Assembly: GCA_951406725.2 (NCBI GenBank)
Contig: OX597827.1
Coordinates: 34,782,001 to 34,846,000 of the forward strand
Length of the DNA: 64,000 bases
Direction of reading: 5' to 3'
Source of the DNA: Octopus vulgaris
Lineage: Eukaryota
Shown: piece after piece, positions 1 through 64,000 of the stretch
Position numbering within the stretch: the stretch's first letter is position 1
Layout: each line of letters opens with the position of its first letter
Program-made: the position numbers and the translations under genes
Notes under the pieces: model-generated
What the model was told of the DNA's origin: nothing
The model's database searches: none
Seen by the model: only the letters and a program-made list of their open reading frames with translations

Positions 1-184
1 TTTGTTCTTCCCTCTCAGAACATTACAGTAGTCTGGACAACTGAATCTTAGTCAGTCAGTTGATGGGCTCCACTACCTCAAATGTTCTTAAAATTTAAAT
101 CCACATCTTTGTCTATGTATCTACCTTCTCTATAATGTTGGCACTTGATATGAAAATTTTTGAATTAATGGAAAACCTCTATAA

Positions 185-270
185 TTGGCTGATGAGTGCT
201 CAGCATTTTAAAACTGTTGTAATACTTACAACATTTAATAAAATGATGTAGTACCAAACGATCGTACCAA
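185..270 (+). ncRNA. Type I hammerhead ribozyme, degenerate (GAAA->CAAA)
   Basis: TTGG-CTGATGA(189-195)-long stem II (GTGCT..AGTAC, TGTTGTAA/TTACAACA)-CAAA(255-258)-palindromic CGATCG-TA-CCAA; followed ~35 nt later by (TA)n. Confidence 0.7.
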
Positions 271-303
271 ACTACCGGAGTCATTCTTGTTGCTTATTTT
301 GCT

Positions 304-328
304 TATATATATATATATATATATATGT

Positions 329-402
<74 letters not shown>
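304..402. repeat. (TA)n microsatellite (representative of dozens of (TA)n, (TG)n, (TATG)n, (CTAT)n and (AAT)n tracts in the window)
   Basis: Direct reading; these tracts generate most YIYI/VCVC/MYVC ORFs in the track. Confidence 0.95.
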
Positions 403-406
<4 letters not shown>

Positions 407-503
407 TTATATATACATACATTTATATAAGCATACATATATATATACATACATATATCTACATATATATACGTACATACATATACACACACACATATAT
501 ATA

Positions 504-664
504 CGTAGGAGTGGCTGTGTGGTAAGTAATTTGCATACTAACCACATGGCCCCAGGTTCAGTCCCATTGCGTGGCACCTTGGGCAACTGTCTTCCACTAT
601 AACCTCGGGCCGACCAAAGCCTTGTGGGTAGATTTAGTTGACGGAACTGAAAGAAACCCGTCGC

Positions 665-737
<73 letters not shown>

Positions 738-960
738 TGTGCGCGTGTGTGTGTGTGTGTGTGTGTGTGTTTGCGTTTATCCCCCACCAACGCTTGACAA
801 CTGATATTGGTGTGTTTACGACCCCGTAACTGAGCAGTTCGGCAAAAGAGACCGATAGAATAAGTACTAGGCTTACAAAGAATAACTCCTGGGGTCGATT
901 TGTTCGACTAAAGGTGTTGCACAAGCATGGCCACAGTCAAATGACTGAAACAAATAAAGG
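504..960 (+). mobile_element. tRNA-derived SINE family A, near full length
   Basis: Head GGAGTGGCTGTGTGGTAAG..GGTTCAGTCCC (box A/B-like), CCTTGGGCAA core, internal (TA)/(TG) tract, tail GCATGGCC.CAGTCAAATGACTGAAACAA; more than 10 related copies in window. Confidence 0.9.
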
Positions 961-1022
961 AATATATATATACATACGTATATATATATACATATATATA
1001 TACATACATTTATATATACATA

Positions 1023-1053
<31 letters not shown>

Positions 1054-1169
1054 AATCATATATACATGCATGTATCTACATATAAATATATATATACATA
1101 CATATATATATACATACATATATATACACATATATATATATATAGATACATATATATACCTATATATTC

Positions 1170-1235
<66 letters not shown>

Positions 1236-1279
1236 GTGTGTGTATGTATATATATGAGTAACAAAGAAGTACAGGTATC

Positions 1280-1365
1280 AATTCATTACGGCCGTTTCCA
1301 ACGATTTTAATTGATTAATGAAAACATTAGATCATCGTAAAGAAACCATTTTCTTCAAATGAATT
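1280..1365 (-). ncRNA. Type I hammerhead, degenerate (CUGAAGA->UUGAAGA)
   Basis: Minus strand AATTCAT-TTGAAGA-stem II-GAAA-CGGCCG-TA-ATGAATT; 7-bp stem I, palindromic stem III. Confidence 0.65.
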
Positions 1366-1540
1366 CATGGTCTCCAAGCATAAAGGTTATTAAACGTAGT
1401 TAACAAATTCACGGAGTTAAAATATTTGCATTGATCCTGCTATCATTCAGCTGGTAGAATGATAGCAGGATCAATGTAAATATTTAAACTCCGTGAATTT
1501 GTTAACTATGTTGAATTCAACTTTATGTTTGAAGATCATG

Positions 1541-1629
1541 AATTCATCTGACAAAAACGGTTGCTTTACAATGATGTAATGTTCCCTAAAATCGATTAAA
1601 GGAGTCGTTGGAAACAGGCGTAATGAATT
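1541..1629 (+). ncRNA. Type I hammerhead, degenerate (CUGACGA->CUGACAA)
   Basis: AATTCAT-CTGACAA-stem II (AACGGTT..AGTCGTT)-GAAA-CAGGCG-TA-ATGAATT. Confidence 0.65.
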
Positions 1630-2136
1630 GACACCTGTACCCTCTTTGTTACTCATATTTTATTCACCTATCCTGGAATCTGCGCTTTGTAAATATTATA
1701 GACAGTATTTTTAATATATAGTACATGTCTGAGGAGCTAAGAGCGGATTTCTTCACTCAGCTGGGTCTTATTATTTGCACACACTGCAAGAATATCACGT
1801 GGCTGGCACTTATGCACCATATCTGGTATTCACTTAATATTGTTGCGTATGCAAGTTTCTTCTACTATAGCCTCGGGGACAGCGATTATATAGCACCTGA
1901 AGAGATAAAACTGGATGCCATTATACAGGTAAACTTGTGCCAGGTCGCTCTTGAGCGTAACTGGTAACATGTAACCCATTACAACCTGTCGCATGGTCGG
2001 GTCATCGGCGACTAAACTGGCAACCCTATCAAGTTTGCTTGGTGAGGAGGGTGATTGCTGGACACCCTGCGGGAAAACAATTAAGACCCGTTAAAGGACG
2101 GAAGAAATACTGTGTAATCAAAGGCCAGTTCAAGTA

Positions 2137-2256
2137 CCTTGTCGCGGTGAGGTGCCTGTGTGCTCCATTGACCCGGAGAGCTATGCTGAAGGGAGAGAAG
2201 TCTCCAGGCAGGTCTTACCAGGCCAGACAAGTCGAAGGGTAGGAGACAGACAAAAC
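2137..2256 (+). mobile_element. RTE-clade LINE conserved 5' motif (BovB/Expander-like), no downstream ORF
   Basis: CCTTGTCGCGGTG..GAGAGCTATGC..GCAGG..CAAGTC..GACAAAAC matches from memory the conserved 5' segment of BovB/Rex3-type RTEs. Confidence 0.6.
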
Positions 2257-2311
2257 TTAGCGACAATAAATATATATGTATATATATGTGTATATATTTA
2301 TATGTATATAC

Positions 2312-2356
<45 letters not shown>

Positions 2357-2362
<6 letters not shown>

Positions 2363-2470
2363 ATCCAAACAAGAAAACACAGAAAAAAAAGAGAAAAAAA
2401 GAGAAAAAAACACAGCAACGCAGGACGTGGAACAATTAAAGTATTATTGACGCTCAGGAATGAAGGGAAT
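2357..2470 (-). mobile_element. Truncated copy of the small HHR element family at 5447-5655
   Basis: AGTTAATCCAAAC..GGACGTGGAACAA..GTATTATTG.ACGCTCAGGAA shared with 5447-5532; adjacent to (TA)n. Confidence 0.7.
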
Positions 2471-2519
2471 ATGTATGTATATATATTTGTATGTATAAAT
2501 ATATGTGTGTGTATATATA

Positions 2520-2555
<36 letters not shown>

Positions 2556-2557
2556 TA

Positions 2558-2863
2558 TTTTTATTTGTATTGCTTTTACGTCCTGTTCTTGTCACATTTT
2601 TTTCTTTCCTTGTTTTTACCCCTCTGCAAAGGAATTTTATTTAATTCTTTTGCAGGAAGGATTAGTTCGGCGGGTCGTGTTCTGTCCTTACCTTCGAAAC
2701 ACGCATTGAGTCGAACCAGGGACAGCTGATGAAGGGGAATATTCCTTGTATTGTTTGTCTTGTACTCTGTTTTTTCGTTGTTAAAAAAAAGTCCGTTTCC
2801 TAGTTTGTTTTTATATTTTCGTTTCTCGTTGAGTTCTACGTTTATTTGTGGTGTCCTGTACTC
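2558..2863 (+). mobile_element. Small non-autonomous element carrying a permuted hammerhead
   Basis: ~300-bp unique block between microsatellites, ends in (TA)n, contains the 2665-2735 motif. Confidence 0.55.
2665..2735 (+). ncRNA. Candidate non-circularly permuted (pseudoknotted) hammerhead ribozyme
   Basis: CGTG-TT-CTGTCCTT-A-CCTTC-GAAA-CACG...AGGGACAG-CTGATGA-AGG: stem III CGTG/CACG, stem I CTGTCCTT/AGGGACAG, stem II CCT/AGG, outer helix GTTCGG/TCGAAC. Confidence 0.65.
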
Positions 2864-2936
2864 ATATATATATATATATATGCATGTATATATACATGTA
2901 GATGTAGGTATGTACATATATATATGTATGCATATA

Positions 2937-3056
<120 letters not shown>

Positions 3057-3089
3057 ATGTGAGTATGTATGTGTGTATTGTGTGTGTGT

Positions 3090-3385
3090 AGGCTCAATGG
3101 CAGTGGTTGTGAGTGTTTATTGAGCGAAAGGACCTAAAGCTCCACGGGGCTCCGACAGTGGGTGGTGGCGAACCCTGCTGTACTCTTTCACCACAACTTT
3201 CTCTCATTCTTTCTTCCTGTTTCTGTTTTGTCACACTCTGTGTCACGCTGAATCTCCTCGAGAACTACTTTAAGGGTACACGTGTCTGTGGAGTGCTCAG
3301 CCACTTGCATGTTAATTTCACGAGCAGGACGTTCCGTTGATCGGATCAACTGGAACACTCGTCGACGTAACCGACGGAGTGCCAC
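3090..3385 (+). mobile_element. SINE family B head (internally deleted) with tail shared with SINE at 24736-25060
   Basis: GTTGTGAGTGTTTATTGAGCGAAA..CTAAAGCTCCACG as in 25201; tail TTTGTCACACTCTG..GTGTCTGTGGAGTGCTCAG as in 24900-25060. Confidence 0.8.
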
Positions 3386-3440
3386 GATATATAGATATGA
3401 ATATATGTATATGAATATATATGTATATATATGTATATAC

Positions 3441-3535
<95 letters not shown>

Positions 3536-3592
3536 TGTATGTATGTATGTATGTATGTATGTATGCATGTATGTATTTATATGTGTGTATGC

Positions 3593-3632
<40 letters not shown>

Positions 3633-4367
3633 AATCTTGCATGCATGAAGTGGATTCGATCCACCATAGCCAAACGCTGCAACAGAACTGTTCCCATGGT
3701 GGAACAATGGTTTTTCTTTGACAGCAGTTTTACATTTTCCAGATGCCGTTAGCTAGGCCGAAATAATGTTTTCACTTTCTAACCTCTTCTATTTCGCCAA
3801 AGGTTACCAACTAAACCTAACAAGACCACCAACTAAATCTGGTGACGACTCAACGTGGTCTGGCTGACCAACATTGGTCAGAGGGAGAAATGAAGTTTAC
3901 TGCCAGCAACTGTCAGACAACACCCTGTAATTCTCTCTAGCTCAAATTCTTTCAACATCATTTTATCTCTCTCTGTAATTACTTCTAAACAATGAAGAGA
4001 ACCCAAACTCAAACTTTACTTCGCATGCTTTTAGATGTATCAAAACCTGCCCGTGGAGGCAAGGTATTTGTAACGTAACGGTAAATAGATACTTCCTTAA
4101 AACTTCATGCATTGTCTATCTTTCACATCTTACAACATGCAGTTATAACAACAAATCTTTATCGTCACAACTGCTGACTATCAAAACATAAGGATAATGT
4201 TTACTAATCAATTTCTTTGCCGTTACATATATATGTATAAATACATGTATGTATGTATGTATGTATGTATGTATGTATGTATGTATGTATGTATGTATGT
4301 ATGTATGTATGTATGTATGTATGTATGTATGCATGCATGCATGCATGCATGCATGCATGCATGTATG

Positions 4368-4405
<38 letters not shown>

Positions 4406-4406
<1 letters not shown>

Positions 4407-4563
4407 TCTTTTACTCTTTTACTTGTTTCAGTCATTTGACTGCGGCCATGCTGAAGCACCGCCTTTAGTCGAGCAAATCGACCCCGGGACTTATTCTTTG
4501 TAAGCCCAGTACTTATTCTATCAGTTGTCAAGCAATGCTAGGGGGACAAACACAGACACACAA

Positions 4564-4610
<47 letters not shown>

Positions 4611-4773
4611 TACGACAGGCTTCTTTCAGTTTCCGTCTACCAAATCCACTCACAAGGCATTGGTCGGCCCGGGGCTATAGCAGAAGACACTTGCCCAAGA
4701 CACCACGCAGTGGGACTGAACCCGGAACCATGTGGCTGGTTAGCAAGCTACTTACCACACAGCCACTCCTGCG

Positions 4774-4775
<2 letters not shown>
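4406..4775 (-). mobile_element. SINE family A (internal deletion)
   Basis: Reverse complement of the 21761-22198 consensus. Confidence 0.9.
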
Positions 4776-4833
<58 letters not shown>

Positions 4834-4877
4834 TGTATGTATGTATGTATATACATATATATACGTATGCATATTTA

Positions 4878-5300
4878 TTCTTTTATTCTTTCATCCTTTT
4901 ATTTGTTTCAGTCATTCGACTGCGACCATGCTGGAGCACCGCCTTTGGTCGAACAAATTTACCCCAGGGCTTATTCTCTGTAGACCTAGTACTTATTCTA
5001 TCGTTCTCTTTTGCCGCCGAACTGATAAAATTACGGGGAGGTAAACACACCAACATCGGTTGTCAAGCAATGGTGGAGGGACAAATACTCACACATACAC
5101 ACACAGACACACGCATATCTATATATATATATGTGTGTGTGACGGGCTTCTTTCAGTTTCCGTCTAGTAAATTCACCCACAAGCTTTTGGTCGGCCCAAG
5201 GTTATAGCAGAAGGCTCTTGCCCAAGGTGTCTTGCAGTGGGATTGTACCTGGAGCCATATGGTTAGTAAGCAAGCTACTTACCACATAGCCACTCTTACG
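4878..5300 (-). mobile_element. SINE family A
   Basis: Reverse complement of family A; further partial copy at ~5683-5830. Confidence 0.85.
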
Positions 5301-5387
5301 TATGTATATGTGTGTGCCTATGTACGTATATATATGCAGATATATGTATGCATATATATATATATAAATGTATATATATATAAATGC

Positions 5388-5441
<54 letters not shown>

Positions 5442-5446
5442 ATATA

Positions 5447-5655
5447 TAGTTAATCCAAACATGAAAACACAAAGAGAAAACACAACAACGCGAGGACGTG
5501 GAACAAGTATAGTATTATTGGACGCTCAGGAAAGAAGGAAAGAAGGAGGGTTTAACGTTTCGAGCGGAGCTCTTCGTCAGAAATATAGGAAAAGGAAAGA
5601 TCCAAAGAAGGGAACACGGAGGAAAAAAATCGCCAACAGTACACACGCGGTCATA
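5447..5655 (-). mobile_element. Small element with minimal hammerhead, inserted in (TA)n
   Basis: (TA)n on both sides; related copies at 2357-2470 and 41953-42100. Confidence 0.7.
5551..5583 (-). ncRNA. Minimal type I hammerhead (Penelope-type)
   Basis: Minus: TTT-CTGACGA-A-GAGC-TCC-GCTC-GAAA-CG-TT-AAA; stem III reduced to palindrome AACGTT. Confidence 0.7.
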
Positions 5656-5859
5656 TATAATATATATATATATATATATACACGACGGGTCTCTTTCAGT
5701 TTCTCTCTATGAAATCCACTTACAAATCTTTGGTCGATCCGAGGCTATAATATAAGACACCTGCTCCAGATTCCACGCAGTGGAACTAAATCCGGAGCCA
5801 TGCAGTTGGGAACCAAGCTTCTTATCATGCATACACATACATATATACGTATATGTATA

Positions 5860-5989
<130 letters not shown>

Positions 5990-6002
5990 ATATATATATA
6001 TA

Positions 6003-6500
6003 TATATTTACGGATAAATATGTATTGTCTCCCTGGTTTATTATGCTAAGTCGCTTGGTGTTAAAATAAGGGTATTATTAAATTAATATCTAATTTTTTC
6101 ACCCTCATTTTTTAATTTATGAATTTGATACGCTGCAGTAAATATTACATGCGGTATTCGCTTCCACTAAGTCTTAGCATTTGCTTTTGGCGGGGAATTT
6201 GTAACTACAACCCTGAATGTAATCGATCAGACCGCATGGGTAATCGTCACCCGTGTAGGTCTGATAAATTGCATCGATGACAATGTTGCTGATGATTTAT
6301 AGATATATATGTGAGTATAATTAGCATATTATATTGATAAAGAAACAATTGTACAACATTAATCCACTTTTTAGTTGTATTTCACTTTCCTTACGTTGAG
6401 GGTAGTGCTATTTCTATGTGGAGGTATCGTCGGCGATTATACCGGAGGAGCTATTTCTAGCACTAGAGTTAACCTATTTAACGTTAACTCTCTTATATTT

Positions 6501-6507
<7 letters not shown>
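6003..6507 (+). mobile_element. Retrozyme-like monomer (~491-bp unit with 14-nt direct terminal repeat)
   Basis: TATATTTACGGATA at 6003-6016 and 6494-6507; internal intact HHR; (TA)n on both sides. Confidence 0.7.
6282..6360 (+). ncRNA. Type I hammerhead ribozyme, intact core
   Basis: AATGTTG-CTGATGA(6289-6295)-TTTAT..ATAAA-GAAA(6342-6345)-CAATTG-TA-CAACATT; predicted cleavage after A6353 (GUA). Confidence 0.85.
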
Positions 6508-6576
<69 letters not shown>

Positions 6577-6643
6577 TCGGGGTGAGTACTTGATAATTAT
6601 AAGCACCTATGTATACCGTTTGGTGGTGTAGGTGGTGGAGTAA

Positions 6644-7615
6644 ATTGATCAAAATAAAATAAAAACATGATGCGAAGGATTCAGCGGTACATATGTTTCG
6701 GGCCTTTATTAGACAGATTTATAACAATGCATAATGTATGTCTGTGGCCTTCTTCAGCCGCGCACAACAGCTTCCACAAGGACATGTGTTACATCAAAAA
6801 TTCTTGGTTGGGGATGCAAATCCTCTCATTCACGTACGACATAATGCGGCAGCAGCATAGAATTGAAGCGTCCATCTCTTTCTTCTCTCAATGTAGAATG
6901 AGGAAAATTGGATGTTGAGGTAATGTAAATAAATAAATACATATATAGAGGTGAAGATGGAGGGGCGAGAGTTCGGGACGAGGGATAAAAAATGTATAAA
7001 AAGTGTAAGTATAGAATAATATAAAAATGTAGAGGATAAAGATATAAAGAGTTGTAAGGAGATGTAAAGGGGGTATAAAGAAATATAAAGAAATATAAAT
7101 AAATGTAAAGGCATAAGGTTATAAAGTAAAAATAGAAATAGAAATAAAAGTAAAAAAACCTGATAAAAACATGATAAAAGTGTAAAAGAATGTAAAGATA
7201 AGGGATGTATAGAGGTTACGGACCAAGCATGGTGGTCAGGAGATTGATAAAATTTAGTTGTAGAATTGTCAGTAAATCGACAGTTTCGTCTGGGGACCTA
7301 ATGCGTTGTAAATCAGAGCTGATGAGCATTTAATCTGGCTCCTTGAATTAAATGGACTTCTAGTACATACATATCAACATGGATACATACACCCACATAC
7401 ACGCGTACATATATGCCTCCAAGCCTATAAGCATACACACGCACTCGCGTGTAAACACGTACATAAACACACACGCACCCACACGCACGCGCGTACACAC
7501 ACATACATACAACAGAATATCCGCATGTATCCACGGACATTATACGCGTACACACTCACATGTATATACGCGCGCCCATCACTACATACACACACGTATA
7601 TGCCCACGCCTCTAG
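6644..7615 (-). repeat. 3' pLTR / left arm of 972-bp inverted repeat
   Basis: Paired positions sum to 16786 throughout (ORFs 6667/10119, 6830/9956, 7313/9473 are mirror images); only two substitutions noticed. Confidence 0.95.
6684..6761 (-). ncRNA. Type I hammerhead in the PLE pLTR (element sense)
   Basis: Minus: GCGG-CTGAAGA-A-GGCC..GGCC-C-GAAA-CATATG-TA-CCGC; 4-bp stem I, palindromic stem III. Confidence 0.85.
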
Positions 7616-8667
7616 GTCTAGGTATAAGATATTAAAGGATGTGTATAAGAACGTATGTAAAGAATCCCGTCCTCATGTCTATACGTGCACGCACACACGG
7701 CTGTGTGTCCGTATGTGCGTGCACATATACACTCATATACACACACAGAGACACACGCGCACATGGGTCTAGCTATAAGATATCGAAGTATGCATGTACA
7801 TATATACGCGTGCATATGTATGTATGCGTATACACACGCACGCGGACGCTCGTATAGTCAAAAAGTGGATCCATAGGTAAGTAAAAAAACATATATAGAG
7901 GTGTAAAGCGATAAGTTATGGGTAAGAATGAGGGTAAGGGTGAAGATTAGAAATAAAAAATACAGTATAAAATAAGAAATACAATGTAATAGTTAGAAAT
8001 GAAATATAAGAATTGTAAAAATTATAAGAGTTAAGGTAAGGGATGAAAATAAAAATGAGAATAAATGGAAGTAGAATAAAAGTAAAAATAAAATTAAAAA
8101 TAAAAATAAATGGAAGTAGGATAAAAGTAAAAATAAAAGTAAAAATAAAAATAAAAATAAAATAAAATAAGATAAAAGTATAATTTGGTAAAGTTTAACA
8201 TGAGATGAAGGTGGTTGAAAGTTAGAGGTGTGTGTTAAACGTAGGGGCGGGCGGGGGGAACTGAAAATTGGAAGGGTGGGAAGTGGAGTTTGGCGGTGTA
8301 CGTTCAACATCCGAGTTAGAAATGTGAAAGGGTATAGATATAGGGAATTAAAGAGACTACATAGGGAGGATATGGGTGTAGGAGAAGAAATATTTAGGGA
8401 AAAGAAGTCATATATGGGAGACAAAATTTGTATATATAGGAGGAAAATGCAGGGAACCGTATATGCACATACACACACCCACACACACACACGCACACGC
8501 ACATGTACATGTATATATATATGTACACATACGTACACGTATGTGCACATACATACGCACACACACACACATACACATATACACGCACATATAGGAAAGC
8601 GGGATGTACTGGAGCCGACAGGTTGCACCGGGTGGGAGGAAATTGCATGGGGGAGTTGGTATAAGAC

Positions 8668-9261
8668 CTAAGCATTGTAGTATTTGAAAGTATTAATAAG
8701 TTTATGTATACAGGATGGTTTGAACTCTGACCTTTTGTTAATAAGATTGTGTTTGTCTTTGAATTTCAAGATGTTCAGGAGTTCTACACAACATAGTTGG
8801 CATCCTGCTCTATTATTTAAATAAGGTGCAGCTGATCCGATGATGGACCATCTGAGTTTGAAGCCTATGCATTTGTCTTTTAATTCCCAAATTCTTTTAG
8901 AGAGGGAGGTGCTGTTAGCCTTATGTCTGTGTCTCAGCGAGGACCGGTGGTTGTAGTATCTGGATTTCCAGGAGGTTGAGCAACCAATATAGGTGAGTGT
9001 GTTAAACTGAGTACTCACCTCACATGAGTATATTACGTTTTTCGCCCTACATGCGCCCTGCAGCGGGCACTTTGATGCACATCTGCAGTTGCATTGCATT
9101 GCATTATTCGGTCGTGTGCTGCTAATCGCAGGCGGAGGTGTTGCAATACGAGTGGGGGCGTTGGTATCCTCTAGAGGCGTGGGCATATACGTGTGTGTAT
9201 GTAGTGATGGGCGCGCGTATATACATGTGAGTGTGTACGCGTATAATGTCCGTGGATACAT
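8668..9261 (-). CDS. GIY-YIG endonuclease domain of a Penelope-like element (C-terminal fragment; first ~30 codons come from the inverted arm)
   Basis: CxCx5Cx5C linker (CNCRCASKCPLQGAC), NVIY..YIG, K.RY.NH, CxLC..E, LIN.RSE..C.H; no internal stop. Confidence 0.85.
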   Translation of the reverse strand: MYPRTLYAYTLTCIYARPSLHTHTYMPTPLEDTNAPTRIATPPPAISSTRPNNAMQCNCRCASKCPLQGACRAKNVIYSCEVSTQFNTLTYIGCSTSWKSRYYNHRSSLRHRHKANSTSLSKRIWELKDKCIGFKLRWSIIGSAAPYLNNRAGCQLCCVELLNILKFKDKHNLINKRSEFKPSCIHKLINTFKYYNA

Positions 9262-10142
9262 GCGGATATTCTGTTGTATGTATGTGTGTGTACGCGCGTG
9301 CGTGTGGGTGCGTGTGTGTTTATGTACGTGTTTACACGCGAGTGCGTGTGTATGCTTATAGGCTTGGAGGCATATATGTACGCGTGTATGTGGGTGTATG
9401 TATCCATGTTGATATGTATGTGCTAGAAGTCCATTTAATTCAAGGAGCCAGATTAAATGCTCATCAGCTCTGATTTACAACGCATTAGGTCCCCAGACGA
9501 AACTGTTGATTTACTGACAATTCTACAACTAAATTTTATCAATCTCCTGACCACCATGCTTGGTCCGTAACCTCTATACATCCCTTATCTTTACATTCTT
9601 TTACACTTTTATCATGTTTTTATCAGGTTTTTTTACTTTTATTTCTATTTCTATTTTTACTTTATAACCTTATGCCTTTACATTTATTTATATTTCTTTA
9701 TATTTCTTTATACCCCCTTTACATCTCCTTACAACTCTTTATATCTTTATCCTCTACATTTTTATATTATTCTATACTTACACTTTTTATACATTTTTTA
9801 TCCCTCGTCCCGAACTCTCGCCCCTCCATCTTCACCTCTATATATGTATTTATTTATTTACATTACCTCAACATCCAATTTTCCTCATTCTACATTGAGA
9901 GAAGAAAGAGATGGACGCTTCAATTCTATGCTGCTGCCGCATTATGTCGTACGTGAATGAGAGGATTTGCATCCCCAACCAAGAATTTTTGATGTAACAC
10001 ATGTCCTTGTGGAAGCTGTTGTGCGCGGCTGAAGAAGGCCACAGACATACATTATGCATTGTTATAAATCTGTCTAATAAAGGCCCGAAACATATGTACC
10101 GCTGAATCCTTCGCATCATGTTTTTATTTTATTTTGATCAAT
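9171..10142 (+). repeat. Inverted 5' pLTR / right arm of 972-bp inverted repeat
   Basis: Reverse complement of 6644-7615. Confidence 0.95.
10025..10102 (+). ncRNA. Type I hammerhead in the inverted pLTR
   Basis: GCGG-CTGAAGA(10029-35)..GAAA(10087-90)-CATATG-TA-CCGC; predicted cleavage after A10098. Confidence 0.85.
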
Positions 10143-10163
10143 ATATATATATATATATATATA

Positions 10164-10889
10164 CTAGCGGACGTACCCAGTAATTCCTGAGAAAGCAGGG
10201 CTTATTCTTAGGTTCCGTTCTCATAATTGTTTCGCTAATCCAATAACAACAATACAAAATATGTAGCCTTGAGAACGGCTTTTGTGCATTTACAGAGAAT
10301 ACCGAACTGTCTTATACAGGATCTTGTTTTTAGGAATTCCCAATAAGTTATGAATACCCAAATTGTGAAATCAGTTTTGTAATAACATGAAATTAGTTAC
10401 CCGATAATAAGAATTCAAATAAAGTAGCCCCGAAAAGGGCTTTAATGCGTTCCCAAAGTATATAGAACATAGGAGGAAATACTAATAAGGTATGTATACT
10501 AAAATTGTGAAGCATATTACGTAATAACAGGCTAATCAGATATGAGATAATAACAATTCAAAGTAAATATCTCTGAAAAGGGCTGTTGTGCGCTCCCAGA
10601 GAATATTACCCTTAGAGGCGCTGGTGTAGGTATATTCGTGAATAAGTCACTAACTGAAATAAGTGGATCTATTGTTTAGGAAAATACTATTTACTTGTTT
10701 AATAGCTGTACAGGATAAATTGCGAAAATAACTTTAACCGTTCTATTACTAAGAAATAAGCATACTCAATTTCATTTTTACCAAATAATTTAGGAAAAGG
10801 AATAGGTTACTTCCCTTGGCTATATACAAGAATCCCTTCTAGGGGTGAATGGGTTATTTCCCTTGGTTTTTAAAATAAAATATATTAGA
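10164..10889 (-). mobile_element. Non-autonomous Helitron with internal degenerate ~150-bp repeats
   Basis: Minus strand begins A|TC at 10889 and ends CTAG|T at 10164; subterminal degenerate hairpin CCCAG..CTGAG; three related units near 10240, 10400, 10545. Confidence 0.65.
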
Positions 10890-11639
10890 TATATATATAT
10901 ATAAGGATCTCTTTCAGGGGCCCTATTATCGATTTCTTTTCATCAATCTGAGTATGCCATGAGGTTTCCAGACATGTGTTCTAGTTACGTGTGAAGTTTT
11001 ATCAAAATCGATAAAAGGATGTAGGAGGAGTTAGCTAACAAGTACACAAACACACCCACAGACAGAATTTCCCACATATGTAATATATATATATATATAT
11101 GCACACACATATAATACACATATAATACATGTATATACATACACGTACACACACACTCACACACACACATACACAGATATAACATGTATAATATATAACA
11201 TATATGTGCTATGATACAGTTTATATGCTTGATATATCCAATATATTTATATTACATATTTCTGCATAAATACATATGATATGTAACATATTTACCTATA
11301 TATGATATGTTAGATCTATATGTGTGTATATGTTTATAGGAGTGTATTACATATAGCGCAATCACACATAATTCGCGTGTACGTTAACTTCAGTTTACGT
11401 ACCGAGAAAATTCCTGGTGAGATCTTGCACGTGATTTGTGCATGCTGCTTATAATAATGTTTATACTCTTTGTATGTATGTATGTATGTATGTATGTATG
11501 TATGTATGTATGTATGTATGTATGTATGTATGTATGTATGTATGCATGTATGTATGTACGAACGTATGTATACATACTAATGTATGTATTACCCTAAGTG
11601 TTTCTAATTTAGGTACGAGGCAGTCAGTTTTTTTTTTGT

Positions 11640-12285
11640 AGGAACGCTTTTGTTAGACCATCAGTTCCCGTACTTGACAAACACTTTATTTATCGACCGT
11701 GGAGGAATGAAAGCGAAGTTGGCAGCGGCATGATTTAAACTCAGAATGTAGAGCTGAAATACACACCGGAAAATAAATTTCCTATGCTCTAACGATTTTG
11801 CTAGCCTACACATATGAATAACAACAACAACAACAACAACAACAGTAATAATAAAAACCTTTCTACTATAGGCACAAAGCCTGAAACTTTGTGAGAGATG
11901 ATAAGTCGATTATATCGACCCCAGTGCTTTACTTGTACTTAATTTATTGACCCCGAAAGGATGAAAGGTAAAGTCGACCTCGCCGGAATTTGAACTCAGA
12001 ACGTAAAGACGGACGAAATGCCGCTAAGTATTTTGTTCGGCGTGCTAACGATTCTGCCAGCTAGCCTTAATAATAATAATCTTTTCTTTTCTAGGCACAA
12101 GGCCCGAAATTTTGGGGGCGGGTCGAGTCGATTATTCCAGTACGCAACTGGTGCTTAATTTATCGACCCTGAAAGGATGAAAAGCAAAGTCGACTTTGGT
12201 GGAATTTGAACTCAGAACGTAAAGGCAGGCGAAATACCACCAAGCATTTCGCCCGGCGGGCTAACGATTCTGCCAGCTCATCTTA
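11640..12285 (-). mobile_element. Three head-to-tail SINE family C copies separated by (AAT)n/(AAC)n
   Basis: Repeated ATCGACCCCGAAAGGATGAAAG..AAGTCGAC..GGAATTTGAACTCAGAACGTA..GCTAACGATTCTGCCAGCT. Confidence 0.85.
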
Positions 12286-12336
12286 ATAATAATAATGATA
12301 CGATAAAAATAACACTTTTCAAGTTTGTGAATTCTG

Positions 12337-12390
<54 letters not shown>

Positions 12391-12397
<7 letters not shown>

Positions 12398-12565
12398 GTA
12401 GAAAAATACAACATGGACAAGAACGTATAACTCTTAGAAGACGACACAATAAACATGGACAGGACATTCGAAACCCTCAGTCTTCAGTCAAGAACCGGAT
12501 CATCGTAGTAATTTCGGCTGATTAATCTTGAGATTACTAGATCACGGCCAGCCCTCCAGAAAATA
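12391..12565 (-). mobile_element. Small (~175 bp) element in (TA)n carrying a permuted hammerhead
   Basis: Unique block bounded by (TA)n on both sides. Confidence 0.6.
12477..12548 (-). ncRNA. Candidate non-circularly permuted (pseudoknotted) hammerhead ribozyme
   Basis: Minus: GCCGTGATC-TAGTAA-TC-TCAAGA-TTAA-TCAG-CC-GAAA-TTACTA-CGAT-GATCCGGT-TCTTGA-CTGAAGA-CTGA; stem III TAGTAA/TTACTA, stem I TCAAGA/TCTTGA, stem II TCAG/CTGA. Confidence 0.7.
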
Positions 12566-12579
12566 TATATATATATGTA

Positions 12580-12644
<65 letters not shown>

Positions 12645-12922
12645 CATTATTATTATTATTTTGCAATTCATGTGTATGCATTCATGTGTACGTGTGTGTG
12701 AGTATTGTGTATGTATTTATGTGTGTTACACGCTCATAAATGTATATATATGTATATATATATGCGAGCATGTATGTATGCTATATCTATGTGTATATAT
12801 GCATGTATGTATGTATGTATGTATGTATGTATGTATGTATGTATGTATGTGTGTGTGTGTATGTGTGTGTGTGTATGAGTGTGTATGTGTGTGTGTGTGT
12901 GCGTGTGTGTATGTGTGTGTGT

Positions 12923-12977
<55 letters not shown>

Positions 12978-13377
12978 AGTGTGAGTGTGTATGTGTGTGT
13001 GTATGTGTGAACACATCATTACATTCCGCTGTGTAACGAGTTGCCACACAATAAACCATCCTCTTTTCATCCATTTATTCCTCTTTCCTCGTCTGTGTCT
13101 CAGTCATTTATTCTCTGCAATTCTGTCTCTTCCGAAGCGAAGCAATCTACTTTCACTTTCATTACTCCCGCTCCTCCTACTATTATTATTACTTGCAGTA
13201 CGTCTATATTCTTTACTGCCTTCACCACAACTAGCAATATCAGCATCTACAAATACTACCACCACAACCACTATCAGCACCATCACCACCATCACCACCG
13301 CGACCACCACCACTACCACGTATATCGATATACCTCAATATTTCTACCGCTACTTCTGAACAATATCACAACCACCG

Positions 13378-13418
<41 letters not shown>

Positions 13419-13429
13419 GTGTTCATCAG

Positions 13430-13503
13430 TTGAGATTGTTGCTCTGCAAAGAAGGGACAGCACGCCTGGCCGCTGCGATGAAGCCAGAATATCGAAGGTA
13501 AGT
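13430..13503 (+). other. Putative exon end with consensus splice donor (possible 5' exon of the ZF gene)
   Basis: AAG|GTAAGT at 13497/13498 following a GC-richer unique stretch; link to the ZF gene is inference. Confidence 0.4.
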
Positions 13504-14915
13504 TAGAAGTGATTATTATTTCAGTCAGTGAGAAATGATTTTAGTGTTGGACAGAACTATAGCCAAGGCCGTTACATATTTTAATAAACATCCTTACTTT
13601 TGACACCGCTACTGTCTTTTAACAACGTTGCACTCGAAACCACCACCACCACCACCACAACTACTAATACCGTTTATAGGAGTACAACTACCACGACTAC
13701 CATCATCGTTCAAGTACCACGGCTAACACTACCACTTCTACTACCATTTCTAGTAACACCACAACCACCACTACCACCGTTTCTGGCACCACATCCACCA
13801 CTACCGTTTCTAACGCCACAACCACCACTACCATCACAACAACCACTGTTTCTACCACCACAACTACCACCGTTTCTACCACTGCTACCACCACTATCGT
13901 TTCTAGCAGCACCGCCACTACTTGCAAATTCTTGCACTACCGTCACCACTACCATCTCTTACTAGCTGCTATAACCACTGCTACCGCCATCATCATCATC
14001 ATTATCATCATCATCATCGTCATCTTTAATAGCTGAAGAAGCAACATGAGATTCCGATTTTTACCCAGTCCTACTACTGTCGTCTCTTACATCACCACCG
14101 CCACTACCACCACCATCACTACCACCACGACCAACAGCATCAACAGAAAAACTGTCACCACTCCCACCGTTGCCAATACTACCACTACAGCGACTGCTAC
14201 TAACATATCTGCCACCACTATCGTCAGCATCCGCATCACTGTCATCATCATCATCATCATCATCATATTCGTCATCACCTGCTCCAACGTCAATACCAGC
14301 ACCAGCATCACTACGACCACTATAGTTCTATTTATTACTAGCCATTACCACCACTACCACCACCACCACCACCACCACTACAATACCGCCGTCGCCGCTT
14401 CCGCAGTTACCGCCACTATCAATTATCACTTCCCACACCTTTACTACCACCACCATCACCACCACTATCACCATCATCAACACCACCTTTATCACTATTC
14501 TCTAACCCCCGTCGTTATAAACGCCCCTGTCACCACCATCACCTCCTCTTTTTCCATCATGATGTACATTTTTAGGGGGTTTGATGGAGGTGTTTTAGTG
14601 TGTGTGTGTGTGTGTGTGTGTGCGCATGCACGTGTGCGTGTGTGTAATGTAAAAATTTAATTAATTTTGTGATATTGGTGTTGATCATAATTATGGTGAT
14701 AATGATGAAAATGGTAATGAGGAAGGTTATACAAATCATAATGATGATGATGATGATAACTATAATGGTGGAATTGGAAATCCGTAAAGTAGTCAGTCAT
14801 TAACTGCCAGTTGCGCTCGACCTCTACTACGTTCCACAACACATCAGAGCTTCGAACTGTCATTCCAAACCACACCAAAGACACACGCAGACCGTCACCA
14901 CCACCATCACGTCCC

Positions 14916-14967
<52 letters not shown>

Positions 14968-14991
14968 GCACACACGTATGTATGTATGTAG

Positions 14992-15117
<126 letters not shown>

Positions 15118-15436
15118 CCTATCCTGTAATACTCATATATATATATATATATTTATATGTGTGTGTGTGTGTAATATACATATATACATATAGGTGACAT
15201 CGATACTTTTGGAGGGGCCGACATTGTTGGAAGGTACCGTGACCATGTCGACCCTTGATGAAATGAAATGAAATGGTATTATGTATGTATGTATGTATGT
15301 ATGTATGTATGTATGTATGTATGTATGCATGCATGTAAGTGGGCAAGCAAATATAAATTACACACACAAACATTATATATTTATACACACACATCGACAT
15401 CCATCTGTCTATCTATCTACCTCTCTATCTCTCTGT

Positions 15437-15475
<39 letters not shown>

Positions 15476-15520
15476 TTCTCTCCCTGCGTATACACACACA
15501 GACACATTATATACATATAA

Positions 15521-15583
<63 letters not shown>

Positions 15584-16396
15584 TACGTATATATATACAG
15601 ACACATATTTATACATACATACATAAATGCATACATGCATACATACATACATACATACATACATACATACATACATACATACATACATACATACATACAT
15701 ACATACGTACATACGTACATACGTACGTACATACATACATACATAAGCATATATATTAGTAAATGTCATACACGAAACTCTCGGCCTTCAAGTCGCTCAT
15801 CTTACTTTTGAGCGTATGTAAGTGCGTGTGTGTTTGTGTGTTGTGTCTCTGTGGCAGGTTTATAGTATGACAGCTATTGTTATAGTGTCTACTGAATTGT
15901 ATCTACTACATTCGTAGTAGTATATCTCTTCAAAAATAAACATTACTTAATCATTGTCTCTGACATTGTATTATCACACAAGAAAACAAACTATAACCAA
16001 ATATATAGTTCACGATTTTGCAACAACTGAATTATTATGAAGAAAATCAATTTTAGTAAATTAATTTTCAGTGAATTTATATACACACCACGCGACGAAA
16101 CCATGATTTGTGCTTTTGGAATCTCATACCCTTCAGGTCTTTTATGTCACCCTTCCATTATTCCGTCATTGACCCAGTGCTATATATCATTAAAGCTGTG
16201 AGCACTGTAACCTCAGAACAACTACTATTATGTTTCATAATTGGAAGACAAAAATATCAATTTTAATTCATGACTAGATTTCTCGAGTTAGCTTCATGTT
16301 TATATTTGCGATGAATTTAACATCTTTGTTGAATGCGCAGCTCTTCTCACCTTGCAGTACACCCAGAATATACGCACCCCAGTTCTCTCTCCCTAT

Positions 16397-16443
<47 letters not shown>

Positions 16444-17132
16444 AACATACATACATACTGTAAACAAATAAGAATGGACAGCTCAAGACATCAATATTTA
16501 CGTATCTTTCTGGAGTAACGTGTTAACCTTAATATACGTGTAAGCGCTTCTAAGTTAATTTACCAAGATCTTTCTGACCTCATTGCCTTATATATATTTG
16601 AATCGGCTCCTCTACTTTTTTAAAGCCTTGTACTATCCTATCGGTCTCTTTTCAGAGCCGCTAAGTTACAGGGACGTAAACAAACCAACACCAGTTGCCA
16701 AACGTTGGTAGAGAACAGAAAGGCACGTGCACGCAAGCACGCGCGCACATGCATGCGCGCGCATAAACACATGTACATACATGCATATATATATATATAC
16801 ATATAAACGTGTATACATACATATATACGCATCTATCTACACACACACACACATGCATACATACATACATACGCACATACGTACATACATACATACATAC
16901 ATACATACATACATACACACATACACACATACATACATATATACGTACATACCATGCTGTTGAAATTCCAAAGAAGGAGTCTTGAATCTAGGTTAGAAAC
17001 TGGCTCTTTCTCTATTGGTATGAAATCTTGAAATAAAACTAAATAACAATATACATACGTACATGCATACATACACACACACACATACACACGTGCATGC
17101 ACGCTCACACTCACATACACACACACACACAT

Positions 17133-17357
17133 ATTTCTTTATTGCCCACAAGGGGCTAAACATAGAGAGGACAAACAACGACAGACAAAGGGATTAAGTC
17201 GATTACATTGACCCCAATGCGTAACTTATTTAATTGACCCCGAAAGGATGAAAGGCAAAGTTGACCTCGGTAGAATTTGAACCCAGAACGTACCGGCAGA
17301 CGAAATACCACAAAGCATGTTGCCCGGCGTGCTAATGTTTCTGCCAGCTCGCCACTT
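17133..17357 (-). mobile_element. SINE family C
   Basis: Same body and tail as units at 25826-26608. Confidence 0.85.
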
Positions 17358-20339
17358 TATACACACATATATATACAGTCATCCCCTTTCTGTCATAGTC
17401 TTACAAGCCATCACAGAAATTTAAGCCTGGATTCACATAGGAACTCCTGTGTTTTAGTTCTCATAGGAAAATGAGAGAGAAAAATCCAGATATGGAAGCT
17501 AATATCTTTAATCAAGAGGCTTCAAAGTCAACTGAGCAAAGACTAAACTTTTAACTGACAGGACCCTGATATATTCTGGGAAATGACATTGCTTGATATG
17601 CAGAAAATAAGTAAGGTATAAATCATACGCTGTACCTAATGGGAGCAAGAAGTGTGGTAGAACTACAGGCATACTCAAAGAGAAATTAAGCTCCATATGT
17701 GACAGATGGACTAAAGCAAAATACACACACACACACACTCATACATACACATGCACACATATGCACAGATGCACACATACACGCATATACATAAAGTAAA
17801 CTGTAGGATGTGAGCAAAATAGTGATGGTCAGTTATGGCAATTAGTGAGTATAAACAGTTAAAAATGAAAGGAACTGGGAACAGACATATCAAATATGCA
17901 CCCCTACCCCTTTTTTATCTTTTATTCCAAAAATTTCTTCAGAAATTATGATTTTACCCCAAAGAACAGCTTTCAAAATTTCAAATACATACATGCTACA
18001 CTACAAATTTCTTTGCTTATCACACTGTGCAAAAATTGTTTAGGAAATTCCACAGGGAAAATATGGATATTATGATTTGGAAAAAAATTTTTTTTTCAAA
18101 ATTTCAACTTTGTTAAAATATCCTGTCTTCACCTAGCCTTTAATTCAGCTTTTGGAATACCAGTTAATCGCCATAGCAACAACCTGGACGTTTTTAAATT
18201 CAATTGTTCATTTTCACATGCGTGGATGCCTGTCAAACCAAGAAACAAAATCAGGGAGGTCTGCATATGGTCTAATAGATATGCTTGAAATAATAACCAA
18301 ATCTCTGAAAAATAATTGTTTTTCCAAAATCCAATTTTTTTAATCAGCCATTCCCCTGGTATATCAGAGTAACAGTAACCACTGCTCATGTGTTGATGTC
18401 TGTTGAACCAGCAGATGAAATGAGAGAGATCTCAATGTGGTCACTTGACATGCTAGAAATAACAGCCAAAACTCTGAAAAATAACTTTTTCCAAAACTTC
18501 ACTTTTTTTATAACATCTCCTCCCCTGGCTTTCAGAATGACAATACTTGCCCAACAGAAAAAAGGACAGCATCAACACTCTCCACAACTGACCTACACAG
18601 AAGGATTAGCTATATTCATTGCCCTCAAACTCTCTGTTAAAGGGAAAGCAAAATAGATAATGCATCCATGTAATCCTGCTTTCTTTGCCATTGTGTTAGA
18701 CAAGTTTTAAATGTTTCAAATTATCATTAAAACCAAAACAGGAATTTAATGTTTATTTATAAAATTAAAGATTCATTATTTTTCTCAGTAGGCACAGGCC
18801 TGGCTGTGTGATTAAATAGCTCACTCTGTAAATATGGAACACCTTGGGCAAGTGTCTTCTACTATAACCCCAGACCAACTACACAGCCTTATGAGTGAAT
18901 TTGGTTGATGGAAACTATATGGAAGCCCATCATGTGTGTGTGTGTATGTTTAAGATGTGGTGTATAATGTGAAGAAGGTTAATGTACTTGTGTATGAAGG
19001 TGTAGCCTGTCTTTAAAAATTTCAAAATGCTGAGCTACCTTTCACTCATGTTTTTCCAGCTAAAGCTGAGCTGACATTTTGTCATACAGAAACATGTGCT
19101 CATTGAAGGCAAAGTGATTAGAATGCCTAGAAATAAAAAAGCAGGAGTATTCTGTCAGCTAAGAAATAATGAGAGGTGAAAGGTGCATTGGGTTTAGTTA
19201 AGTCCAACTTCCCTAACTAAAAAAATGAAAACATATCTTCCTAAAGACAAATGATTTGACATCTATGCTCATGGAACTCCAGAAACCCAACACTTTTGTG
19301 CTCTTAATACCTAGAAACTTCCACTCCAGCACTCATGTCTTCTAAAAAGTTTGATCAACAAGCTTCCGTTCCCCAAATTGCACAAAATTTATTATCTTCA
19401 GAGTCAGAATAAACCATTGAGTATGATTTCAATTAGACATACACATAAGACAGTACTTTCAACAGAAAGAAAATAGCATTTCAAATTTAACCACATTATC
19501 TTCTCTTTAATTTAACCACATTTGTCTTCTCTTTAATTTTTCCTTATTTATTTTTCATCCAAAACCCTCTCTAAGAGCATAATTAAATTCAAATTCCAAC
19601 TCCAGCTGCAATATTTATAAGTTTCCACTTCTTGTTCTGTATTTTTCTAAGTTCAGCTAATTAAGAATATCATCACCCTTCCTACATCTGTATTTTCCTG
19701 CTAGCATATATAAATAATTAACCGTTGCTCCCTTGCTGCTGGTAAATGCCTTCTCCTTCTCTTTCCATAACATTCAAGTCTTATATCTTCTATTCAGGAG
19801 GGAAGGCAGTGTCCATGACACTTTATAGTATCTCCAAGACTAGTGGGAGGTAGGCAAGAAGGTATTCTCAAACTGGAAACCTGGTCTGAGTGCTTACAAC
19901 GAGCTTAACTCCACTAAAGACACTCAAGAACTGGTTGCCGTGTTAAACTGGGTGACAATTTCATTCTCTTATGCAAGTAGGCCATAGTGAGATTTGAACA
20001 TAGAGCACAAAGAGCTGGAAGAAATACTACAGACATCCTGTATGACATTCTTATTGTTTCATTAATCCCCTGTGCTGCATTGGCACCTTTTTATCAGCAC
20101 CTGGAAATAGTTTCTGTTATTTTGGTGGCTAGTTAGCAATGGTGGAGGTTGTATAGAAAGTATAGTAGCTGGAATGACTACAAACTGATGAAAGTTCAGT
20201 GAGTTACTACTTCTACTGGTAAAAAAAAGTTTCTATCTCAGTAAAAAGTAGTCAGTATGATGCCAGTACATGAACCACAATGCCACATGGTAGTGAGACA
20301 TTTGAATGCATTTCTTTCTAGTCTTTGCAGGATCAAAGA

Positions 20340-20690
20340 TTAGAAGAAAAAAAAAGCTGGCATGGTCTCCTGGATGTACAGTGTCAGTGTGCAAGTATGA
20401 CAGAGTGTAAATGTGTTGAGAGAAATACTGGGTTTAGGAGGAATCAGGTGTAGTGTACGAGAGAGAAGATTACATTGGTTTGGTCATGCTTATGGATAAG
20501 GATAGTTTTATAAATAAGTGCTGATTACAGTAGATGGTACCTGTTGTAAAGGAAGACCTAAGAGGACCCAGGAAGACATGATTTTGAGTTGGTATAGGCT
20601 AATCTTGGGATGTTGAACCTCATAGAGGAGGTGACAAAGGACTGAGATGAATGGGGATATGCAGTGCTCTAGAAGATCCTCCCAGTTATG
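20340..20690 (+). pseudogene. Degraded RTE LINE 3' fragment
   Basis: Translates RERRLHWFGH (RTE R(W)FGHV motif) followed by a GRPKRT-like segment. Confidence 0.55.
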
Positions 20691-21691
20691 TTAACATGGT
20701 CTCACTCAAGTTCAAAAGTATGTGCACATTATATATACACTTGGGTCACTCCCAGTATTCTTACCAAGCCTCACAGCTGCTTTTTCTTTTCCATCCCCTC
20801 ATTCAGATAACTGGGCCCTTTCCTTAAGCCCATTGTCATACCCCACCCATAGCTACTATCGTTTTTTCATTAACACCTGTTTTATCTATCTCTTAATCTG
20901 TGCCATATTCTTACCTTTACCCCACCCTTACTTTCATATTCCCACCACTCATCCCTCTATCACTATCCTATATAGTATTCTACTGCTGTAAATAATGAAA
21001 TCAGAACTTTTTACCACAAGTCATATCATATCACCACTCTCTGTTCTCTCAGTGACTCCCAGCTAATATTTTTCAATCATCCTTATCATCCTCCCCATTC
21101 ATGTTTGCCATTGATCACCCTCATTCCTGATCACTACTCCCTACATTCATCACTTCTAACCACCTCCACCCCATGCATGATCCATCTCTCACTCTCCCTC
21201 ATACACTTGCTATTTTACCCACCCCTGTTGATTCTCCTGTCTCCACACTCTCTTGTATTCGCCTTCTTGGATATGTTACCTTGAGGGTATTTCCTGGACT
21301 CTTATCACCTCTGTATTTAGTTCACTCTGTGACACCATTTTAACTAACCTCATCCACCCATGTAAAATGCAAAGTAACCATAAATTTCCTCCTCAACAAA
21401 CGTATCAACCCCTCACTTAAGTCAACCACTGTATCTCCTATTCTCCTTTTCAAGTAAAGGTTAGGGTCTTTAATCTTATGAATTACAAGGCAACCTTACT
21501 AGTGATGGTAGAAAAAAGAAAAGTAACTCAGTACATTCTGTAAAATGATTAAAGAAACCTGGAGCAATATGTGCTCCTGTACCCTGTTAGATTTTGTTTA
21601 AATGTCCAACAAGTATGGAAAGCAAACATAAAAGTTCTAATGATGGTTATGATGATAATGGTATATACATTTGGATCTGTTAAACTGAGTG

Positions 21692-21760
<69 letters not shown>

Positions 21761-21924
21761 GCGCAGGAGTGGCTGTCTGGTAAGTAGCTTGCTAACCAAC
21801 CACATGGTTCCGTGTTCAGTCCCACTGCGTGGCATCTTGGGCAAGTGTCTTCTGCTATAGCCCCGGGCTGACCAATGCCTTGTGAGTGGATTTGGTAGAC
21901 GGAAACTGAAAGAAGCCTGTCGTA

Positions 21925-21981
<57 letters not shown>

Positions 21982-22198
21982 TTGTGTGTCTGTGTTTGTC
22001 CCCCTAGCATTGCTTGACAACCGATGCTGGTGTGTTTACGTCCCTGTCACTTAGCAGTTCGGCAAAAGAGACCGATAGAATAAGTACTGGGCTTACAAAG
22101 AATAAGTCCTGGGGTCGATTTGCTCGACTAAAGGCGGTGCTCCAGCATGGCCGCAGTCAAATGCCTGAAACAAGTAAAAGAGTAAAAGAGTAAAGAGT
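21761..22198 (+). mobile_element. SINE family A, full length, young
   Basis: Complete head to (GTAAAAGA)n tail; very similar to 62769-63156. Confidence 0.92.
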
Positions 22199-22899
22199 AT
22201 ATGTATATATATATATATAATATAATAATTGATTGCATTCCCAATCAATTGCTTCCAGTTGTCTGATACCCAGGCCTTCCTTTTTTTACCTTATACCTCA
22301 GCCATGAAGACTTTGTCTGGAACATTTGGGACTTTACTTTGGATGGTATTTTTCTTTAACTTTTATATATACATAGGGACAGGTGTAGCTGTGTAGACAA
22401 ATATTGGCATAATGAATTCTCCCTAAAGACATACATACATATATATATATGTACATATACATATGCACACACACACGTGCACAAACACACACGTGCACAA
22501 ACACACACACACTTTATCTTTTATTTCTTTCAGTCACAAGACTGTGGCCATGTTCGAGTAATACTTTGAAGGATTTAGTCAAACGAATGAATCTCAGTGC
22601 TTGTTTTTGAATATGATACTTATTCTATCAGTCTCTTTCACTGAATGATAAATTACAGAGACAAACAAACTAATCCTGGTTGTCAAATGGGGGTAGTAAA
22701 ACAAATACAGACACAAAGACATATGTATTTATATATCTATCTGTCTATTTCTCTCTCACTCACTTTCTCTTTTGATACATATATATATATATATATACAC
22801 ACACATACACACGTGTGTGTGTGTGAGACAAACATCCTCACAGTTTCCTTCTATCGAATTCACTCCTCACAAGCAGGGCCATCTACATGTTTTTTGCTA

Positions 22900-24290
22900 G
22901 ATTAACTCTAAGGCCCTTTGATTCTAGACCTTACTTCCACTCCTGAAACTTCTCCTCTAGTTCTGATAGTGACTCAGCTATTAAAGCAAGGTCATCAGCA
23001 TGGAGAAGCTCCCAGGAGAATCCTGTCTTGAATTTCTCTGTTATTGCCTAAAGAACTATGATAAATAAGAGGGGGCTGAGGACTGGAATTCTTCACTATA
23101 CTCATTGCCAACCCTCACATTACCAATAGCATCCCTCTACATGGCTTGTACGGCTCTCACTAACCATTCATCTATCCTTAGTTTCTGCATTGACCACCAG
23201 ATAAGGGATCGGGGGACCCTGTGAAAGGTTTTCTCCACCTCAACAAAAAGCCAGGTACAGAGGTTTATCTTTGGCTAGGCATTTCTCCTGCAGCTGTCTT
23301 ACCAGAAATATAGCAGCAGTGGTGCTTCTCCCTGGCACAAACCCAAACTGCATCTCGTCTAAACTAACTCTCTCCCTAATTAGTTGGGCTATGATCCTCT
23401 TCATGACTTTCATCCCCTGATCCAACAAATTGATAACTGCTGTAATTATTTCTATCTAATGCATCACCTTTACCTGTGTAGCAGTTGACTATGGGTATGA
23501 CTCCTTCATGTATCACCTGATTGACTATACAAGTGACTATAGCCTACACTGCCAGATATTTTGAGCATCTCTTCAGTGATTCCTGATGGGCTGGAGGCTT
23601 TTCCTGTCTTCATACCCTTAATTGCTTTATCTACCAAGGTACTGTCAATTCAGATAGCTGGTCCCTCTGTTGGGTCGACATTCAGCAGACTCTCTTTCTC
23701 CCATTCATTCTCTTCATTTAGCAACCTTTCATAGTGGCATCTCCAAGTCTCTCTCTTTGCAGCCTCGTTTAATGCAGGTGAACCATCATCCATGCAGACA
23801 TATTTCTCTTCCATATCACAATTCTCTCTCACACACTGTCTTGCAACATGAAACACTTCAAGTCTTTTGTCCTTACAACGCAGAACTTTGGCAAATTTTT
23901 TCTTATCTGCTTCCCCTCTGGCTAAGTAAACCTGTCCCCTAGCTTCCCTTCTGGCAATCTGATACAGTCCCTTGCTACCACCACACTTCCAGTCCTTCCA
24001 TGCCTGTTTCTTTCCCCTAGTGACCCTGTCAACTACATCGTTCCACCACCACGTTACTTTAGGTCGAGAGGGGAATTTGCACCATCCATAGATCTGGTCA
24101 GTAGCCCTCAACAGGTTGTCCCATAGGAGCCTCCAGTTATCTTCCGCATTATGTGTTGCTGTTTCTTCCTCTTTTTTATCAAAAGCTCCAAGTAATACAT
24201 CTCTAAATCTCTCTCCATTCACAGAATCTTTAAGCTTCCAGACCCTTCTTTTCCATGCTGGTCATCTGGGCATTCATTTAACCCTGATAA
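22900..24290 (-). pseudogene. RTE-clade LINE fragment (RT region, disrupted)
   Basis: ORFs 23650-24222 (WWWND) and 23240-23428 (DEMQFGFVPGRSTTAAIFLVRQLQEK); same family as 56395-59145. Confidence 0.88.
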
Positions 24291-24735
24291 TCAAATAAAT
24301 AATAACATATGTAACGCGCTAACAATTAATCCATCATATGTTATTAATCATTTGATTATAATACACAAAGGAGATTCACGACTTGTTAGACGCCCTAGAG
24401 TATACCATCAACGTACTATTCAAAGTAACACGTGATTTGGACCAGTCCCCTAGGGTTGGTTTTCTCTGTGTACACAACTAGAATAGCCTATTTGATACTT
24501 ACCAACAATAGGCCGGAACCACAGGTTTATCCAACCTTACCTGGTGCATATCTTTTCAAGTACCTGATTCTATCTGAATCCTTATTTTACTATGTATATT
24601 ATGTATGCATGTATGTATGTATGCATGTATGGGCTAAAAAGTCACATTCAATCACAGCACCAGTAACAGTTAAGCTTCGTGTAATGGCCATACTCGATAA
24701 CGAGGGGGCAGCCATAATATGTATGTATGTATGTA

Positions 24736-25060
24736 GTGAAGGCATGTGGCTTACTGGTTAGGGTATTTGGCTCATGATCTCAAAGTCATGAGTTCAATTC
24801 CCTACGGCACATTGTGTCCTTGAGCAAGACACTTTATTTCATGTTGTTCCAGTCTACTCAGCTGGCGAAAATGAGTAGCACTTGTATTTCAAAGGGACAG
24901 CTTTGTCACACTCTGTATCACACTGAATCTCCCTAAGAACCACATTAAGGGCACACGTGTCTGTGGAGTGCTCAGCAACATGAATGTTAATTTCATGAGC
25001 AGGCTGTTCCATTGATCAGTTCAACTGGAATCCTTGTCATCATAACCAACAGTGTGCCAG
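24736..25060 (+). mobile_element. tRNA-derived SINE with CCTTGAGCAAGACACT central domain
   Basis: GTGGCTTACTGGTTAGGG..GAGTTCAATTCC head; tail shared with 3225-3385. Confidence 0.75.
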
Positions 25061-25103
25061 TTATATGTATATGTATGTATGTATGTATGTATGTCTGTTT
25101 GCT

Positions 25104-25145
<42 letters not shown>

Positions 25146-25147
25146 TC

Positions 25148-25200
<53 letters not shown>

Positions 25201-25202
<2 letters not shown>

Positions 25203-25485
25203 AGGCGCAATGGCCCAGTGGTTTGGGCAGCGGACTCGCGGTCGTAGGATCGCAGTTTCGATTCCCAGACCGGGTGTTGTGAGTGTTTATTGAGCGAAAA
25301 CATCTAAAAGCTCCACGAGGCTCCAGCAGGGGGTGGTGATCCCTGCTGTACTCTTTCACCACTCTTTCTTCAGTTGGCCTGCTCGCTTAGCCAGCGGGGT
25401 GGCGTCATTCGAAGGCTAAAACAATGTGAAAGCATTGTGACCAGCGATGTGTAACTACATCTGATGGACTGGTCGGTCACATGAT

Positions 25486-25492
<7 letters not shown>
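25201..25492 (+). mobile_element. SINE family B, full head
   Basis: GGAGGCGCAATGGCCCAGTGG (box A)..GTTTCGATTCC (box B); distinct tail ending GATCACGTGA. Confidence 0.85.
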
Positions 25493-25539
<47 letters not shown>

Positions 25540-25825
25540 TCACACACACCATATATTTATAGGCATTTCACTGAGTGAAATGACACTATTATCTAACAAA
25601 AGCTGATTTATTTAAAACAATCACCTGAGGAGATGAATCTTACATCTTGTATTAGAAACAATGACTACACCTGTTAATTTTATCATCTCACCAATGTCCT
25701 ACAAATGTAAAATTATGACTAACTGTAGTGATATTAAATAAAGAATGTCATTCAATACATTTTCTATTATTTATCTACTGATACTATGGAATTCCTTATG
25801 TATATCAAGTAGCTAGAACGTTTCT

Positions 25826-26608
25826 TGTTTCTTTACTGCCTACAAGGGGCTACACACAGAGGGGACAAACAAGTACAGACAAATGGATTAAGTCGATAAT
25901 ATCGACCCCAGTGCGTAACTGGTACTTATTTAATCGACCCCGAAAGGATGAAAGGCAAAGTCGACCTCGGCGGAGTTTGAACTCAAAATGTAGCGGTAGA
26001 CAAAATATCTATTTCATTACTACCCACAAGGGGTTAAACACAGAGAAGACAAACAAGGACAGACAAACGGATTAAGTTGATAATATCGACCCCAGTGTGT
26101 AACTGGTACTTATTTAATCGACCCCGAAAGGATGAAAGGCAAAGTCGACCTCAGCGGAGTTTGAACTCAAAATGTAGCGGTAGACAAAATATCTATTTCA
26201 TTACTACCCACAAGGGGTTAGACACAGAGAAGACAAACAAGGACAGACAAACGGATTAAGTTGATAATATCGACCCCAGTGTGTAACTGGTACTTATTTA
26301 ATCGACCCCGAAAGGATGAAAGGCAAAGTCGACCTCGGCGGAATTTGAACTCAAAATGTAGTGACAGACGAAATATCTATTTCTTTACTACCCACAAGGA
26401 GCTAAACACAGAGAGGACAAACAAGGACAGACAAACGGATTAAGTTGATTATATCGACCCCAGTGCGTAACTGGTACTTATTTAATCGACCCTGAAAGGA
26501 CGAAAGGCAAAGTCGACCTCGGCGGAATTTGAACTCAGAACGTAGTGGCCGACGAAATACGGCTAAGCATTTCACCTGGTGTACTAACGATTCTGCCAGC
26601 TCGCCACT
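25826..26608 (-). repeat. SINE family C-derived tandem array, 4 x 184 bp with a single head
   Basis: ORFs 26077 and 26261 are near-identical and 184 bp apart; units start ~25826, 26010, 26194, 26378; head only at 26545-26608. Confidence 0.9.
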
Positions 26609-28066
26609 TTCGGATCATGTCGTTCACAAGAAGAGACTCAATAGATCACAGTGTGGTAGCTGCTCTACTGAACACGTCACTCCGAATGGTAGCTAGAATG
26701 TTTCTGCTATATGATGACACCAGGAAGCCTATAACAGTGGACAGGTTTTGCATAGTGTTCTACAAAGTTTTTGCCCAAATCTTAGTTAACACATATATAT
26801 ATACAATTCTTGTATCTTCCATTTTCTGTCTCTCTGCTTTTCTTTACACAAACCGGGAAGATATATTGCAGAACTGTTATTTTAATGAGTTATATCTACT
26901 TATCACCCAAAGGGACACATCTGCACTGCTGGATGCTCCTGAACCAGCTGTTAAGTATCCCACCCACGAGGGATCGATGCTAAATGGGTCGAAACAATTG
27001 TAGTGATTAATAAAAATTCTTTTATGTTTCATCTTCTGTCTCTCATTAATCATTGTGAAAGTGATCGAGCTTCACCAGTAATCTACCAGGTATAATCCAT
27101 TCATTTTATTATCTAATATATATCAGTTTCTTTTGCTGATCTACTAAGTTACATACCAACACTGGTTGCCAAGCAGTGGTGATGGACAAACACAGATCGA
27201 AAGACACACACTCACACACACACATATTAGGGTGGAGCGAAAAAGGTACTTTTTATGCAGATTTTTTAATATGTTTTCAAGAATATATTTTCTATTGTGA
27301 AATCCTTCAAAAACAACTGTTAAAATCCGAAATTCTTAAATTTACATCTTCAGGCTCCGGAGCCCACTTAAAATTTTGAGCAACGAGCAAAAAAATCAAT
27401 TTATAACAAGCTTGCCATTCCTCATTTTATTTTTTACATTCATTGTTACGAATTAATTTTCTTTTGTGAAATCCTTTAAAAACAAGGGTTTTAAAATCTC
27501 AAACTCTAAAATTTATATCTTCAGACTCCGCAATGCACTTGAAATTTTGAAATTATGTGAAATAAATAGACTTTTTGACTTTGTTTTCTATATTATTTTT
27601 AATACTAGGTCACCAAATATGTGTGTTACTTGAGGTCTAGATTACATACACATTAAAATAAATTAAACAGATTATCAAGATTGTAGCTGAAAAGATAATT
27701 CTTCTTTGGTAAAACGCATCCATCCCCTGTGTTACGATTGAGTCAGATAAACTGAAAATCTTAAACTTTCCTTTGCTGATGTAGAAGGGCAACTGTGATC
27801 TGGCTGATTCTTTCTAAACAACCTCTGAATGTTCTGTTTAGATACTGCTTGATCTATTCCACCAATGATCATTTTGTGATTTGTCCATTGATCCTGTAAA
27901 AAATCTTGTTCTCTGTATGGTACTTCTCTGTCTCTACTACAACTTCAGTTTTTAAAGGAGTTGCACTTGCAACAGGAAATGTCAAATAAATCTTTTGTTG
28001 CATTGTTTTTAAACACATTACACTTTGAAACAATGGTACACTTTTTCTATTTTTCACAAAGTGTGT

Positions 28067-28367
28067 TTGTTCCTTGTCGAGCCACGACTGGCTCATAAGG
28101 GCCGGTTTCCCGGTTTCGTTGGCGTATAGGTTCCCCACCTGGACGGGACGCCGGTCCATCGCAGGTGAGCTGCAAGATGCAGGAAGAAAGAATGAGAAAA
28201 AGTTGTAGCGAAAGAGTCAGCAGAAGTTCACCACTACCTTCTGCCGGATCCGTGTGGAGCTTAGGTGTTTCACTCATAAACACACACATCACCTGGCCTG
28301 AGATTCGAACCTGTGATCCCTCGACCGCAAGTCCGCTGCTCTAACCACTAGGCCATGTGCCTCCACA
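28067..28367 (-). mobile_element. SINE family B with V-domain-like tail and 11-bp TSD
   Basis: TSD ACAAAGTGTGT at 28056-28066 and 28368-28378; minus strand CTGCGATGGACCGGCGTCCCGTCCAGG resembles the V-SINE core. Confidence 0.85.
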
Positions 28368-28389
28368 ACAAAGTGTGTAGAGTGTGGTC

Positions 28390-28772
28390 ATCTCAAAAAG
28401 AAGACCAGGCTTCACCAGCACAGGATCTCCCTGATTGTGTTGAGGAAAATGATAACTTTTTGAAAATAGTGATAAGAAGTGACAATTTATGGGTCTTTGG
28501 CTATGTCCCAGAAACTAAAGATTGAAAGGAATCCCACTTGAAAGTAACAAGATTTCAAGACATCAAGGAAATCTAAGATAATGCAATGAGGCAGCTGTTC
28601 AATATCCCAAAAAAGAAGTTCCAGGAATGCTTCCATCAATGGAAATGATGCTGGGAAAAGTGCATGGCTTGAGAAGAGAATTACTTCAAAGGTGATTAAA
28701 TGTGGAATTGATATGGACTGTAATTTTCTTTTTATAGCATCAGTCTTGATACTTTTTTAATCAGACCTCATA
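28390..28772 (+). pseudogene. Mariner transposase C-terminal remnant and right end
   Basis: Translates NIPKKKFQECFHQWK*CWEKCMA*EENYFKGD*, typical mariner C-terminus; ends TTTTTAATCAGACCTCATA. Confidence 0.7.
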
Positions 28773-29266
28773 CATGTGTATACACAGTTGTACATGCATG
28801 TACATATGTGTAAATCTGTATACAAGTGTGTACATCTGTGTGAAGGTTTGTACATGCATATACATGTGTGCATATGTGTACATTCATGTACATGTGCACA
28901 GTTGTCTGTACAGCTGTCTGTGCTTATGTAAATGACATACACGCAGCAGATATTGTTGGACATTTCCTGAACCAACACCTTTCTGTAGATCAGTTTTTTT
29001 TCATCTACCATTCCCCCGACCTCCATCGTCAACACAACAACAACACTATCATATCATCCCATGATGCTAAGTAACATTGATGCAACCAGCAGACATTTGT
29101 GTATTTAAGTCCGCAACATTCATTGCCAACTATTACAGGCAACATGCCAAACTAGTAATAGCTGTGTCCATTCTATTTTCTTGCAGTAACTATCAGATGT
29201 TTATAATTAGTTATTAGCTGAACAACAACAACAGCAACATATATATTTATTTATATAGTTATTATA

Positions 29267-29606
29267 GGCGCAGGAGTGGCTGTGTGCTAAGTAGTCCCAC
29301 TGCATAGCATCTTGGGCAAGTGTCTTCTACTATAGCCTCGGGCTGATCAAAGCCTTGTGAGTGGATTTGGTAGATGGAAACTGAAAGAAGCCCGTCGTAT
29401 ATGTTTGTGTATCTGTGTTTATCCTGCCAACATTGCTTGACAACAATGCTGGTGTGCTTACGTCCCTGTCACTTAGCGGTTCGGCAAGAGTGACCGATAG
29501 AATAAGTACTGGGCTTGCAAAGAATAAGTCTTGGGGTTGATTTGCTCAACTAAAGGCGGTGCTCCAGCATGGCCACAGTCAAATGACTGAAACAAGTAAA
29601 AGAGAG
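29267..29606 (+). mobile_element. SINE family A (box B region deleted)
   Basis: Matches family A consensus. Confidence 0.85.
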
Positions 29607-29621
29607 TTAAAGCTGAATATA

Positions 29622-29817
29622 TATAAGGTTCCTGACTTTAAGTAAAAGGAAATACAAGAGGATCACTTAATTATAATTTCCTGCAACATATCCCTCTCAT
29701 ATTCACACACTTATTGCAGCAGTCCTTCAGTTTTTTCTAAAGGAATTTTGTACGTTGGGCCTCCAACAGGGCCTTTTGCAATACCCTTGAAGCCAGGAAC
29801 TTTCCAGCATCTCACTG
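29622..29817 (-). mobile_element. Probable mariner-derived MITE remnant
   Basis: Minus strand encodes a CNKCVNMRG-like mariner C-terminal peptide; CCTGACTT / CCAGGAACTTT end motifs. Confidence 0.4.
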
Positions 29818-29836
29818 TGTGTGTATGTTTTTGTGT

Positions 29837-29867
<31 letters not shown>

Positions 29868-30316
29868 GTTTAACAATAGTTTAAAAGGAACAATTCATTT
29901 TCAACTGTTTTGACTACATTTTGGTAAGAGAGACTAAAGCGTTCTCTAAAACAGTCACCACACCTTGGCTAAATAAGATAGCATAACAGCTGCTCACACA
30001 GCTACTGGACACAACCAAAAGGCTAAAACAGCCCTAAATTCTCCTCTCATAGTCATTGTTCTTAGTGTCATATGACATTTTGCTCCAAGACAAGTGCTTT
30101 GGCAGTACCTTTTTGCATGCTGTCACATGACCTTAGCATAAAAACTTCCCTTACCTTTCCATGTGACTATCCTCAACCAATCAATCTGTATGTCAACTGA
30201 TCGGGATCTGAACCACTTTCTCTCTATAAAAACAAATGATTTTTAAAACAGCTACCAGAAAAGATAAAGCTCCACATAAAATACATTTTTGGAAATCAAA
30301 TGTGAAACCGGTTAGT

Positions 30317-30371
<55 letters not shown>

Positions 30372-31195
30372 CATATCTGAATACATATTAAAATTTAAAT
30401 AACTCTTCATGTATTCTCTGTGCATTTTCAAGTAGATTTATTTCTTCTGCACTATTACTTGTTTGAATTAGTAATGATTTATATATACATATATGTTAGG
30501 CTTCTTTCAGTTTCCAGCTACAAAATCCACATACAAGGCCTTTGTTGGGCTGAGACTATAGTAAAAGACACTTGCCTAAGGTGCCATCAAATGGGACTGA
30601 ACCTGAGGAAGCAAACTTTTTAATGAAATATCCATGCCTGAAGCTATACAGTCTATAATTGAAATTTCTTAATCATTAATTTTAAAAAGTGATAATTATT
30701 CATATTCTTGGGATTCATTTTTGTTATGAATGCCATTTTTAAGAGTAATAGTTGACTTTATCTTTTTGCTGGTGGTCAAGTTACCACAATTTCTGCTATG
30801 CTGTGATATTCTGTGAGATAACACTATAGTTTATGCTTAGAAAATATTTATATAGTCTTTTTGTTTTTTGCCAGAGGATACAGCATGGCCCCTTAGTGTA
30901 ATTGGTTGCACAACTGCTTCAAATGCAATAGATATAATGTTTAAGTCCTGGGTTAGTGCTTTTATATATATATATATATATATTTCATATAATTTATACA
31001 AAAGATTGAAAATAGCACAGCTCATAGAAATGTTTGACAGCAATTACAAGAACTTGTGTTATTCTCCTAGAAATAACACAAATATACAAGCTTAAATAAA
31101 AAGTTAAATAAAAACCAAGATAAATTTGATATAAACAAATAATGATGATGATGATGATGATGATGCTGCTGCTGATGATGATGATAATGATGATG

Positions 31196-31239
<44 letters not shown>

Positions 31240-31240
<1 letters not shown>

Positions 31241-32160
31241 GTATCTGGTAACATCTCAGATGGAAAATTTCATGTGGAAAATTTTTGGTGAGGATTAACA
31301 TCAAGAGAGGAATATTTCAAGGAGATAGCCTATCACTATTGCTGTTTCTGATTTCTATGACACCCCTCACACAGATACTACAGAAAGTGAGATCAGGGTA
31401 TACCTTGAAAAGTGGAGGAAAATTAAATCATCTGTTATATATGGATGACTTAAAGATCTTTGGGAAGACCGAATGTGAAACAAATGGCCTAGTTTCAACA
31501 GTGCAGATATTCAGTAAAAATATCGGAATGGAATTTGGGACTAAAATTTGTGGTATGCTTATAATACGAAAAGGCAAAATAGTGTTGTCTGATGGTGTAG
31601 AACTACCCATCAGTGAGAAAATCAAGTATATTGAGTATTTTGGAATGTGACAAAACCAAGGAAAGTGAAATGAAGGAAAGTTTTAAGTGAGAATATCTTA
31701 GAAGAGCCAAATTAATTACGGGAAGTAGTTTCAAAGAAAAAAACAAGATCAGGGCAATGAGCACATGGGCTGTTTCCTTAATGCAATATGGTGCAGATTG
31801 TTAGGTGGACAAAAACTGAGCTTCAGGAAATGGACAGGGAAACCAGAAAAGTGATGACAATTGACAAGGAACTATACCCCAAAATTGATACTGACAGACT
31901 CTATGTGTCGAGGAACAGGGGAGGAAGAGGTCTCATAGAATGCAAGATTTGTGTTGTCAATGAAAAGAACAGTCTGAGATGGTTCATCAAACAACAGAAT
32001 GGATCCATTGTTTGAGTTAGCAATTCAATGTCTACCAAAAATGTGATGCACTCACAAACATTTAAGAAACATGATGAAGAAGAAAGAATAAACAATTGGA
32101 AAATGAAATCACTGCATGGGCAATACCTCAGAGAAATCAAAGGGGAAGACGAGACCAACT
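31240..32160 (+). pseudogene. R4/Dong-like non-LTR retrotransposon RT fragment
   Basis: IKRGIFQGDSLS, NHLLYMDDLK, GMEFG..C, DRLYVSRNRGGRGL, LHGQY; frameshifted; preceded by (AAT)n. Confidence 0.85.
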
Positions 32161-34322
32161 CTAACCCCCTCCTGGCTGACACGGAGATAGGTAGATCTCG
32201 CATCCAGTGAAGAGGGGCATGAAAGACTGCAGTTTGGAAAGACTGGTTTCACTAATGGCTGCTACATCTACACTAAGGGACCTCAGGTCGTTTAAAAGGT
32301 AACCTTGTTTCCAAGGCAACCCAAGGTCCCTGACATTTATACAACCAATTTTGAGCATGATCATGTTAAAAATAACAAATATTTAAGATGGAGATGAGCT
32401 CTACTTACCATTGTTGATTGGTGGGTTGCCCCCCCCCTTATTTCTTGGTGTGGGTGTTTCCATGAGTAAATTTTTATATAGTCTTTCTAAAAAGGCTTTC
32501 TGAAATGACCCAGCAGCTTCAGGAAAGTTTTTTAGTGTGTTGTACGTGTGCTATGTAATTTTTAGAATTTGTATGTGTGGTGGTGGTGCATTGTGTGTTG
32601 TGAAGACAAAGTCTTCCATTTTGGTGTTTGTGTTGTTCCTTAAGTGTATAACGATATGTATATTGTCTGTGTTTATGGCTGTGAGGTTGGTAGTGCTTGT
32701 GGAGTCTGTGTTGTAATTTGTGTTGGTTTTTGAGGTGGTGGTGCCTGTGAAAGTGGTTTGTTGTTGCTGGTTGTTGTGTGTGTGTATTGCTGCTGTTGGG
32801 AAGTTCAGCTTGTTTGTACCTCCCCTTTATTTTCTAATAGTTCTTAGTTCTTTTCTTTCTCTTTCTTGGGGGCACTGTGTGCCACTCCCCAATCTTGACC
32901 TCAGTATTTGAGCAGTCCGAGTTGTTTGGGTTGGGAAAGGGAATGTTTTGTAGATCCTGGACTAGTGGGGGTTCATTTGTTGCTGGTACTGCTGTTGCTA
33001 TTGGTGGTGGTGACAGTCCCCTGGTTTTTGGTGTTGAAGCCTCAGTGATGGCTGGAGGCATCATTGCTGGTGATGGTGGGGGTGATAGCGCCAGTGCTGC
33101 CCTTGGTGCATCGACCGCTGGTGCCTGCTGCTGCTGCACCTGTTGTTGCTATTGCTGTTGCTGCACTGGAGGTGGCACTGACACTGGTGTTGGTAGTAGC
33201 ACTGGCTGTTCCTCCCCTATCTTTCTGGGACAAGAGACCTTGAGGTAGTTCTTATCACCACAAAGATAACACCTCGGCCTCCTGTCCTCTATGGCCATGT
33301 GTAGTTTTGTGCCATCTGGCAGACTGATTGAGTCAGGGATAAGCTCTATGCTCTCTTGTTCCACATGGATTAAGAGCTCCATCTCCTGACTTGACAAATT
33401 TTGTTGGTGCAACATGTGCACCCCCTACACCCAGTATTGTGGCGGTGTCTTCTATGTCTAGAAGGACTGCTGCCACCAGCCAGCCAGCATATATTTATTT
33501 CTGGTAGCACCACCTCAATTTCTATTTTTGTTACGCACTGATCAAGGTATATAGGCACGAGTAAAATGTCTTGACCTTTTAGTGACACTGTGGAATGGTG
33601 TCTTGCTTCTTGCTCCATTGCAAAATGTGCCTCCACAGTGCTGAAACGTTTTCCTCCTGTTACATACGTTTTTACGTTCCATACTGTCATAAGTAGGAGT
33701 TCAAATTGCTCTTATATTGCTTGTTCTATTCTTTTTTGTGTGTTTACTCATTTGTAAATTAGTGTTTTTTGTCTCTAATTATATCATTTGGTGTATTTAT
33801 CACTACATTGTTTCCATTTTTTATTATTAGGCCTTTTGAGGCTTTAATTTCTTCCATTGTGACATGTGACTTTTCTTTAATTTGCCTCGCTGCCAAGATT
33901 TCAGCTTGTTGCTGTTGTTGTTCATATTTGTAATGGTGGTGGCAGTGTCAGTGTCATTCTTTCTCTCCTGCTTTCTTTCTTCTTTCCTCTCTTCCCCCTT
34001 CTCCTGTGCAGGAACAACAGTGGTGGTGAGGGCAGGGAAGTCTTCATTGAACTGGCTGTTCAACCTGCATCTCTCACTCCCCCACTCAGTCACCATTGTT
34101 GTTTGTTTACGAAAATTTTTCAAAGAAGTTTTTTTGTAAAAAAGTGTGTATTTAGCCCCCAAAAGGGGACTTTTTCCAACAAAAATAGCTCCCTGGCAGG
34201 ACAACTTCCCCAGAAACTGAATTCAATAACAAAAACTGGAGTTCAATAAACTCTTCACAACAAAATGACAAGCACGAATTACTACTCATGGAGCTCAAAA
34301 AGACACATCTTGACATGCTGAC
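32161..34322 (-). pseudogene. Tx1/L1-type LINE 5' half (degraded ORF1 with zinc knuckle plus start of APE ORF2)
   Basis: CYLCGDKNYLKVSC knuckle (33149-33421); KIGCINVR..L..DVAAISET APE N-terminus (32161-32364); truncated at 32161. Confidence 0.75.
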
Positions 34323-34367
34323 AAAAACAACAACAATAATAATAATAATAGTAATAACAATAATAAT

Positions 34368-35060
34368 GGTTTAAAATTTTGGGACAAGGTAAGCAATTTC
34401 AGGGAAGGGATTAAGTTGATTACAATGACCCCAGTGCTCAACTAATACTTATTTTAGCTACCCCGAAAGGATGAAAGGCAAAGTTGACCCTGGTAGAATT
34501 TGAGCTCAGAATGTAAAGACATGCAGTGCCACTAAGCATTTAGCCTAGCATGCTAATGATTCTGCCAGGTTACCACCTTAATAATAATAATTATAATTAT
34601 AATAGCTCTTTCTATTATAGACACAAAGCTTGAAATTTTGGGGGAGGGGGAAAGTCGATCACATCGACCTCAGTGTTTCACTGGTACTTCATTTATCGAC
34701 CCTGAAAGAACGAAAAGCAAAGTTGACCTTGGTGGAATTTGAACTGAAAATGTAGCGACGGGTGAAACACTGCTAAACATTTTGTCTGCTGTGCCAACGA
34801 TCCTGCTAGCTTGCCACCTTCTTAATAATAATAATAATGATAATTCTTTCTACTAAAGGCAAAAGGCCTGAAATTTGTGGGGGGGGCAACTAGTTGATCA
34901 CATCAACCCCAGTGTTTCAATGGTACTTAATTTATCGACCCTGAAAGGATGAAAGGTAAAGTTGTTCTTGGCAGGATTTAATCTCAGAATGTAAAGACAG
35001 ACGAAATTCCACAAAGCATTTTGCCTGGTGTGCTATCGATTCTGCCAGCTCACCACCTTA
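34368..35060 (-). mobile_element. Three head-to-tail SINE family C copies separated by (AAT)n
   Basis: Same arrangement as 11640-12285. Confidence 0.85.
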
Positions 35061-35155
35061 TTGATAATAATAATAATAATACTGATAATTTTTATGTATA
35101 CATGTTTCTTTGTATGTGTATATGTGTTAATATAATTATATCTATTCTATTGCAG

Positions 35156-35324
35156 TTCTTCCGAAGATGATGGTTCCACTACCAATATTGCTATAAGGAA
35201 GTAGCCCTCACCAAATATATCTGCTGCACATTTATAGGACATATGTTACCTACCTGGCTGCAAATTCACACATTATGGACCTGGAGTTCAAATCATTGGT
35301 TTTCGCACTTATTCTACAAAGGAG
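35156..35324 (+). other. Putative 5'-UTR exon of the ZF gene
   Basis: Acceptor TATTGCAG| at 35155, weak donor GAG|GTATAC at 35325, next acceptor TTCCTTTGTAG| at 35505. Confidence 0.4.
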
Positions 35325-35335
35325 GTATACCTAGC

Positions 35336-35387
<52 letters not shown>

Positions 35388-35585
35388 TATACATATATAT
35401 ACATATATATATATATATTTATATATACACACATATATATATATATGTATGCATATGCATATATTAATATATATATATGTATGAAAATATATCTTTCCTT
35501 TGTAGTGACAACAGCTCTGTTTGGAAGAATTTCCCCTGTCAAGTAGTCAGTGAATGCATCATCAATATCTAAATAACTACGTATC

Positions 35586-36968
35586 ATGAAAAAAACCCCA
35601 AGGTGTGATATCTGCGGCAAAGTGTTTTCCCGCCGAGACAATCTCGAGAGACATAAGGCTACTCACCAAGGAACTAAGCTTTTCACTTGTGAAGTGTGTA
35701 GTAAACATTTTTCGCGTAAGTCCTACCTCAAGGTCCATCGAAGAATCCACACGGGCGAAAGACCCTATAAGTGTCCCACTTGCAGTTACGTTTTCAGTCG
35801 ACACGACCACCTGGCTACTCACCTGTCAACCCACCAGGACCACCGGCTTTATACGTGTGATGTCTGTTGCAAAGCGTTCAGTCGGCGTTCCTACCTCGAT
35901 GTGCACAAACGTATCCATACTGGTGAAAGACCTTACAAGTGTTCAACATGTGGCTATGCATTCAGTCGCAACGATCACCTGGTCAGCCACCTGCGGACGC
36001 ACCAAGGCTTGAAGCTGTTTACATGCGATGTCTGTTGCAAGGCATTCAGCCGCCGTTCGTATCTGAAAGTGCACAAACGCATCCACACTGGTGAACGTCC
36101 GTTCAAGTGCACAATCTGTGGATATGCATTTGCTCGCAATGACCATCTGCAGAATCACAACAAGCCAAACAAAGGCATGAGAAAGATCAGCTGTGTACCG
36201 CAGGGGCATCTGCTGGAGCAGATGCAACATGGAGACTTGCAGCATCCGACTGAGGTTGTTGGATGTGACATCAATGGCAAAGACATAGAAGAAGATGATG
36301 AAGAGGAGGAGGAGGAGGAAGAGGGAGATGAAGAGGAGGAAGATGATGTGGGGATAGCAGACGAGCTGGTAGGAGGAGGAATAATTGGAGGAGGACAAGA
36401 AGAAGAGGAAGATGATGATGAAGAAGATGCTGGAGGAGGAGGAGGTGAAATAGGCATAGGAGAAGAAGGAATAGTAGCGGAAGGAATCGGTGGAGAGATG
36501 TTGCAACAACAACAGGAAGAACAGGCGGAACGAGAGGAGAATCTTGGAGGCGACTGTAGCAGTATCATCAGTCACCCGCAGATCACCACACTGGTGTGTC
36601 ACCAACCAGATCTTGCCACTGCGGCCACCCTATCGGGCATCGGTGATGAGGACGAGCAGCAACAGCAGCAACAGCAATTGGCTGTTGCCAGTGCCACGAT
36701 GGTAGATCCAACCACCCAGCATCTACACCCAGCAGTTATGGCTACCGCCACCGCTGCTGTCACCACGGCTGGCACCACCACCACGTTGATGTATCCAATC
36801 ACGCAGATCTTCCCAACGATTCAGATGTCGGCAACAGCCACACAGATTTTCCCCACTATCCAAATGTTCCCTGTTGCCACCCAACTATCAGCCGACAGTA
36901 CCCAGCTCGGCCTGACCAATCCCCACACTGGTGTGGCACACAAGCTCAACGGTTCCATCACCACCTAA
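35586..36968 (+). CDS. C2H2 zinc-finger protein (6 canonical + 1 degenerate finger, acidic tract, Q/A/T-rich C-terminus), 460 aa
   Basis: CxxC-x12-HxxxH repeats with TGERPY/F linkers; intact ORF, GC-richer than flanks; upstream splice acceptor at 35505. Confidence 0.93.
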
Positions 36969-37202
36969 ACCTTTCCTTCTCCTTCTCCTCCTCCTCATTC
37001 TCAACTTAACCCTTTATAAACAAAACAACAACACTAATTCGTTAAAGCAATAATATTTATACATCTTTATATATACATGCACATATATATATGTGTGTGA
37101 ATATAAACATATATACAAGTGTGGGGACCCTTCTTTATCCAGCAACTATTATTTGAATTTTTTTTTTAGAACTAAATTATCCAGACAAGGTTAATGTACC
37201 TA

Positions 37203-37254
<52 letters not shown>

Positions 37255-38010
37255 ACGTATGCCTATGTCTCCTCACCCCAATTTCCTCACCATAAGTCCT
37301 TGCGGACCTACTCATTCCTATGAAAATACCCCTCCCTCACATCAACACCGCCACCACCAACAAAAAAGAAAGCACATTTCTAGGATAGGGAAAAATGAAT
37401 TAGCTGGTTTTTATTTGTTGGGGACACCACTTTCCTTCTCATTCAAACTCCAACTTTTTTTATTATTTTTTTTATTTCTGAAGGGTCCCCCTACTTTTCA
37501 CAAATTCTCCCATTGGTCAATGTGGGTCCTACTTTAGATTCTCTCTGGTCTACCTGACTGCTGATGATTCAAAACAAAAAAAAAAATACACAAAACAAAA
37601 CTAAAAACCTCATTAGTTGTTAACCAGCACATATATATTTTTCACCTTTATCTCTTAACCTCTGACCCCTATAGGTTTGTTAATTCATTAGGACATTCAA
37701 ACTTCCATTTAATAATGACCAGTGTAGCTGTCACTCTCTTCCCAGCCCTACTCCATCCTTTTCCTCAACCCTAATGATGCTAACCTGTATATCCCACTCT
37801 TTACCCTCTTTTCCAAACTTAAAAACTGACCTGTGTATCAACATCCCCTTTCTCTCCTCAACTCCACCACCCTTTTGTCAATTTCTTTCCATAACTCTAA
37901 AGACAGTCAGTACTAATTCTCTCCATTATCCTCTTCCTTACCAATGATCTTAAGTATCTTGTCCTTTACTTTCTTAACTCTATTATTTTAGAGTTTTATT
38001 TGTTCTTCAT

Positions 38011-38215
38011 TTTGACCACTCAGTGTTTTGACTGACACTGTTTGATCACTCAGTAGTGTGACTTCTAGTCCTTGATCATTCATTAATGTAGTTGTCAGCT
38101 TTTGACCGCTCGGTAGTATAGCTCTCGGTCTTCGATCATTCAGTAGTATGGTTGTCAATCCTTGATCCCTCGGTGGTGTAATTGTCTGTCTTCGATCACC
38201 TATTCAGCGGTGTAG
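38011..38215. repeat. Degenerate 30-bp minisatellite (~7 units)
   Basis: Units of form TTTGATCACTCAGTAGTGTG..GTC at 30-nt spacing. Confidence 0.8.
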
Positions 38216-39130
38216 CTTCCAAACTTCCCCTCCTTCCTAGCCTTACCTCTGATCATTGTTGGCCACTGCCTCCTGACTCACAAAAGACCCCTTATAATTC
38301 TTCTTTTGCACTCTCTTCTTCCAACTCCACACTTCAGTATAAACCTTTACTAACCAGTGAAAGTTCTTCTCCCCTTCCACCAGTTCTTCACCTTGTATTT
38401 TTACTGTTGTGTCCACTGACCAAAATTCTCTTTCTCTCCTTCCCCAGTCATCAATAACACACTTCTACTATTCAATGAGGGAAACTTTATGTGGTCATTT
38501 ATGCTGCTGGAAATGGCAGCCAAATTTTCATCAAATTGTACTCCACCGTCTTAAATTGGAAAATTAGAAAGGGAAACATAGACAACATAGTCCTACATTC
38601 ACTCTAAAACCATGGGGTGGTCATGATGGGAAGGCCTTTAATTATAGGTCTAATTAATAAAGTTGTCCTGTGGGGAAAGATAAACAACCATATAAACAGC
38701 AGCAATACAATTTCCTCAATCATGTCCTGGCTTCACCTTTACACTGAATAATTCAGCCTTCTCCCCATGTTTTTCCACTAACATAAATCTCTCCCTCTCT
38801 CGTTTGCTCTTTCTCTCCAAGTCCCAGCAGTGACCAGTACAACTGTACACACACTCTGTTTCTTTAAAGCACAACCACTTGACCAATGTAAATACAATAT
38901 AATACCTTCCCCTTCCTCAATCATTCTACAGCCATGCTATTTATGTTCAGCTGTCCTCTTTCTCACTTTGTCCCAGTCCTGCAAATTGACCAGTGGAGCA
39001 GCACCCCACCCTCTTCCTCAATATCTCATGATTTCCTTCCACAACCGAACCACTAACCAGTGTATGTCCCTAGATAATGATAACCATAATAATAATAATA
39101 ATAATGATAATAATGATAATTATGATAATG

Positions 39131-39167
<37 letters not shown>

Positions 39168-39653
39168 TAATAATAATAATAATGATAATTATTATTACCC
39201 CAAAAATAATTTTTATTATATCTTTTGTAAAACGACAACAACAACAATAATACTAATACTAATACTAATAATAATAATAATGATAATGAAGATGACGACG
39301 ATGATGATGATGATAATGATAATAATGATAATAATAATGATAGTGGTAGTAGTACTGATATTATATTTCTTTGTTAAAACTTGCGGGCCTTATAGCTGAA
39401 ATGACAAATCAATTGGGACTGTATAAATCTGGGCAGTACTTCATGTGGTTGTGGTTCAGAAATGGTTGTGACTCCACTGCACCAGATAACTGCATTGGTT
39501 GGTGGATTGGTTTGTGAGGGGAGGTATAGGGTTGGGGTTGGTCACTTGTTTAGTGTAGAGAAAACACTGCATTAAAAAGTGATAGTATTTTAAAAAAATC
39601 TTACTGATATATAAACACACGTAACCATATCAATAAAAAAACTGAATGCTTTA

Positions 39654-39694
<41 letters not shown>

Positions 39695-39723
39695 CACACC
39701 ACTCACATATGAAGCATGGTTGA

Positions 39724-39777
<54 letters not shown>

Positions 39778-39987
39778 TATATATACATATATATATTTGC
39801 ATGTATATATGTATGTATATGAAACGTGCTCATTCATATAAATACAGGGCATTTAACATGAAAGGGCTCAATAACTGTAGTAAAAGTTAAATAAACAAGT
39901 GCTATGACAACGCTTTTGCAAATGTGGAACAGAAATAAGGGTAATCTTGAATATAAAGTGCAAAGTAGATATGCATAACTACCTTTG

Positions 39988-40120
<133 letters not shown>

Positions 40121-40204
40121 ATGTATATGTATGTATGTATATATAGATAAATAGACAGATAAATAGATAGATACATACATACATACACATACACAATTAC
40201 ATAC

Positions 40205-40246
<42 letters not shown>

Positions 40247-40711
40247 ACACACATATTTACACAAATACACACACATGTATGTATACACATAACATCTGGT
40301 AGAATTGTTAGTGTAGCATTCAAAATGCTTAGTACCATTTCTTCTGTCCCTGTACATCCTGAGTTCAAATCCTGCTAAGGCTAGTTTTGCCTTTAATCCT
40401 TTTGTGACCAACAAAATGAAGTAACATTCAAAGTACTGGATCAATGTAATCAACTAACTTGTTCTTCTTTAACTTGGTGGTCATGTGCCAAAATGTGTTA
40501 CAATTATTATAGACTTATATATTTGGACTGAATAGTTTGTATGTATCATGAAATAATTATAAATCCTCATCTCTGAAAGTTGGACAAAAATAGTTGCATT
40601 ATATTAAAAAATTTCTTTTATGTTTTTTGTTCCATAGTCAGAGTTGTTTAAAGTATAAGCTTGAACACACGTATTAAGGTAGGTAAGAACAAACCGCCTA
40701 TGGTTATAGAA

Positions 40712-40768
<57 letters not shown>

Positions 40769-40771
40769 TAA

Positions 40772-40806
<35 letters not shown>

Positions 40807-40815
40807 TAATAATAA

Positions 40816-40930
40816 TATAACTTCTCTTTCTTCTATCTTCTGATAAACCTGTGTTTCATACTGATATCAGGAAATTGTTATATGCTATATATAATGGAAT
40901 ATCACTGTATTTTTAACTATCAACTAGTAT
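40816..40930 (+). repeat. ~115-bp direct duplicate of 42888-43002, embedded in (AAT)n
   Basis: TTCTCTTTCTTCTATCTTCTGATAAACC..TTTTTAACTATCAACT.GTAT at both sites, about 3 differences. Confidence 0.9.
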
Positions 40931-40951
40931 AATAATAATAATAATAATAAC

Positions 40952-41011
<60 letters not shown>

Positions 41012-41952
41012 TTCAAGTAGGAATAGCAACTTCCCAGATCTCAGATTTACGTCAATGGTTACAGTACTGCCTTTGAACAAAAGTAATATACAAAGAGCCA
41101 AGATCTTAATTTTGTTTAGTTTCAGTCTAAATATCTGAATAAAAGATTCCACTACTTCATTTATGAAATGTAGCAGTTCAGAAAGAGGACTTAATTGTCA
41201 TGAGCAGGTATTCTAATATCTGATTTGGCTGTTTATTTCATTATTTACATGTTTTTGCAAAAGTACAGCCTTTGATCAATGAACAGTAAGCAAGGCATAT
41301 AACTCTACCTGCTTGAAATGGCTTGGATGACAAACACGTTCTACACTTATTCTTCACATTTGAATAGTTAACATTAGAAAAGGCAGGAATCCAGCTGTAA
41401 AAATGCTCCCCCACCCCATTCTATGAAACCAGCTTGATTTAGCTTCTTTTGACTCTAAAGATAAACTCTAATAAACTAGTTTCAGTTCCCAGCTGGAACA
41501 GTTAAACTTCCTTTATATTGTTAATGCTGCATTAGGGAGGTGGAGATAATCACAAACTTTTACAACCCTCAATTCCAGCTCTGTGTTTTTATCTCAGGTA
41601 ATATATCTACATAACATGAAATTAATTAGGGCATTAGATTTGGTATGAGTGAATAGTAAGAAGGCACTAAATGCTTTGTAGAAACTTGTGGTGCTTCTTT
41701 TGTTCCTACTTGAATCTAAAGGGACATATTTCAAACTATAGGAGCAGATATATATCAATTAGATATTTAAATATGTATCTATATATATGTGAATGCATAT
41801 ATATATATATAACAAAGTGAAGTTGTAAGGTACCGCACAAGTAGAAATATATATGAAAGAAGGTTTGAAAATGCAATTTTAACAATGTTTATTCACATCT
41901 TTAAAACTGCATTTTCAAACCTCCTTTCATATATATATATATATATATATAT

Positions 41953-42100
41953 AGGAAAAGTTTACGAAAATAAGCAAAAGACGAAGGCAGGTGGTGTACA
42001 AACAAACAGATGTATTAGTATAGCGCTCAGGAATAGAAAAAGTCTTTTACGTTTCGAGCCTACGCTCTTCTACAGAAAGATACACAGAAAAAAAAAAATA
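41953..42100 (-). mobile_element. Small element in (TA)n with minimal hammerhead variant
   Basis: GTATTA..CGCTCAGGAA motif shared with 5447-5655; (TA)n on both sides. Confidence 0.65.
42043..42080 (-). ncRNA. Minimal type I hammerhead variant (CUGUAGA core)
   Basis: Minus: TCTTT-CTGTAGA-A-GAGC-GTAG-GCTC-GAAA-CG-TA-AAAGA. Confidence 0.6.
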
Positions 42101-42832
42101 TATATATATATACTCACACTTACTCCTATACACACATGCATATATGCATACTGACACATAATAATGATAATGATAATTATCATTATATATGCATATATAT
42201 GTGTATGAATATACATATGTGTAAGTATATACATACATATATGTGTTTCTTTTATTCTTATATTCTTTTAGCGGTTTCAGTAAATGGAGCTCTGCCTCAT
42301 TTTTATTTTTGTTTATTAATCTATTACCTTTTTTTTCTCTCTTTAAATGAAAGAGGTATGCTTTTTCAGTTCTCTTCCATTTTAAGACTAGAGCTGCTGG
42401 CAGCTTTAGGTGAGGAAATATATACAGAATGAAAAATGTTTTGGCATAAGCTGTACATAAAATAACAAAACAAAATAAAAACAGCAAAAATAAAAAAGGA
42501 ATGATAAAAAGAGAAAACTAGAAACAGAAGGAGTGATAATAACAACAGCAATGTTTAGCCATCTTTTTTTGTGGGGTGGGAGTTAGTAAGTGGATAAGGA
42601 ACAATACTTCAAAATGAAACCTTTGAGTAGTTTTCACCTCCAAGTATAATTCTTTGCCCTTATTTCTGTTCTATCAGTAAAATCTATCTGGCATTCACAA
42701 CAAAACACCAACAAATAACAACATCAAACTAAAATAATAGACTTATTTTAAAAATTATCATATTCCATGGCAGGTCCATGATATGGTGGTAAGTTGTTAA
42801 TAAAAATAATGATGATAGTATTAATAATAATA

Positions 42833-42889
<57 letters not shown>

Positions 42890-44048
42890 TAATTTCTCTT
42901 TCTTCTATCTTCTGATAAACCTGTGTTTCATACTGATATCAGGAAATTGTTATATACTATATATAATGGAATATCACTGTATTTTTAACTATCAACTTGT
43001 ATGAAAATCAAACACAGCAAATTAGAAGTAGTTGCTAAATCATTGACAAATTTTCCTTCCAAATATATAAAAATATCTCATTGATTTGTTAAACATATTT
43101 CTAAGCAAAATAGCCTAGATATTTCCTTATAAGATTTTCTTTCATCCCTCCAACACCTTTGCCATTGCTATTCTGATTTTAACAATTTTCAATTCATTTA
43201 TTTTATTTTAAATCAACTGAATTTCAATTTTTTTTTTACTTTTAAATTTAATTTCATCTTCTTTTAGTTTTCTCTTCTACTTTTCACATTCATCATGTAA
43301 AACCATATCTGTTTGAATCTGCTGTTCTCACTTATATCAAACTATATTTTCAATGATTTTACCCCCTTGCAGGATAGATGTTTAAATAGTCAAAAGTAAA
43401 ATCAAACTAGATATCTTCCTTTAATGCAGTTTAGAACATTTTTGTTTCTGAGTTCATATCCCACCAAAGTAGACCATACCTATCATTACTCCAAGGGATG
43501 ATAAAATAAACAGCAATATTTTACTGAGCTCAGTTCAATTAATTACAGCCCTTTCCCACAAAAAAATATCAAAGCAAACTTATTGGCCATGTGCCTACAC
43601 AAAACTAACTGGCCTTATGCCTAGACCCTCTCCCTTAAATTAAAAGCAATATTTCCTGCCATTCAAAAGCAATATGATGAGCACCAGAGAAAAAGGGATA
43701 AAATTCTTGGCACCTGAATAAGTGGCATGGTTTAGACTATGCCTGGGGTCCTTCCTTTTAACTTATGCTGCTAATGCCCTTGGAAAAGGCATGAACATCA
43801 AAACTCCTTTCTACAGTTCCCCCACCCCTTTTCCTTAAAATATTGGGTCTTTGTGCCTGAATGAAAAGAATGCAATAATAAGCAATAATTTGCCCTTATG
43901 AACAAAGAAAGGGGTTTAAAAAAAAAGAATAAATTAACAAAAAAAATTGGATACAAAAAATATCAATAATGAAACAAAAGCAATACAAAACAAAAAGCAA
44001 TAATTCTTAAAGTAGTATTATATGTGTGTGTATGTATGTGTGTGTGTG

Positions 44049-44114
<66 letters not shown>

Positions 44115-44159
44115 TCCATACATGTATGCATATGTGTAATGTTTTTCTTTGTTTCCATA

Positions 44160-44199
<40 letters not shown>

Positions 44200-44643
44200 A
44201 TATGTAAAATTTTTGTGTTGTTTCCACAAATATATGTTTAATGCCAACAAACAGGCATTCCCAAAACAACAATTTAAAAAGTAATAAAAGCAATAAAAGT
44301 AATAATAATAATAATAAAAGCAATAATAATAATAATGATTTCCAAAAGCAATAATAATCACAATAATTTCCAAAAGCAATAAAGAACTGTAAGGATGTGT
44401 GTATGTGATGTGATTGTATACATGTGTGTAATTATGTGCACATGGCATTTTATATGTTTATATGTGTGTAATTGTGTGTGTGTATGTATATGTTGCATTG
44501 AGAAGTTGGATGTAGTTTTAATGGTTTTTTTTTCAATGATTCCACTTCTCTCTCTTTTTGTCTCTTTTTCTCTCTTCTTTTCTCTTTCTATCACCTTTTT
44601 TTCTGTCTGTCTGTCTATCTGTTTGTCTCTCTTTTACTTTATC

Positions 44644-44692
<49 letters not shown>

Positions 44693-45111
44693 CATCATAT
44701 TTTTTTTTACTTTTTCCCTCCTCTCGGCCTCTTAATGGACTTCAGCCTGACTTGTTGATCAAGGTGGGGGTGACTTCAGTACAGAGAAAATAACTAAAGT
44801 TTCTCAAGCAATATTATAAAAAAAAAAAAATCAAAACTAAAATTACAATTCTGTTGAAAGTGACGATTGATAACAAGAACAACATGAACAATAGCTGCAC
44901 AGCAACAACAACAACAACAGCTGCAGTAACTACAGCAACAACAATAGCAAATTAGTACTGCGACGACAACAACGACAACAGCTGCAGTTGCATTTACTAC
45001 TACTACAACAACAACAACAACAATAACAACAAAAATAACAGTGGTGACAATAACAACAACAACAATAGTATAGCTACAGCACAGAAACAACAGCAACAAC
45101 ATCCTTGTTGT

Positions 45112-45655
45112 TGTTGTTGTTCTTCTTCTTCTTCCAATCAGGACTCATGCCATTAGCCACAAAGAATAATCTCTAATTTGAGCCTACTCTAAGCTACTAA
45201 GAATGCATGTGGCAACTTGAAGATCCATCCACCACACGCGATGCATGTGGCAACTTGAAGATCCCCCCACCACACGCGATAGACTGGCAGTTGCACGGGC
45301 ACGAAAGCTTTATTGTTATCCTCATTCCGTAAACGGTGGCTTTTAACGGGTGAAGAGCTAAACCAACCATCCTGGGGTACAGGATTCGCAATCTAGACCA
45401 GGATCTGAAAGTTTACCACACCATGGTGGGTTACACCATGGTTCCTCTGCTTTGTGGCAGAAGTAGGAAGAAAGAGTGAGAGAAAGTTGTGGTGAAAGAA
45501 TACAGCGGGGTTCACCACCCACCCCGCTGCCGGAGCCTCATGGAGCTTAGGTGTTTTTGCTCAATAAACATTCACAATGCCTGGTTTGGGAATCGAAACC
45601 GCGTTCTTACGACTGCGAGTCCGCTGCCCTAACCACCGGGCCATTGCGCCTCCAA
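45112..45655 (-). mobile_element. SINE family B with long distinct tail and 14-bp TSD
   Basis: TSD AACATC(C/A)TTGTTGT at 45098-45111 and 45656-45669; internal 38-bp tandem duplication 45203-45280; (GAA)n(CAA)n tail. Confidence 0.8.
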
Positions 45656-46369
45656 AACATCATTGTTGTCTTCAGTGACTGTTTCTTATGTTGAAAGTCT
45701 TCAATTTTCTCCTCACTGAGTGTTTCTACCTCCAGGTTCAGTCCATTGTACGAATCAAATGGAATGAATATGGTAAAGAAGAGCTGGCACAAGTAACAAC
45801 AACAGTAACAATACTGACAATAATGACAACAACAAGAAGAATGATATTGACAACAACAACTACTGCAAAGTATAAGGACAGTAATAATAAAAGAATAAAG
45901 CACTAAGAACAAAGCAAGAAGAATAAGGCAATAAAGGAACAGCAACAATATGACAGCAACAACAACAGAAACGATAAGGCAGTAATGACAACAATAATGG
46001 TAAGAACAGCAGCAATATCAAAGCAACAGTGAGAGCAATAAGGCAATAAGGCAATAAGGCAATAACAGCAACAGTAATAACAAGTGTAATAATTAGAACA
46101 ATAACAACAACAATAACAATAGCAATAATGGAATAATAGTAGCAGCAAAAACAAGAAAAAACAAGAGTAAGGCAATGACAACAGCAAAGAAGCAATAACT
46201 GCAAGGAAAACGAGAATATGATAACGAAATAACAACAACAATAAGACAGAAGTGATGTAATTGAGATAATAACAATAAAGACAGCAATAGTCTGAAAAAA
46301 TAAGAATGGCAATCAATATTTGATATAATACAACAGCAATGACAACACCAACAACTACAACAACAATGG

Positions 46370-47130
46370 AGCAATAACTATAACAACAACAGCACCGGTA
46401 GAGTAATGATATAACAACAGCAACAAAAGAGAAATAACTATAGCAACAATAGCAACAACCATGGCAACAATAGCAACAGAGCAATAACTATAGCAACATC
46501 AAAGCAACAACTACATCAGCAATAGCAACAACTGTGGCAACAACAGCACAACAGAGCAATAACTATAGCAACAATTGCAACAACAGAGCAATAAACATAG
46601 CAACAACAGCAACAGTAGAGCAATAAGTATAACAACGATAGCAACAACTATGGCAATAATAGCAACAAAGCAATAACTATAGCAACATCAAAGCAATAAC
46701 TACATCAGCAATAGCAACAACTGTGGCAACAATAGCACAACAGAGCAATGACTATAGCAACAATTGCAACAATAGCAACAGAGCAATAGCTATAGCAACA
46801 TCAAAGCAATAACTACATCAGCAATAGCAACAACTGTGGCAACAACAGCACAACAGAGCAATGACTATAGCAACAATTGCAACAACAGAACAATTAACAT
46901 AGCAACAACTGTAACAGTAGAGCAATAAGTATAACAACAATAGCAACAACCATTGCAACAATAGCAACAGAGCAATAACTATAGCAACATCAAAGCAATA
47001 ACTACATCAGCAATAGCAACAACTGTGGCAACAATAGCACAACAGTAGCAATAACTATAGCAACAACTGTAACAAAAGAGCAATAAATATAGCAACAATA
47101 GCAATAACAGAGCAGTAACTATAACAACAG
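46370..47130. repeat. Higher-order repeat built from CAA/GCA/TAA triplets
   Basis: GCAACATCAAAGC recurs near 46493, 46682, 46795, 46985. Confidence 0.8.
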
Positions 47131-47656
47131 AACATGGTCAGAACCTAATGTTTTGTGTGTGATTTGAGTGAAGATGATGGTGCTAAATATAGGGATTAGT
47201 TGAAGACAGATCCAAGTTTTAACTAGCAACCAAGTAATAAACCCTTGTTAAGGTTCTGTTATATCAACAACAACAACAACAACAACAACAACCAGTATAT
47301 GCTGAATAAGGAACAGAGAGCCCCTATATGGTCACTGAATCTTTTGCAAAATAACTACCAAGTCTTCCTCAAATCTCTCCCTGCTGTTTTAAAAAAGGGT
47401 TGAAGGACATGTACACATTGGATAATGTGGTTCTGGAATGTTGACAAGATGGCCATGGTTGAAATACATTTCATCGAGGGCTGGCTTGAAACTAAACTAC
47501 AACTGGAAATATTATTGGTGCTGTGGAATAAGGATCCATCATTGTAGACCTATCATACCAGACAGCCATTAGCTCATGGTACAGAATCAAACATGGATAT
47601 GTTGATATATATATATAATGAGAGAAAAAGATGGGTGTGATCATTTCTTTATTACA

Positions 47657-47768
47657 TCTGTTACATATGTTTCTGTATTTGGTAATTAAATGATGTCACA
47701 CAATAAATACAATTCATAAACGCAAATTTATAAGTACAGCATACATAACGAAAATCTCCTTAGACAGA
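47657..47768 (-). ncRNA. Type I hammerhead, degenerate (CUGAGGA->CUAAGGA), within a ~160-bp element in (TA)n
   Basis: Minus: TCTGT-CTAAGGA-long stem II-GAAA-CATATG-TA-ACAGA; element ~47616-47775 between (TA)n tracts. Confidence 0.6.
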
Positions 47769-47824
47769 AAAGGAATATATATATATATATACTACAAGCG
47801 CTACTGTCTACAGCTGCTTCCACG

Positions 47825-47887
<63 letters not shown>

Positions 47888-48409
47888 GTCAAAGCTGCTA
47901 ATGCTATTACAGTAACTAATATTACCGGTAGCAAAAAAAAAAAATTATTGAAGACCCTATTTTTAGGTTCATTACTTAAGCAATAATCTTTCATTTAAAA
48001 GTCAGATCAAACATAGACCAACCAACCAACCAACCAACTAGAGACTGCAATTGCAACAACTAAAGCTTGTGGTTATTATTAGTAGTGTTGTAGTCATACA
48101 GCTTGTGTTGCTACTAGTTGAAATATGTATGATGTCTTTAGTACTGTCACCGCATTCATTTGTGGATTTCCATGTTGCTTATTTATCTATTTATTGCTTG
48201 AAACACTGCTTTTGATTGACACATCTAACATTGATTGCACCATGGATGGTCAATGCAGGGACCCTTAGTTATGAAACATATCATGCAAACTCTATGTGCA
48301 CACATCATACATATACACATATGCATGCAGACATGCATACATACATACATACATACATACATACATACATACATACATACATACATACATACATACATAC
48401 ATACATACA

Positions 48410-48885
48410 GTATGGTAGAAGCCATAGCCACTCATAATAAAAAGGAGTACTGGTGGAATGTCCCTGTGAAGACCTCAATGAAATGTAAGCACAACAGACC
48501 TGATATGATGATTTGGGATAGAGAAGAGAAACTGTGCACAGTTATGGAAATTAGTTGCCCAACGATGTTAACATAAAGCTGAAGATCAGTGAAAAAGAGA
48601 ACACCTATGCTGAACTATTGAGAAACCTGCAATTCAGGTTTATACCTGTAATTATTGGGGCCCTGGGATATGTAACACACTGCCTAAATACCAATCTTGA
48701 GAAATTAGGCTTCTCAAAACCAGAAAAGAGAAAGATAATTTGAAGACTACAGATCCAATCCATCAAAAGAACTAAAATTCTTTAAAACTTTCCAGAAGTT
48801 TATCATTTAAATATATATGAGCATGTCTAGATATGCAACTATATGCATGAGAATACACACATAAAGTAAAACATACAAATCTGTA
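48410..48885 (+). pseudogene. 3' fragment of an RLE-type (R4/Dong-like) LINE in a (CATA)n tract
   Basis: WWNVPV..HNRPDMMIWD..VMEISCP / EKENTYAEL..IPVIIGALG restriction-like endonuclease motifs across a frameshift; (CATA)n on both sides. Confidence 0.8.
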
Positions 48886-49869
48886 CACATACATACATAC
48901 ATACATACATACATACTTTTGAAGCAGGTAATCATTGGGTCCAAATTCCTAGTGTTAAACCATTCATATTAAATAAGGACACTAGATATATGTGTGTACC
49001 AACATACACATATACACGTCACATACATGTGATTTTGGATCATTAGAGCTTGGTATGAGCTGTGTTGAGATAACAAAGCATATTTGATCATACATATACA
49101 TATATAAATACACGCACACACAAATGCATATGCATGTAAACACATATACACATATACATAAATTCAAACTCGAGCTCTGCCCATGCATTTGGATTCAAAA
49201 GAAGAAATATTTCCATTCTTACTTCTGACAAACAATAACACAACAACAGCAACTGAAGGGATGTCAACCACCTCAACAACATCTGAACTGTTAAAATATT
49301 TCTTTGAAATATTTTCAAACTGCATCACTTTATTTTCAACAGACAATCGTCCACTTTATTCAGTTATATCATACAAAAGTTAAAAGAACAAATAAACAAC
49401 AGCATAATAAATAAATATAAGATAAATTCAATAAAGAAGAAATAAACAAATAACTGAAAAAAAACAAACAAAAAACAACAGAAATGAATATATGAAAGAA
49501 TTCCTTCAAGAAATATTTTGGAAAATGGAAGAATGAAAGAGCAATCACCAACTGTTTTTTTTTTTTTTTTTTTTTTGGTCAACATAGAGGCTGAATCATA
49601 AAAAGTCCATTGTCATAAGCAATAATTTAATTTTCTCAATTGGAGGGGAAAAGATTTTATTTAAGGAAAAAATAAAATAAAATAAAATGAATATAAAATA
49701 TTTCCAGACCTTTTTTTTTCCTAATGTGTTCAATTCCTGTTGTGGTATCTTGCAGAAAGAAAAAGTATCAATAAATTTAAAAATAGAATGAATATATATA
49801 TATATGTATATATATATATATTGTTGTATGATGATTCACTATTTGTGTTTGTATGTTTATCTATCTATT

Positions 49870-49917
<48 letters not shown>

Positions 49918-51251
49918 TGTATGTATCTATATTGTTGACATCGTAAAAATTTTATAAACTTTTGAGAGAACATTAAATCATTCTTTTTTGGGAATATCTT
50001 GAAGCATGCACATAAAACTATACATAATAGCATGAAAATATTTAGTTGATAATCTCTTTTGAATAAAAAAAAGTTGAAGGCTACAGCATACAATTCTTAC
50101 GGGTAACTTTTCTAAAATGGAATGAGAAATTCAAAGGATTGCTTTCATCCAATGATAGAATGCCTGTCATGTCTACGAGAGGTGTGAGTTTAATTCATAT
50201 GTGCAACTTTCAACTTTTTCTATCCAAAACGTGGTTTTCAGCCTAATATTTACATGCTGTTATAGCTTTATGTGTATGCTTTGCAATATTCCAGAAAAGA
50301 ATTTATTTGAATGTGTATATATATGTGTGTATACATGTGTGTGTGTACATATATATATATATATATATATGTATATGTAAAAAATTAGAAAAAAAACACC
50401 TTTTATCAATTCAAAATGAACAATGGTTAAGTAAATTGCAAAAAATAATAATAATAACGTTATATATGCTATTATTATTTTTTGCAATTTCCTTAATCAT
50501 TGACATTTTATTGCTATTTTAATTTTAATATTTTTATTACGTGTAATTTTCTAGATGGTGTAATTTAATTGTTCATTTTGAATTGATAAAAGGTGTTTTT
50601 TTCTAATTTTTTATATATATATTATATTGTGTGAAATTTGATTTAATATTTCTAAATTGAATTTTTTTCCTTGTAAGTTTGGATTTTATTCCCTCAAATA
50701 ATATATATATATATATATAAACATGTGCACACACACACGCACATATATATGTATATATGTGTGTGTGTGTGTGCAGATATATGTGTGTGAGTGGGTGTGT
50801 ACGTGTATGTGTGTGTGTATATATAATATATAAAATGAGCAGTATATACCTCTCTCTCTCTCTCAATTTATATATATGTGTGTATATATATATATATATA
50901 TACATCACGAGGGAGAGAGGTATATACTGCTCATTTGAAATTAATTTTTCTTTCTAACAGATTGTGTTTGTTGTTATCGAATTGGAGAAGATTTTTCAAA
51001 ATCCATGCAGTATCTCATCCAACCAGCTTCATTAAATTTGTTACAAAATTAGATTTAATAATGCTGTCGAATCCCTTGTCATGGACCAGTGGTAAAATTA
51101 GAAACTGAGCCTCTTTTGGAAGCACACAATATCTCTCTTGTTGTTGTGTTGCCTTTACTCATCTTCCTTTTGGAAACAAGTACATGGTGTTAATGCTGTT
51201 TTCTTGTAGGTTCAATGATTCAGCAAGTACACTCAAGTCTTGGTCATGTCT

Positions 51252-51835
51252 AGGCGCGAGAATGACTGTGTGTTTAAGAAACTTGCTTTGAAACCATGTA
51301 GCTTCAGGTTCAATCTTACTGCACAACACCTTGTCATCTACTATAGCTCCTGGCCAACCAATGCCTTGTGAGTGAATTTTGTTGAGAGTCTGTGTGGAAG
51401 CTAATTGTGAGTGTGTGTGTGTGTGTGTGTGTGTATTTGTCTTTGTTCCCCTCACTACTTGACAACCAGTGTTGGTTTGTTTAAATCTCCATAACTTAGC
51501 AGTTTGACAAAAGAGATCAATAGAATAAATCCTTTAGTGTTCAGATTATTGTCAAATGTAATGCTTATTTATTCACATTATTTGAAATTCATCCTGCATT
51601 ATCTTGTAGCCTTGAGATTTTGATGTGATTGTTTATATTTAAAACGACAATTTTTGGTAGGTATGAGAAGCTGGTCAGTTTGAACATAGAGCAAGTTGAG
51701 TATTTTAGTCAGACATGGCCAGTTTAAATGCTAAAGGACTAAAAACAAATTCTGGAATTAATCTGTTCAACTAAAACCCTTCAAGGTAGTGCCCTCAGCA
51801 TGGTCATCATACATTGACTGAAACAAAAGACAAAA
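51252..51835 (+). mobile_element. Old SINE family A copy interrupted by a MITE (51530-51738)
   Basis: Family A head and tail split by CCTTTAG..AATGCTAAAGG element. Confidence 0.7.
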
Positions 51836-54415
51836 GATGTTACTGAGTACACTTTGCAAGAAATCACTTGAGTACTACCAGAATATGTTCCAATAATACA
51901 TAGCCCCCATTTTGATGATAATCAGTACTGTCACTCCAGCATCATCATCATCTAATATTGGCTTGAGATGAAAGCATGTTGTATACTTCTCATAGAAGAA
52001 TTGCAAACTTATTGGCTCCTATAAGCCATGGTGGATTTCTCTGCATTACTGTTACCAGGCTGTCTATAAACATCGGTTTTCCAGGCCTACAACTTTAGTT
52101 GTATGCTCCTCTCCTTGAACATTGCTAATTTCATTGGTTACATTATCATACTTGCTTTTGTTTTTCTGGTGGCATTCATTTGGGCCATATCTGACCCATT
52201 CCACTCTGTGTCTTTTACTTTTCATTTACAGGCTGGTTTCCACCACCTCAGCAGCATTTTCCATCCTTCATTTCACCCCTGTCAACACTACTGGCAGTAA
52301 GTTGGCAGAATCGTTAGTACATTGAATAAAATGCTTAGCAGTATTGGTTTCAGGTTTTTTTTTGACATTTTCAGTTCAAATCCTGCTGAGATCAACATTG
52401 CCTTTCATCTCTTTAGACTTGATAAAATAATGTGTCTATCAAATACTGAGAGTCAATATAACCAACTTGCCCCACCTCTCAAAACTGCTGGCTTTGAACC
52501 TTGCAATGTACCAAGTGTACTTTTGAGAAAGAATATTGTGATCTTGGCCACTTTTACACCTTAGGAACCAGGTCCCAGGACTCAAGGAAAAAATGAAGAA
52601 CACTACTGGAAGGGTCATATGAATAATTGAGCCCATGTAATCACTTGTCATTATATGACAGTGGAATTTTGCTACCTTAAACTCTTCTAATACTAAAAAC
52701 AGCTGGAGTTTTACACACAAGCAATACACAGTTCATTTCCTGTAACACATGGCAGCAGTGTCTCTATCCTTGTTAACTGAATTTTATGCACCTGGAGCAT
52801 GTACACACATCCTCACTCATACATGCACTCCAAGTTTCTCACAATGGCTCAAAACATCTCATGGCATGGGCACAAGATCAAAGAGGAGATTTTTGGACAT
52901 ATTTCATCCATCTCTAATGCTGCTCAATGTAGGGTAGGTTTTTCTGATCACTGCTAGTATATTAAGCATCAGGCCATATGGGATGTTATATTTTGGAAAC
53001 AGCCATGACCTAATAGAGGACAAAGCCCACTGAAGTACATTGATGTCATTAGCAGAGACATACAACATTAAATTGAGTATCTACCGTAACTATTAGAAGA
53101 CAGAGATCTCAGTGTAGTGTGGTAAAATACATCTTGGTTGCAACTATTTGAAAAAGAGGAAGATAATTTAGTAAAGATTCTGACCTTGTTATGGTTAGGG
53201 ATCATTGGTAAAAGTAGAATGGCCTGTGCTGAATACAACTCTCTTACATTGTACATGACTCCTTAGGTAAATGAAAGATGTCAAGGAAACAATAATTAAC
53301 TGTGAACCAGGCTCCATTCAGCAGACTTGAATTTTTGTTCTTGTGTAGAACAGCTAAAGTTGATTGTATTTCTGACCATTCAGAGATTGCTGTGGCTTAA
53401 AGAGCCAATGTTTATCTTTCATTTCTATGCAATAGGCAGGGTCCTGTGGCTAAAAAGTTTGTTTCTAGGTACAGTCCCACTGTATGCCACCTTGGGCAGG
53501 TGATTTTTAGCAAATCATTAATTTGACCTAAGTTTTTGTGAGTAGAATTTTGTTGTTAGAAACCACATGGAAATAGCATGTACACACATCCTCACTCATA
53601 CACACACTCAAATGTATATTCAGACTTGAATCTTAGGAAGTATTGAGCACATTTTTTTAGCATAGTCTTCATTGTTCTTTAACCCAAAGTATTTACAAAT
53701 GAAGACTAAAGCTTTAATAAGTAGGAAACAAGACTGGGAATCCTGTTGTTATTAGGGAAACAGTAGCAATATTCTATGTTGAAAAAGAGCCAGTAGGCAT
53801 TCACTATGGTGTACTTGATGTGCACAAGATTTGTAGTGGAATCACAGGCAGGCTGACAGAGAAAGCAAACTTTGTATCTTGACGCACAAGAGTAGTTAGG
53901 CAGAAAAGCATCAGTAAAATACATTGTTTTCAGTACTTTTAGAAGGCTTCATAGAAGTAGTTGATAACCTTTGTTACCTAGACAACCTAATCAGTAGTGG
54001 AAAGAATAGTAACCAGAAATAAGTCTTTTCTCTTTTATAATCTTGTATGAAAACCATTTAGTCATTCATTTATCCATTCATTCATCTACTTCAGCCCCAC
54101 TCAGTAATATTTCCTTCTCTCCTACTACCAGTCAGTCAAGTACCTTTCAATATAAAATATTTATAATCTCAAGATCATAATGGGGCAAAAGTAGACAAAG
54201 GAAATGCAAGTTGTTTTCTTTGAGGAATATTAAGGTGACAAGCTGGCACAATCATTAGAGCCTTGGGCAAAATGCATAGCTGCTTTTTTCCAGCTCTTTA
54301 TGTTCTGAGTTCAAATCCTGCCAAGGTCAACTTTGCCTTTCATCCCTTTGGGGATTGATAAAATAAAGTATCAATTGAGTACTAGGGTCTTAACCACTAC
54401 GCCTTATGCCCACGG

Positions 54416-54484
54416 GCATATGGCATAGTGGTTGAGAGCGCGGGCCACTAACCCCAAAATTCCAAGTTCAATTCAAGGCGGTGA

Positions 54485-54535
<51 letters not shown>

Positions 54536-54675
54536 TAATAATAATAACATTGAAAATTACCTTAAATATAATTACCCAGTTTTAAAATTTCCCCAAGATG
54601 CCTGATGAAGGCTGGAATGTATATCAGCCAAAACATTGTGTTAACAACAAACAAGATGAGGACAAATATCTGTCA
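54416..54675 (+). mobile_element. tRNA-like head + (AAT)n + tail with decayed minimal hammerhead
   Basis: TGGCATAGTGGTTGAGAGC..AGTTCAATTC head; CTGATGA(54602-08)-A-GGCTG..CAGCC-AAAA-CA-TT-GTG. Confidence 0.5.
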
Positions 54676-56390
54676 TTATGCGAAAGAAACAGCCTCAGTT
54701 AACTGCAAAATAGGACTCCTCTCCCAAAAGAATGTCTCCCTCACAGATAGTCCAACCAGGATCAGTGAAGTACTGAATGACCATTTCAAAAGTATCTTAA
54801 CCACCCTGTTGGAACACAGACAAGTGAACGGACCAGTGGATTTCTTTGCCACCTCACCTTTAACCGGCAAAGCAGTTACGAAGGAATACATCGACATTAG
54901 CGAAGATGATATACTACTAGCCATAGATGAGGTAGATGCAAACTCAACTACTGGTCCTGATGGCTTCCTAGCAATCCTCCTCAAATCGTGTAAGTGTGCC
55001 TTGGTGAAACCTCTACAGATTCTCTTCCAAAGCTTTCTTGCAAATGGCAGGCTACCAAACAAACTGGAGGGAATAATATGCCCAATCCATAAAGGAAGAA
55101 GCAGAGCAGATGCCAAAAACTATAGGCCTATCTTTCTGACTTCACATATCAGCAAAGTCATGGAATGGATAGTCAAAGGGCACCTAGTCACATTTCTTGT
55201 AGAAAACAACTTACTGAGGCTATTGACCAGGTAAGAGCTGCCTAACTCAGCTCTTACAGCACTATGACTGGGTGTTGAGGCAATTAGTCAACAACTCACA
55301 TGTGGATGTAATATACCTTGAGTTTGCAAAAGCTTTCAAGAAAGTGGATCATGATATGATATGCCACAAACTACATGATCTCAGCATGGCTGGAAAACTT
55401 GGAGAGTGGTTACATGACTTTCTGAAAGATAAAAGTCAGGCAGTAGTGGCTAATGGTGCCACCTCTAAGAACACACAAATAGTGAGCAGTGTTCCACAGG
55501 GCACTGTCTTGGGACCACTGCTTTACATAGTGGCCCTCTCAGATATGCCCTCCACTGCCTGGATAGCCACCCTTGCAAGCTACACAGACGATATGAATGT
55601 TTCAGAGAAAATACAGAACCCCAGCAATATTGCACACCTGCAGCAGGAATTGGACTCAATTTACTGATGGGCTGAGGACAATAATATGCAATTTAATGCT
55701 GAAAAATTCCAAGCCCTACACTACCAGCGTCCAAAACTGAATATAAAACTTACAGGGTAAACTGGTCCACTGAGGATTACAATCCCATAGCCTAAATCAG
55801 TGAGGGACCTAGGTGATGATACCTCTTTCCAAGAGCACACTCCAGGATAGCAACAAAGTACAGACTGGATCCTGAGAATGTTCAGAACCAAAGAGAAGGA
55901 AACCATGATGGTCCTCTGGATTACTGCTCCCAGCTATGGTTACCCAACAGTGTAAAATAACAGTGGACCTTGAAGCAATCCAGCAAAGGTTTAGAAAGAT
56001 CTCATTGCAACAGCTTAGCTATTGGGAAAGACTGAAACAGCTAAGACTCGACTCCCTGGAGCAAATGTGGGAGAGATATGCAGTAATATATATTTGGGAG
56101 ATCCTGGAAGGAATTGTGCCAAATTTTGGTATTGAAAGCTACACAAGTTTCTGAACGGGTTGACACTGCACAGTGCCAAAGATCCCAGCAATGACATCTT
56201 TGGCACTTCAGGACCATTTACTGTAACAGCCTGGGTTTCAGGGGACCACAGCTTATTAATATTCTTCCAAAGAGCCTGTGTGGATGTAGGTGTTTTCAAA
56301 ACAAAACTGGACCTCCTTCTGTCGAGAGTCACAGGTGAACCTACTTTGTGGCAAAAAGGTGTAAATGAGGGTAGAAACATCAAACTCCCT
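54676..56390 (+). pseudogene. CR1-group LINE RT fragment (disrupted)
   Basis: GPDG, PIHKG..NYRPI.LTS, DVIYLEFAKAF.KVDH, VPQGTVLGPLL, YTDD, LSYWERLKQLRL. Confidence 0.88.
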
Positions 56391-56394
56391 TATT

Positions 56395-59145
56395 TACCAA
56401 ACGCCACATATTCCTGGATCTACCTCTTCCACAAGTTCCCTCTACTGCTAGGGTGTGACACTTCTTCGCACAGCTGTCCTCATCCATGCACAACATATAA
56501 CCATACCAGCACCATCGTCTCTCTTGCACACCACATCTGATGCTTCTTATGTCCAACTTTTCTCTCAGGGTGCTAACACTCTGCCATTACACATCCAGCG
56601 GAGCGTACTAACTTCATTCCTTACAAGCTTAAGCAAGTCCTCAGCAGTCATGGCCCATGTTTCACTGCCATATAGCATGGCTGTTTGCACACATGCGCCA
56701 TACAGTCTACTTTTAATTCTGAGTGTCACCAGCAGAGGTAGGAGCTCTCTGAACTTTGCCCAGGCTACACTTATTCTAGCAGCTCCACTCTCAGAGCAGC
56801 CACCCCCACTACTGACTTTGTTGCCTAGGTAACGGAAGCTATCAACTATTTCGAGTTTTTCCTCCTGGCATGTGACAGAAGTTGTTTTCTGTGTTTATTG
56901 CCCCTGAGCATTTGCCACACACAAAAACTATCTTCCCAGTTAGCCTTTCTTTGATATTGCTGCACCTCTTATGTGTCCATAGCTTACACTGGGTATATCT
57001 TATGGAGTTTCTACCTATTGCTTTTCTACAGATTGAGCAAAATCATCTACCTGAAGGGATTTGTGGTTTGTCTGTCTTCCTATTTATTAAGACTTTAGTT
57101 TTTACTAGATTGACTCTAAGGCCCTTCGATTCTAGACCTTGCTTCAACATCTGAAACTTCTCCTCTAGTTCTGATAGTGACTCAGCTATTAGAGGAAGGT
57201 CATCAGCATAGAGAGGCTTCTAGGGGCATCCTGTCTTGAATTCCTCAGTTATTGCCTGGAAGACAGTGATGAATAGGAGGGGGCTGAGGACTGATACTTT
57301 GTAGGCCCCTACCCCTACCTGGAATTCTTCACTGTACCCTCACCTTACTGACAGCATCCCTGTACATGGCTTGTGCAGCTCTCACTAACCACTCATCTAT
57401 CCCTAGTTTCCACATTGACCACCAAATCAGGGATCGGGGGACCCTGCTGAAGGCTTTCTCCATTTCAACGAAAGCCAGATGCAGAGGTTTATCTTTGGTT
57501 AGGTATTTCTCCTGCAGTTGTTTTACCAGAAATATAGCATCAGTGATGCTTTTCCCTGGCACAAACCTGAATTGCATCTCATCTAGACTGACTCTCCCCC
57601 AAATTAATTGGGCTATGACCATCTCTGTGACTTTCATTACCTGATCCAACAACTTGATACCTCTATAATTATTTGTATCTAAAGCATCACCTTTACCTTT
57701 GCAGCAGTTGACTATGGTGCTGCTACACCACTCATTGGGTATGACTCCTTCATGCATCATCTGATTGACTATACAGGTGACTAGACTATAGCTGACACTG
57801 TCAGATATTTTAAGTATTTCTGTGATGATTCCTAATGAGCCAGGGGCTTTCCCTGTCTTCATACTCTTAATTGCTTTATCTACCAATGTACTGTCAATTC
57901 AGATAGCTGGCCCCTCTGTTAGGTCGACATTCGGCAGACTCTCTTTCTCCCATTCATTTTCTTTATTGAGCTACCTTTCATAGTGGCATCTCTATGTCTC
58001 TCTCCTTGCAGCCTCATTAAATGCAAGTGAGCCATCATCCATGTGGACACATTTCTCTCCTGATATCACGATTCTCTCTCACACACTGTCTTGCAACACA
58101 AAACACTTCAAGTCTTTGGTCCTCATGATGCAGATCATTGGCAAATTTTTTCTTATCTCCTTCCCTTCTGGCTTCATAAACCTATCTCCAAGCTTCTCTT
58201 CTGGCAATCTGATACAATTCCCTGCTACCACCATTCTTCCATGCATGTTTCTTTCCCCTGATGGCCCTGTCAACTAACTTGTTCGAACACCACATTATCT
58301 TAGGTCAGTAGCCCTCAACAGGTTGTCCCATAGAAACCACCTGTTGTCTTCCACATCATGTGATGCTATATACCCCTCTAATTTGTCAAAAGCTTCGAGT
58401 AATACATCTCTAAATTTCTGTCCACTCACAAGATCCTTAAGCTTCCAGACCCTTCTCCTACATGCTGGCCATCCATTTAGCCCTGATCCTGAAGTCGCTA
58501 ACTACTTGTCTATATTGTGGGGTGAATTCTACACCTGGGAAAGTTTTGGCATTTATACGTAGCCATCTTTCCCATTTCCTGGCAAGGATGTAATCAATTT
58601 GACTAGTGTGTCCATGAGATTGGTAGGGAAATAGGTGACTGGCAGTTTTCCTGAAGTTAGCATTGCAAACCATAAGATCATTTGCATTGCAGAACTCCAG
58701 CAGCCTGGTTCCCTCCTCATTGAGGGAACCAAAACCATAGCCTCCATGGAAGCCCCCTGCATGTTGTCCAACATGCCCACTGAAGACGCCAGCTACAAAG
58801 AGAACGTTCGTGTCATTCATCGATGAGATAGTCTGCAAGAGGGTGTCATAAAATTGGTCTTTCTGTTCATCAGGTTGCCCCAGCTGAGGGGCATAGGCTA
58901 AGATAATGGTTGCTAAACCATGTTGCAGCACTAATCTAATTTTAAGTATTCTATCACAGATTCTGACTACCTCAATTACCTTATCGACCCATTTCTCTGC
59001 AAGAAGCATACCCACACCCAACACCCCATCAGTGTTCCCTGCCCAGAAAATCCTATACCTATGTTCTTTACCTGTGAGGAACCTAGCAGAACATCCTCTC
59101 TACCTTACTTCTTGGATGCAGCACAAAGTTACATGTCTCCATTCA
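56395..59145 (-). pseudogene. RTE-clade LINE (APE + RT + C-terminus, disrupted)
   Basis: GVGMLL, AYAPQ, SQIDYIL (APE); KGKGD..NYRGIKLL, QF.FVPGKS.TDAIF (RT); ACVQTAMLYGSETWA near 56660-56700. Confidence 0.9.
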
Positions 59146-59472
59146 AGCATATGTATATATATATCTATGTATGTATACATATGTATGTGTATATATGTAT
59201 ATATATATATATATAAAGAGGTGAAGACTGAAATCCTTATACTTCATTTACTGTATGTGTATGTGTGTGTATTTATGCATACATATATTTATGTATGTAT
59301 ATTATGTGTGTATATATATATATATGTGTGTGTATGTGTGTATATATATACACATATGTATGTTTAGGTATACTAGCTGGACCAGTGTAAAATTCAGAGA
59401 AATTATAAAAAATGTAAGCATCTGCAAATTATGTGCTGTTGCCATGAGAGATGTTTCTATATTGTGACAGTT

Positions 59473-59665
59473 AAAGGTGACGAGCTGGCAGAAACATTAG
59501 CACACCGGGGGAAATGCTTAACTGTATTTCGTCTGTCTTTACATTCTGAGTTCAAATTCTGCTGAGGTCAACTTTGTCTTTCATCCTTTTGGGGTTGATA
59601 AATTAATACCAGTTACATACAGGGGTCGATCTAATTGACTATCCTTCTCCGCACAAAAATTTCAA
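59473..59665 (+). mobile_element. SINE family C (other older copies ~40300-40500, 52295-52500, 54230-54390, 61395-61590)
   Basis: AAGGTGACGAGCTGGCAGAA..TTCTGAGTTCAAATTC..TTTCATCCTTT.GGGGT. Confidence 0.8.
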
Positions 59666-60839
59666 CAGTGACAGAATATAGAAAGAAGAGTAAAACCTAT
59701 AACCAAAGTATCTCAGTTATGCAAATGTAAACAGAATTACTATTTAGCCTTAAAATACATCGCACATATTCAGAGAACCCCCTTGGTTTAGAGGTACGGA
59801 ATGTTTTTCTCGTGTTCTTTATTCTTTTACTTGTTTCAGTCATTTGACGATGGCCATGCAGGAGCACCACCCCTTGGTTGAAGAAACTGACCCCTGGACT
59901 TATTCCCTGTAAGCCTGATGCTTATTATATCAGTCTCTTTGGCTGAATAGCTAAGTTACAGGGATGCAAACACACCAACACAACATCGGTTGTCAAGCAA
60001 TGGTGGTGGGGGTACACAGATACTTTCATATGTGTGTGTCTTTTAGTTTTTGTTTACTTATACACATTAACAAATAATCCAATTGAACAACTCTGTGTGG
60101 CTATTCAATTTGCTAGAAATAACAACCAAATCTCTCTCATACTATGCTCTTTTTAGTATTAAGGAAAGGGAAAAAATAAAGTATTTTTAATTTTGTTCAG
60201 CTCTATGAATTTAATTTTTTTTAATGCTTTCATCCATTATTTGATACAAGAAAAAAGAAACTGGAAAAGTTCTGACCAAAACAGAGAAATTGTAACTTAA
60301 CAAAAATATAGAAAAAGAAAGAAAAGGTTGTATTTGAAAGCCAAAAGATGTTCTTTAGCTGGGGTGTAATTTTATAATTAAAACAAATTCAAAATTTAAA
60401 TTTCAGAACATAAGACTTAACATGTTATCTGGTGTATGGCCGAATTCAAATGGGTAGAAGACCTAAAACAAATGTGTGTGTGGTTGGACCTTTAATAGCC
60501 AAAAGTCAATTTCAGTTCAATCATAAAAAGGAATTCAATCACTCCTGTTCATTCTCTCTTTCTTTCTCACTTCCTCTCTCCCTTGTTCGACACGCATCAA
60601 ATTTAAGTATCGTAATTTTTCCATTAAGATCGTTGCTGCTTCAGTGGACCAGTAGGCATGGGTGTTGAGAAATAGGTGGTGGTTTTAAATCTTTTCCAGA
60701 AATTACAAGAGATCTAATTAACATTTTTTATTTAAGTAACAAAATTTCTTTCTCTTAAGTGTGACACAGGTGTCAGGTATGTACAAAAAGCAAACTGGTG
60801 TATTAATATTATTGATATATGTTTATGTACGTATGTGTA

Positions 60840-61372
60840 TAGAAAGAAGACTGTCGTATATTTGTGTGTGTATGTCTGTTTGTACTCTCACCCTTGCTTA
60901 TCAACTGATTTTGCTGTGTTTACATCCCCATAACTTAGCAGTTTAGCAAAAGACACTGATAGAATGAGTACTAGGCTTACAAAGAAGAAATCCTGTGGTC
61001 GATTTTTTCAACTAAAGGTGGTGCTCCAGCATGGCTGCGGTCACATGACTGAAACAAGTAAAACAATAAAAAAACTATATCATTTTAATCCTGAGCAAGG
61101 CCAGGTATCTCAGCTAGTAATATATATATATACATATATTAATGATGTATATGCTATTAATATATATGTGTATGCATGTTTGTGTGTATGTTTGTATCTG
61201 TTTGTCTTCTCACTATTGCTTGACAACCGATGTTTACATCCCCATAACTTAGTAGTTTGGCAAAAGAGACCGATAGAATAAGTACTAGGTTTATAAAGAA
61301 TAAGTCCTGGGGTCGATTTGTTTGACTAAAGGCGGTACTCCAGCATGGCTGCAGTCAAACAAATAAAAGAAA
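60840..61372 (+). mobile_element. Two 5'-truncated SINE family A copies
   Basis: Family A 3' halves at ~60840-61070 and ~61200-61372; another minus-strand copy at ~59820-60020. Confidence 0.75.
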
Positions 61373-61788
61373 AGAATATATATATATAAGGAAGGGGTGA
61401 GCTGGCAGAATTGATGGCATACTGGGCAAAATGTTTAGCAGCATTTCAGCCATCTTTCAAATTCTGTTGAGGTCGACTTTCTCTTTCAAGCTTTTGGGGC
61501 TGATAAAATAAGTACCACTTGTGCACTGGAGTCAATATAATTGATTACCTCTCCCCTTAATTTACTGACCTTATGCCAAAATTTGAAACTGATGTGTATA
61601 ACTAAGAGCCAGTTCTCCTCTGAGTCCTATATGCCATAGCTTTAGGACCATCTGCTGTTATTTGACAGGTACTGCTATCCCAGGCCAGGGTGAACTTTGG
61701 AGTAGAGATAACTAAATGGTAACTCTACCCCAACCCACCCAAATTCATGGATTCTTAAAGTACAGCATCACCATCAAATGCAGTTTGA

Positions 61789-62210
61789 CCATTTAGCATC
61801 CAGATTATTGTCAAACGTAATGCTTACCTTTTCACTTTGTTTTGATGTGATCATGCGTTATCTTGTAGTGTCAAGATTAATGTGAGTGCTTATTTTTAGA
61901 TTGACATTGTAGGGTAGGTGTGAGAGGCCTGATCTGGATGGTTTGAACATAAAACAAGCAGGCTATATTGGACTGGTATGGCCAGTTTAACCATTAAGCA
62001 TTTAAACTGGTTATATCTGGTCCAAATATTCTACTTGTTTTATGTTCAAACTGGCCACATCTGGCCTCTCACACCTATCTTACAATGTTATTCTAAAAAT
62101 AAACAATCACATCATCAAAATCTTGAAGTTAGGATATAATGCATGATTAATTCAAACCAGTGTGAATAAATAAGCATTATAAGAATAAGAATAATCTGAA
62201 TGCTAAAGGA
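61789..62210. mobile_element. Two piggyBac-type MITE copies in opposite orientation
   Basis: 61789-61990 and 61991-62210 are reverse-complement relatives joined at TTAA; second ends AATGCTAAAGGA|TTAA. Confidence 0.7.
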
Positions 62211-62455
62211 TTAACGTCTTGATCAAGATAACCTCAAATCACATCTTACAATAAATCCTAGGTACACTGGATCTGATGGGTAAACAAAATGATCAAACTG
62301 GAATGTCTTTTAATTGTAGGTTTGTTCAAGTAGGATTGACAGGGGGGTTAAACAACAACAAAAGATGAAAACATTTACAATAACAAAAGCACATGAAATA
62401 AACTATGGATGTCTGCAATGGAAACTAAATTGGCAGAGAAGTTTGATTATTTTAA

Positions 62456-62643
62456 CCCTTTAGCATTCAAACCGGCCAAAATATTCTACCTGTTTTATGC
62501 TCAAAATGGAGATACCCGGCCTCTCTCACCAACACTACATTATGATTCTAAAAATTAACTGTTACCTCATGCAAACTCCCAGAGTTACAAAATAATGCAT
62601 GATTAATTCATGCTTTTGCCAAAATAATATGAATGTTAAAGGG
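62456..62643. mobile_element. piggyBac-type MITE
   Basis: TTAA|CCCTTTAGCATTCA ... TGAATGTTAAAGGG|TTAA: TTAA TSD and CCC/GGG TIRs. Confidence 0.85.
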
Positions 62644-62768
62644 TTAAAGATATCCTGAATATAACAATTATATCTGTAATTATAGAAAATTAAACTACAT
62701 GTTTGGTAAAGAACAGAACTTCATTGCTATCAGTTTTCTGTGGATTTTGAATGTATAAAATAAATATA

Positions 62769-63156
62769 GGCACAGGAGTGGTTGTGTGGTAAGTAGCTTG
62801 CTAACCAACCACATGGTTCCGGGTTCAGTCCCACTGCGTGGCACCTTGGGCAAGTGTCTTCTACTATAGCCCCGGGTCGACCAATGCTTTGTGAGTGGAT
62901 CTGGTAGACGGAAACTGAAAGAAGCCTGTCGTATATATGTATATATATATATATGTATGTATGTGTTTGTCCCCCTAGCATTGCTTGACAACCGATGCTG
63001 GTGTGTTTACGTCCCTGTCACTTAGTGGTTCGGCAAAAGAGACCGATAGAATAAGTACTGGGCTTACAAAGAATAAGTCCCGGGGTCGATTTGCTCGACT
63101 AAAGGTGGTGCTCCAGCTAGGCCGCAGTCAAATGACTAAAACAAGTAAAAAAGAGT
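62769..63156 (+). mobile_element. SINE family A, full length
   Basis: Matches 21761-22198. Confidence 0.92.
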
Positions 63157-64000
63157 ATGGGAATATTTCCCAGTGTTGCCAGTTGCATAAAGAACGTATA
63201 GTTAAGTGGGGAACAGAATCAAGGTAGTATGCCAAACAATGTTCACTCAATTAAAATTTTACCTATAATAGTAACAAAGGTAGAACAATCATCAGCATTA
63301 ATGATAATTCTTGTCAAGAAAATAAGGGAAATAATTCTGAAATCCTAAGATTTTTGTTCATTGAAGACATTTAATAATACTTAAAAATATCCATAGTTGT
63401 TACCATACTTACCAAAGATAATACTCACTCCCCATAGTATGTTCAAATTTTAATAAATTCAGATTTCAGAGTTATCTCTCTTTTTCATCATAATAATTAT
63501 CATTAATACTAAGGGTGATTTTCTTCATTACAGATATAATTTTAATTCAGTAATATTTATTTTTTATTTTGGTTCCAACAATAAGTATGTCACTCTCAAT
63601 TAATTACTTATTTCCACTGATTACATCCATAGTAAAGTTTTACAAACAGAATTGAAATAGTTGTGAATAAATGATTTTTTAATTAATACTGAAATCTATA
63701 TTGATGAATAGCCAATAAAATGATACACTTAATAGTAATTAAGATGACACATTCAGGTCCTAAATTCCTAAAAACTGAGAATAACAATCATGAGAAACGA
63801 AGGAATTTATAGTTGATTAACACCACCAGATTCTGGTAGGTTGTACTGGAAAACTTGATCCTTGTTAGATGATGGATTCACTTCAGCCAAGTTTGGCATC
63901 ATATGTGCTTTCTCATGACACTGTAGGATTGATTTTTGAGGGAAGACTTTTCCACAGACATTACATTCAAAGATTTTTTTGTTGCCATGTGTGCGTTTAT

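Follow-up and report, generated by a model that had tools for sequence, protein, structure and literature searches.

The locus examined here raises the question of whether a short motif that carries the letters of a hammerhead ribozyme in an unusual strand order is a ribozyme, and where its chain would be opened. The window analysed (64,000 nt of the Octopus vulgaris contig OX597827.1) had been reported in a preliminary description to hold two sequence-unrelated motifs with one permuted hammerhead architecture. All of the strands quoted in that description were found in place between 2665 and 2737, with the second motif near 12553-12481 on the minus strand. The hammerhead core (C3-U4-G5-A6-N7-G8-A9, G12-A13-A14, A15.1-U16.1 and H17) was found to be present in full within 2680-2732, and the placement of its letters agrees with the cut after 2681 that had been predicted. 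A descriptor covering the six block orders, with offsets allowed, gave exactly two matches in the window, both in the order site-GAAA-CUGA; run as the shuffled control that had been proposed, this order returned 0 matches in 200 local dinucleotide shuffles. The six-order descriptor identified no type I (CGS) hammerhead in the window, and the Rfam search gave no hammerhead match. A strict descriptor with the canonical stem II register matched no block order in the window, as stem II is not positioned downstream. Nested folding of the 84-91 nt motif was unremarkable (z of 0.53 and 0.60), which is expected for a pseudoknot. We consider the motif at 2656-2732 to be almost certainly a real conserved structure. 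The host units of the two motifs, termed families A and B, were found to have only low-complexity sequence in common, consistent with an architecture that recurs in unrelated families.

Table 1. Positions in the window of the two motifs, their host repeats and the predicted parts of the family A motif
Feature	Position	Strand	Basis or detail
Repeat family A, solo copy (~390 nt, ends approximate; unit ~765 nt, non-coding)	2556..2946	+	BLAST to tandem unit in locus L017
Predicted 13-bp hairpin directly 5' of candidate ribozyme	2624..2655	+	RNAfold
Predicted stem II 5' strand GAAGG (G2656 = G10.1)	2656..2660	+	5 Watson-Crick pairs with 2691-2695; covariation across families
P4 5' strand (outer helix)	2665..2671	+	Pairs with 2710-2716, 7 bp including one G-U
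Stem III 16.x strand CGUG (2676-2679), U16.1 (2680), U17 (2681)	2676..2681	+	Descriptor match
Predicted cut	between 2681 and 2682	+	Core-letter placement
Stem I strand 3' of predicted cut	2682..2689	+	8 bp with 2718-2725; pair types vary among families
Stem II 3' strand CCUUC (2691-2695; C2695 = C11.1), then G12-A13-A14-A15.1 GAAA (2696-2699)	2691..2699	+	
Stem III 15.x strand (2700-2703), internal loop, P4 3' strand (2710-2716)	2700..2716	+	
Stem I partner (2718-2725) and C3-U4-G5-A6-U7-G8-A9 = CUGAUGA (2726-2732)	2718..2732	+	Motif end = A9
Repeat family B, solo copy (844-nt tandem unit elsewhere), (TA)n on its flanks	12381..12563	-	
Second core-split motif	12481..12553	-	Stem II 5' strand 12553-12548; predicted cut between 12532 and 12531

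The family A copy of the window sits between (TATG)n/(TA)n microsatellites and corresponds to the 3' part of its repeat. Other repeats detected in the window include: (i) two related fragments of a further repeat beside microsatellites (2360-2470 and 5388-5541), which may represent the minus-strand 3' end of a different Penelope-like element; (ii) a long inverted repeat (61877-62115), probably MITE-like, whose match to an Rfam miRNA model was far below threshold; (iii) a common SINE-like repeat in tandem or single copies (25828-26559, 34446-35081 and 12100-12290; periods 184 and 239); and (iv) a CAA/GCA-rich minisatellite of complex structure, its nested periods ranging over 21-302 nt (46361-47129).

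The partner of the stem II 3' strand was examined in motifs from across the genome, where the pattern CGAAA-N20-30-CTGANGA was matched 42,011 times versus 7,713 for a reversed control; the number of real copies is uncertain. The first 30 listed loci, together with 40 regions picked from the next 70 for distinct sequence, provided 79 distinct pattern matches. Those in which stems I plus III reached at least 8/9 were kept (32 of 79), with positions 16.1 and 17 left free and stem II not used as a criterion; the other 47 had been truncated, had decayed or matched by chance. A perfect 5-bp stem II with the upstream strand was found in 21 of the 32 well-paired matches, and an equally wide search downstream found none (0/32). 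Position 16.1 was U in 30 of these 32 matches, position 17 was C, A, U or G in 20, 9, 2 and 1, respectively, and N7 took all four bases; the invariance of CUGANGA and GAAA is not independent evidence, as both were search terms. In addition, 17 representatives were picked by hand (excluding L276 and the duplicate A2), whose stem II 3' strands were of ten different sequences. The upstream strand paired perfectly over 5 bp in 16/17 compared with 4/244 for strands of foreign families, a test that is partly circular because some representatives had been picked for that pairing. The 10.1-11.1 pair was G-C in 16/16, stem II positions 2-5 displayed 3-4 Watson-Crick pair types, and stems I and III likewise varied, with several pair types per position. 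Family B pairs upstream in the same manner as family A, beginning with G10.1-C11.1. Based on this covariation, stem II is predicted to form with the strand upstream of the outer helix, G10.1-C11.1 first, and not with the strand after CUGANGA; the previously reported range of 2665..2735 leaves out the 5' strand of this helix at 2656-2660.

The same covariation refutes a chance arrangement amplified by transposition. Copies within one family are indeed not independent of each other, as such an account would have it; however, the ten different stem II 3' strands, matched by an upstream partner in 16/17 representatives, and the empty shuffles leave its probability negligible, in keeping with the earlier judgement that chance was unlikely. 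The locus L276 had been taken as a compensatory change in stem II and was dropped, since one mutation next to the usual strand explains it better. A lone split-layout match at locus L246 (minus strand) has a 7-bp upstream stem II that opens with C-G rather than G-C, and may be chance or another family.

The order site-GAAA-CUGA has been published as type SGC, identified from metatranscriptomes, and types SGC and CSG cleave in vitro (PMC10085705, cited here and below from the accessible portion of the article). The motif might thus be an ordinary type SGC hammerhead, in which stem II would derive from the strand after CUGANGA with a 2-nt offset or an A10.1-C11.1 mismatch. Downstream pairing is possible in family A (3-4 bp in four registers) and family B (4 bp), and 10.1-11.1 mismatches occur in Hydra Penelope-like element (PLE) hammerheads. 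However, the after-A9 pairing on which the preliminary description had built stem II was absent or weak by duplex energy in families C, D, F, H, J, M, N, and O; an offset of 2 nt ahead of GAAA, described earlier as shared, was not conserved across families; and no downstream register was common to them. The upstream helix was the more stable in 19/19 rows of the duplex-energy comparison (marginally in G2; for family H the second of two like strands was used as the stem II start). Together with the 0/32 perfect downstream pairings versus 21/32 upstream, these results make the ordinary SGC reading very improbable. Pairing of the 5' flank with the strand after A9, as a helix closing the motif, was also considered and set aside (permutation p=0.27); it was convincing only in family E, which alone has a 6-bp helix beginning directly after A9. 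A short conserved CGAAUG-like word was noted ~8-15 nt 3' of A9 in the B, D, H, J, K, and M representatives.

With the upstream register, the strand order becomes II'-P4-III-UH-I-II-GAAA-III'-P4'-I'-CUGANGA, and the predicted chain is open between A9 and G10.1, the fourth opening of the strand cycle represented by SGC, CSG and GCS. Eckert et al. 2023 assumed the block of CUGANGA plus stem II strand to be uninterruptible (PMC10085705); the split layout is opened inside that block and, therefore, belongs to none of the six described types. In comparison with type SGC, the motif has (i) the order site, GAAA, CUGANGA; (ii) a counterpart of the stem I-II interaction helix in the predicted P4; and (iii) no intact block C, that is, no stem II strand directly 3' of CUGANGA in the well-paired matches. 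P4 occupies the place of the interaction helix of SGC-1, linking the strand 3' of II' with that 5' of I' (oligos compared by eye; PMC10085705), and helices of differing sequence (3-9 bp) are predicted at this position in the other families too. The core letters, cyclic strand order and short stem I-to-II linker are also like those of SGC, CSG and GCS. By contrast, the rearranged ribozymes of Eckert et al. come from metatranscriptomes plus one bacterial GCS candidate, whereas the split layout is found in thousands of copies in animal retroelement DNA; SGC and CSG cleave in vitro (PMC10085705), whereas cleavage of the split layout is predicted from sequence. The accessible part of the supplement to that article does not mention octopus or mollusc. 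A precedent for departure from consensus at this linkage is the CChMVd (+) hammerhead, in which a natural extra A between A9 and G10.1 is tolerated (PMC3705267, in its accessible part), but there by a 1-nt insertion in a continuous strand and not by an opening. Tolerance of an extra nucleotide at this linkage makes an opening there plausible, not proven. A literature search, with most subscription papers outside its reach, found no description of an A9/G10.1 opening or of permuted hammerheads in animal retroelements, and no study in which a hammerhead broken at this linkage was assayed; no such opening is named in the accessible parts of PMC3088659, PMC10162972, and PMC13725137.

The family A motif has a further helix to be accounted for: a G8-A9-containing alternative was computed to be as stable as stem II (-6.2 versus -5.7 kcal/mol), and the best nested fold buries CUGAUGA and GAAA. 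An off state of this type (GAAGG/CCUUC, sequestering G8-A9) had been suggested in the preliminary description. In the A/G group, it could act as a two-state switch, with the upstream GAAGG forming the active core and the identical G8-A9-AGG forming an off state that protects the 3'-terminal copy. The alternative helix was perfect in A and G2, such that the suggestion stands as a possibility for this group (2/17 representatives); it was absent in the other 15/17, and a conserved downstream anti-core hairpin as a general off switch was not supported (permutation p=0.34). We view the switch as rather improbable, yet compatible, as an add-on, with a hammerhead opened between A9 and G10.1.

The hosts of the motif were examined next to its distribution. 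Families A and B consist of non-coding units (765 nt and 844 nt, respectively) that occur solo, in tandem or inverted and are flanked by (TA)n; a first look gave 2806 candidates genome-wide for family A and 1194 for family B. Each tandem unit has one candidate ribozyme and no ORF with a start-to-stop protein signature. No autonomous ORF linked to A or B was found in their loci, nor did tblastn with Naiad fragments match there, and no ORF with N-terminal GIY-YIG and C-terminal RT was identified in them. The organization of A and B, with (TA)n insertion bias, partial tandems and inverted truncated copies, matches Penelope-like elements. Similarly, Naiads are described by Craig et al. 2021 as targeting (TA)n with partial tandems and inverted truncated copies (PMC8557442, again from the accessible portion), features they have in common with A and B; unlike Naiads, A and B are non-coding, with no detected sequence in common with the Naiad RT. 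As these features are shared by Hydra and Neptune PLEs, they are not diagnostic of Naiad, and with no ORF attached to A or B the two families are connected to Naiad by analogy. Families D, E, F, G, and H were found in the flanks of the fetched loci by a descriptor that reports upstream pairing but does not require it. Density along the genome was also sampled: 400 kb of evenly placed stretches (40 x 10 kb) gave 0 strict and 2 loose matches, below the genome mean, and 12 shuffled sets of this sample gave 2 matches. This low yield may reflect either uneven density or enrichment at the start of the sampled contig. Hammerheads of ordinary layout were seen in the same genome, including a ~355-nt tandem unit with a canonical type I hammerhead at locus L061 (3082-4512 on the plus strand, and a minus-strand pair), which is an ordinary retrozyme, and type I hammerhead-like motifs, minimal or canonical, of the sort usual in other Penelope-like families at L063, L068, L071, L079, L086, and L091.

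A direct connection to Naiads was identified through family C, which is the 3' UTR of Naiad elements and matches the published Octopus Naiad 3' end; family C gave 554 exact 14-mer hits against 14. Remnants of the Naiad RT were detected upstream of family C on the same strand in 11/30 loci, never on the opposite strand or downstream of the motif; no intact Naiad ORF was seen in the 30 loci. By eye, the Octopus Naiad 3' end in the literature has the same strand order, with complementarity between the strand that precedes GAAA and a strand upstream of the outer helix. Naiad layouts were judged by eye from part of the CUGANGA occurrences in the PMC8557442 supplement, and the split layout was recognized in Naiad_Obim, Naiad_Ovul, three Acropora Naiads, Naiad-2_Movir, Naiad_Plae and two further entries (parts 9 and 19), which span corals, a box jellyfish, an acanthocephalan, and octopuses. 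Several passages in the arthropod range and one in part 25 did not fit this layout by eye. An intact type CSG, of which only two sequences were reported in 2023 (PMC10085705), was recognized by eye in Naiad-2_Nbra, Naiad-3_Nbra and other entries of the nematode range (parts 13-16), and one nematode Naiad appears to have an extra U between A9 and G10.1 (PMC8557442). In the accessible text of Craig et al. 2021, no canonical hammerhead is reported in Naiads, only 'HHR_core' and 'HHR_half_core' marks (PMC8557442); the full split fold is proposed here for the Naiad 3' ends, where those authors give the core and half-core marks only.

Family E (723 candidates genome-wide) appears to place the motif in a different class of element. 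Its motif stops ~100 nt short of the 3' terminus of an element in which an RT remnant and a zinc-knuckle/endonuclease-like region were recognized; this host is probably a non-LTR retrotransposon (loci L200, minus strand at about 800-3250, L155 and L161). The RT of the host matched RVT_1 below the cut-off (E=6e-06), the host protein clustered at 0.97 in a protein atlas, with zf-RVT in 23% of the cluster members, and no informative PDB match was found for it. We presume endonuclease motifs and a HERO/R2-like clade label for this host, which would make it a restriction-like-endonuclease element, a class whose RT precedes a zinc knuckle and a PD-(D/E)XK endonuclease. The stem I and stem II strands of family E are nearly identical by eye to those of the acanthocephalan Naiad_Plae, a likeness hinting that ribozymes may have been exchanged between element classes.

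Given that a self-cleaving motif may leave a record in the 5' ends of insertions, copies were sampled in listing order by an anchor 3' of the predicted cut, giving 97 B-type copies from the first 100 of 6,252 matches and 73 family A copies from 70 loci of 205 matches. Among these 97 B copies, the frequency of 5' junctions per nt was ~0.024-0.028 over the 12 nt 3' of the cut and 0.003-0.006 on its 5' side. By a second method, 26/79 at-risk family B junctions were located in the 12 nt 3' of the cut versus 5/53 in the 12 nt 5' of it (p=0.0017), and four of those five 5'-side junctions were by eye full copies with mismatches or an internal deletion. In family B the excess extended over -16..0, and junctions were more numerous at -9..-13 than at the predicted bond; pausing of the RT in the knot may therefore contribute, and such pausing and A/T microhomology with the target are possible sources of the junction pattern. 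At locus L379, a dimer was found to start exactly at one predicted cut and to span one unit plus the next motif. Family A displayed no pile-up at the cut (1/73 copies at -2..+1); its narrow test was not significant (8/57 versus 2/49, p=0.10), and its truncations were more common 3' than 5' of the cut (24/73 versus 6/49, p=0.01). Overall, the junction statistics appear supportive of cleavage in family B and inconclusive in family A.

These results suggest that the family A repeat is likely to self-cleave after U2681 as a hammerhead opened between A9 and G10.1. The upstream strand would supply G10.1-C11.1, the helices would rebuild the usual hammerhead core, and P4 would tie stems I and II together. 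Tandem transcripts may then be cut to 5' ends or monomers, and the cut RNA may be copied into (TA)n by a Penelope-like (probably Naiad) RT-endonuclease, starting ~100-250 nt downstream. About half of the family B copies keep the whole motif; with many such copies, cleavage would be incomplete. For a canonical PLE, uncut RNA was reported as the main substrate, the hammerhead was dispensable for insertion in vitro and protein was needed for cleavage (PMC11167929, accessible portion). Several of these observations would also suit a hammerhead-derived fold that does not cleave, catalysis having been silenced by the break at A9/G10.1, and that retrotransposon tails retain for recognition or RT binding: half of the family B copies retain the motif, hammerhead mutants of a PLE still insert in vitro (PMC11167929), family A lacks a pile-up at the cut, and the motif lies in 3' UTRs (families C and E), where a cut would detach the ORF from the priming end. 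However, canonical PLE hammerheads occupy this same position, the 5' ends of family B drop just 5' of the predicted bond, and U16.1, a non-G at 17, a free N7 and an invariant G10.1-C11.1 form a pattern specific to cleavage. We thus consider a purely recognition-type fold unlikely. Self-cleavage through the split core being the preferred reading, we also favor, with more reserve, a broader proposal: that this seventh layout is the active and standard 3' ribozyme of Naiads in several phyla, with ~30,000 core-intact copies in many families, that it also serves an unrelated non-LTR tail, and that the 5' ends of insertions preserve a record of its cuts in vivo.

Families A and B are comparable to the non-LTR retrozymes of animals, which in the accessible parts of PMC7229834 and 10.64898/2026.07.22.740005 are described as non-coding tandem units with one ribozyme per unit and are proposed to be PLE-derived; A and B have the same non-coding tandem organization with one ribozyme each. 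Retrozymes carry type I hammerheads and have been shown to form circular RNAs, whereas A and B have the core-split form and are represented here by genomic DNA only. If the split layout proves to be active, it would add an arrangement excluded by an assumption of the published scheme of six permutations, and the A9-G10.1 bond would be dispensable for hammerhead catalysis. Hammerheads permuted in a non-circular manner would go from rare RNAs of metatranscriptomes to abundant genomic elements of animals, and the reported absence of hammerheads in Naiads would be resolved. Furthermore, the nematode Naiads with type CSG and the other Naiads with the split layout would form a natural series for the origin of ribozyme permutations.
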